In this document: one piece after another, positions 1 through 64,000 of the stretch
Position numbering within the stretch: position 1 is the stretch's first letter
Layout: every line of letters starts with the position of its first letter
DNA from: Negaprion brevirostris
Lineage: Eukaryota
DNA length: 64,000 bases
Direction: 5' to 3'
Assembly (NCBI GenBank): GCA_030324005.1
Contig: JARDVH010000025.1
Location: forward strand, 78,777,950 to 78,841,949
Notes under the pieces: model-generated
The model's input: only the letters and a program-made list of their open reading frames with translations
The model's database searches: none
What the model was told of the DNA's origin: nothing
Position numbers and translations under genes: made by a program

Positions 1-135
1 TCTCCTTTGCTTTATCTGCCAAAACAACTTATGTCCCTTTTTTGCCCTCCTGGTTTCTCTTTTAAGTCTACTCCTACACTCCCTATACTCTTCAAGGGAT
101 TCACTTGATCCCAGCTGCCTATGCATGTCATCTGC
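1..135 (-). mobile_element. Probable CR1-type LINE fragment
   Basis: Resembles the antisense of CR1 ORF2 sequence; short and cut by the window edge. Confidence 0.3.
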
Positions 136-2284
136 AAACACGGAGAGAGGAATCTGAATACGTTTAATGCCGAATGGACTTAACCAGTAAAGAGCTGAAA
201 AACTGAAATGCTGGGAGTGGAATTAAAGTAAACGCTGCAGAGGGAGCTGGACTGAAAAAAGAGAAATTTTGAGTAGTATTTAGTAAGTAATAGTAGAGCT
301 CTAGTCAGATCTCCAAACACCAAAGCAGAAAGAGGAGTCACAGCTTAAACAGCTGGATTTGCACTGGAAAAAAAGCACAAAGTAGGACAGAAAACATATA
401 GGAGAAGTGTATTAAAAAATAGCAGTGGAAGCTGGGGTTAATAGGAAGCCACTGCTTAATAGTTACAAACAAGTAACACTGGAAAGAATAATGTAAAACG
501 TATATAAGTAGCAGCAGCTGGACTAATAAAAACACAAGCATTATGAGAAGGACTTTAAAACGCAAGCACCAGGAGGTAAGATTGATAAAGAACGTAAATA
601 ATAAGAACAGATTAAAAGTATTATAAAACTTTAGGAATGGGGCTAAAGACACAAATACCAGGAACATGAGCAACAACAAAACACTTATGGGAGCAGTGGT
701 AGCAGGAAAATCAGAAACAGCAGGAGCATGACTTAAAAGAAAAGCTAACACCAGGAGGAAGATCACATAAAAATGGAATAACAATTGGACCCAAAAAAAT
801 CAGGAGCTACAGCGTTAGTCAAAAACATGGTGTGGTGTGGGGTTTATGTGGAATGGAATGTCATGGTGGGGTTGTGGCAATGTTAGGTAGTGTAAAGCTA
901 GAAACAGACATACAGCAGATATGAGTTCATGGATGGGAGGGAGATTTGACACACACTTGAACCATTGTGAGGAGGATGCAATCAAAGCATGGCTTCTTTA
1001 TCAGTACCACTTTGGAATATAACACTAACTATTTTGAACCGCTCTTTTCATGCTTTATCCTCAGCTCTTCACACCTGGTTTGTGCCTCCTATCTTGCACT
1101 CTTTCCTTCTCCCAGATCTCCCTCTNNNNNNNNNNNNNNNNNNNNNNNNNNNNNNNNNNNNNNNNNNNNNNNNNNNNNNNNNNNNNNNNNNNNNNNNNNN
1201 NNNNNNNNNNNNNNNNNNNNNNNNNNNNNNNNNNNNNNNNNNNNNNNNNNNNNNNNNNNNNNNNNNNNNNNNNNNNNNNNNNNNNNNNNNNNNNNNNNNN
1301 NNNNNNNNNNNNNNNNNNNNNNNNNNNNNNNNNNNNNNNNNNNNNNNNNNNNNNNNNNNNNNNNNNNNNNNNNNNNNNNNNNNNNNNNNNNNNNNNTGTC
1401 AGACCTTCCAACTATCACTCTCTTTATTCCACCTCATTTTCTTTATGTAACTGCCCCCTGGTATCTCGCTATCCCCCTTCTTTGACTGCCTTTCTCTCTG
1501 GCTTTGTGTTCCCTTCTGAGCTCCCCTCATCACCCCTCTTCAGCCTCTCTCTCTGGTTGCTCCCACATGCCTCATAAACAGCTACCTCCTCATGTCTGCC
1601 TCTGAAAATCTCTTCTTTCATTAGCTTCCCTCCACTACTCCCAGTGCTATGTTCCCAGTGCCCTTTCTCCATCGCTACTGCCTTTCTGGCTGCCACTCCA
1701 TCATTTTTCTCTGGCTGTTCCTTATTCTCCTCTAGATCTCTCTAAATCTCCCATCCTATTGACATCCCTGTCATCACCTCCTAGCCTGCCCTGGGTTTGC
1801 CCAAATTGGCAACCCCATCCAAAGTTGAAGATTGAGCATCAAGAATCACAAGTCCACAATGCAGTTAATTCCATTCTCCATGCAGGAAAACTCAGACCTT
1901 GTTATTTGAGAATGTTTCTCCCTGCTTATTTGATCTTTATGTGACACTTCTAATTGCTAAAGAGAAAAATATGCTCTTCCATCTTTCATACGCTTATCCT
2001 CCACAATACTTTTTATCCATTAGTGGATCCATCTCTCATTTGACATTCTATGATTAGATGTGTTTTCTTGTATCTAACTGCTGTCTGGTATCATTTGTCC
2101 TTTTATTTCCTCCTTTTACTAACACTTTAACTTTTGTTTTCCTTAGCTACTTCTTTTGTATGATTCACATCCCAACCTTTTTTTTATTTCTTGTGCCTTT
2201 TCCTGATTTTTTCAGTTTTCTTTTACCCATCTTACTCAGACAGCATGATCTGTGTGGTTTTTTCCATTTTAAGCAGAAGACACA

Positions 2285-3204
2285 GGGCCCAATTTTACTA
2301 TTTTCATTCTAAGTGCTGAATCGGTGCGCAATTCAGATCTGACTTGGAAAACTGCATCACGGATCTGAATCGCACTGTGGGCGGGGCTTACTGTGCCTGA
2401 AATGATCTAAGCTTTGAACTGCGCATGCGCCATGAGAAAAACTATTTGAAAATTGTACCCCTGTCACATCACTCCTGGGCGGCTAAAAGCAGATAAAGCG
2501 ACTCGGGAGCGAAAAGCGGGAGCAATGGCCCCCACAGATCTGGGGGGGGGGGGGGGGGGGGGGGGGGGNNNNNNNNNNNNNNNNNNNNNNNNNNNNNNNN
2601 NNNNNNNNNNNNNNNNNNNNNNNNNNNNNNNNNNNNNNNNNNNNNNNNNNNNNNNNNNNNNNNNNNNNNNNNNNNNNNNNNNNNNNNNNNNNNNNNNNNN
2701 NNNNNNNNNNNNNNNNNNNNNNNNNNNNNNNNNNNNNNNNNNNNNNNNNNNNNNNNNNNNNNNNNNNNNNNNNNNNNNNNNNNNNNNNNNNNNNNNNNNN
2801 NNNNNNNNNNNNNNNNNNNNNNNNNNNNNNNNNNNNNNNNNNNNNNNNNNNNNNNNNNNNNNNNNNNNNNNNNNNNNNNNNNNNNNNNNNNNNNNNNNNN
2901 NNNNNNNNNNNNNNNNNNNNNNNNNNNNNNNNNNNNNNNNNNNNNNNNNNNNNNNNNNNNNNNNNNNNNNNNNNNNNNNNNNNNNNNNNNNNNNNNNNNN
3001 NNNNNNNNNNNNNNNNGGCGGGCAGCCCATTAATTCAATTTAAATGCAGTTGTGCCTGTTTGCGGGCCTCGGCAAAGTGGCCATTTTCGGGCCTTGGTAA
3101 GGTGGGCATCTGCACAGACGCAGATTGCCCTAATTGCCTCATGCCTGACTTTACCAAGTTTTTGCACCCGGAAACAGGCGCGACGCAATGGTAAAATTGG
3201 GTCC
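2285..3204. mobile_element. Non-autonomous DNA transposon (MITE), PIF/Harbinger-like
   Basis: TIRs gggcccaattttac (2285-2298) and gtaaaattgggtcc (3191-3204), one mismatch. 3-bp flanks aca/ata. CpG-rich interior with a gap. Confidence 0.7.
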
Positions 3205-3595
3205 ATACATTATTCATGCAGTATGAGAATAATAAATCCATTATATTTCACTTCCATTGTTCCATTTTTAAGCACATATTTCCAGTTAACTTCCCACACT
3301 TTTCATAGCTGTAAAACCAAAGCTTCCGAGGAATTGAGTTTAACACCTGTCAGGATTCTGACCAGATATGAGGGGAAAGAAGGGTGGAAGGGAAAATGCT
3401 ACATTCAAACCACTGGAGAAAATTTGGAGACTCAAGCTATTTTAATCCCAAGATCTCATTGTCAGGCCAAAGTACTGCAAAACTTAACAGGCCATAAACA
3501 AAAAGCCATGTGAAAGGGGTGCAGAAGAATCTCAATGGAGGGAAAAGCAGAGAGGTGGGGACCCTCATGCAAATGGAGGCCCAGACATTTCCCAT

Positions 3596-4743
3596 GGAGC
3601 ACAAAAGAGCATTCATGACTGATGATATACCCTGATCTGCTTGTTTAAAGAAAGACCCTTGCCTAGATGGCTTAATTGTCTATCCAGAAGCCTTAATATT
3701 AAAACATGGTCACAGAATCCAGTGGCTTTCTGGAAAATAAGTAACCCCGGGTTACTTATTCTGACTTTAAACTCTTCTTCTCTCTCAACAGACGCTGCCA
3801 GACCTGCAGAGCCTTTCCAGCATTTTCTGTTTTTACAGCCCCAAGCTACTGGTCAGTTTTTACTGGCAGGTTTACAAATTCTGTACCACGGTGTTGTTGC
3901 ATATGGCATGGCTTTGTCAGAAATATGAAATCTAATATAGGGAAGTCTAACACAGAGGGCCTTATAACGGTGGTCATAAATCCAGCCAATAGAGGATTCA
4001 GGGTAAATCGCTTGGCTCAGAGATTGGTGAGAATATTGAACATGTTCCCACATAGAGCAAGTGACTGAAATGACAGCATAGATACATTTAAGGGGAAGCT
4101 GGCTAAGTAAACTACAGACAAAGTAATAGAAAATTATGTTAATATGGTGAGATGCTAGAATGAGACATATGGAGACTATAAACACAAGCATTGTTACAAG
4201 CACTATTAGGCCAAATTGGGTGTTTCTGTGCCATAAGTTCCATATCATTCTACATAATTGCTGTGGATTGCTAAGCACTAATTCCACTACAACCTCTATT
4301 GTTGTAGCCTCCTCGACTATTATGAAGAAAGAATTCCTGCCTATGTCTGAGACTTTACAATTCCATCGCCTGGCTGCTAGCTTTACTGACTGGCCAATCT
4401 GAACCCAATTTAACCACTGAGCCATTGAAATCCCTCGTTATTACAATGAATCTCGTCATCTTTCTCAATCTGTATAACTGGTCTCTACTTACTTTGTGCT
4501 GCTCCTTCATCAAATTCACTCTGGAAAGACTCTGCAGGTCTGGCAGCATCTGTTGAGAGAGGAAGAGTTAACGTTTCAAGTCAGAGTTGTTACTTATTTG
4601 CCAGAAAGCTAGTGGATTCTGTGGCCATGTTTTATGCTCAGGCTTCTGGATAGACAACTGAGCCATCTGGCCAAGGGTCTTTCTTTAAACAAGCAGATCA
4701 GAGTCCAGTGATATCATCAGTCATGAATGCTCTTTTGTGCTCC
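3596..4743. repeat. Pair of ~225-bp inverted repeats (3596-~3820 and ~4521-4743) around a ~700-bp spacer
   Basis: ggagcacaaaagagcattcatgactgatgatat...gatctgcttgtttaaagaaagaccctt...gctgccagacctgcagag reappears as its reverse complement. Confidence 0.85.
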
Positions 4744-6194
4744 TTTACATATTCGCTCACTCTTAGCCACGCTGTTTCAATGTAATCCCCTCCTGCTGCT
4801 GTAATCTACACTTTTATAGATTCTGTCAGTAATAAAATTTTTCCACTTCCTCTAGGTCTAACCCTGTTAAATGTATTAGGGAGAAATTGGGTGTTATGAG
4901 ATCTCTTAAATTGTCAAAATGATGGCTACAATACAAATACACATTTCTGACAGAGAAGTGTGAAGTGGTTTGTGCACATAACCCTAATGATCACCACCGG
5001 CATGTAGATCATGATCTTAATCTGATTTAATTCTACTACTTCTAGTTCCAGGTTGAGCAGGTTGTCCTCTTATGATTGTTAGGATATGGCATTTGAAGAC
5101 GCACTCACCAACTTTGGCAACTCATGTGAAATCATAAAATTTTCTCCTGCAACACATCCGGGTCCTTGAGGCTGCACTCCCATCATTAACCTCTGTGCCA
5201 CTATCTCTTGCCACTACTTTCTGCAGATCTCCAGTGCCTATCTGAAAATGTTAGCAGACGCTTTCTCACGTGATCATCAGTTGTTGATTCTTCCACACAA
5301 CAGTATTCAGAAATGATATCAGCACCTTTAGCAGCCTTAATCTCTTCCTCTTTAAGAGGCTAGTTTTAAGTAGCATTTGGCACAAACTGTAATGGTGCGA
5401 ATAGTTAATAAGCAAGGTGTGGAGTGCTGGATGCACACTGCAGTTGATGTCTTGCTTGCAGTGCAATCAGTGGGAATGGGTTAATCAAGCACCTACTTTA
5501 AGAGTTTATCCAATTTAACTTGCATTGGAACTTCTCCGTTTCATCTCTTTTGCACCACATACCTTGTAAGCTGCAGTAACAGAGTGTTTTATTTACAAGC
5601 ATTCTTGGGAGACACAACCTTCTGCCACAGGGTGTCTTCCTGATAGAAATGCTGCATAATATGTTTATATCTTTTGGTTATCACACTTACACTATAAAAT
5701 GCTAATGAATAGAATTCTACAGGCTGCAGCTGCCCTTTTATCTAACTGATGGCTAAAATTTGTGATTCTTACACTTTCTGCTTGGCCATCCTATAAATGT
5801 CATTAAGTTTCCTGTACCATCATGCTGAGAAAAAGCTGTAATAAGATTCTCTTAAAGCTGTTAGTGTTTATTTATTTCCTTCAGAGCTATTAATGTTTAA
5901 TGTCAAATTATTTCAGTTACCCAACATCACTCTGTATTTTACAATTCCCAAATAACCTTAGTGAGTTTTGTGGAGAATGTCTAGTTGAAATGTTTTTGGG
6001 ATGACTATTCTGTCATTGTAAACTAAGAAATCATCAATGACTGTAAGATATTTCCTCTGCTCAAAGTACTGGCAAAGTGTTGTTTGAGGGGAGTGTAATC
6101 TGATCATTGTTCTGGCAACACTTTTACTTTGATGTATATAGCATCCTGCTGTTGTGCTATATTAATCTCTTGTAGTGTTTTCTCAGCGGCTGGT

Positions 6195-6765
6195 AAGAAC
6201 ATAAGAACTAGGAGCAGGAGTAGGCCATCTGGCCCCTTGAGCCTGCTCCACCACTCAATAAGATCATGACTGATCTTTTTGTGGACTCAGCTCCACCAAC
6301 CCGCCCGCTCACCATAACCCTCAATTCCTTTACTGTTCAAAAATTTATCTCTCCTCGCCTTAAAAATATTCAACGAGGGAGCCTCAACTGCTTCACTGGG
6401 CAGGGAATTCCACGGATTCAAAACCCTTTGTGTGAAGTAGTTCCTCCTCAACTCAGTCCTAACTCTACTTTCCCTTATTTTGAGGCTATGNNNNNNNNNN
6501 NNNNNNNGCCAGTGGAAACAACTTCCCTGCTTCTATCTTATCTATTCCCTTCATAATCTTATATGTTTCTATAAGATCTCCCCTTATTCTTCTGAATTCC
6601 AATGAGTATAACCCCAGTCCACTCATTGTCTCCTCATGAGCCAACCCTCTCAACTCCAAAATCAACCTAGTGAATCTCCTCTGCACCCCCTCCAGTGACA
6701 GTATATCCTTTCTCAAGTAAGGAGACCAAAACTGTACATAGTAGTCCAGGTGTGGCTTCACCAGG
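6195..6765 (-). mobile_element. CR1 LINE, 5'-truncated (ORF2 C-terminus and 3' tail)
   Basis: Translation [34 protein letters not shown]...[23 protein letters not shown]; tail aagaacataagaactaggagcaggagtaggcc. Confidence 0.9.
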
Positions 6766-6769
6766 ATAA

Positions 6770-7900
6770 AGAATGTAATCAAAGGCCAGTGGTCGGTTTC
6801 AGTTTTGAACCTTAAATACATGACGTAATCAAAAAACCTCAGTGTGGTGCTAATGCTCATTTTTCAACAGTTGTATACCTCTTTTCTGTGTTTTGAGAGC
6901 CCCAGAGGCATAATATTCTGATCACCTTTGTCATATTTTTGATCCTGAAACACAACTTTGCCTAAGCCTGTAGGTCCTTGTCTCAATAGCTGTTGTAATG
7001 GTTTGTTAATTTCTGCCAGATTTGGTAAGAATTTCCCCACTCGATTTACCATGCCAAGGAATCTTTAATTCTGTGCTGGCTATTGGGTTTGGCTCTCTAA
7101 GCACTTTGGTCTTCTGCAGGTCAGCAGTAATTCCTAAAGCTTGAACAATGTGCCCTGAGAATTTTATCATCGGTTTCACAAATTCACATTTGTCATTCAA
7201 TGTCAAACCTGTTTCTTGTAGAACTTTGAGGACCACTTTCACACGGTGATCACGTTCTTCCCTTGATAAACCATGCAGAAGAATGCTGTCCATGTGGCAT
7301 ATTACTCGTACCATGCCTCGCAGATTCTGACATATCGTTCTTTGGAATATCTCAGGTGCAGAAGTTGTTTAAAAAACTGACAAGATGGGGTGATAAAACC
7401 TGTTAACAATCCTGATTCATTGTTTAGACACAACTATCAAAAGCCTCTGTTTGCATCAAACTTTTTAAAGTGGGTGACTTGCTAATTTGGCAAGACTTTC
7501 TTCCACTAATGCCATCAGGTGGATCTCACATTTCAGCTGAACCATTAGTCTTTGGCACTGTGACCATCCAGTACTCCATTTTGTCGGTATGTTTACTGGG
7601 GAGTTGACTCTTCATTGTAACATTGCATTCAATCTTGCTTTTGACTTTGTTCATGAGTGGATGAGGAATCTTCCTGATTGTGAATAGCCAAAGGCTTAGC
7701 ATCCACCCTTAGGGTTACATTATATTTTGCCTTTAGATTTCCTAAGCCTGAAGATAGGGATGGAAATTCATTTTTGAATATATTATTAGATTGCATATCA
7801 ACAATTTCAGGAAGTCTTAACTGCAAACATGCTTTTCTGCTCATTAATGATGATTCCTAGTTCTTTATCACATTCAAGGGTTCAGTAACTTCTTTATCCT
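6770..7900 (-). mobile_element. Degenerate Ty3/Gypsy LTR-retrotransposon pol (RT) fragment
   Basis: Broken ORFs VICHMDSILLHG (YxDD region), VLKVLQETGLTLNDKCEF, GKFLPNLAEINKPLQQLL and EFPSLSSGLGNLK...VTLRVDAKP, with frameshifts and stops. Confidence 0.8.
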
Positions 7901-8014
7901 GTTATGAACAATGTATAATTTTGAGTTGAATTTATATATTATGTAAAGATACATGTACATATAAGTATATGTACGTACCAAAATAAAAATGGTTTCAGTT
8001 TCATTTGGGTTTTC

Positions 8015-8106
8015 TTTTTGAACCTTGGTTCAAAAAGTGAACCAAGCTCACTCCTTGGCTGAAGTGAACCAAGCTCACTCCTTGAGCGAACCTTGGCTCA
8101 CTCCTT
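8015..8106. repeat. Short hairpin plus local tandem duplication
   Basis: tttttgaacc-tt-ggttcaaaaa (8015-8036); gtgaaccaagctcactccttg at 8037-8057 and 8064-8084, then a degenerate third copy. Confidence 0.8.
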
Positions 8107-9519
8107 CACATATTCGCTCACTTTCTGGATAGACACTTGAGTGAAAGATTTCAGGTCTTTTAGGGTTGTTTGTAGCTGTACATTTGTAATGAGGTCTTAC
8201 CACCTATAAAGTTGAAGAGATGGGTTAAAAGGGGTAGAAGAGTCAATATTTCTGGAAATAAAATGCAAAGTTGAAAAAAAACTTTATCATTGCCTAGCAA
8301 CAGTGATCCAGTGAGACAGATTCAGAAAAAAAAGTTAGGAGTTGAGAGAAGGAGAATGCAATGTGTGTATGTCAGAAAGAGAAAACAGGGTTTAAGCTCT
8401 CTAAAACGTAAAACTACTGGGCTATTGAGACAGTAGTTAACTGAATAATCAGTTTTAGGATTCAGTAAAGTGATCAGTTCAATTGAGGTGCTACTGGACA
8501 AGTGCATTTAGTGAACTCATTTGTTTGCTCCGGAACTAAAAAGCAATACGTTTAGAGAACGGTTTCTGAATGTCTTTGGGAGAACTGTGAGTTAGGTGAG
8601 CAGCCTCAAGTGAATTCTCAGGAATTTACTGGAACAAAATTGGTGCAACTGTGCCACACCCAAGCTAGAAGACCATGTGTCAAGAGAGTGGTAGCTTCTT
8701 ACTGGCTTATGTAAATAATTGTGATTCCCTCAAGTGTGACTGGACATCTCTGGTCTCACTTGTTACAGAATGGTGCTGATCAGTGCATGGGACCCAACAC
8801 TACATCAACCAGAAACAACAATGTGAGCAGAGCAAAATGACATCACAACAACACCACAAAACAACAGCACACAATGAGGTCATGAAACAACACAAAATAT
8901 GCAAAACAACATTAAATCACAATTGTAGGTGCAAGTCAGGGATGCTGTCTCTAAAAATTGCACACTTTAAAACAGAATGACTTAAAGCAAGTCAATGTAA
9001 AAAAAAGGTCTTGCTACCTAAATTCATCTCCCACTGCTATTTACTTCTCTTCAAAAACATTGATACTAAGCTTGTCCCATTTGAACAGCTGCCCCCCCCA
9101 CCCCCCTACACACACAGTACCTTTAGGACAGATGTTATTAGGATGCTGCACATGCCTGTGATGTTCCCTGACAATTTTGCAATATCACGTAAAGTTCTGC
9201 AGAAGTTAGAATAAATGATCTGTGTATTCAACATGGATTTCATGGCACGCTGGGGATATTATCTGTTCAGGGGATGGATTGCTGATTACATGCAAACTTT
9301 AAAAGACTGATGATTACTGTTGGAGTTGTTGCACAATTGCAGAGGAGCAATGGTTTGTGCTCAAGTGGCCAGTGGCCGAAGCAACTAGGTCTAACATAAA
9401 ATTGGACACTTTAAGTTAACAGACAGCTCCTACATGCAAGGCCTGATGGAACGCAGACAAGGATACCATAGGTCAGAAAACACCACAGAGCAGCTCAGAC
9501 CTTTCTTACATATTGAACA

Positions 9520-10215
9520 GAGGTGCTCAACCTGGTAAAATGATCTCTCCCTCAATGTCAGTAAAACAAAGGAGGTAGTCATCGACTTCAGAAAGCTTAG
9601 TGGAGAGCATTCCCCTGTCTACATCAATTGGGATGAAGTGGAAACAGTCGAGGACTTAAAGTTTCTTGATGTCCAGATTACCAACAATCTGTACTGATGC
9701 TTCCATGCTGATGCTATAGTAAAGAAAGCCTACCAATGCCTCTTCTTTATCAGGAGGCAAATGAAATTTTGCATGTTCGATATGACTGTCACCAATTTTT
9801 ACAGATGCACCATAGAAAACATTATTTCCAGATGTATCACAGCTTGGTATGGCTCCTGTTTCGACCAAGACTGCAAGAAATTGCAAAGGTTTGTCAATAT
9901 AGCTCAGTCCCTCACGCATACCAACCTCCCACCCACCAACTCCATCTACACTTCTCGCTGCCTCGGAAAAACAGCCGGCATAATCAAGGACCCCACACAC
10001 CCCTGATGTATTCTCTTCCACTTTCTTCTATCGGGGAAAAAAGATATACAAGTCTGAGATCACGTACCAACATGACTCAGGAACAGCTTCTTCCCTGCTG
10101 CCTTCAGACTTTTGAATGGAACTAACAATGTATTAAGTGGACCTTTCTCTACACCCTATCTGTGACTGTAACAATATATTCTGTATCCTGTCCTTTCCTT
10201 CTCCCCTATGTCCTC
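9520..10215 (+). mobile_element. Rex1/Babar-type LINE 3' fragment
   Basis: TNFYRCTIENIISRCITAWYGSC...DCKKLQRFVN...IYTSRCLGKTAGIIKDPTHP; similar to the copy at 20140-21605 in the opposite orientation. Confidence 0.8.
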
Positions 10216-10219
10216 TTTT

Positions 10220-10620
10220 AAGGTCAAACCAAATAGACAAACTCAACCTGAATTAGGACAAAGTAAAAGGGGCAGCTCCCCAAAAGGAAGGTGAGAGCCC
10301 AAACAAAAACAAAAGTACAAAGGGAACTCAAGACACATCAAATCAAAATGTGATTGTCGGGGTCTATAACGCACCTCAGCCCCTGCGGTGCCCAGCGAGC
10401 ACGGAAGGCATCGACTGCGCCAGCGGACACCGCATGCTCCCTCTCCAGGTACACCTGGCCGCGAATGTAGCCACAGTAGAGGGGCAGACAGTCGGAATGG
10501 ACAACCCCATCGATCGCCCGCTGCCTGGACCTATTGATGGCATGTCTCGCCAGGCCCAGGAGCAGGTTCACGAGGAGGTTGGCATCCCTCCCCTCCCCTC
10601 TCTGCACCAGGTGCCTTCTC
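10220..10620 (-). mobile_element. L1/Tx1-clade LINE, ORF2 C-terminus and 3'UTR
   Basis: GC-rich; LLVNLLLGLARHAINRSRQRA...LEREHAVSAGAVDAFRARWAPQG is typical of Tx1-like ORF2 ends. Confidence 0.7.
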
Positions 10621-13399
10621 CCCTATGTATTCTATAGCATGCAAGAAACTATGGGCAAGATTTTNNNNNNNNNNNNNNNNNNNNNNNNNNNNNNNNNNNN
10701 NNNNNNNNNNNNNNNNNNNNNNNNNNNNNNNNNNNNNNNNNNNNNNNNNNNNNNNNNNNNNNNNCAGCAGGTGTGCCGAATCTTGGGTGAGAGGTAAAAA
10801 ATCAGGTTTGCGTCCTTTATGTTGCCTCTTGTGATGTTACCGGCATTGTTTGGGGCACGAGACCCATCTCATGATTCATTACCGTACTTAAATATCATTA
10901 GAGACTCCTGTGCACTATAATTCAGGCTCACTTGCACTTATCTGCTCATCGGTCGTGGTCCTCACTGGGGAGGATCACACGTGGCCCTCATCAACAGGGA
11001 CAAGTTGCAATATCCTTGCCAGTGGGAAGAAAGGCCATTGAAGCCTCCCAGATGGTCGGGGGCAGGGCTGGGCAGTGCACCTTGGACAGCACAATTCTGG
11101 CACTGTTTTACATTTCCAGGCACAGAAACATTAAATTGTTGCTTAATTAACACTATTTAAAACTATACCTTATTTCTAATATTTACCAATACAAATATAA
11201 ATCCTTTAAAACTACTTTTGTTTTCCTAACAGGTGTACAAATACAGAGATCAGGGAAGGATGTTGTGAGAGCAATGAAAAAGTGGAACAGCTTCAGTAGT
11301 GACTTCTAGAATGTACACTGAAGAATTTGCTGGAACAATATGTTTTAGAATTGCCTAACGAACTGCCATACCAGATTTAGTAATGAGTAATGAACAATTT
11401 TTTTTTGTCTATACCATTGGACCAATGTTTACAAGCTAAAATCTACTCAGTAAGTTTTATCTTGTCCACAGAAGCAGTAAGTCATGGCGAGGTACAGAAT
11501 AGTCACAATATTGTCACAATAAACTTGACCCAATCAACTTAATAAATGACTGAGCATTTGGATGAAACCAATCTTTAAGTGGATCATTTTGACTCCGTGT
11601 GATAGTATATACAATGGATATTAATTCAGCTGCCTAAAATGCACCTTTCAATTTTCATTCTCTTTGAATTCAAAATTTGGAGATGTGTAATGGGGAGCAG
11701 AATCAATATTGGTCACACTATCGCACACTTACGATGTATGTCAGTTACAACAATTTGCAGCTCACGCACTTTCATCAGATTTGGAGGATCAACGAGAATT
11801 TCCAAACACAGTTCCAAATCTCTCAAAAATCTTGTCAAAGCTACAACGTGTGAGACATGTCATATGGTTTGCTTTATATTATCACAGAAAGGTAGTAATC
11901 TATACAAATTGGATTTAACAAATTCAACCATAACTGTTGCCCTGTATTGCTGGCAGTGACATAATGTGGCTTACTGCCTCATGCGTCTCACCAAGTGTTT
12001 GCTCAGCCCACTTTAGAAGAAATTCAACCAACTCACATGTGAAAATCATAACTGTGCAATTCAATTCATAAAGTGGTATGCCATGGTATTGTGCAAGTAG
12101 ATGTAGGCCTGTATAAGTCAACTCGCATTAAAATAATATGCTCAGATTGCATATGGGAGTGACAGCTGCCAATGAACCCAAGAAGGTATCTCTGGCAAAC
12201 CCAAATTTGTAACACCTCTACTTTGAAATTGAGAGGATGCATTTTAATTTTGGGTATTTCAAAGCCCTATGAAATTTGTTGTCACACCATTGCCCATCCC
12301 ATTCCTTCTGTTTCCTAGCTCCATCTCTTACCTCGTCCCAGCACAAACTCACTCCGCCAATTTCTCACTCAGTTGGCCTCCAGTTTAAGTAGCCCTTTAG
12401 GGAAGAAAAATATAGCTGTTTCTTTATGACCGCCAAGCAGTAACCACAAGTTAGCCAAGAGTTTTATGTTTGGATGGTTTCTCTGATATCCTGAGGGTAA
12501 TAAAATGCACTCGTGCAGATCTTTCTACCATATTTAAAGAACTGAATCATGTTTTATTTAAATCATTTAAATTTATGAATATTCAAATAGATTTGTGATG
12601 TATTACTAAATTGTTCTGTGTTTATTAATGGAATCTTGTATGGTTCTCAAAATTTAACAAATAATTGCTTAGAAATTTATAAAACAAACAAAATAAATTA
12701 TCTGGGATCAATGTTGGGCTTCGACTGAATTTATGGCAACCAATTGGGAGAACCACAGAAGAAATGTCTTATGTTAAAGCTGGCTTATAAGCATATAAAT
12801 GTCTTAAAATTTGACTGTGTCATTTTGGGAATTAATACATTTCAAGTAAATATGTTGATACACAGAAGAATTTCATGCCACCATAATTTATTTTGTTGTA
12901 ACATTTCCAAATACATGGAAGCACCTCAAAGACTTCACTCGAAAATGAAAAAAGATCAGACACTAAGCCTCAGACTAATAGAGGTATTAAAGGCAGGAAG
13001 AGAGATGATTAGTTGTGCTATGTGAGAGGCTCACTAAGGGTGAGGCAATCAGAGCAGTGACCACCAATGACAGAGTGGAGGGAAAGGAGAATGAGAGGAA
13101 AGCCAGGGATGAAGTGTACGTGCATGGAGATACATCTGGAGAAAATCATTGGGTTTGGGTTGGGTCATGAAGTGATTTGAAGTCTATAATGAGAATCCTA
13201 AAGTAAATTTGCTGAAACTTGGAGACAATGGGCATTAGGAGGATGCAATTGTCTAATCCCCAACTACAGTCTTTGAGATCGTGATATAGATTAGCCAGCA
13301 CCCATTCATTGCATTGTTGGCAGCATATAAATCCCTGATTCCTTACATGATTGTTGTGTGCGACTGATGTTATCTATGCTGTTTATTGGATGCCCATAT

Positions 13400-15550
13400 T
13401 GGTGGGAAGCAGAGCAGATGCAAAATCACGAGTGGTTAATGTTACTTAAAGGCACCTCTTAAAGGGAAGCTGCACTGTGGATACAAGAAGTGGTTGATAT
13501 CATCTCGAAATTCAATTTGTGCTGTGATACTTTGAAAATAAATTTTCAGGTACTTCCACTTTGGCGAAGAGGTGGAAAGAAAGAGAAATGACCTGCAATC
13601 ACAGCTCCCCACTGTTTATTGTGTCAGCTTTTTGAATCTTTCTCTTCATCGGATGTAAACGTATTGAAAATGAGAATAAAAGGGTTGTTTTGCTGATAGT
13701 CGAGCATCATCCAATTCAGTAAAGAGTATTTTTGCTTTTTGATTTGCAGAGGAAGGCAGTACATCACAAGGATGGATGTGTGGGCTGACCAATGGCTCGA
13801 ATGTGTGGGCCTGTCATGTGATGAAATTTCCAGAAATAAATCGAATTACTGCTGGCCATTTCAATCACATGACTGAACAATTATCTCTCCTGCTGTTACT
13901 GTCTGTCATGTGTTGGAAGTATCTGCAAGTTAATATCCAACCTGCTTGGCCACATTATGAGTACACCTTCATTGGCTGTCAAGGTCTGGGGTGAGACTCA
14001 AACTCAGAGGCAGGCACACTACACACTGAGCCACAAGACCATCATCAATCAGTTCTCAGCCTTAATATCCATATGTTTTACCACACTCTTTCACGCATAC
14101 AAATTTCAGAGTTGCAAACACCATACCCACAACTCACAGTTCACACACACTGACCATGCAACCATGACAGCCACAATTGCCAAGAAGGTCTTGCATATTA
14201 GCAGGCAGCAAAGTACTGGTCAAGCATACCTGCATGTTTTAACACTCATGGAGACAGCTCTGCCACCTGAGAAGGGGAAAAATTGTTGGCCTTGATGGCC
14301 ATTGAAGATGAGAGTATCGAATACCAAATTTTCTTTCTGTCTTTCCACTTCTCCCTCATCCTATCATCTCATCTCCCTTTGAAGCTGTGACTGTTGTAAG
14401 CATGCACTTCTTCCTTGCATTTGTCCCAATACCTCTGTTAAGGTATTGAACACCTGTTCATTTTACGTTTCAGATAACAAAAACTGGAATGTCCCCAGTA
14501 AGGAAAAAGACAAAAAGACAATGAAGGTGAAGAGTCACCAGCACACTCCTTTATCTTCACAGCACTCGCTCAATGAGTGCACATATTTTAGGGGTCTAAG
14601 ATTGGAGAAGGATCTACATGTATTGAGTTACTGAGCACTACTTTGCTGAACCTTTTGGTCATTTGTCCAAATACCTCCTTGTATGTTTCAGTGTCAAACG
14701 TTGTTTGAAAGTATTCCTGTGGAGCATCTTGGGATGTTCTACTATGTTAAAGATGCTATGTGATTGCATTGTTTCTGTTGTGTAAAGCCTTCAAATTACC
14801 AGACTACAGAAAAAGGTCGATGGATGCACACACGAAAATGCATAATGCATTGAGGAGCCTGCCAAAAAGCCTGAAATCCAGGTCAAGGAGCACAGAAGAG
14901 ATCAGTACAAAGTTGGCACAGAGCTTTGTGCACAGAGCTTTGTGCAGGCCTTGGAATCTGTCCTTTCCAATGTAGAATGGGCAGCCACCTCTATCAACAG
15001 ATTGTGGGACTCACCATATTGCAGCATCTGATGGCCAATGTCACAGCTTCCATTGCAGTGCAAACTATCAGAAGTCAGAATGCTGTAATGGAAGCTCAGG
15101 TTGTTGCCTCACAAGGTCAGGTAGCTGCCATCATTCTTCTGGATACCATTGTTGAAAGGAACGTTCAGTCTGGTCATCAATTGGTTCTCCAACAGATCAG
15201 TAGGACAAACAAGGCACTGCTGCAAAGCAGTGGCAAGTCTGGGTCCATGGAACACAAACCTGCTCGACCCTCTCAGGGTGACAGCAATTGTGTTCTCAGT
15301 CCACAGTGTCCTTGCTGTTAACTGTCAGCCATTTCTGCCCGTTGCAGCCTAGGCCAAAATGGTGCAGTCTGAAGCCAACCTTCCAAACTAAGAGCTTCTG
15401 AGGATGCAGTCCATCTGCAGTTCCTCAATTAGAAGTCAGCCTTCCACCAGCCATGATGCAACTACTGGGAAGTACCTCATAAGAGCACAAGGATAGGCAA
15501 AAGCAAATGGAAGACATGGAAGGTTGAAGGAATGCACAAGAGTAATTAGA
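13400..15550 (+). mobile_element. Probable decayed Harbinger transposon (Myb/SANT-protein gene remnant)
   Basis: Fragments such as STGQAYLHVLTLMETAL and MDAHTKMHNALRSLPKSL recall the accessory ORF of Harbinger elements. Highly degenerate; boundaries uncertain. Confidence 0.35.
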
Positions 15551-15599
15551 TTAGTTTTGCTTGCATTGTATCATGACTGACTCTAGAAATTCTGGCAAC

Positions 15600-15910
15600 T
15601 AGACCTAGCAATTCAAAACTGACCATTCACGAGGCATTGTGGGCCAACAGCAGCAGCAGAATTGTATACAGCTGCAATCTAACCTGATAGCCTGGTCTAT
15701 CTATCCAGCATGGCCTGCCATTTCCATCAAGCTGGGGGGTTGACCCTGGTTCAATGAAAATTCAAAGTGGGCATCAGGCATCCCTAAAAATGTCCCAACT
15801 TGGTGAAGCTACACCAGGTCTAATTGCATGCCAAACAGTCGAAGCAGCATTTGAAAGACAGAACTAAGCATGCATAAAGCTCTGCAGTTCTGCCACATCC
15901 AGTCATAAAC
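15600..15910 (+). mobile_element. CR1/L2-group LINE internal remnant
   Basis: cagcagcagcagaattgtat...gctctgcagttctgccacatccagtcat is recalled shark LINE sequence. Confidence 0.4.
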
Positions 15911-16702
15911 TTCGGTAAATTATTCACACCCAAGTACTTGGTTATTGAGGTGTCCTTGACAATTTCAGTGCTGGAAAGCCTCAGTGTTTCAATTCCATAT
16001 TCAAAGGATTAATTCATAGCCAGTGTTGTGAAGCTGCAAAATCCAACATGAGCATACTTGCTTTCTCTGCCAAGCCTAGAATGGGGTGTATGTATGTGGG
16101 AGTTGATCAGCTTGGAACAGTGTGTTCAGCTTTTAAGGTTTATACAATGTTTTAGTTGTGCTTTTTGTAACTGGTAAAAGTTATTGCTAATTTTCTTACT
16201 ATATGTTAACTGTTTTCTGAAATAAATTTTGTTTGATAAATCTTCCTAGTGGATTACTTGAATCATAGCTGGAGTGAACCATCATATGCTCATCTGTGCC
16301 ATTTTCAAAATACAAAAACTTATGGTCTGGGCTTATTTCATAACACACCTTGGAATTTTTGATCTTGATTATAACACTTAGAATTAAAACAGGTTGTCTT
16401 TCAAGGGAAATTAACAGTAATCAGAAATGAATTTGGAACATAAAAGGAGGAACCTAATTACAATTAAAGGACCATCCCTATACGTTAGACATTAATTACA
16501 CAACCATTTTTAGAATATAGGAGCAAGTCTCTCACTCACTTGGTGATGAATGTGAATGTTAGTTTCATGCATGACGGATGGCCTGCTTTAAATATTTTAC
16601 TGNNNNNNNNNNNNNNNNNNNNNNNNNNNNNNNNNNNNNNNNNNNNNNNNNNNNNNNNNNNNNNNNNNNNNNNNNNNNNNNNNNNNNNNNNNNNNNNNNN
16701 NN

Positions 16703-17275
16703 CATAAGTCCAGAGTGTGATTGAATACTCCCCACTTGCCTGATGAGTATCAATCTAAAACTCTCAAGAGGTTCGGCACCATCGAGGACAAAGCAACCTG
16801 TATGATTAGCATCACATTCATGGCCTTAAATATTCACTTCCTCCACGACCAATGTACTGTTAGTGTAAGGTGGATAAAAAGATAAATGTTTTGCTTTGGG
16901 GTTTTTTGCCACAGTGGCAGCAGTATGAACAATATACAAGGTGTACGGCAGCAGCTTGCCAAGCCTCCTTTGACAGCACNNNNNNNNNNGCACCTTTCAA
17001 ACGCATGAACTTTACTACCCAGAAGGACAAGGGCAGCAGTCACATGGTAACACCACCACCTGTAAGTTCCCCTCCAAGCCACACACCATCCTTACTTGGA
17101 AATATTTTGGAATTCCTTCACTGTCACTGAATCAAAATCTTGGAACTCCCTCCATCACAACATATGGACTGCTCTGGTTCAAGAAGGCTGCTCACCACCA
17201 TCTTCTAAAGGGCAATTAGGGATGGGCAAGAAATGCTGGCTTAGTCAGCGACCCCAACATCCCATGGAATAATAC
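16703..17275 (+). mobile_element. CR1/L2-group LINE 3' end
   Basis: caccaccacctgtaagttcccctccaagccacac...ttcaagaaggctgctcaccaccatcttctaaagggcaattagggatggg, shared with 47230-47750, 53165-53420 and (reversed) ~19380-19520. Confidence 0.7.
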
Positions 17276-19333
17276 TTTAAAAAATATGATGGAATGTGCA
17301 TTTCTGGTGATTTTCAGTTTAATTTTGTGAGGAAAGTGCTGGCTGGTGATTGAGGCAAGCTAAGGAACATGGGACTATTACTGAATTTCATGGTGTCTTT
17401 GAAGGTATTAATATCACCCATTAATTATTTTATCACGTAGAGCCTGGGCAGGAAGGAATGCTGACATTGCAGTCCCCATTCCTCTTTTTGTTCTTCCTTT
17501 TTCTGTTGCATTTTCTCCTCCACTGCCCCTCCTCCCTCTGTTCTCAGTTTCTCATCTGATGACGGCTGTTCCCTTATGGTCAGCTTGGGTAGCATACAAT
17601 ATACTATCGTAAATCTCAACAGCTGCTCAGAATTGCTCCAGAATGATCTATGAAGCAGAAACATTACCATAAGACACTTGAGTGTTGCTCTATAGTTTTC
17701 CTTCATGTGGGATGGCTCTCACGATAGAACCTAATTAGAATATCTGAAGCAAGGTACCTGACCACTCACTGGAGTGTCAGTCACAACATATTCTCAGCTT
17801 GTTGGGTGAACATGAACGCAGATACATCGGAATTTGAGGTCGCAATGTTATCAGGATAAGCTGATATCAAAAGCCTGGATATTTATTTTAGACTCTTCAG
17901 GGATCTATTTTGGTTCTCCTTGTTTAAGTTGCATCATCTCTCTATCGGAGGAACAATGAATGAAGAGAAAAACACCAATTGAAAAGTTCATAATGCGTGC
18001 AATAAAGTCAATATTGTTTCAGAATATTAGAATTTAAGAAGTAGGAGTAGGAGTGGACCACTTGAACTTATTCTACCATTCAATATGATCATGACTGCTC
18101 TTCTCAATTCCACTTTCCCATCCTATTTCTTACACACCTCTAATGTAATTGTGCAACCAAAGATGCTTTTTCAAACCAGTTAAGAAATAATGTTCAGTTC
18201 TGCCATTGCAGATATAGCTGTGGCTGTAAGTATTTTGATGTTGATTGCACGCATGTGGTTGTTACAGGAACAGGAGAAAAGCATTTTCTATTTGTTATAC
18301 ATATAAATCTATAGTACATGGTATAAATAGATTTCCACAGAAGTTTAATTTCTTTAAGAATAGGGTGGAACCAAGTGAACTGGAAAGGAATATTCCAGGC
18401 TTGCTGTTTCTTCCCCCAATGAACCAATTTTCTTATTTCTTCACAATCACTACATTTTCATCATTTAATGCATTGTAGACAGCCATAAAAGAAATTAAAA
18501 TATTTCTCTAGAGACTGTTTGCAGCTAGAAGATAATAGCTGATTCTAATCAGGCCAGACAGCATCGCCTCCCNNNNNNNNNNNNNNNNNNNNNNNNNNNN
18601 NNNNNNNNNNNNNNNNNNNNNNNNNNNNNNNNNNNNNNNNNNNNNNNNNNNNNNNNNNNNNNNNNNNNNNNNNNNNNNNNNNNNNNNNNNNNNNNNNNNN
18701 NNNNNNNNNNNNNNNNNNNNNNNNNNNNNNNNNNNNNNNNNNNNNNNNNNNNNNNNNNNNNNNNNNNNNNNNNNNNNNNNNNNNNNNNNNNNNNNNNNNN
18801 NNNNNNNNNNNNNNNNNNNNNNNNNNNNNNNNNNNNNNNNNNNNNNNNNNNNNNNNNNNNNNNNNNNNNNNNNNNNNNNNNNNNNNNNNNNNNNNNNNNN
18901 NNNNNNNNNNNNNNNNNNNNNNNNNNNNNNNNNNNNNNNNNNNNNNNNNNNNNNNNNNNNNNNNNNNNNNNNNNNNNNNNNNNNNNNNNNNNNNTTTGTC
19001 AACCAATCCTCTATCCACGCTAACACCCTACCCCCAACTCCATGCCCCTAGGTAGAGGTTGATGGATTTCTGAATAACAATAATGTAAAAAGTTATGGGG
19101 ACAATGTGGTTAAAGACATTGATGAACTGTGAACTTATTAAATGGTGGAGGAGGCTCAACAGGGTAAATGGCCTATTCCTGTTTCTATGTTCCTATAATC
19201 CAATAATGACACAGTTGCAAAAATAGACAAATGGAAATTTTTAGACACTACTCAGATTTTTGTGGCACCTAAATGTTCAAAATTCAGATGGCATGCACAC
19301 ATACATGCAGCATCTGACAAAATAAATGAAGTA

Positions 19334-19360
19334 TGTGCGTGTGTGTGTGTGTGTGTGTGT
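19334..19360. repeat. (GT)n microsatellite
   Basis: Seen directly. Confidence 0.9.
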
Positions 19361-20738
19361 ATGACTGCATGTGCATGAGTGCTTTGGAGGAAAACTTGCA
19401 GGTGGTGGTGTTCCCATATGTCTGCTGCCCTTGTTCTTCTAGATGGAAGTGGTCATGGATTTGGAAGTGCTGGATAAGGATTTTTGGTGAATTGCTGCAA
19501 TGCATTTTGTAGATATGTAGATTTTGTAGTTCATGTCGGACAAATAGTCCCCAAGCTCTGCACAAGTTCTGAATACTTCATCAATTGCCAACTGAAGCTC
19601 CCATTTCTTGCTGTCTGTGTCTTTGTCTTCTCCAGTACTTTGAACCCTTGAAGGCAGTATCTTAGTCCAGTATATTTGACCTCTGTAGCAAAACTTGTTT
19701 GGTACTCGAGTAAGCCATTCAAACTTGTCCTGTTATTCAGTTTGGTTCTGGCTGATCTTACCTCTACTCCATTTACCTGCTGTTGTTTCTTTTCCCTTTA
19801 TTGCATGAGATAAATTTATTGATTCCAGTTTTTAAAATTTCAATAGATTCAGCATCTACAGCCATTTGGAGGAGTGAGTTCAAGATTTCTGTTTGGCTTG
19901 CAGCGAAGAGTGCTTCTTGATTTCATTCTTAAATGGTCTAGTTCTAATTTTGAGATTATGTCCCTTCGTTTTAGATTCCCTCACTAAAGGAAATAACCTA
20001 ATAAATACCTCAATTATTTTAATGTTTTCAGGAGATTACCATTTAATCTTCTAAATTTAAGGAAGAGAAATAAAGTGTTTGCAGCTTTCCTGCAACATTT
20101 TGGCCCTTTAAGCCCTTTGATTTGATTTATTATTGCCACATTTATTGGTATGAGTGAAAAGTTTTGTTTCTTGCGCACTTTACAGACAAAGCATACCATT
20201 CATAGAGAAGGAAAGGAGAGGATGCAGAATGTAGTGTTACAGTCATAGCTAGGGTGTAGCGAAAGATCAACTTAATATGAGGTAGGTCCATTCAACGGTC
20301 TAATGGCAGGAGGAAAGAGATTATTCTTGAGTCGGCTGGTACGTGATCTCAAACTTTTGTATCTTTTTCCCGATGGAAGAAGGTGGAAGAGAGGATGTCT
20401 GGGGTGCGTGAGGTCCTTAATTATGCTGGCTGCTTTTCTGAGGCAGCGGGAAATGTAGCCAGAGTCAATGGATGGGAGGCTGGTTTGCGCGATGGGCTGG
20501 GTTTCATTTACAACCCTTTGTGGTCTTGGACAGAGCAGGAGCCATACCGAGCTTTCTATGATGCACCTATAAAAGTTGATGAGAGTCATAGCACTTCCTT
20601 AGCCTCCTGAAAAATAGAGGTGTTGATGGGCTTACTTAACTACAGTGTTGGTGTGGAGAGACCAGGACATGTTGTTGGTGATCTGGACACATAGAAATTT
20701 GAAGCTCTCAACCATTTCCACTTCATCCCGTTGATGTA

Positions 20739-20956
20739 CAGTAAGCAGTCTCACAACACCAGGTTAAGGTCCAACAGGTTTATTTGGTAGCAGGAGCTTT
20801 TGGAGCACTGCTCCTTCATCAAGCGAATGCCACTCACCTGATGAAGGAGCAATGCTCCGAAAGCTCGTACTACCAAATAAACCTGTTGGACTTTAACCTG
20901 GTGTTGTGAGACTATTTACTGTGCCTACCCCAGCCCAACGCCAGCAACTCCACACT
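20739..20956. mobile_element. Palindromic Penelope-derived short element with hammerhead motif
   Basis: ~90-bp inverted arms; 9-bp TSD gttgatgta (20730-20738 and 20957-20965). Confidence 0.8.
20834..20870 (+). ncRNA. Minimal type-I hammerhead ribozyme motif
   Basis: tcac-CTGATGA-a-GGAGC-aat-GCTCC-GAA-AGCT-C-gtac: both core boxes, a 5-bp stem II and a palindromic AGCT stem III. Stem I is only partly paired. Confidence 0.7.
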
Positions 20957-20971
20957 GTTGATGTAGACAGG

Positions 20972-21101
20972 GACTCCCCAGGACCGGATGGAATGCATCC
21001 AAGGGTTTTGAAAGAAATGGCGGGGGTGATAGTGGATGCCTTGGTGATTATTTTCCAAACGTCGCTGGATTCTGGGGAAGTGCCGGAAGATTGGAAAACA
21101 G
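20972..21101 (+). mobile_element. CR1 LINE RT fragment nested in the Rex1 copy
   Basis: SPGPDGMHPRVLKEMAGVIVDALVIIFQTSLDSGEVPEDWKT, running into a gap. Confidence 0.8.
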
Positions 21102-22674
21102 NNNNNNNNNNNNNNNNNNNNNNNNNNNNNNNNNNNNNNNNNNNNNNNNNNNNNNNNNNNNNNNNNNNNNNNNNNNNNNNNNNNNNNNNNNNNNNNNNNN
21201 NATCGACAATGAGGGAGAGATTATTGTTCTTGCACCAGTGCACCAAATTCTCTATCTATTTCCAATACTCGGTCTCATTATTGTTTGAGATCCGACCCAC
21301 TCTGCTGGTGTCATCAGCAAACTTGAACGTTGAGTTGGAGGGGAATTTGACCACACAGTCATAGGTGTGCAAGGAGTATATTAGGGGGCTGAGGACACAG
21401 CCTTGGGGGGCACTGGTGTTGAGGATGATTGTCCGGGAGGTATTGTCACCTATCCTTAGTGACTGAGGTCTGTGGGATTCTATGGATCTATGACTCAGTC
21501 ACAGAGTTGGGAGATGAGTTTTGTAGGAAAAACGGTGTTGAAGGCTGAGCTGCAGTCAATAAATAGGAGTTTGACATCGGTGTCTTTGTTATCCAGATGT
21601 TCCGGGTAATCCTGCAGATAGTGGGATTAAAATGTTTGCTCACATGGAGAAAAACACCTTCATTGAATTAATCAATTAAATAGCCTGTGTTGTAGTATAT
21701 TCTGATTCTGTGTTGTCCCTCGTTTAAAACAATATCTTTTATGTCTCTGATTTTGTTACGAACCAAGTGAAAGAATGTGAGATATTAAGCGCAATACAAA
21801 CCGTTGAACTTGAGAACAAAGCGATCCAGGATGGCACATGTTGAAAAGGAAAAGCTATATTAGACTCCAAACATTAACCCTACTTCTCTCTCGACAGAGG
21901 GCAATTAGAGATGGGTTCCTAGCACATGCCTTGATAAGTTAAAAAAGTTGCTGCCAGACATCCAGCACTTTCCGTTTTTATCGAAATTGGAAGTTTTCCA
22001 TGAACATGAATTGATAAATCTCAAACCTTAGATCTGGAATCTGAACATGACCAAAGTATTTCCCCAAATAATTGCGTTGTCGAGAAAATTGTACGTTCAT
22101 TTGCGCCCATGTGAAAGCATCAGGAGTGTGCCTTGTAATACTGAACAAGACCAGAAGATGCCGCTCTTCACATACACTTGAATAAGGGCAGTGACTTTGA
22201 AGTAAAGGCAATGAACTCTTCAAGTTGTTCAAATTTCACATCCAGTGCATAAGCGGATGACCTCGTATTCAGTCTAACGTTCGACGTTTTAATTTTACAT
22301 CAAAATGTAAATTCTATAAAGAATAAAAAAGCTATAACATCAACTCATATGACGTAATTGTTTGATGTATTTACCCTCCGTCTCATTTTATACAATACGT
22401 TGGGGCAATAATTACCTTTTAATAGTGCATTTACTTTGAACTTCGCTCCTTATTTAATTAATAATGATTTTTAAAATGTCTTTTTACTCCGTTCTTAAAG
22501 TTGCAATGCCAATATTCAGAGAGAGTGGACCAGGCAAACCCAAATCTAATCCGTACACGGTCCAAAAAACAAATTTAAATTCAGTTGAATCCATTTCAAG
22601 GTTCCCACAATGAAGACAAACAAGATCCAAGCTGACAAGACATTGCACCCCATCGTGGGCTTGATCTGACGTTC

Positions 22675-22699
22675 GATCTTAGCCAAAAGGCCGAGAAGC
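22675..22699 (-). pseudogene. U2 snRNA 5'-end fragment (25 nt)
   Basis: Reverse complement GCTTCTCGGCCTTTTGGCTAAGATC equals U2 nt ~4-28; the sequence diverges immediately after. Confidence 0.8.
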
Positions 22700-25099
22700 T
22701 AAAATTAGTGTCATTGTGGCTGGGGATAGGTCTTTTTTTGTATATCAAGTCGGTAAATCAGAGGAAATTGAGCTTCCCCACCCCCGCGCCTAACCTCACC
22801 ACACCACACCACTACCCCGGGATAAATGATAAATTAATCAAATCAACAACCATCACAAAAGGGAAACATATAATTCACCCGCAATTAATTCCCAAAGTGA
22901 TTAATAACTGAAACTTGGCAGTTTGGTCAATAATTTTCGTCTTGGGTATTTGACTCGTTAGTAAATATTTCAGAGATTGCTTCTTGTATGGTTGCTGAGG
23001 AAAGGATTGGATTATTTAATGCACTTGCTGTTACCCAGTGGCCTGATCGATCCCCTCTCCTCACTATTAAATGTCCCAGTCTTCTTTTGATGTTAACCTA
23101 TAAGTAAGCACCGGTCCTGAGTTCTCCTCTCCCTTCCATTTTCTGATTAACAGCTGTTTNNNNNNNNNNACCACCGCCCCCCCCCCCGCCCCCCGTAGAC
23201 CTGCTCGCTGTGCACAGACCCCCAGCCTCCGGGGCTGATGTGTGTTGATTACGTTACACCGGCCAGCAGTAAATTTGCTAAATGCCCGCTCCGATGATAG
23301 TATTATGGGCCAATACATTGCTGTAATATCCATTTGTGTCTTGCTCGTTGAAAAAGCTCTCGATTGGTGTGCAGGCACTTTGAAGTGTAGCACTGAGACC
23401 GACATGAAAGTGAACGGCTTCACGAATTGACAAGCGTGAGTCTGTGGGCGGCTAGATTTCACTCCGACAATTCAGAGAATGTATTTGTTTTAACTTTCCA
23501 CCTTTTATCCTGATGGTTCAATACACCATACATTTACTCTGAAGGAGTTCAAGGCGGGTGCTCCCCCAACTGCATCAATCCCACTCAGTGCATTTTCTAA
23601 TCGCCCTCTTTGTGCTTATTGTGTTGTTTGTTTCTCAGGAATTTCGCTCTTGACCTGTTAGGTGCAATGCTTTTGTGGATCAGCGTGTTTCCCTGAAAGG
23701 AACGATATTGGCCAAGCACTTTTACAACAGCGTACCCTCACGGGAGTTCTGTGAAAGCCCAGACAAGCAGAATTTCCATAGAGTTCGTTTCATTTTTTGC
23801 CAGAATTACACACAGCAGCTTCATGTTTTCTCCGTATTAAACACAGAAATGACGAATCGGTGAGACAGAGGAGTTAAAATTCTGTGTAAAACATCTCTTA
23901 CCTGATCAGTATTGATTTGGATATATCACATGTCTTACAGTGGGAATAACAGCGATGTGACATAATTTGCATTGATTTCCAAACGTGTCTACCCCGTTGT
24001 NNNNNNNNNNNNNNNNNNNNNNNNNNNNNNNNNNNNNNNNNNNNNNNNNNNNNNNNNNNNNNNNNNNNNNNNNNNNNNNNNNNNNNNNNNNNNNNNNNNN
24101 NNNNNNNNNNNNNNNNNNNNNNNNNNNNNNNNNNNNNNNNNNNNNNNNNNGAGGGGGTCTGGTGAGCTGCAAATAACCGGACCTCCTCCTCTTTAAATGT
24201 CAAATGAAAGCCATAACTCACAGGAACGGCAGCTTCCCGTATATCAACCACTTGTCCCCCTTACAGAATCTCACATTTCACAATGTAACAATCGAAAACC
24301 TCTCTTCCATCTAACAGCGCCTTTGGGCGGAAAGGTTTCATACAAAAGCACGCGTGAGGATCAGCAGGGCCGGCTTCACTGGGCACGGCGATCGCTTTGA
24401 GCTCGGATTCTATCCNNNNNNNNNNGCAGCCCCGCCGCCAGTTCCCCTTGAGCGTGCGGGGGAGACAGCAGCGCAGTCAGGAGGAGACACTCAGGGTTGT
24501 TCTCGCTTCACACTCGCTCACTCACTCCGCCAGAGCATGGGAGGAAAGGGAGGGGGGTGTTAAAAATCCTAACATACAAAGCAGTGTCTGATGGTGGGGT
24601 AAGAATGCCCCCCTCCACCCCCACTCTAACATCAGCAAATCGAAATGCAAATCGAAATATATATGTTCACTGGGACAGAACTGAAAAGGGAATAAAGGAA
24701 TGCATGTCATGTCCATGACAATAATAAGTCACGCACTGGCGTTTCAAACACAGCAGATTCACAACATCAGAGTTTGGAGTACACGTTTTTGAGAGAGACT
24801 ACTAACTAAACAACCCTTACAAGGTGTTCCAAGATGTTACAACGCAGTGTCAATAATGGACCAAAAACTACAATTCCAGCGTTTCAATTTCATATAATGC
24901 AAACCCAGAAACCACCCAGTGAGGACAAGGGGTCGACATTAANNNNNNNNNNNNNNNNNNNNNNNNNNNNNNNNNNNNNNNNNNNNNNNNNNNNNNNNNN
25001 NNNNNNNNNNNNNNNNNNNNNNNNNNNNNNNNNNNNNNNNNNAATGAGTCAAACGGGGGAGGGGGGGGGGGAACGCCGTCGTTATTTTTGGAGTGCAGA

Positions 25100-25250
25100 A
25101 TAATGATTGGGATTACATCCTTGTCTTTGGGTCATTTGTGAAGTAATGCTACCCCAGGAGTTAAATCCCGGGCTTTCTGAACCCAAAGTTGTTTAAAAGT
25201 TTTTTTTAAATAAAGTTTTGCTGGGATAAAGTTTGAGCCAATCAGATTCG
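25100..25250 (+). promoter_or_regulatory. Putative proximal promoter with CCAAT boxes
   Basis: NF-Y-like AGCCAATCAG (CCAAT 25238-25242) and a reverse ATTGG at 25106-25110, 220-350 nt upstream of the ATG, next to an AT-rich tract. The TSS is not known. Confidence 0.45.
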
Positions 25251-25304
25251 CAGTGGGATCGCCCTGCTCCGCGGATGGCTGTGGTTTTGCTGCAGTTTCA
25301 GCAG

Positions 25305-25320
25305 CTCTCTCTCTCTCTCT
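25305..25320. repeat. (CT)8 microsatellite upstream of the start codon
   Basis: Seen directly. Confidence 0.9.
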
Positions 25321-25458
25321 GTGTAATGTAACCAAGTCTGCCATCCGGGGCGAAGGTGAGTTGAGTGTGTGTGCAAGCTCCATCGAAGGCCATCTGCAGG
25401 CGCGCTCAGCCACCGGCTCCAACTCCCTCCCCGATCGTGGACCATAAACTCTCCCAGT

Positions 25459-25777
25459 ATGGACATACCGAAGGCTGCAGCCCTCGTGTGGTGTACCCTA
25501 TGCTGCTGCTGGGATTTTCTTGCTGTCCTTGAAGCTGCTACGCTGGGATCTCGGCAGGATTCCTCTGCTCAGGATGCTCCCGTCCCCTCATCCTCCCTGG
25601 ACAGGGAGCATCAGCAGACCCCCAGGCACCATCGCACCCACACGGTGGTGCCGCATGAGTACATGCTGTCACTTTACAGGATCCTGTCGGAGAGTGAAAG
25701 GAAAGGGCTCAACAACAGTCTGGTCCGTGTCCGAACCCGTGCCAACATGGTCACCAGCTTCGTGGACCAAGGAAATG
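25459..25777 (+). CDS. GDF7: GDF5/6/7-subfamily BMP ligand, probably GDF7: coding exon 1 (signal peptide and N-terminal prodomain)
   Basis: ATG in strong Kozak context (agtATGG). Hydrophobic leader MDIPKAAALVWCTLCCCWDFLAVLEAA resembles GDF7 MDLSAAAAL...LEAA. Family motifs VVPHEYMLSLYR and ANMVTSFVDQG. Donor G|GTGGGT at 25777/25778 is phase 1, matching the conserved GDF5/6/7 intron position. Confidence 0.88.
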
Positions 25778-28700
25778 GTGGGTAATGATGGGGCATTGCG
25801 TTAGATAACAGAAAACTCGCCGTTTAGCTGGCAATGCGCTTTTAACAGTAAAGATACTCAGTGGCGCGAATACAAGTATATACTGTTCCCATCCTCCAGC
25901 AGTAATTCCTCTGATTTCAGTTCTACCCAATTCTCTTAAACCAACGATCAGCGCTAATGACATATCTATATATTTCGATACAGGAATACAGACAGGGACA
26001 GAACTCATTAACCTGAATTCAAATAGGCTGCGTGCTAAATCTACAACTGGGATAGGTTTGGAGGATGAGACGTGGATCCAAAATTACTGTAAGAATTCTG
26101 AAAACGTTCTTGCCAGAAGCGTTTTTGCAGTTAAAGCCGCAGAACGAATGACTGAAGCAACGGGTTGTCGGAACAAATGTTTGCTAAAAATCCTATTTTG
26201 TAGCGCTTTGCAATGTAAGTGGCAGGAGTGAGTTTGACTGTGCTCGGAACGCTAGCCGCTCTAGGTTAGGTTTATGGATGTGCGTTCGCTGATGTTCAGC
26301 AGGGTCGGAATAGCCACAGCATCGGGTCACTAAGCAAGCCCAAACCATACACAGGCCCAGTAAAGCTCCCGGGGTCCGCACTTCATCATATACATGATCT
26401 GGACAGTGGATTTCAGTTGCGTACATGTTAATTTCTGGGTATATGAAAGGCCGCAGTGAAGATCTCAGATAACACTCCAGATATGTTCTGTGGAGCACTA
26501 CGCGGGCGACGCGGTGAGCATAAACGGACATGCAGACTCAGTGCAGATTACAGAAAGGTGGACCCCTTGGAACACTCAATGACTCTAAAACAAACACGGC
26601 ACATGTTTCCGGTTTAATGTTGGAAATTACACCAGTCCCACAAAACCGCTCAGATCTGCTGAAGTCACCGTTCAAAGCCTTTCAACTGAATTGTTTTTAA
26701 AAATGCATGTTGGGGCGGCGACATTAATTTTGAGAAGGATGTGGCCCTATATTGAATGAAACGCATAAAATAATAGTGTTTGAGGCAGGAGATAGAGTTG
26801 AAGATGTGGAGATTGTGTTTAAGTAGACAGCGGTTATATTTCATGGCATTGCACCTACTTCGCTTGTATTAAATAACAGCAGAACATGCTGGAAATACAA
26901 AAAGGCGGTGGGGGGCGGGGGGAGGGGGGAGGCGGTTGTTAAAGTTTGGAGTATGGTTCCAAAAGCTGACGATGTTGTGCCGTCTATCGCTATCTGTAGA
27001 CAGTCTCGTTTCGCCGGCGTGTTAAGAGTTGCCAGGAATAAAACTGCCGAATTGCATGAAATTTAACTGGGTACCACCTGGGTCTTATTAATCTCTGCTG
27101 GGGTACCGTTAGAACATGCAGCAATGAAATAGACTAATTTCAGAAGGAAATACTGTTTTATTATATTCTTCGGTGGAAGCTCGTTCCCGCTACTTAAGGG
27201 ATAAATGATGGATCCGTGAGGAAATAAAGACACTTGTTAATGTCCAAGGTAACTGCTGCACCACCTAAAATCCCGTTCCGATTACTCTGCTGAAAATCGC
27301 CAGTAAAATGAAATAGGACTCGATTACTCCAGGTGCCATTTGGAGTTGTGTGCCTAGCTTCGAAAGGATAATTAATATTTCTGTTAGAGACACGGCCCTT
27401 AAAAAGGTGAGTGAATGATGTTTGGATGCAGTTGAAAAGGCAGCACACACATGTATATATGTGTATATATATGTATATATAGGCTGTCATATGTATAGGC
27501 TGTCATTAATATAATATATATATAATTTAACTGTTTCTTACCACAAAGTCCAAGTAAATGTGCGTACCATGTAGGAATGGTTTTGCTCAGAAGAAAACAA
27601 ATAAAAGAGGCAGAATAATGATTTCTACTTGGCTGGGACTTTGGGTTATCATAATAATCCACACTCTTGTCTTTAAGAGATGGAAGTATTGCCATATTAT
27701 CGCCTTCTCCGCACACGACTTCATCCAGTGAAATATCACATCTGGCGAGCTTACGCGCTATATAAAGAGTAACTACACACTCTCACTAATGTACTGGCTG
27801 AGACACCTTGATGTTTCAATGCAGTATTGCCTAGCAGTGTGGCAACAGTTACATCAGTTCTTGGGAATTAGGTAGGACTGAATCCCAGGGAAATTTAAGG
27901 CTGGCCAACTTGACACCGCTGTTTAAAGGAATGGCGACGTTGCTGCAGCTCCGTCAGTGTTGGTCGTGAGCTAAGCAGCCGCAAGTAACAGTCCCAGGAA
28001 TCAAAGGCGGGGGCGGGGGGTGGGGGTGGAATGCTTGCAATATTGATTTTTAAAAAATACACGTGACTTGTTCAGAATGGAAACTTTCAACTAAGAGTTT
28101 ATTTACGTGTGAGTTTTGAAGATTGTTGATTAACGGCATTTGGCTATAACATCAAGTTTGTTGACTTTTCTAACCGAGGGCAGTCACATTTAACAGTGGC
28201 TGTCACTGCAATGTCTAAACACCAATGCTGGAACATTCCTAAAGTGTTTGACCATGTCAGATTCAAGTATGAATTGTTTCATTAAAAGGAGGTGTTTTGG
28301 CAAGCGTTCGTTCAGTGGGCTGGACACTAATGCGGCAGTTTCGGGCGTCTGAGAGTTCCGACCCGCGAGTAGAAAGAGCGGAGAATCCGCTCCCATTCGG
28401 AAGCTCGGCAGTAAATCAAAGCTGTGGTTTCTGCATGTCTGAGTGTATATCCTATACACTTTGCAAGTCTCCATATAACGTTTGGATAGATGTTAGATTG
28501 CCAGACATTTGCTGCCGCTCCCCGCACCCCCTCCTCCCGAATGCCCGAGCTTCCATTTGAAGGTCCTATCCCTCTCTCTGCTAGATTCCCCTCCAGAGGA
28601 AATANNNNNNNNNNATTTTCTCCCGCTACTTTGCGAATTAGCCCAGATGTAAAAATTCTCTTATGTAGTTCATACCATTGGTTACCCTGCACTTATCTTG

Positions 28701-31468
28701 TAGACATATATTGGAAATATACAAATTAAGAAAGGGATAACATCAATTTATCACGACCTCATGGCGTCCAAAAGTGCTTCACAGACAATTACGTAGTTAA
28801 TGAACGAGTTGTGACTGTTGTAATGTAGGAATGATTTCAGACAGCGTATTTGTTGAGCATTGGATAACTCAGTGCAGTAACACCAGTGAGTGTGACAATA
28901 TAAGGGCTGTAACTCCTAACAAGTGCAGAGCACCTCTCCAAAGAGCTTTATTACATTTAGATCCTCTTGAAGAGATCCGTGTCTTTTAAGCACGACGTTT
29001 TTTAAAAATAGACTGTATATCTGGAAATCGATTAGTACGGTCAGTAATTAATTAATCTGGAAATTGATTAATACTCTTGGATAAAGATCTTCCATGCGAA
29101 AGTATTAACAGGAGGCACTGCGTTCAATAAGCATGTTAGGGCACACCGTGAGAACAGCAACTTCATCAGCAATACTGCGGGACAGGCATGTATCGGTACT
29201 AATGTATCATTATTAGGGATGTAAAGACCGCAGGACAAATGCCTCCCATTCACACACCGTCTGATCTCACGTCACCTTGCAAAGCATATCTTACGTCTTG
29301 ACGAAATGGACAGGGACTTAAACGTTCTCATGATTATGCGAAGAGCTTGTGTTGTTAAGCGGTCGTATTCAGCCACACAAAGCTCGGGCAGCTTATTTGC
29401 GATATTTATTTAAACATAGCCCTGTTTAGTATGTGATGACCTCGCTGATCATCAGAATTCACGCACAGGATAACTTGTGCATTTCATGTTTCAACCATGT
29501 GCTGGCACCCGATGATCAGACTTGTTAAAAAAGAGTAGTGAATCTGCTGAGTATTTTTTTGTGTATCGGATTGCTAGTGATATGAAATGATCGGTTAGGC
29601 ATTTTTGCAGTTTAAATCCGCACAGCGTGCGAGTGCAGCATTGATTTCAGATTAAACCTCAGGAACAGCTTCAGTTTACAACACATGGTTAATCGGTGTA
29701 AGGCCCGATGGCACATTAGATAGCCATTTGAACCCATCCCACGCAGCCTCCACATCCACATTTTTGTGTTCGTAATTTCATTACTGCAGACTGGAAGACT
29801 TGGATTCGATGTCCCTGATTCGGATCTTTAACAAGTCCTTGTTTAGCATAATTATTTAGATTTCAGCTGCAAATCGCTATCCCGGAGCTGGTTTCCAAGT
29901 TATTGCGGACAAATACCTGATAGCTGCAGACTACCGCTTTAACAATCCAGCTATCATTCTGATCCAGATTAATGCAGCAGAGGGTTGCTGGGACTGTTAA
30001 ATATCTACAAGAATTATATTGTACCCATAGTTCTTCAAACAAACTGTGCCTTAATTAAAGATCCAGCAAACTCTTGAATCCAGTGCATGATCTTGCATTA
30101 TACCAATTCAGTTTCCTTCCCCAGTCAAGTATTGCTGAAATGAGGTTATGGGAGGGAGATCCCGAGGTGACCCTAGCAAGGAATGATTTGCATTCAAATA
30201 ATAGACTATGATATGCGAAATCGAGACTATTGGGGACCTGACCCAGTCATTGACTTGTATGAGTTGTATGTCTTTTTCTCTGTCAGTAATTTATTGTTCA
30301 CCGTTCCCACAAAAGTCGGACGACTAATAGCAGCATGCAAAGATGCCCAGGTAACCTTTTCTGGGTTGTATCTTAGTCAATTATCATCTTAGTCAAAATG
30401 TGTTTCGACTGTGATTCACGGGAGGCAAAAGGCTAAGGTGCAATTAGCATTTCAGCCCGGTGTTTAGCGGCGAAGAACGTCCCAGTGACCACCACTGTGC
30501 TTTCCATCTCTTTACAACAGCAATGAACGCGCCCTGGACTCAAACTCTATGAAAAGTTTCCCCTTACAGCTGCTGTGCAGATCAGTGAGGGGAGAATGAA
30601 TGGAATCAAGGCTTTATCTCAGATCGAGAAGTGACGGTCTTTTTCCTTGAATGAGTAAAGGGGTGGGCGGGAGATTACTAAACCATATTCTCCCTAAAAT
30701 CAGAAACAATAGGTTAGCGATACTGATAAATATAGAGTGCGGCACCGCCTGGATAAATTGCGACGAATATATGGCTAACCATTCTTCATTCCTCACCTTT
30801 TCAATATAGCTAGAATGTACAGCCTCTTTCGTTTGCGAAAACATGTGCTTTTTTGTTGGATGCTAAACTACCCGCAGACAGCCTCGGAAATAAACTGACC
30901 CTCCCAAATACACTGAAACGCTACAGATGTTAGCATACGGTTGTTTGCCTCGGCACTCAATGCAGCATCACTTCAATGAAATAGCAGCAAAAAGCTTTAA
31001 GTGCTGGAAATCTGAAATTAAAAGAAAATATGTTGCAGGGGAAGTTCCCAGCAGATCATTCAGCGTCTGAAACGACAAAACACGCTGTACTGGTCCCTTG
31101 TCACCTGAAACCTCAATCTAATCAGCTTTCTTGGCAATTTCTGTTTTTGTTGCAGTTTGCTTTCTGTCCCAGTGAAAAATTAGGCCTGAACAGTGACCCG
31201 ATAATCCACTGGAACAAACGAGAATGTTATAAAAATACACCTCAACGCTTTACATCTATAGGAGTTTGAAAGTGGACACTTCTCCCCGCAGTCTTTATTA
31301 CAAAGAAAATGTATGCTCCCACCCGCATTCTTTCATCTTCGACGAAAAATGAATGTTCCAACATTAGGGAAATGCAAACGTTTCCTCCTGCGCTATCTAA
31401 TATTAGGAAGAAGTGTCACTTCTACGTACACTTTCTAATCTTAGGACAAATGAGATTTTCCGGCCCTC

Positions 31469-31768
31469 GGGGCGGCACGGTGTCACAGTGCTATAATGGC
31501 ACTGCTGCCTCACAGCGTCAGGGAAATGGGTTCGATTCCCGGCTTGGGTGACTCTGAGGAGTTTGCACGTTCTTCCCGTGTCTGCGTGGGTGTCCTCCGG
31601 GTGCTCCGGTTTCCTCCCACAGTCCAAAAACCTGCTGGTTTGGCGCGTTGCCCATGCTAAATTCTCCCTCAGTGTACCCGAACAGGCGCCGGAGTGTGGG
31701 GACGAGGGGCATTTCACAAGTAACTTCATTGCAGTGTTAATGTAAACCTTGCTTGTGACTAATAAATA
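31469..31768 (+). mobile_element. tRNA-derived V-SINE (HE1-like), full length, intronic
   Basis: Head ggggcggcacgg, B-box-like ggttcgattcc, V-domain gtttgcacgttcttcccgtgtctgcgtgggt...ctccggtttcctcccacagtccaaa, tail ...gactaataaata. Confidence 0.88.
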
Positions 31769-32036
31769 CATTTAAATATAGAAAATAGGCGCGACTGCTC
31801 TTCCAAGCCCAACAGTGAAAAGAACAACAGTTCAGTGGGGCAGCGGCGGGAGGCCCTGTGCATAAGCCGAGCTTCCCTTTGTGAGCTATCCATAGATGTA
31901 ACTGTGACAGTGTAACTCTCGTCTGTTTTGCTGCCTGTAGCACTGGACTGAGGCCCTGCCGATAATGTAATTCAATAATTGAAATGTATTATAATATTGA
32001 AGTCCCTGTGCTGAGATTTACAATAAGTATTAAAGT

Positions 32037-32306
32037 TAATTTATTTATTAGTCGCATGTAAGGCTTAAATTAACACTGCAATGAAGTTACTGTGAAATTC
32101 CCCTAGTCATCACACTCTGGCACTTGTTCAGGTCACTGCATCTAACCAGCACGTCTTTCAGGCTGTGGGAGGAAACCGGAGCACCCGGAGGAAACCCACG
32201 CAGACACAGGGCAAACATGCAAACTCCATACAGACAGTGACCCAAGCCAGGAATGAAACGCAGGCCCCTGGCTCTGTGAGGCAGCAATACTAACCACAAT
32301 GCCATG
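32037..32306 (-). mobile_element. V-SINE, inverted copy
   Basis: Reverse complement of the same family (tgtgggaggaaaccggagcacccggaggaaacccacgcagacac). Confidence 0.88.
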
Positions 32307-32515
32307 TTTCTTTTGTGAGATTCATCCAATATCAGGGATGGGATTTTATTTCATTAAATCTCATATTGCATTGTGTGCAGATACAATCTTTAAATTAATA
32401 AACTGCAATTATTTCATTAGATATGTTTGATAAAAAGAAGTATTATTATTCCATTCCTGAATCAGAATTGGCGCTTGGAGCCTTTCTGGTTGATTGCTGA
32501 GTGAGACACAAATAA

Positions 32516-32592
32516 ATCGGTTGGACTGAAACCTGGTGTTGTCAGACTTTTTACTGTGTTTACCCTAGTCCAACGCTGGCACATCCACATCA
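32516..32592 (+). mobile_element. Truncated copy of the Penelope-derived short element
   Basis: gttggactgaaacctggtgttgtcagactttttactgtg...ccacatca, flanked by the 14-bp direct repeat tgagacacaaataa (32502-32515 and 32593-32606). Confidence 0.8.
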
Positions 32593-33689
32593 TGAGACAC
32601 AAATAACAGTTATACATGTGTTTGATAAAGATGTTTCTTGCATCACAGTATCACAGAGTAATTACAGCCCAAAAGGAGACCTTTCAGTCCTTCATGTCTG
32701 CTCTGGTCCTCTGACGGAACAGTGACCACACTTCAAAACTACTTTATCAGTCGAAAGGCACTTTGGAATCTTCTGAGATCACGGAATGTCAGATAGGAAT
32801 GTACGTCCTTTTTCTCTGTGGCATTATTTTCAACAGTTTAAAATTAGAATTGTAAAAAGTTAACTAATACTAAAGTAGGCCAAAAAAAAATTCTGGAAAT
32901 AAGCATGTGATCTAGAAATAGGGAATATTAATCACAGGAGGATGTAATTTAACCATCCTTGCTTCACCTAAATTTACAACCCATTTTGGCATTGATTATA
33001 AACAGCATTAATTTTCTACCTTCTTCCCACACGGATTCTCCTTTCCCATGCTCTGCTCATACTCCGTAATATTCTCCCTTTCAGATAATTATCCAGTATT
33101 TTTTCCCAATGACGTAATTGAGTCAACATAAAATTACCGCTTGTGGCAAAATTCTGTTACTTCTTTACATTGGAAAGGTTCTTTCTAAATCCTTTCTTCA
33201 GTTTCTTGTTCTTAGTCATGTTGCCAAAATAAATTATCTTGTTTATTCCATTTCTTTCTTCGCTTACATGCTTGAAGCCACCTTTCGAAGTTCTCACTTC
33301 AAGAGAATTTGTCCAGTTTTCTCCTGTCTTTCCTGGCAAAGCAGATTGTTATTAATTCCCTGCCGAGAATATACTAAATAAGGAGTGATCACGTACATAG
33401 CCTGCTGAAGTACTGAGTCACGCGCAGGAGAAATGTCTTCATCCAAAGAGTGGGGAGAATGTAACATTTTCTAATGAAGCATGCATACATTTCAGTGGAA
33501 GCATCTGAGGGAAAGAGGAATCTAGGATTATGCTGAAAAGGATGAAGAGAGATGAGGAGTATTTACACTAAATGCCCAATAGCCTGTTTCTGTGCTTGAA
33601 GTTCTATGCAATTCAGAGTAGTTGAGAAGTATGAATGGAGGGAGGAAAGGAAGTCATGAGGTTATTGGTAAAAGTCCATCAATTTGTAG

Positions 33690-33865
33690 CACTTTGCTCC
33701 AGTTTCCTCTCACAATCCAAAATACGCTGGTTAGGTGCATTGGCCATACTAAATTCTCCTTCAGTGTACCCAAACAGGTGCCAAAGTGTGGCGACTAGGA
33801 GGATTTTCACAGTAACTTTATTGCTGTGTTAATGTAAACCTACTTGTGACACTAATAAATAAACT
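33690..33865 (+). mobile_element. V-SINE 3' half
   Basis: Matches the 3' part of 31469-31768. Confidence 0.8.
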
Positions 33866-36329
33866 TAATGGAGCATCGAAACCCAGGCACAAGATTCTTT
33901 GAAGTTCCTTCTTGCTGAGAAATAGCAGAGGGAGAAACTAATAAATAAAAGGGGAGGAAGGCATGAAAAACAAATCGAGTCAAATCATCTCACTCCTTTT
34001 ACATTCAAGCAGATGAAAAAAAAATTAACTAGACAGTGTCAATCTACCAAATCAAGCCTGTAATTAGTATATTTTAAGGCAAACCTCAGTAGTTCTTTCT
34101 ACACAGATCGAATACAGCTTCAAGGGCACTTGCTGTTTGTATGCTTATGGTTTGGGTGATTATAGATGGTCACCCCAGAGAGGTGTCAATACATACTGCT
34201 GGTCACTGTGCAGGTAAACATTAAATTTGGGAAGCCTCTCTATTCAGGCAGGCTAACAGCTAAGGCAAATATTGTAGCGCTTAATGTGAAGTGCCATGGT
34301 CACATGTTGCCCCACTAGCTTAATTATAATCTTTCATGGACATTCTCTCCAGATAGAAAATATATAGGATATAACAGGCTGTTCACAGAAAAAACTTATT
34401 GGCATTTAACTAAGTCTCTCTACTCTATCCACGTTCCAATTAGCATCTGCTAAATGATATTAAAATCATTATTGCACTGTAGGAAGTACTTTCCCTGTGT
34501 GCTCGACTGTGTGTCTGTGGCACAAACCTTCATTTCTTATCAGAAGAGTGACCTTTCTATGCTGAGTGGAAGACCGGTTGGAACCAGCTTTCTCTCGCTC
34601 TGACCTTTATTTATGGTTATTAACAAAAGGAAGTGCTGGAAGGGGTTCCTGGAAAACCTGTCTTTCATTTCGTTTTACAGGCAGTCACGGACATATTTAC
34701 CAGTACGACTCTGTCCTGGTCACAAGAGAATCGAGTTTGCATGCTTGAAAATAGGCNNNNNNNNNNNNNNNNNNNNNNNNNNNNNNNNNNNNNNNNNNNN
34801 NNNNNNNNNNNNNNNNNNNNNNNNNNNNNNNNNNNNNNNNNNNNNNNNNNNNNNNNACATTCGCCCACCCCCTTACAAAAAAAAGTTCACGGTGATGTTC
34901 TGGGATCCAATGTATTAATGCGACAACAGGGCATCACTCAGTTGCTTGGTTCTAAGCTCTGGGATATTTGCGCCAAGATGCAGCAATTGTTTCATTTGCA
35001 TGTGTACCATTTTCTGTCTACATCTCATTGTATTGTGTTCAGAAATACTACAAATTTGCAGACTACGAGACTCTGCAGCCTAGGATTAGAAACAGGTTGA
35101 AAAAAGTAACAAACGAGTAAGGTATAACATTGGGCGGAATAATTAATTAATTTAGAAGTGAATGGAAATACTCGTTTTAAAATGCTTCTTGCGCAGTAAC
35201 AGCAGTTCCGTCGCTACCGCCTATATGTACTATCTGTATATTTAACATTGGTAAACAAATCATTTTAAGGATTTTCCTGAAAAAAAAGCTTATATTGTAT
35301 ACAGTGTGCACTGAAGGGCGTGCGGACGAATTTAGTTACTTCAATTTACCACTTCCTCAAGAAATGCAATAAATCGCGGTTCAATAACACAGTTCCTTAT
35401 CATTAAGAAACATAGGTCTTAGTCCCAGCATGAATTTTAGAATATATTTTGTTTACCTGTGTGCACCTCATTTTTTGTCATAATTTTAGAAATATAACTT
35501 AAGTGAACACAATGCTCACTAAAATAATTACACACTGGTGCTTAGCAGAATTATAGCGACCAAAATGAAACCAACCCATGCGTTCAGTGAGCTGATCTTT
35601 TAGGGGGTTAAAATAACACTCGGCTTCGGCACTCTTGTGTTAGCCTGGAGAAATGAAAGTGAGACTCCACCCTATCATGCCAATGATCCATGCTGGATGT
35701 TATACCTGTGTTGAAATTGGACAAGGACAGGTCAGGACAGCTTTGTGATGCCCCCTTGGCCCAATAGTTTATCCAAACGCAAGCCCATAGCTTATGCATC
35801 AATAATAGCCAGTTGTATGAAGTTGTGATGAGTGACCTAGGAATTAGTAAATGTCTTCAGAAGAAAGCGGTGAAGTAGAAAATCCGTAAGGAAAATGAAT
35901 GTATTGGAACAGTGATGGAAAACTATACAGTTGTAATGATGAAATGTTTAATGCACAGATTTACAATTATGGACACTCATGCTCTCTGTTGGCAATGTGT
36001 TGATGAACTTCTATGTCAGGCACATCATGCCACTGACTAAATATTCTTTCTGAGAATGGGGGTGATGCTGGCAAGGCTCCGTCCATTGCCCCATTCATTC
36101 CTCTTGGCTTTGAGAATGCAATTTATTTGAACGTCTGCAGCTGATATGCTATTAGTAGTCGTCAGGCAGTGAATTCCAAGATGTGAATGTACCTTTGCTG
36201 GAGAAATAGCAAAATCGGTCCATGTAACATATGACTTAAAGGAGAACTTGGAAGTAATGTTATTATTGTTCTTGTCCTTCTCAATGGCGGAGATGACAGA
36301 CAAGGGAGGTGTTCTCAAATGAATTCCTG

Positions 36330-36510
36330 CCACGCATCCTATGGACCCTACATACTGCAGCCATGGTGTGCGCTGGAGATGCAGGAGGTGAGTGTTGTGT
36401 TTAAGGATAAGAGTGACAAGCCAGGCGCTCTGTCTGGATCGTTTCAAACTTCTTGAGTGCCGTTCTAGCAGCACACAAGCAGGCGACGGGTACTGATGCA
36501 TAATCCTCCT
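36330..36510 (-). mobile_element. Old CR1/L2-group LINE remnant
   Basis: Diverged reverse complement of the sequence around 16720-16870. Confidence 0.4.
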
Positions 36511-37708
36511 GACTCTTGCCTTATTCTTGTCGCTGTAATGTTAGTATTGCTGATCCAGAAAGGTTTTACTTGTGTAGTGTTCTGAATTCGGTGGTGTCAC
36601 TAAAGGTCAGGGCAGGCACTGTTAATCTCTGTGGCTCCGCTACTGTGTGTGTTTATACTGTTTATCTGAACTACATCTCTCCTGTGCAATATGTAAAATT
36701 TTCAATGTTCCAGAACAGGGTTTGCTGTATTTGCATTTTTCGAACATATAATTTAACTAGGGTAAGTTCACAGTGCAGATTTGACATCTTGTGCCTGGTC
36801 TCCTGATCAGATCAGACCCGATCGTGGCGTTGTGTGAAGTGGAAGCTGCTTTCGAACACAACCATATCTTTATTTTTATATTGTGATATCTGAATAGGAT
36901 GCGCGGAGAGACTAGAACTCGGGCACGGGTTAAAATAGGGGGTCTTCCATCTAAGGCGGACACTTCCCCCTTCAGAGAGCCTTGTGTTTGTGAAACTATC
37001 TTCCCGAGACAGCGGCGGAGACAGGGTCACTGGATATTATTAAGTCCCAGTGAGATAGATTTTTGACTAACAAGGAAATCGGAGGATATCGGGGAAAGAT
37101 TACGATGTGGAGTTCGGGCCATTTTCAAACCAGCTAGGATCTTACGGAATTGCGGAAAATTTAAAGGGCCTAATGGCCCACTCCTAATTCGTATGTATCA
37201 ATGTCTAAGAATGTAAAGACGCATTCTCACAGAGCTGATGAATCTTGCAAACAGGTGCCAAGGGTAGAAACTGCATCAAACCATTGTCTCATTGATTGGG
37301 GGGTAAGGAGGGAGGAGTCTCTAACTGAAATGTCCAGTAAAATATCCAAGATTAATATGCAACAGGTAGGGATTAACAATTGAAAAGAGAAAAGATCTGG
37401 AACCGTGTCCGGACGAAAATAAAGTTTCAAAAAGCCACCCCAATTGGATGGATCCCTGTATAATGTATTTGCCTCAACAAATAACAGCGAGCATTATTTT
37501 AAAAATCATCACCGTTCCCATTGCACAACCATTACAAGTGTGGGGAACGATCTTTGACCTGTATGTTTGCCATCATGATCGACTGAATTACAGTTCAGTC
37601 TTGCTTTGGTCTCCACTGTTTGTTGCCTTCACGTTCCCTTTACTTCACTTTTTCCTCAATTGCTTCCTTCACGACCTTTGCTCAGTTCCATCTCTTTTTT
37701 TTTTCCAG

Positions 37709-38610
37709 ACGGAACCTCCACTGGGAAGAGGCAGAGATATCTATTCGATGTATCCAAGCTGCCATACACTGAGGAGCTGGTGGGAGGCGAGCTGAGGATT
37801 TTTAGGAATGTTCCGGTTACCCTGCAAGCGGCGCTGTCGGGGGCCGGCAGCCTCTATCGGATTGTGTTATATTCCTGCCAAGAACTGGGAGATCAGCCCC
37901 CGAAACGACTCGATTCGCGGACAGTGGATATCCTGGACGCCGATTCATCTAACTGGCAAGTGTTCGACGTGTGGGATTTACTGAAAAACCACATCACTGC
38001 GAGCCTGCTGTGTTTGGATGTGGAAATTATTTCCGATTACTCCCAGGAGGCTTTAGATCCCAGACTGTTGGGATTTAATCGCTCTGATCTCCAGCCTCAG
38101 GAAAAAGCCCTTCTGGTGGTGTTCAGTAACACGAGGAAAAGGGAAAACCTCTTCCGGGAGATCAGAGATAAGATCAAATCACTGGGTGGATCGGATTCAC
38201 TACAAACCAGCAGTGAACCCAATGTCAAGCGCCGAAGGAAAAGGAGAACTGCCTTTTCAAGCCGACCCAGCAGAGGCAGCGGGAAAAAAGGCAGGTCGAG
38301 ATGCAGCCGGAAACCTCTTCATGTTAACTTCAAGGAGCTGGGCTGGGATGACTGGATCATTGCGCCTTTAGATTACGAGGCGTACCATTGTGAAGGGATC
38401 TGCGATTTCCCGCTCAGATCCCACCTCGAACCCACTAACCACGCCATCATACAAACGTTGATGAATTCCATGGACCCGGAGTCCACGCCCCCCAGCTGCT
38501 GTGTCCCCTCCAAACTCAGCCCCATTAGCATTTTGTACATAGACTCGGGCAACAATGTGGTTTATAAACAGTACGAAGACATGGTGGTGGAATCGTGTGG
38601 ATGCAGGTAG
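37709..38610 (+). CDS. GDF7: GDF7-like coding exon 2 (prodomain, furin site, mature cystine-knot domain)
   Basis: Polypyrimidine tract plus CAG acceptor (tctctttttttttttccag|ac) joins in frame as GAC. Motifs RQRYLFDVS and [11 protein letters not shown]. Furin site KRRRKRR at 38227-38247. The 120-aa mature domain has the 7-Cys pattern [32 protein letters not shown]...CCVP...CGCR followed by [19 protein letters not shown] and KLSPIS favour GDF7 over GDF6/GDF5. The family is certain; the paralogue call is about 0.75. Confidence 0.93.
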
Positions 38611-39448
38611 CACCTTGCCATTGGGAGGCCAGAGGCCGGCTCCCCGAAGCTGATTTGCCGTGAAGTTAAGTACTGCAGCGGGTTGTTAAATGCTGACAAA
38701 GGCGCCAATTGTCCCTAAGGTGCTGGGAGGCAGGCTCGCCTTTGGTCAAAGGGAACGGCGACTTTCTGAGTTTGAGGGGCCTGACCCGTACAGTGAAGGA
38801 CAGCAGTCTTATGTCTCACCATTTTGTGAATTGGATTATGAGCCCCGTACAGACACACACACGCACACACAGATATGGTTAATCTGAAATCAAGCGAAAG
38901 ACTGATCCCAAGGTGCCAGTTCATGCTCACTGATTTTAAAAGCAATACTCCAGGGACGGGTGATGACAGGTTGGGAAGTTCACTTAAACGTAAAATCCAC
39001 TCCATCTGCTATTTTTGTAGCGTGAGTTAGCACCCACATTCAGTCATTATTTGCAATTTGATCACTAAATAGCCCCAGCGGGGGCATCCCTATAGCGGCG
39101 GAGGAGCGACAGGCCTGGTTTAGATCATTATTAACATGTGCTAACAAACGTGAGTCAGCTGCAAGCGGAAGGCCTACAGTGCAATCACTGACTAGGAAAG
39201 TCCTTGCCAAGATTACTACTCACATCTCACACAACCTTTCGAGGACCGAGACTCTCATAATTCAATAATGCAGCCACACCACATCTCCACACTCCCCACC
39301 CATCCCGGTGCCCGTGAATCTGAAAAAAGATCGCCTGTTACAATAGCACAGAAATTCATTGAACTGTACCATTCTATTGAAAAGAAACTAAACCCAGTGA
39401 TTTACTTTTGCTTTAGGTAGAAAATTACTCCATTACAATTCTAAATCC

Positions 39449-39454
39449 AATAAA
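39449..39454 (+). terminator. Candidate proximal polyadenylation signal AATAAA
   Basis: Canonical hexamer ~840 nt after the stop codon; another lies at 39870-39875. Confidence 0.3.
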
Positions 39455-42400
39455 CCCAGTCTGTACGTTGTCTGATTAGGGCTTTCAATGTACAGTGAAG
39501 TAGCGCCCGTGTTGGATTCAAACGGCCCCCGGTGTAAAGGGTTTTATTTGAACTAAGTGCTAATGGGTAGGTCTATTATTTCAACTGTAGCACTTCAATG
39601 GAGTTCAACCTCGAATTTAAAAAAAATCTACTGGAAACGTAAATCTTGCCCCACTTATGTACTTTTCCTTCTAAAAATTTAGTTCACTGACAGTTTACTG
39701 AATATCCAAAGCAATGAATCGCATGAAACGAAATTGCCTTAATCCCAAAAGGAGGGTGGTTGCCTCCCTTACATTAGACTGGAGCGAATTTCTAACAGAG
39801 ATCATTTGCAGTCACTAAAAAAAAGTCGGGAAACTGATGGGCGGTTTGTTCGATTTTGACCTCCCTTCCAATAAACGCAAGTAAGTTTCTGAAGAATTCA
39901 GATTTACATCGTCTCTAGAAGCTCCAAAGCTGTCATACCCAATGGGTTATTTCTGAAGTGCGGTCACTTCATGTCGACAAAACGTGGCAGCTATTCAGGC
40001 CAAGCTGATAAAGCAGCAATGAGGTTAACGGCCAGCATTCTTGTTTCTGGCGCTGCTGCTTGAGGCGGGGAAAGATGTCCGGCAAACTGAGCGAATCGTT
40101 CCTTTGCTGAGAGTAAAATGTGCACCGCCGCAAGCGCTGAATTTGTTGTTAAAAATAACTCCCAAAAGTGCTGCTCTAAACTCATATTGGAACGTTGCAT
40201 TTATACAGCACAGGCAAGAGGAAAGGGCAGTTCAGAGATGTCCAAGTTCCTATATGATTAACAGAATCCATAGATTTTAAACTTCACGGATTAGATACAT
40301 ATCCAGTATTTCGCATAAAGTCTGGAGTAGATGAATCAGTTCAGGGATTGTTGTGTCTTGTTCAGTATTATACAGTAACACTCACGCCAGCTGGCAAAAA
40401 ATGGCTCACGTTCAGAAATTAAGCCAGATCGACAATTTAACATTAAATAGGATGAAATAAAAGTCTTGACGAGATTGTGTCTTCATTATGAATTGGACAA
40501 TCCGTTATGGAGTAAGGGGAGCCTGGGTTCATAGCTGCGATTTACTCAACTCTGAGTGGCTGCTGAGTTCCAGATGGGAAGACTAAGTCAGGAAGCAGTG
40601 CAGCTAAAGGTTATCTCGCTTATATAACCCTGCCATTTGATTACTATGTTGGAATGAAGTGTCATTCTTCGGCCTTCGGATGATAAAAACCCGACAGCAC
40701 TAATTCTAAAAAGAAGTGAATATTCCTAATCAACAGATCCCTAGAAATGCTAGGAATTCTGCATATCTCNNNNNNNNNNNNNNNNNNNNNNNNNNNNNNN
40801 NNNNNNNNNNNNNNNNNNNNNNNNNNNNNNNNNNNNNNNNNNNNNNNNNNNNNNNNNNNNNNNNNNNNNNNNNNNNNNNNNNNNNNNNNNNNNNNNNNNN
40901 NNNNNNNNNNNNNNNNNNNNNNNNNNNNNNNNNNNNNNNNNNNNNNNNNNNNNNNNNNNNNNNNNNNNNNNNNNNNNNNNNNNNNNNNNNNNNNNNNNNN
41001 NNNNNNNNNNNNNNNNNNNNNNNNNNNNNNNNNNNNNNNNNNNNNNNNNNNNNNNNNNNNNNNNNNNNNNNNNNNNNNNNNNNNNNNNNNNNNNNNNNNN
41101 NNNNNNNNNNNNNNNNNNNNNNNNNNNNNNNNNNNNNNNATAAGTAAGCAGCCCGCAGCTTCTAGCTGGAAAGTTTGTCTCCAACAAAACCAATCCCTGT
41201 TACTATAAAATGATGGCACTTTATGTGCTCAACTCAGACATTGCATATTGACGAGAGAGCCATAAATCTGAACGCACTGTTATGAGCGTCACTAACCACA
41301 TGATTCTAAGGACCCCCATTGCCCGTGACCTTTGCTGGTTAATTGGCCGGATAGACTTTCCTGAGTGTCCCAAGGTCAGAAGCGCAGATGAAATGTGTAG
41401 CGCTCAAACTTCACCTCAAATGACAACAGATGACTGGACCAGAAAATAAGTCAGGGTTTAAAGTCGAAGGCTTTAAAATAAAACAATTATTTTCAAGATA
41501 TGCCACACACATCTTCCTTGAATATCAGCCCGCTTTCGGTGTTAGAAACAATAATTCCCACCTATTGCATTTTGTGGTGACATTTACAGGACAGTAGCGC
41601 ATTCCCTTTACAGTCGCGATGTTAAAAATGTAACTCGTGTATAACCAGGGCATCAAATAGATTTGATTTTGCACACTGTTTTACCTCATTCCAATGCGGG
41701 CGTAGAAAGAAATGTGCATCTTTAATGAATTATGTTTTATAAAGTCCTGTTTTCAATATCTGCTGGCTACTTATGATTTCCTGAATGCAGTAACAGTCAC
41801 CCGCGATCTAATGGCTGCCTGTAATTATCCAAGATTACTGGCATGGAAATGCTGAATATGCAATGCATTAACTTCAAGAAATGGATTTCTCGAAATATCA
41901 GCGTAATAAGAGAAAACCCTTCTCTCCTCTAAAGTAGGTCCTTCATTAGAGCCGTTCACAAACTAGCAACCGCTAGTGCGGGCTGTGCCTCGCTGTAAAG
42001 GCGAACCCCTTGTTACAAATCGTGATGAGTTAAGATGTTCCAAATATAAAAGGTCAATGTTCCAATCTGCCACTTCTAAGACAATTTCCTTTCTTGCCCA
42101 GTCACGGCTGTTACATTAACACACTATCCCTGATTGATCATGTATCCGATGTTACACAGCGGCGAATACACAGGCGTAAACCTGGTGCCGTGCATCAATC
42201 ACAGGGCAGTTCTCAACGCATGCCCTAAACTGGTTATGAAGCTGGTTCCCTCTACACCACCCTCGTAAAACATTACTGCTGTTTACATCTTCACTTGTCC
42301 TTCAGTATGGTGGAAGCATTCGCCATCTAATTGATAACATCGCATGGCCCTCTCATCTGTGCGCCTTTATTTTCACAACTCTTTCTCAGATACACGTGTA

Positions 42401-43529
42401 TTGAGGTGCCCATAACTGCATTTGACATCTTGTCTCCATGCAAGTATGAAACCATCCTGACCTTAACATTTAGCCCGAACTTCATCTCAGAGGAACCATC
42501 TGTCTTCTATTACACTCATTGTAACCCTGGTCTAAAATGCTCCTGACAGCAGCAAATTAAGAACGTTTTGCTGTATTGACTCTACCCGATCTTTAAACTA
42601 AAGTTTGAACATTGTTGTGTCTCGGTAGATGGACAGGGTATAAACCGTCAAGGACGGTAATGGAGAATTTATATCACAAAGACACATGTGAGATGGGAGA
42701 ATCTTCACTGTGAAACAATCCACTGTCCATGCATTGAATTCTTGGATTAAAAAAATTCGAGAATTCCGTTGTGCCATTCATCTCCAAACTGGCTACTTGG
42801 AAAAATCAGTCTGAAACAAAAACCCACCGCGCTCTTATCCGAGTTCAACTGCACTGTACAATCTAGAAGCTTTTTATCGCGTGAAGAGACTTCTGTGGCT
42901 TTTGCGGGTCTGATTAGGCTGGAGCAAACCAAATGGAAGCAGCATTCTTCCTTACTCAACTCAGCCTCATGCTTTGTGGTTCAGGCAAACGTGTTTACAC
43001 TTCCAAGGCCCCGACATCCCGCTCCTGTTTCAAATGTCCCATGCAACTGAGCTGTGGGGACCTTTCGGAAAACGGTACCTGGATTTGCTTGGAAATTGCA
43101 AATACGCCTTAAAGCATGTCATTTCGTGAGCCTCTCTCGGCCGAAGACAGTTGTAACGTGAACAGTTTTGCGTGGAAAGTGCACAGTAGCTCCTATGGTG
43201 GTCAGGTTGGATGGCTGTCTCGGGAACTGGATGCAATGTCTACCCCATCTTCCCCCCCCACCATCACCCTCCACTCCCACCCCCGTCCCATCCCGTTCCT
43301 CACATCTTCAGATTGCATATGGATCTGATAGAAATGTTATTTACACTGCCAATAATCCACCCTGCTGGTTACAAAAAAAAACAAACCTTCTCGAGATGCC
43401 AGCATGACCCACGCCCGAGAGAACCCACTTCTCGATTTGAGAAAGGAACTGCAAAGCGCCAGAGCAGTCTCACTGTCCCAGGTCGCAGCCCCCGCACAGA
43501 CTGATGCCACAACTCTGCAGCAGATATTA

Positions 43530-43740
43530 ATGCACTGTCTATATGTATTCTATGCTTTATATTGACTGTATATATTGAACTGTAAATTATATGTAAACGG
43601 CAATCTATTTTCCTGGAAATATTATATAGTAGTATATATGGAAAGTAAGCACTCTTTGTATCTCTTCCATTACTTTTTAAAAAAATGTTCTGTACAGACT
43701 ATAAGTTTTATTAAATATATTTGTTAATAATTAAAGCGAG
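43530..43740 (+). terminator. Candidate distal 3'UTR end: AU-rich block with two ATTAAA signals
   Basis: Strongly AU-rich; Pumilio-type TGTATATA at 43567-43574; ATTAAA at 43710-43715 and 43730-43735. Confidence 0.4.
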
Positions 43741-45660
43741 CACCTTCAAACAATGCGCAGATTCTTTATTGTCTGGGCGAATCGTCGCTGCAATCACTTG
43801 GCATCTGGATTAAGTTAGTGAGACAGTTGCAGAAGGGAATCGCTTTCCGCTCCCTTGTTCTAGCTCTCAGCCACGGGCATTTATCTTAGTTTCAAGAAAA
43901 TTAAAGTTTAAATTAATGCAAAAACATTTTTAAAAGTGAGACTTCCTGACGTGAAAGCTTGACTGTGGGATTTAGCACTTTAATACCAGACACGATTCTT
44001 CGTTCAACATTTGACTGTTGTTCATGGTCCCTCGCTGAGATCGCGTTGGACCGAACAGGCGGGAAGGGAATTAAAATAAACTTTTCGTCTTCCTGTTCGG
44101 TCAATCTGTATGTGGAAGGAAGGCAAGTTTAATCGCTTCCATTCTAGAGGAGATGTTCCCGGATGATCCCCAGGTCTGCTTCGGGGGTCCAATGGAAAAT
44201 CCACCCCTCATTCCGCGTAGTTCAAAATTTTCTCAGCAGCCTTCTCTCTGTTAGCACCGACCGCACACTCAGCCCATGGGTAATGGGTGGCTTATTTAAT
44301 GAGGGGAATTTTCACAATCCAGGCCAATCCCACGGTCTCTGGTGTTCACAAGGCGCCATTTCCCGGCGGGATTGATCAGATAGTATTTGGAAAAGTGGCG
44401 GGGAGGCGGTGCACTGATGATTTTACCCTGCTTAACACAAGACGTTGATCTGGATCTCAGACCAGTCTCTGGTTGGTGGGACAGAGTGCACTTGATACAT
44501 CTGTTGAACCATCATAATCGGCATTACTTTTAAAAGTACCTTATGCATAGTTTCATTTGGACTTCAACGTGATTTCTGCCTGAAATGGCTGAACGCGTTT
44601 CCGACTTCTGCTGTGAGCTCCTGTAGGCGCCCTTTCAGTAATTTAATCAAATTCAATTTGTAAGATGACCACCCAGAAATGAAACGATTCTTAATTGAAA
44701 ACAAGTACAGCATTATCAGCTTCAGTGGGTAGCTGTGGGACACGGTGAAATCATCTCTCTCCCACCGTTCAGCTTGGAATCAGATTTTGAAACTATGAAG
44801 GTTTGAAATAAATATCCAGTTTACCAATACTGTCCTGGAGAAATGTTTCAACTTAAAAAAAAAACACCCTAAAATCGAAGATACTGTTCGATCTCCAATT
44901 TAAAATCATAGTATTTAATGGCAACTTCTGGGATCTGGGAAATGGTTTTCATTTTTTTTACGTTTAACGAGCCGACATTATAGTTTCCATTCCGATTCTA
45001 AAGTTTCACAGCGTTCTCGTACTTTCAAGGCCAAATGAATTCTGAAATAAAGCCATGGGCGTTTAATGCCAAAATGCATGACTGAGAAGTGTCATCCCCC
45101 AAGAATGCCCCTCATCAGAAGATGAATGGACTTTTAATGACTCCGGTGATAAAAGCATGACCGTGGGCTATAACAACAGAATAGAAACGGCAGTGATTGT
45201 GCCAGTAACATTTACTTCCCCAACAGCCATTTGACTACTAATGACAAATCCATGCAAATACCAGCATTAATAGTGAAGGCCAGCATGTTTGACGGGGGAA
45301 AAAAACTCAAATAGGCATGTTAATGATTAGCAAGGAGAAAAAAAGCAGACAATGGTGGAAATGTTCAGCAAGTCTGTCAGCGTCTGTCGCGAAAGAAACA
45401 CACAGTGTGTCAGGTCGATGACTGTGTTAAAATTTTATGTTCTACAGGACGACAGAGATTTTGTAACTGCTGGTGTAAAGGTTGTTCTTGCGAATAATCA
45501 TCTGAAATATAAAAATTAAGACGAACCGAACAAATATTGTACCAAGGTGATGTACATGGTTTGTGCTGAACTGGATTGTAGTGAGGGAGATCTGCTCATC
45601 TTCATCAACTTCACTCTCTTGGACTGTCTTGGTCTAGTTGAGTCTGGCGATAGATTTGGA

Positions 45661-45933
45661 GTAAAAAGTCTGACAACATCAGGTTTTAGTCCAACCGATT
45701 TATTTGATAAGATTCTAATCAGTAATCTCTAAACTGTCTGTGCTTTATATGCTCTGTCTGAGGCCAGAACTCTCCATTCACCTGACGNNNNNNNNNNNNN
45801 NNNNNNNNNNNNNNNNNNNNNNNNNNNNNNNNNNNNNNNNNNNNNNNNNNNNNNNNNNNNNNNNNNNNNNNNNNNNNNNNNNNNNNNACTGTGTTTACGC
45901 CAGTCCAACGCCGGCATACCCACATCATGACTA
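45661..45933. mobile_element. Penelope-derived short element with inverted ends (gap inside)
   Basis: 13-bp TSD cgatagatttgga (45648-45660 and 45934-45946); same termini as 20739-20956; tcacCTGACG runs into the gap. Confidence 0.8.
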
Positions 45934-46649
45934 CGATAGATTTGGACGCAGCGGATGATTAGGATATCTCTTGTGTCCTGTCAAGGACTTCCCGCAAAAC
46001 AGTGCTGATCCGCCTTCCTAATCATTGACCTTAGAATGGTCTTTCCGTTGGAATCAGACTTTACACGTTAGAGTAGAGAAACCTCTAAGTAGGAGGTCCA
46101 ACAGCTACCATCACCTGGTTTGGCCCGCCCGTCCAAGTGATTTACCTGGATGTGGCTACTGTCACGCTCGAACAACTACTTTGGGACCATTGGTGAGAGC
46201 TAGGTGAAAGTGAGGAGCTATGCAGGATGAGCCATTCCAAACAATGCAATGAGTCTGGTCGTGAGAACTGCTATCCCTCCCTGACAGCCCTGATATCCCA
46301 AACATTTTATCAGTATCTACCGGCAAGTACAAATATTGACTATTAAGTGAAAAGGAACATTCTTTGGCAAATACTTAAAATTTCTTGGCGAAAAAATACT
46401 GAGACACGGTTAGTTCGGGCTCATTTAACAGTTTTAACTACTCGAAGGAACGGAAGTTCTCATATGTATACACCGCGCTTGTTTACACAGGTTGTACAGT
46501 AGTAACTGAAATGTCTCAAACCTCAATGAGGCAGCGCAAAAGATTATCCTATATATAATTACGTCTTACTCCACATTTCAGATCCCTTCTAAGAGCAGAG
46601 ACACAATAATTAATCAATGGTAGTTTGTTTTCGAAGGCTTGATCTTTGT

Positions 46650-47040
46650 TTAAACAATGTTACATATTATACCTTACAAAGGCAACAGGCCAACTTTTCA
46701 GTGATTTCTATGCCTTTTGTTCCCCCCCCCCACCCCCTTTCATNNNNNNNNNNNNNNNNNNNNNNNNNNNNNNNNNNNNNNNNNNNNNNNNNNNNNNNNN
46801 NNNNNNNNNNNNNNNNNNNNNNNNNNNNNNNNNNNNNNNNNNNTGCCTTTTGTTCCCCCCCCCCCACCCCCTTTCATTACTTGTTTAAAACCTTCTGTAT
46901 CTCTAATATTTTCCAATTCTGACAAACGGTCACCGACCGGAAACATTAACTCAGGTTCCCTCCCTATGGATTTTGCCTGACGATTGAGTGTTTCCATCAT
47001 TTATTGTTTTCAGCTTCCGCAGTATTTTGCTTTTGTATTT
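46650..47040 (+). mobile_element. Penelope-related 3' remnant with degenerate hammerhead
   Basis: ttCTGACAAac-GGTC-acc-GACC-g-GAAACATTaac at ~46917-46950, followed by the common ...gcctgac...ttttgcttttg tail. Confidence 0.5.
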
Positions 47041-47229
47041 ATGGTTATTAAGATTGCGCGACAAACAGCAAAGGAATAAAGGGATTGAGTATCGTGTAGC
47101 TATCAGTCTGGTATTTTAAAAACCGTCTTTGCTTCCGATGTCACCGACTGACAATGATAATGAAACACCCGCAAAATGCCAAGCAGCGATCATCTCCAAA
47201 ATTGAGGATCCAACTATTGCTCCCTAATA

Positions 47230-47750
47230 TTCCACGGTATTACCATCGTCGACTCATCCCGCTATCAACAACTTGGGGGGTACCATTGACCAGAATCTGA
47301 ACCGAACCAGCCATATAAATACTGTGACTACCAGAGCAGGTCAAAGGCTAGGGATCCTGCGGCGAGTAACTCACCTCTTGACTCCCCCAAAGCCTGTCCG
47401 TCATCTACAACCTAGAAATCAGGGCAGGAATTCACCAAGGTTCTTTCAAACCCACAGCCATTTCCATCTAGAAGGACAAAAGCAACAGATACCTGGGAAC
47501 ACCACCCCCTGGAAGTTCACCTCCAAGTCATTCACCATCCTGCCTTGGAAACATATCACCATTGCTGCATTATCGCTGGGTCAAAATCTTGGAACTCCCT
47601 CCCTAACAGCACCGTGAGTGTACCTACACCGCAGGGACTGCAGCGATTCAAGAAGGCAGCTCGTCACCAGCTTCTCAAGGGCAACTAGGGATGGGTAATG
47701 GTAAATGGTGGTCTAGCCAGTGACACCCACAAACTTGAATTTTAAAAAAA
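47230..47750 (+). mobile_element. CR1/L2-group LINE 3' end
   Basis: LGGTIDQNLNRTSHINTVTTRAGQRLGILRRVTHLLTP plus the shared 3' tail. Confidence 0.8.
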
Positions 47751-50700
47751 GATATGCAGTTTTCGACGATTTCAATTAGTACCGTTCACTCTTCCGGCTG
47801 CAGCATAGTTGTTTGGAAATTTGCAGGTGAATGAAAATATTTCCAGTACCACAAGCAGTAATCAGTTTTACAAAATAATCATTCATTTTGAATGCGGGTA
47901 TTAACTGGTTATTGTTGGAACTACTAGCCCTTTCTCCATTTAGTCAAATATGATCTGGATGGGGGGAAAAACACTTGCACTTTCGCATTACTATAGAGTG
48001 GCTTTGGACGTCCCGGTTCCTTTATACATTGGAGCATTGGTCAGCTGAATATTGTGCACATTGCTCTGTCAGCTAGCAAGCGCGCATCTGTTGGATTTAA
48101 GAGCAGGACATAGAAATCGATAATGTTGNNNNAAATCGATATGGTTGACACCGATCCGAGTTCGATAATTATAATATTACTGCAGCCTACGGAATGGAGG
48201 ACAATGAGCCGCTGGTTTGTAGCAATGGACACAATACTAACTGGAAGGACAATTAGTTTATTCTCATCCCAAAATTCTGATTGTCAGGTACAAACTTGAT
48301 TAACTGTTAGAAAGTAGCGACAGACCACTGAATATGTTTCGCTAAAATATACGAAATATCATTTTAAGTTGACCTTCCATAAGGGTTTTAAGCAGTCTGT
48401 AGTTTGATGGTGATTGCGGTTTCTTTTGGTATATGTGGACAGCAAAACATTTTCCATGCGTTTCTCGTTAATTGACCGCACCTCCCCGGTAAACATAAGC
48501 GCGCGAACACAATTGTTCACTTGGGTTGGCTTCTGTCTGAATCTAGCTCAAGTTAACATTTACACGGACGTATCTTGTTCAGTGGATGAAGGACAAGGGG
48601 CTCGCTGGACCTGTTGATGTACTCGGCTATATTGTGCCAGCTCTGCTGCCAATCCGTGTTGGCAACAGCGTGTCACTGCTCCCAGGTACTGAACAGGAGG
48701 ATAAGGGATTTCCAACACGTGTTTCCTGCGACAAACACCGCTTGCATGGCATGGCAGAACGGATCATTCTAATATCTCAATCAGAAGTTTGATGGAAATA
48801 TCATTATGCAATAAAGTGAACCAGTTCAGCATCTTAATAGGGACACTATCTCAGCAGGACATTCTGCACCTTCCAGCGAAAATCACTTTTTTAAAAATCG
48901 CACAGCCAACCACGAAGAAGTCATGTTTACAGAGGCGCTGGGATATGAAATAAAAACAGGTGGGAATACTCCGCTGGTCTTGCAGCATCTGTGGAGAGAG
49001 AAGTAGAGTCAACTTTCCAGGCAGGTGATTGTTCTGAACCGGAAATCTTGGGGGAGATTTTGTCAACAGCGCTGTTGTCAGGTGCACCATCAATACCAGG
49101 CCACAACTTTCCCTCTCCACTCTATTGCCAGAAACATCAGACTTGAGAGCACAAAAGTAACACCGATGTTTTCTTTCGAAATTTACATTTCACTTGCAAG
49201 TATTTCTCATTCCATTGCAATTCATTTTATTTGTGTGTGCATCATTGTTACTTATTGAGACTAGCTCAGTCAGAACTCAATATACCCCTTGGTTGGCACG
49301 CACTGATGGTTACAGGGCAATTAGGGATATTTTCTTTATTGTGGAGGAAACAACGTGATGTTTTCTTTGTACTATCTTTATTGAATGTTTACGTTAGTGT
49401 CCAGTGTTCTATGGACATGGCTGAACTTGTAGACTCAGCTGATGCTTTTTTTAATGCCCTATAAGAAACATTGGCTAGGTTATTGTAAGCAGATTAATTG
49501 AAATATTGTAGGGGAAAAGTCCTGTAATGAACCTGCCAGTCAACAGATTTGGACATTGTTAACACCACTCTTTAAGCCTCTCATTTTCTTACCTTGACTG
49601 ACTGTCACCACTATTCACCAAATGGCTAGGACTCTCGGCCCTTTCCACTTCACCCTTCTACGCCCCCTGACTTCACCCTCTGTCCTCCCTTGAATCCCTC
49701 TTCCATGCCCCTGACCTCACTCCACACAACCCTATCTCTCAGTGCTGAGGTGAATACGACACACAATTTGTAGTGCCTCCCCCCTGCAGGAAATGGGTGC
49801 TGCTTACTTGGCCCCAGAGGCAAAGGCAGGTGGCAGCCATGTTCAGTCTTGCTGGTGCTTTGCCAAGGACAGCAGATAGCTGCACTGAGGGTCAGGAGGA
49901 TAAACTTTTTAGAATGAGGATGACCAGGCCAAACAAAACTAATATGCACCATCTAGCACAGATTATCTTGGTGCCTGATAACTTTCACAGATGGAAGGAA
50001 AAGTTTTACTTGGCCCTGTGGCCATCCCAACAGCTGTACACTAATGTGCACCAGACTGCTTGGATTTTCCAAAATAAACATAAAAGATGTATTCTCCACT
50101 GCATACAAAGTCTTGAAGGAGCTGAATGGATTGTTAATTGGCAGTGACTGGGTTCCTCATTCTCTCCTTCCTACCAGCTCTGTGAAAATGGGACCCAGAG
50201 ACATTGGGATCCAGGAATCATGTCTGGCACTCAGATTTTCAAATCATGTCTGCATTAGATCTTGACCCAAGTCTTTGCCTTTACCAGAGTGTTGAAATAG
50301 AACCTTGCTAAGAAAATGAATTTAGGGCAGAATAAAAAGAGAAACAAATAGGTTTGATTTGTGTCACGTTTTTTGTCCACAATGGTTGAACATAGTAGCA
50401 GTGCTATGAAAACCAAATACGCATTAGCTGTGATCAGCCACCTCAATTGTAAGGGAGCTGTGGATTTTTATGCTGGAAGATAAAGCTCTGGGGTAACCTT
50501 ATAAAAATAATCCTAGGCCCGGTAAAGAAAACTATACGAGGAAATGGCTAGGGATAAATGGCCTGAAAATAAGAACAGAGACGACAAGAAAATGACCTTC
50601 CTGTGCCACAACTTATTTGACCTACCCATATGGACAATACTGGGCAGGCATTTGGAACAGACACATATATTTACCCAAGAATGATAATGACATGGGAGGG

Positions 50701-51503
50701 AGAGCTGCCAGCTGTCCAGCCAATCTTGGGTGAAATTCAGAAGAAGGGTGCCTCAAGACAGATGGTGATAGAGCATTTGCTCGGATGCTTGGTGGACCAA
50801 AGGGTCTTTTTAGTCCTCTAAGCAGCCTGGAGGTTATCAGATATAAATATTTTCCTCTGACCCTGCCAGGCCTAAAATTACACTCCTGTTTCCAACTCTT
50901 CAATCCTAGAGTTGGGCCTTGCCAGGAGTGTGCCAACTCATGTAAATAGGCCAACAAAATTGCGGCCACCACAGGTATGGTATGCTGTCCCTTGACATCA
51001 ATTGCTGGTGGCATCATTGATTGAAAAGAGTTGCTGAAGGATCCAAGACATCATTAATAATGTGAAAGGCCTACTTCTGCTCTGAATTCATACGTTCATA
51101 TGCAATAGAATGCACCAATGGGAAATTTGTTTTAAAATCTAACTAGAGGTTTCAAATCACATTGTACAGCGCTGTTGTCTAACTGTAGTCAATGTATAGA
51201 CATAATTTTGCTTGTGCAGCTGGTTGTGTGCTTAACTATTGATTTCTGTAAGGTCAACATTGCTGTGTTGCCTGTTTGGCATTCTGCAATGCTAAAGAGT
51301 AGCCATACCAGTGTAAACTGAATAGGGCATGAGTAGGAGTACTGATATTTAATGGTGGAGTAAGATTGGTTGAGTTTTATTATGTGGGATTCTGGAACTG
51401 TACCTGTATTTTAGATGTCCATTTTCCAATGAAGACTATAGCAACAACAACTTGTATTTATATAGCATCTTTAAGGTAATAAAATATCCCAACGTGATTC
51501 ACT

Positions 51504-51820
51504 GGGTGGCACAGTGGCACAGTGGTTAGCACTGCTGCCTCACAGCGCCAGGGACCCAGGTTCAATTCCAACTTTGGATAACTGTGTTGAGTTTGCACAT
51601 TTTCCTTGTGTCTGCCTGGGTTTCCTCTGACTGCTCCAGATTTCTCCCATAGTCCAAAGATGTGCAGGTTAGGTAGTTTGGCCATGCTAAATTGCCCTTA
51701 GTGTCAGGGGGATTGCAGGGTCAATACATCTGGTTAGGAGAGGGCCTAGGTGGGATTGTTGTTGGTGTAGACCCGATGGGCCAAATTGTCTCCTTCTGCA
51801 CTTTAGGGATTCTATGATTC
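51504..51820 (+). mobile_element. HE1-like V-SINE with CR1-type tail
   Basis: ggcacagtggttagcactgctgcctcacagcgccagggacccaggttcaattcc head, V-domain, and ...gggattctatgattc tail. Confidence 0.88.
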
Positions 51821-53164
51821 CACATGACTGTTATCAAATAAAACGTGAAATCAAGTTACATAAGATGTTATGTAAAATAACAAAGCTTGGCCAAAGAGTA
51901 GCTGTGAAGAGCATCTGAAAGGGGAAAGGAGAGGCTGCGAGCTGGAGTTTTTATGGTGGAAGTTGTGCAGTTGAAAGCCTTATAGCTATTGGCACAACCA
52001 CTGACGATGGAGTGGTCAAAATCAGGGATACACAAGGGAGGAAAATTGCAGAAATCCAAAGTTTTATGTTGGTTTTCAAGCTTGTGCATAAGCTCATGGA
52101 GGATCCCATTTGCTTCGGTGTAAAATTGCTTCTTCAGACATACAATTCTAAAAAGAAATGCATGCAGTTTTGTAGCATGCTCTTCAAATATTTTCTGATC
52201 TTCATATTTGCAGAGCCCAGGAATATATCCATGCATTTACTGGCAGGATTATTATATTGTCTAACAAAGTGACCTGAAACTTGAGCACTACCAAATTCTT
52301 CAGGGGAAACAAAACATTTTTTTGGCTGTTATGTAGGAGTTTTGCTGAATAGATATGTGAAAATAAGAATGCAAACAAACCAAATACATTTTGTTACAAA
52401 ATCTGAAAGTCTGAAATAAAAACAAAGTGCTGAAGAAACAAAGCAGGTCTGACAGCATCTGCAGAGAGAGAAACAGTTAACATGGAACTCTTCTTTGAAC
52501 TCTTTGTAACAGAATTTGCCCAAAAGGACTAACACTGACCACTTAGTGAAAAGAAAAGTCAAGCGTTCTCTGACATAGACTCAAAATCTTCTTGCAAGTA
52601 AAAACAATTTAAGATGAAGTTAGCATAAAGTAGCTTAGTAAAAGATGAATTAATGAATTAGAATTTGGGGTTAACTTAATAGCCTGAACTACCCTACGGA
52701 ACAAAAATTTTCATTTGTATACTCAGAAGTTTGTTTTATGTGGATTCCACAATAGTGGGAAAATTTACATGAATCTAATTGATGTACTGTAATAGGTATC
52801 CTTTATATAACCATAGTATCTCACTGCATTATCCATTGTTAGGATAGAGACAAAATCATGTAATCAACAGTAGTTTGCTTCAGGAGGCATGAGCTTTGTT
52901 TTAAAGATGGTACACATTATACTTTACTCACAAATGCAACGGTCATATAAATTCAATGTGTTTTCAATACTCTCTCAATCTAAGATTGCTGTGATTGTGA
53001 CAGAGGCACAATTTACTTTGGTTAGAATTTTAACATGCTAAGTGCCAGTCTACCCATGTAGTTTCTTTGGAGCATTATTGGGAACCAGCAGACATGTTGG
53101 ACGTCTTGGACATTGTTCTTGGGGTTGAATGCTTGGAGGTATGCCCTCCTATCACCAGGAAATC

Positions 53165-53420
53165 TTAATGGGAACACCATCAGCTGCAAGTTCCCCTCCA
53201 AGCCACATATGGTCCTCTCTTGAAGCTGTAACACTGTTCCTTCACTGTCACAGGGTCATAGTCCTGGAGCTCTCTTCCTAACAGCACAGTGGATGCACCT
53301 GCACCATATGAACTGCAGCAGTTCAAGAAGGCCATTCATCATTACATTCTCATGGGCAAGTAAGGATGGACGATAAATGCTGGCCATCCAGGAATACCCA
53401 CAACTTGCAAAAGAATAAAA
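53165..53420 (+). mobile_element. CR1/L2-group LINE 3' tail
   Basis: Same tail as 16703-17275. Confidence 0.7.
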
Positions 53421-56400
53421 ATAATGATACCCAGTCTTTTCCTCTGGTGCAGGCTAAACTGTACCCTATCAACATGATTGCCTTCGCATAATACTATAAT
53501 TAGTTAATAGTACAGAACTTGAGAATTGCTGAAAAAAGATGTGCAGTCAAAGCTTTTAGTTTTTCACTCATTAAGGCAGATGCAAGAATATTAGTTGTAA
53601 AGGGAACAACAATTTGTGCTGTACAAGAGGAGAGTGCTATTTGGTTGGCTCGCGGACTCTGATTGGTGGAGACATTGCCATAGATAATGCACCAGAGAAC
53701 AGCTAACTTCCAAGCTTTTGTTCAAATTCAAACCAGGAAGATCTACTCTGACTGGTCAAGGCATCGCCAAGGGGACTGAACCAGGGGATAGCTGTCCCCA
53801 ACACCTTTGTTTTATTGAAAAAGGCACAATGTCTATCTGCAAAGGACCTGGTTCTGTTTGTGAATGTATATAGCTTCTTGCAAGCATAAGTGAGCCACAC
53901 TGTGCACCTAACTGGTAATCATAAATTGGTTGTCAATGTAATGATTAGTCTCAGGATTGTTTATCAAGTGCTGTCCAGTTATAGAATCATGATGCAACGT
54001 TAAACGAAGAGTAATACAGAAACTGACCACCACTAGGAGGTGGTTCATTTTCAGACTCGTCTGACTCTTGTTACTCTTTAAATATAAAAGCACAACAATG
54101 CAGTACATTTTATTTGGCTAGGTAACTTGGCACGTTACCTGAGTACCACTGAAAATAGGAAAACTAAATTAAACTCAATTACTTTTGAACAAAACTGTTC
54201 AATTCCAAACTGAATGGTAGCCTGATAAGTTCTGGAGATATTTGGTGGGCATTGGAATGGCAGATGTAGTAGAAAGTGAGATCAAGTTTCATCATCCACA
54301 ATATATCTATGCCAAAAAAGTGACTATACATGTAGCACAAGTATTGTCGTAACAATGCTGCCATGCCACAGTTTTCCCCAAAAGTTTGAAATTATTTTGT
54401 GGGTTTGGCAAACCGCAATTTGAGGTAAACATTAGGAAGTTTGCACATCTGTGCTTTATACACATCCTGAATAATGTTCACAACCTTTTAATAGGCCACA
54501 AATGTGCACAATTTGAAAAATTGAATGCCTGTGAATTAATCAATTGCAGCTTTCCAGTCTATTACGCAATAAAATAAATTTTGACTCCTCTCTGACAGAT
54601 TTCTCACCTCCTTTCTTTTTTCCTCATCTGATATTACTAACTCAGGTTAAGCTACACTTCTGTGGAATTGGCCATCCCCTGTACCTCAGTGCAAGTGACA
54701 TGTGAACCTTGATGTTTTTTAATAAGTCTTGTCAAACTGTTTTACCAGGGGCACCATAGTGCAGCCTCATTCTGTCAATAACCAATATGCATATGCCTGG
54801 ATTTCAAAGTAGGAGCCACTGGATAGCAATTAGGAGCAGGAATTCTTCCCAATTTTTCCACCTCCTCGGCCAGAACCACAATGGCCTCTAATAGAAGCCA
54901 TACTGCCCTCTCAGCCAAAATCAACAATTTCAGCATAGACCAGGGATTACATTTTGTTTGTAAAAGACAATAATGTTGAAGCATATAATGGCAATTTTCA
55001 TTTATATAGCACCATAATCAGAGAAATATTGCTTCACAGGGTTGTAATCAGATGGATTTAGATGTGGAGGCAGATACAGAGGTATTAAGAAGGGCAATTG
55101 GTCATGGTTGTGGATCTTACGGAGTTTTTAAAGGAGGAGAGGTGGAAAGGAAGGATTCAGGATGAAAATTCCTCAATATGAGGCTGAAGGCATCCTGACT
55201 AGTGTTGATGAAGAAGGCACTGATGCACAGCAAGCTGGAGTTGGAGGCATAGAGTTCTAGTTGGTTTGAAAGGCTGAAGAATGTCACAGAGATGAGCTAG
55301 GGTCAGAGCATGATTTAAAATAATTTTAAATCATTTAAATTGGAGAAGAGAGAACCCATCTAGATCAATGAAGACAGCAATGATGGAATTGTATGTACAG
55401 CTGGCAGAATCTTGGATGAGCTGAAGTTTACAAAGTGTGGCAGGGTGGGTTGGGGGGGGGTGGATATTGTGAATGGATCACCAGCAAGCAGAGCACTGGC
55501 ATTGTCAATCTAGAGGTGATAAGATCATGTATCAAAGGTTCAGCTGCAGTTGGGTTGAGGTGGAACCAGAACCAGCTTATGGAACTTTAAACAAACTGTC
55601 TTTGTGAAGAAACATAAAACATCAATCTAAGCAGAAAGAGTGGGGTTAGAAGATATAAATGGAAATTTGTGAAAAGCAAATTTACAATGCTATAGAAGCT
55701 TCACTAATGAAAGTGAATAATATGCCAGCGAGGCAATAATGGAAAGAACATTCAGTCCAGAGGAGAATTTGAGTACGAGAAAGACAAGCTCAGGTGAGAC
55801 TAATCTCCTTTCTACATACTGATTTGGTTTTTATTATTTTTGCTTCAACGCAGGCTTACAATAGGCAAAGATTTATTAATTTTGTCTACAGGTAGATGAA
55901 GCCGAAAATCTTTCAGTCAGCTTGCAAATTCTGATGAGCTGCTGACATTGTCTACTTTAAATGCTCACTTTTCTGTTGCAGGTTTTCCCATTTGTAATCC
56001 AAATTATTGTTATTCTGGCTCAACGTTCAGTTACATGTTTGAAATCCCTAGGACTTATAATTCAATGGGAAGGACTCTCCTCTTTGCAGCATTATTGTAA
56101 TGGACATCTGTCTTTCACCTTGAGATTGTTGTAAAAAAATTTCAAAGTTTAGGCTCATTTTCCATGCAGCGGAGACTCTCAGCAAGATTTGTACTATCAA
56201 AGGGGAGACATATCCATGTGAAGGAGCAAAGTCTGGGCAATACTACACTGGAACCAACACTGCAGCATCAGATGCAGGTGATTTAATCCGACAATATAAT
56301 CCCAAAGAGGATTGCTGTATTTTTTTACAAAATGTCCGAAAGATGATTACACAGTTCCTTAATATGTAATCATGAAGAAGAAAGTCAGAAAGGAGTTCTA

Positions 56401-58979
56401 GGACCAAATGTTATTCAATAAATAACTTGACCTCATCAGTCTAACTGTATCCATTATTTGCATATGCACATTGTAAAACATATATGAAGACATTTTGGCA
56501 GTAATTGTCATGTTTTTTGATTTAACATGTGACTAGAAAACAGCACATGCAGTACATAGTTCAAAATGAGAACATTTCACTGCTAATAATCAGTGGATGT
56601 CATCTGTAATAATAAAATCAACTTGAATAGTACAACTGGAAGATATCCCAAAAGTTATTATAAAATGGTGTGACTGGTTCCACAATTCTTCTTTAGTGGT
56701 TTAATCTGCTTCCTTCAGTTTGGAACTGAAAGTACAGACAGAGGGAATGCTTACAGATCCATATGTTGGAAACTTTGTTTGACTTACAGTGCAACATATC
56801 TCATCTGTTGGACTGCCATGGTATTAAGTTTGCACACAGCCTGATCCAGCTCATTCTTGTCTTTACAAGTATCACACTGTAAACTGTACTGCGCCCTCTT
56901 TGTAATTTTTTATGTCTATCCATCTGTAAGACAGCCCTCTTATTGAGACTTANNNNNNNNNNNNNNCATCTTTTCTCTTACTGTACACTAAGAGCAGATG
57001 TACCAAGGAAACTGATTGATGTGTTACATTCAAAATGCTTCCTTCAGTCAACAACTGGAAATGCAAACTAAATGGCCAAATTAGTTTAAAATCTGATGTG
57101 ATTGAGTGATTTAGTGTTGTGGTTGCAAGAAGCAATTGACACTGTAGGGAAAATATTCACAAAAATTTAAATTTAAACAAGCAGTAATATTCTGCTGTAT
57201 AGTTGGACATTAGTGGTGCTGTAGATTTGTTAGTCTTAAAGGCTAGTATGGTTTTAAGGCTCTGTGAAGGGTCTGAAACGTTGCAATGAATCTTACTTTC
57301 AACACACAGAGAATGCAGGGATAGTAAATTAAAGTTTTTAATTTTGTTGAATACTGATAATAAGATGCAATCTAAAAAACTTATGGTAATAAGCATCTGT
57401 ATGGATATATTCACTTCAGATGGCTGTTTGGCAAGTTATGAGGGAATATTTGGTGAGCCACTGAACATGACAGGGGGTGAAATGGTGCAGATGGAATTGC
57501 AAGAAAGGCAATCTGCTGGTCCAAGAGTGAGCTCAACGGCTCCTTCAACTGCTGTGCCGAGGAATTTGAACATTACAGGCTTTGCCTACAGACACTCAAA
57601 AGCAGAACTTCATGGTGTTATTTAAAATTGTGACATGCAACACTTCATGAATGAAAGTCCAACTCATAGCTGTGCAATGCTTCATTACTGTCTTCCTCGG
57701 CTTATACATTGCCATGCAAAAAGTGGCTATTCTATAGCTCTCTAGATTGGAGTATGCGTAACAATTGAGAAAGAATGGCAAGGTGAGAGGGGCCATGGAG
57801 AATTTAGATTTTGTGTGAAACTCAGAGGGATGGGGGCCATGGGTAAAGGGTGGATGTTGATAGACAACAAAAACAGCAGGATGGCTCTCAGTGGGCCCAC
57901 CAGTTTCCATTGCTGGGTCCCTTGTTTGGACACTGAGTGACTTTAAATGAGCCTCTCCCTTCTCCCCCTCCCACGAATACCCTGGCAGCCTGCAAGTAAC
58001 CCAGACAGGATTTGCTTGTTACCTTTCCCGCATGGTAGGCAAGGGTCATGATGGGAAGATAGAAAAAGTGGAATTAAAGCCACAATCAAATTAGCCGTCA
58101 TATAATTGAGTGGTGGAGGAAGCTTGAGTGGCCAACTGGCTTCTTTGCAAGCCAGCATGGGCACAACGGGCCAAATGGCCTCCTTCAGTGCTGTAACCAC
58201 CTTGTTGATACTATGATTTATTAGGTTCATGTGCAGTAGATAACAATAATCTTACTCTCAATGATTTTGCAATTGTGATATTAGGGTTTCGTGAAAAAAA
58301 CTAATCTTCTTTTTGAATGGACACAAGAAGCCCTAAAGATGGCTGCCAGAAGTAACATTAGCATTTTCAACTGCAACTGATTAAGCTCTAGAAAGTTCCA
58401 AATGGATTGTATGTAACCCTGAAAGAGTCCACAGCATTTAATAGTGCTATAACTGCAGAATTAGTGTGAAATAAGTAACCTTCTTTCCCAAATGTTAGCT
58501 GAATCCACCTAAAAAAGGCAAACACTAACTGGTTGATTGGAGAAACCATCACAGCTGCTAAATCGAACCTCAAGTTTCAATCACTTTACTTCAGAAAGAA
58601 GGAATTCANNNNNNNNNNNNNNNNNNNNNNNNNNNNNNNNNNNNNNNNNNNNNNNNNNNNNNNNNNNNNNNNNNNNNNNNNNNNNNNNNNNNNNNNNNNN
58701 NNNNNNNNTGATTTGAACTTTCACCTTTAAATATCTTTTTATCATTATTTATTTTTAAACTTTGTATCTGTATTGTCTGTTGGGCTATTTTAGAACTGAC
58801 CCACTCATATGCTGGGCTACATACACACACACAAATTGTTAGCTCATGGACCACTTTAAGGAAATGCTGTCTTTGTGGTTCTGAAACTTACATTGTTTGG
58901 ACTGTGGTGTAGAACTTATCCTCACTGGTGTAAGTCATACCAAGACAATGAGATTTATTCCATGACAATCCTGGTAGAA

Positions 58980-59073
58980 TAAAAAGAAATCCCACAACAC
59001 CAGCTTAAAGTCTAAACAGGTTTATTTGTGGCAAAAACTGCAAGCTTTTAGGACAGCCTGTCCCTTCGTCAGG
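58980..59073 (-). mobile_element. Penelope-derived element fragment with variant hammerhead
   Basis: Reverse complement cCTGACGAa-GGGACAG-g-CTGTCCt-aAAAGCTT...caaataaacctg. Confidence 0.65.
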
Positions 59074-59089
59074 CCTGGTTGATGCAGGT

Positions 59090-59340
59090 GTTTATTGTTT
59101 ATCACCTGAGCTCTTGTCCTCAGCTGTTGCACTGATGCCATGATGCAAGGTTTCAAGACATGCCTTATCAAAAGCTATCCCCAGAGTCTCCTTGGCCCTC
59201 TAAATAAGGCTGACACTGNNNNNNNNNNNNNNNNNNNNNNNNGGGAGATCCCACAAAACAGTGCATTCACTTGCATGATTCCACTCTAGTGGTGCAGGTC
59301 ATCTGTGCATTGATGAAATGGTAGTTCTTATTGCCATTAA
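59090..59340 (-). mobile_element. Harbinger DDE transposase remnant
   Basis: Minus strand reads NKNYHFINAQMTC (cf. NRKGxHSINVQxxC) and later GDSG. Confidence 0.5.
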
Positions 59341-60027
59341 GAGATGTGAAGATGCCAGTATTGGACTGAGGTGGGCACAGTAAAAAGTCGCATAACACCA
59401 GATTAAAGTACAACAGGTTTATTTGATGTCATGATCTTTTGGAGCGCTGCTCCTCCATCAGGTGAGTGGAGAGTTGGGTTCACTAATGTGGCATATGTAG
59501 ACACAAACTCAATTGCAAGGTAAAGGTTGGAAAGTGAGTCTTAACAGGTAACCAAGTCTTTACAAGTACAGACAATGCGTGTGAAGAGAGGGAGAATCAC
59601 AGGTTAAAAAGCTATGAATTGTCTCAAGCCAGGACAGTTATTAAGATTTTGCAAGCTCAGGCCAAATGGTGGAGGTTACATGTAGTGTGACATGAACCCA
59701 AGGTCACAGTTAAATCATCTTTATGCGTGTGGAACTTGGCTATCAGTTTTTGCTCACTGATTCTACATTATCGTGTGTCTTGGAGGCCACCTTGGAGAAA
59801 GCTTACCCGAAGATTGGAGGCTGAATGTCTTTGACTGCTGAAGTGTTCCCCGACAGGGAGGGAACACTCCCTTCCTTGCATTCGCATTCCAACCATTATT
59901 TTGCAATTCAGTCTCTGTTTATATATGTCGTGTTTGTGAACCCACCTCTCCACTCACCTGATGAAGGAGCTTGTGATACCAAATAAACCTGTTGGATTTT
60001 AACCTGGTGTTGTGAGACTTTTTACTG
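59341..60027. mobile_element. Penelope-like element with long inverted ends and GIY-YIG C-terminal remnant
   Basis: Inverted ends (acagtaaaaagtc...aacaggtttatttg / caaataaacctgttgg...gactttttactgt); internal minus-strand CSLPVGEHFSSQRHSASNLRVSFLQGGL; flanking repeat tgccattaa. Confidence 0.8.
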
Positions 60028-60166
60028 TGCCATTAACAGAAGCTGTGCTAAGGTTATGAATATGCATGGCCACAGGCATAAACCATGTTATTCACTGAGA
60101 AATCAATCATATGATAAAAGTGAATAACTTTTTCTTGTCATCATTTCAACAGCCTTGGCAAACAAT

Positions 60167-60373
60167 GGGCGAAATTCTCTAACCTTTCAGCACATGTTTC
60201 CCGCTGACAGGAGGTGGCACATTGTTTGCTAGTGGCAGGGTTTTCTGGTCCCACCGCTGTAAACGGAATTCCCATTGATATCACCCCACACTGGCAGGAA
60301 GCCCATGGGTGGAGGTGTGATGTTAGCAGGACTGGAAAATCCCGCTAGTGCGAACGGCCAGAGAATTCCGGCC
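60167..60373. mobile_element. Harbinger-like MITE
   Basis: TIRs gggcgaaattctct / agagaattccggcc; related to 62340-62524. Confidence 0.7.
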
Positions 60374-61299
60374 AGTGATCTTGCTTAGGAGTTTCCTTGC
60401 ATTGTGGACTGAAGGTCAGTATATATGCTGAAGTTCTCTTGTCAATAAGTTGTTGAAGGATTCCACCAGGAATCAAAGTGGCAGATTTGTTACAGTGATT
60501 CCAAGAGAAGAGATTTACATAATATACACACAGATGTCAACGTAAGAAGTGTCTAAGGTGTAAGATCATCATTCTAGCATGCCATCTTAGATTACCATCT
60601 TGGAGCTGCAAGAAAATTTATGATCATACCCAAAGCAGGATGATAATCAATTCTCCAATAAATATAATTGTGCAAATATACAGCTTCAAGAAGCTACTAG
60701 GGAGGCTCCAACTGTTGTCTTTCTGCAACATAAAAACTGTGCAGAAACAGTCAGCTGCTGAGAGACACAACAAGAATTCTAAAAACCTGAAGTATGCAGA
60801 GTCATCCCACATCAGTCATCCAGCCAAGTGAGCAAGCCAGCTCTCCCCGTGTCCACCCTCTCCACATCCCCACCAAAAGAGTCAGAGATGTATTGGAAAT
60901 ACAGACTTTTAAGTACATGTTGTAGGCCAGATAGAGGCTCCAATTTCTTTCCATTAGCTGACCAGGAATCAAGAGGATTTACAAGTTGACATTCAATAGC
61001 AATGCTGTATCTTCTAAATTACAATTCTAACTTTATTTTCTCAATCTAAGCTTTGCTGCACATTATGAGTGTTGTTTTTATGTAGGGCTGAAGATTTAGG
61101 CTTCACGCAAATGCCGATTATGTCATCATGCTACTGATTGTCCAGTTGGAGCTTGTGCGCAAGGTTATTACAGTCTAGAAATACACCTGAATAAAATTAA
61201 AATATCTTTTATACAAAAATCTTGACTAACACTGATGGTGCCTACACATAGCCATGCCCTGAAAGTATCCTCGAGGGTCTCTCTATTGAAATCCCTTAG

Positions 61300-62060
61300 C
61301 ATACAACCGAGGCAAACAATTGGAAATACAGCAGAAATTGCACGCTCGCATCTGGACATGGAAATATTATCAATTTTCTTTCCAATTTCAACTCCTTGTC
61401 TACCCTTGGCCTGTTGCAATGCTCCAGTGAAACACAATGTAAACTGGAGGGACAACACCTCGGGTAGGATTTGACAGCCACGCTCGTCCCAAGACCAGAA
61501 AATACAGCCTGAGGGCAACAGACCTTTGCATGGTCCTGTCCTGCCTGCTACAATTCCTGTGGCTGGTGGGATGGAAAAATTCTGCATGTTGTAGCCTTCT
61601 GGACTCATCATTGAGTTCAGCAATTTTTGACTGTGCACTTTCTCCTCCATCATCCTCCCTTTTTGTTTTCTTTGTTTATACTAATGCAAACTCCGACCTC
61701 CCCCACAGGATCACCCATTCTTTAGTTTTTCTTTCACCAAGCATCTTTGTTCTCCTGTTAACACATTCTGCTATCTTATCTTAATGCCACTATTAGTCAT
61801 TAATATCATTACACTTCCTTTGTTTTGTGTCCATGAGATCTTTGTCAATCTCTCCTGAGCTCCGATTTATCCCTGACCTTCTATCCTGCTTCATCTTCTC
61901 CAGCCCCCCATCCTCAACTATACAATTCATACATTTCTATTCCTCTTCAGCTGAGGATGGACTCCAAAACCTAACTCTGTTACTTTCTCCACAGATGCTG
62001 GCGTTTTACTGTTTCTTATTTCAGATTTCTAGCATCTGCAGTATGTTGTCCATCTTCCTT
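61300..62060 (+). mobile_element. Penelope-like element 3' part (GIY-YIG C-terminus and 3' region)
   Basis: GLLQCSSETQCKLEGQHL...PSGLIIEFSNF*, split by a MITE; tail ...ctccacagatgctg...cagatttctagcatctgcagta. Confidence 0.7.
61462..61585. mobile_element. Harbinger-like MITE nested in the Penelope copy
   Basis: Begins gggtaggattt, ends aaaattctgc; interrupts the coding remnant. Confidence 0.55.
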
Positions 62061-62339
62061 TGTAGTATCATTATGGTGGAGAGGCTGATAGTAAAGGTCA
62101 GTTGGAAGAAAAAGTCAAAGAACATGGTTCTGGTACTTGCTGTTTCAGTACCAGATACTTAAAGACCCCAAAGGAGCCTTGCAGTCTGCCTCACTGGCTA
62201 GAAAGAGCAGGAATGAAGTGTTAAAATAAATAACATATTAAGTTGGGCCAAAATACAAAAATAAAGTTGCTATGTCAAAAATTACTTCATTTATTTGTAG
62301 TTTTGATGACTTTTTATAGTTGACCCTCAATAAACTCCA

Positions 62340-62524
62340 GGGGTGAGATTCTCTGGCCTCCTAACTGCATGGTTCCTGGCGGTGGAAGATGGTGTGCTGT
62401 TTGCTAATGGCAGGATTCTCTGGCCTCATAGCTGTCAATGAAATTTCCCATTCTTGTCACCCCATGCCGCTGCTGGCAGGATGGGAAAACCCCGTTAATG
62501 TGAATTGCCAGAGAATTCTGGCCA
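62340..62524. mobile_element. Harbinger-like MITE
   Basis: ggggtgagattctctggc ... gccagagaattctggcc inverted ends. Confidence 0.7.
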
Positions 62525-63644
62525 ATATTTTTAGTAACTACATCAAAGACGATAGAAACCCATTCTACTGGGCATTACATGAAGTGTAGCTGCTCCAGGA
62601 GGAAATAAATCCTTATCAATATAGCTGCAGTTTCTTAAAATTTTATTTTAGACAAATGTCAGTGCCTGCAACAAACTCCAGACACAATTACACAATGTTT
62701 CCAACTACTGGAAATATCTTAATGGCTAATTTGGTCTTGACAAGTTTCTGGTCAGGTGAGATCTGATGAATGTGAATTTGACAGATACAGCAAGATGATT
62801 TCAAAACATATTGTAATATTTTCCCTTGCTGGTGTTTGGCAGGGGTTTGGAAGTGTTCCATCTATGCTTTTCCTACAAATGCTCTTTTGATTGAAAACTA
62901 AAACTAACCTAATGAACTACAAGGAGACTGAACACCAAACAATTATTTGCCCATAAAAATAGCTCTGATAAAAAACAGATTTCCTTGCATCGGGGCTGTA
63001 CGTAGATATAAAAATTAGTGATCACAAATATTTTGAAAGCTGTAACTAAGTAGTCATTCTAACAATTTATTTTCCAAGACCTGTCTGGGTGATATATCTA
63101 AATTTAGTTTATTTTTGTTTAAATAAGCTAGCCTTTGTTCAGTTCTAAAACATAACAGATTTAAAAGGGTATGTAATGTGTAATATATTATGTCATTTCA
63201 AAAGCATTTATATTTTACATTATATACATACTACAGCTCTATTACAATTTTGCTAGATCTGTACATAGCCAGTCTTTAAGCATTTGAGCCATCTCTACAT
63301 TGGCATCCAAAACAAAGGCATGACGGATTCCTCTTTGGCAGAGATGTATGGTCCCATCAGGAAAGCGTCTCTTCATATCTTCGTAATATTCAATTGGGCA
63401 CCAGTGATCATTATGTCCATAGTAAAAGATAAGCTAAAATGGAAACACAACGGCAGACCTTCAGGAAAGATTTGGTTACCAAACACATGAAATCCCACAT
63501 TGAACTGTGAGATACTTAGAAGCCATTTTAAGCCCAACTTATTCAATATTAATTATACACTGGTTTAAGATAACATTTCAACCTCCTAAGTATAGTTTCG
63601 TAAACCAAATGTTTTGGGAAATCATAATTAACAAAATTTTAAAA

Positions 63645-63728
63645 AGTTTATTTATTAGTCACAAGAAAGGCTTACATTAACACTACAAAGAAATTACTGT
63701 GAAATTCCTCTAGTTGCCACACTCCGGT
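63645..63728 (-). mobile_element. V-SINE 3' tail fragment
   Basis: tttatttattagtcacaag...ttactgtgaaattc...gccacactccgg matches 32037-32120. Confidence 0.75.
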
Positions 63729-64000
63729 GCATATTTTATTAACATTCGATCTCATTTCAACTAAAAATACAATCTTATATATACAGAAACAGTATGTGAT
63801 TTTTAATATGCTGGCATCACAAGGTACAAGTAAACTGGTGTCTTTTGAAAACCAGACTTTCCAAGATCAGTTTCTAAAAGCATTGCATCTTAGATATCTG
63901 CATTTGCCAGATCATTTTCTTTAATTTTACATTGGTGACGTTGGCTTAGTAAAGATTATGAATGTATTTTCAATACATTCATTACTTATGAAGGTACTGG

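What the first reader, a model, noticed from the sequence alone, without database searches (positions are those of the whole stretch)
20730..20965. ~220-bp palindromic mobile element carrying head-to-head hammerhead ribozyme motifs
Seen: two ~90-bp inverted arms and a 9-bp TSD. The right arm holds a complete minimal hammerhead core (CTGATGA 20838-20844, stem II GGAGC/GCTCC, GAAA 20859-20862, palindromic AGCT, predicted cleavage after C20866). The left arm holds a mutated copy on the minus strand (TTGATGA...GCTCC-AAAAGCT). Known: Penelope-like elements carry minimal type-I hammerheads thought to act as dimers, and often form inverted 5' structures. Inference: a non-coding retrozyme-like or inverted PLE-derived unit whose transcript from either strand would contain a ribozyme and also fold into a long hairpin.
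Basis: partly seen in the sequence, partly recalled or inferred. Interest (0 to 1): 0.72.

Follow-up and report, generated by a model that had tools for sequence, protein, structure and literature searches.

The report
Mirror-image stump of Penelope retrotransposon
This 220-base palindrome is one old insertion of two back-to-back end pieces of a very abundant Penelope-like jumping gene; its ribozyme motif is an inherited, decaying remnant, and the places where thousands of such halves meet likely mark where the element's RNA begins.

Summary
The anatomy is real: 92-nt inverted arms, a 9-bp target-site duplication, and a minimal hammerhead at the stated bases. It is not a self-propagating retrozyme. 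The arm is the pseudo-LTR end of a Neptune/Nematis-type Penelope-like element (PLE) with roughly 100,000 fragments in this genome; near-full copies join it to RT and GIY-YIG-like coding sequence. The extra ~34 nt on one side is the known PLE 'tail'. Central junctions differ from copy to copy, so the palindrome is most likely rebuilt at each insertion. Copies decay neutrally (catalytic G12 lost in 52 of 182 arms), and a read-through RNA would bury the core in a long hairpin. The useful clue: in 40 unselected palindromes none of 80 arms passes position -10 (about 31 expected), the mode is an initiator-like A 32 nt behind a TATA box, and arms stopping there tend to gain a non-templated C, as copying a 5' cap would give. 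Best model: both cut target strands prime cDNA on PLE RNA 5' ends, and the two short cDNAs are end-joined. The architecture is published, and this scan has noted the same thing many times on other DNA, including elsewhere in this genome.

The parts
20730..20738 (+). Left target-site duplication (9 bp)
   Evidence: single copy in the empty paralog
20738..20829 (-). Inverted, tail-less pseudo-LTR arm; reaches about -7 relative to hammerhead C3
20791..20825 (-). Dead minimal hammerhead (C3>U, G12>A, stem I 3' strand altered)
   Evidence: sequence; numbering as
20829..20831 (.). Head-to-head junction at -7/-8, next to the predicted RNA 5' end (A at -6 = 20832)
   Evidence: family-wide pile-up; start site inferred
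20831..20922 (+). Sense pseudo-LTR arm
20835..20869 (+). Minimal type-I hammerhead: core 20838-20844, bulged A 20845, stem II 20846-20850/20854-20858, GAAA 20859-20862, palindromic AGCT 20862-20865, predicted cut after C20866, stem I 2 of 3 pairs
   Evidence: matches the min-HHR described in PMC4209133
20876..20881 (+). AATAAA, possible poly(A) signal of the parent element (untested)
   Evidence: sequence; shared by copies
20923..20956 (+). PLE 'tail', present at one end only; in near-full copies it runs into the ORF start codon
20957..20965 (+). Right target-site duplication (9 bp)
20205..20737 (-). Host: decayed 3' end of a LINE ORF (Rex1/Babar-like by a recalled motif, not tested)
59342..60035 (.). 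Longer relative with the same layout: tailed arm running back into the endonuclease C-terminus (minus strand) plus a short inverted tail-less arm

Best explanation
This is a single, old insertion made of two head-to-head copies of the pseudo-LTR end of a Neptune/Nematis-type Penelope-like retrotransposon, likely built on the spot when both nicked target strands primed reverse transcription on the 5' end of PLE RNA and the two short cDNAs were end-joined. Shown: parent element, tail on one side, target-site duplication, variable junctions, hard upstream limit of the arms, neutral decay of the hammerhead. Inferred: (1) transcription starts at the A six bases before the hammerhead core, behind a TATA box; (2) the PLE protein starts cDNA at two internal sites, at the start and end of the tail, as shown in vitro for the anole element; (3) each cDNA runs about 95 or 128 nt to the RNA 5' end, often adding a C opposite the cap; (4) the two 3' ends anneal or are trimmed and patched by microhomology-type repair. 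The hammerhead belongs to the parent RNA and likely does nothing in this copy.
For: Parent: loci carrying the arm continue upstream into a GIY-YIG-like domain with a C-x4-C-x2-C linker and an RT (PF00078, E 6.9e-08, above cut-off). In L104 and L097 arm plus tail run straight into the ORF ATG. Abundance: 1,478 exact matches of a 32-nt motif against 0 in the control; 46 fragments in 833,620 called bases of evenly spaced samples, about 1.2e5 genome-wide. The same inverted layout occurs at kb scale (L032, L046, L084, L101). Junctions: 50 listed of 227 two-core palindromes have many different spacers, often with scraps of PLE sequence. Spacing between fixed anchors: 280/802/1,915/661 loci for gaps 0-30/31-60/61-90/91-120, against 280/788/1,296/1,804 for uniform breakpoints. 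In the first 40 of the 1,915: 0 of 80 arms pass -10 (31.2 expected), 16 of 80 end at -6, 33 of 40 have exactly one tail, and 23 of 33 testable loci have a flanking repeat of >=8 matched bases against 0-3 in mismatched pairs. Either arm can be the longer (tail-less 20, tailed 12, equal 1 of 33; hand count). Two loci clearly and two possibly join arms of different subfamilies. Upstream consensus has TATATATG 32 nt before a CCACT initiator-like A; a TATA-like word was found in 42 of 76 long arms. Among arms stopping near -6, the next non-templated base is C in 18 of 27 cases the partner did not explain; controls at -5, -4 and -2 show no C excess; the commonest junction (16 cases) is the one two cap-extended ends would give. 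Neutral decay: G12>A in 52 and the tolerated neighbour C11.1>T in 55 of 182 arms; core intact in 63 of 182. Literature: two internal RT start sites bracket the tail, both strands are cut and extended, and a dimer is predicted (PMC11167929).
Against: No RNA 5'-end data: the start site is inferred from DNA alone. In 36 of 40 loci both arms are of one subfamily, which a fold-back copy of one cDNA would also give. Five of the 18 'non-templated C' cases may be diverged partner arms on inspection; without them it is 13 of 22 (p 0.012). 72 of 135 short arms have the templated G next, so the end may lie at -7 or be spread. The uniform-breakpoint null ignores junction insertions. The 40 loci all come from one contig and need exact anchors. 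Pfam did not recognise the endonuclease stretch; that domain and the clade rest on motifs, without a tree. D. virilis Penelope has a TATA-less promoter (PMC2377424).
Confidence: 0.7

Rival explanations
1. Fold-back (self-priming): one target-primed cDNA reaches the RNA 5' end, snaps back and copies itself; the element's endonuclease then resolves the hairpin at the tail boundary. Same parent, same dead ribozyme, one RNA instead of two.
For: Proposed for inverted pLTR junctions in PMC3846280 (passages). Both arms share a subfamily in 36 of 40 loci. It explains one tail per insertion (33 of 40) without extra assumptions.
Against: The copied arm cannot reach further upstream than the first strand, yet the tail-less arm is longer in 20 and the tailed arm in 12 of 33 loci. 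Two clear mixed-subfamily loci exist. kb-scale cases occur with the tail on either the long or the short arm (L084 against L101).
Confidence: 0.2
2. A non-autonomous palindromic retrozyme- or MITE-like family: the whole 220-nt hairpin is transcribed or excised and copied as a unit, using its hammerheads.
For: Thousands of copies of similar size with TSDs. One junction recurs (16 cases; 5 of 50 listed).
Against: Most junctions are unique, and the recurrent one is predicted by annealing of two ends. Arms form a continuum with solo arms and long RT-bearing copies. There are no tandem hammerheads on one strand. The hairpin of -143.9 kcal/mol hides the core. Catalytic G12 decays like its neighbour.
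Confidence: 0.05
3. Two independent solo insertions, or later rearrangement, brought two arms together by chance.
For: Solo arms with their own TSD exist, e.g. window 32509-32595.
Against: One TSD encloses both arms here and in 23 of 33 loci. Orientation is consistently head-to-head with one tail.
Confidence: 0.02

Closest known systems
Insertion units of endonuclease-positive PLEs with inverted pLTR, tail and TSD (Pen2a_Av of Adineta vaga, PMC3846280, passages; overview in PMC8557442, passages)
   Same: Inverted 5'-truncated pLTR next to a direct one, a 30-40 bp tail at one end only, a 9-bp TSD, TATA and Inr-like TCACT in the pLTR, and the pLTR/tail abutting the ORF start.
   Different: Here both halves are cut to about 90-130 nt with no ORF between them, at 1e4-1e5 copies, and the truncation points pile up at the Inr-like site.
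Minimal hammerheads (min-HHR) in metazoan PLE pLTRs (PMC4209133, parts 1-2 of 4)
   Same: Conserved core, bulged base after A9, G10.1-C11.1 pair, palindromic 15.2-16.2 with no loop 3. That paper already reports dual motifs 100-700 bp apart on opposite strands, and motifs in fish Neptune PLEs.
   Different: Stem I is only 3 bp in the family consensus (2 here). The paper does not mention sharks (0 hits) and does not analyse junctions in the parts read.
Poseidon_Ac of the green anole (PMC11167929, parts 1-2 of 4)
   Same: Tail bounded by two sharp end points (about +89 and +122 here), with a hammerhead just upstream.
   Different: Different clade (no Cys linker reported there). Its ORF starts inside the hammerhead, whereas here the ATG lies at the tail end. 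The parts read do not discuss run-off at the RNA 5' end or inverted products.
Non-LTR retrozymes (bioRxiv 10.64898/2026.07.22.740005, part 1 of 5 and passages)
   Same: Non-coding, carries a type I hammerhead, related to PLE pLTRs.
   Different: Retrozymes are defined as head-to-tail tandem repeats with at least two hammerheads on one strand; this is an inverted pair with one motif per strand.

Membership tests
EN+ Penelope-like element (insertion remnant) | pLTR contiguous with an RT ORF in long copies | tested here: met
   PF00078 hit in L068, with the arm and tail downstream; arm and tail precede the ATG in L104 and L097
EN+ Penelope-like element (insertion remnant) | C-terminal GIY-YIG endonuclease | tested here: inconclusive
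   Motifs VYLI..C...C...YIG and H are visible, but Pfam gave no hit
EN+ Penelope-like element (insertion remnant) | 30-40 bp tail at one end, inverted 5'-truncated copy, TSD | tested here: met
Neptune/Nematis clades | C-x2-5-C-x2-C linker between RT and EN | tested here: met
   C-x4-C-x2-C in L033, L038 and L075; definition from PMC8557442
Neptune/Nematis clades | RT phylogeny groups with named members | not tested
   No reference PLE proteins were fetched and no tree was built
Minimal type-I hammerhead (min-HHR) | Core boxes, stem II, palindromic stem III stub, stem I | tested here: met
   Right arm and family majority; compensatory stem II pairs 7 vs 2.8 and 7 vs 2.3 expected, not phylogenetically independent; left arm fails at C3 and G12
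Minimal type-I hammerhead (min-HHR) | Self-cleavage as dimer or with PLE protein | not testable with these tools
   Needs a bench assay; the genomic footprint test was inconclusive
Non-LTR retrozyme | Tandem head-to-tail units, each with a hammerhead on the same strand | tested here: not met
   Two inverted arms, one motif per strand
Non-LTR retrozyme | Circular RNA of unit length | not testable with these tools
   Only assembled contigs of uncertain type were available
MITE / non-autonomous unit copied from a master | Fixed internal junction and length across copies | tested here: not met

The most novel reading that the evidence does not exclude
These palindromes are a genome-wide fossil record of PLE 'strong-stop' cDNAs: reverse transcription starts at the two tail boundaries, runs off the capped RNA 5' end adding a C, and normally jumps to the 3' repeat as in LTR elements; when it fails on both target strands, the two cap-extended ends anneal and are sealed head-to-head. 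This would explain pseudo-LTRs, inverted repeats and the one-sided tail with one mechanism.
Probability: 0.35. Interest if true: 0.6.

Novelty: new member of a known kind. Interest (0 to 1): 0.3.

Why it matters
As an object it is ordinary: a miniature of a published PLE insertion layout. Its value lies in the numbers. How PLEs build pseudo-LTRs and inverted ends is still open (PMC11167929 leaves the later steps unvalidated). Thousands of short palindromes give base-level predictions for the RNA start, the two RT start sites and a cap-templated base, all testable by CAGE and with the existing in vitro system.

Tried and rejected
Rfam scan: no hammerhead family at E<=10; MIR841 was rejected as a generic hairpin far below its gathering score.

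In vivo cleavage footprint: arms stopping exactly at the cut site gave 210 pattern hits, and 23 of the 30 inspected were scored as true stops (22 by eye). The control three bases upstream gave 336 hits, 12 of 30 scored as stops (8 by eye; the rest are a subfamily variant). After a rough correction that is about a two-fold excess, but 15 of the 22 join through the AC/CAC microhomology that stem I itself creates, so the test is inconclusive.

Expression: no RNA holder listed on record as RNA. Four contig sets of guessed type showed no start sites and no splice joint in the stretch, which says nothing either way.

Other searches: PDB sequence search of the RT stretch found nothing meaningful. Pfam found no family in the endonuclease stretch. 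Folding single arms gave z of -0.3 to -1.6, no signal.

Paper searches: 'Penelope' + 'strong-stop' gave 1 unrelated listing; 'Penelope-like' + 'Neptune' + 'shark' gave 0; 'Penelope' + 'shark' + 'hammerhead ribozyme' gave 1 review, listing only. Searches gave the papers cited. The library lacks most subscription journals, and no repeat library (Repbase, Dfam) could be searched, so the family may already be named. No supplements were read; those of PMC4209133 and PMC11167929 may show similar motifs or junctions.

The sequence look-up in earlier findings returned only unrelated phage notes.

Full report
Observation. The window holds two 92-nt inverted arms at 20738-20829 and 20831-20922, 89% complementary, between two copies of GTTGATGTA at 20730-20738 and 20957-20965. 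A paralog of the host LINE elsewhere in the window carries that word once and goes on with the same seven bases as the right flank, so this is one insertion with a true 9-bp duplication. Rfam has no hammerhead hit here at E<=10, which is unsurprising for a motif without stem III.

What family it is. A search of the 2.69-Gb own genome gave 7,679 first-look candidates, of which 40 were scored. The 29 distinct top loci aligned share arms and tail but differ at the centre. A longer relative in the window (59342-60035) runs from the same arm into a frame ending ...FNCDLGFMSHYM. Walking upstream through own-genome searches led to a GIY-YIG-like region preceded by C-x4-C-x2-C and to an RT with a Pfam RVT_1 hit above cut-off. 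In two near-full copies the arm and tail run directly into the ATG of the ORF. The Cys linker marks the Neptune and Nematis clades (PMC8557442, passages); I built no tree, and Pfam did not recognise the endonuclease. Evenly spaced samples (100 x 10 kb, 833,620 called bases) held 46 fragments, about 1.2e5 genome-wide. A 32-nt hammerhead pattern matches 1,478 times against 0 for its control. That the host is a cartilaginous fish is recalled from the repeat types and from earlier notes, not tested.

Unit or scar? If a palindromic master were copied, junction and length would be fixed. They are not. The 50 listed of 227 loci with two exact cores have many different spacers, often with scraps of the element. 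With fixed 12-nt anchors on both arms, gaps of 0-30, 31-60, 61-90 and 91-120 nt hold 280, 802, 1,915 and 661 loci (controls 0, 2, 1, 1). Uniform breakpoints would give 280, 788, 1,296 and 1,804. So breakpoints are spread up to a limit and then stop. The same layout occurs at kb scale, and solo arms with TSDs exist.

Where arms end. I fetched the first 40 of the 1,915 loci. Numbering from hammerhead C3 = 0, none of 80 arms extends past -10, where 31.2 would under uniform breakpoints, and 16 end at -6. The 3' ends fall at about +73 to +92 or +110 to +125, apart from 4 shorter ends, 1 of them cut by N. Exactly one tail is present in 33 of 40 loci (p 2e-5 against independent choice). Flanking repeats of at least 8 matched bases occur in 23 of 33 testable loci (7 dropped for N or short arms), against 0-3 in mismatched pairs. 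The parent consensus has TATATATG with its first T 32 nt before the A at -6, which sits in CCACT, an initiator-like context (consensus definitions recalled; TATA plus TCACT are also noted in a rotifer pLTR, PMC3846280). Of 211 stored arms reaching -6, 135 stop near it. The next antisense base is the templated G in 72, C in 50, A in 8 and T in 5. Where the partner arm does not explain it, C is 18 of 27 non-G cases (13 of 22 after removing five doubtful ones by eye, p 0.012), and neighbouring positions show no such excess. An RT copying a 5' cap would add that C (established for other retroelements; recalled). Two such ends can pair through four bases around a G-G mismatch, which gives exactly the commonest junction seen (16 cases). 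These 211 arms come from all stored loci, some chosen by similarity to the query or by a core pattern, so they are not an unbiased sample.

Mechanism. Both outer ends are 3'-type junctions, as expected if each nicked strand primed its own cDNA. The anole PLE protein cuts and extends both strands, is predicted to be a dimer, and starts RT at two internal sites that bound the tail (PMC11167929, parts 1-2 of 4). I infer that one strand primes at each site, both cDNAs run to the RNA 5' end, and repair joins them. Against a simple fold-back (proposed in PMC3846280): either arm can be the longer (tail-less 20, tailed 12, equal 1 of 33), and two loci clearly join different subfamilies. For fold-back: 36 of 40 loci have same-subfamily arms. 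No RNA start data were available.

The ribozyme. The family majority is a minimal hammerhead of the kind described in PMC4209133 (parts 1-2 of 4), which already reports pairs on opposite strands 100-700 bp apart. Compensatory stem II pairs are enriched (7 vs 2.8 and 7 vs 2.3 expected), probably as a few subfamily events in the parent lineage. The inserted copies decay neutrally: across 182 arms (45 loci found by core patterns left out) the catalytic G12 is changed to A in 52 and its tolerated CpG neighbour to T in 55, and the core is whole in 63. A transcript across this copy folds into a -143.9 kcal/mol hairpin that pairs the whole core, and each strand has only one motif, so no tandem dimer can form. 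A test for arms ending at the cut site showed a rough two-fold excess, mostly explained by microhomology, so it does not show cleavage in vivo.

Verdict. A new, very short example of a known PLE insertion layout, not a retrozyme. Earlier notes of this scan describe the same thing in at least 33 genomes (227 notes hold all my search words) and six times in this genome, some with the same RNA-start and double-priming readings. I had written mine down before looking. The cap-C signal and the gap spectrum are the parts I did not see in the notes shown. Interest 0.3.

Noticed in passing
window 59342-60035: Longer insertion of the same family: about 620 nt from the endonuclease C-terminus to the tail on the minus strand, plus a short inverted arm, with a likely ~12-bp TSD.
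   Followed up: partly
window 32509-32595: Solo arm of a related subfamily, starting downstream of the hammerhead, with tail and a 14-bp flanking repeat.
   Followed up: partly
window 45659-45924: Head-to-head insertion of a second subfamily with a 13-bp flanking repeat; an N gap hides part of the hammerhead.
   Followed up: partly
window 58979-59073: Single tail-less antisense arm ending near -1.
   Followed up: no
window 20966-21101: Seven bases after the right TSD the host LINE stops and an open CR1-like ORF2 fragment (SPGPDGMHPRVLKE..., family name recalled) begins on the opposite strand: a second junction right beside the insertion.
   Followed up: partly
window 3596-3820 and 4521-4743: Two 83%-identical inverted copies of another repeat, each with CTGATGA followed 23-29 nt later by GAAA but no clear stem II.
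   Followed up: no
L107 and L101 (G000:C133, about 1.845-1.850 Mb): Cluster of long PLE copies with inverted short partners; a candidate region for a near-complete tandem element.
   Followed up: no
listing, G000:C7:3544014-3544142: The junction between two arms is filled with telomere-like TTAGGG-related repeats.
   Followed up: no
L270, L276, L286, L301 and others: At least four subfamilies differ just after the cut site (one with a 7-nt insertion), and some change stem II with compensation.
   Followed up: partly
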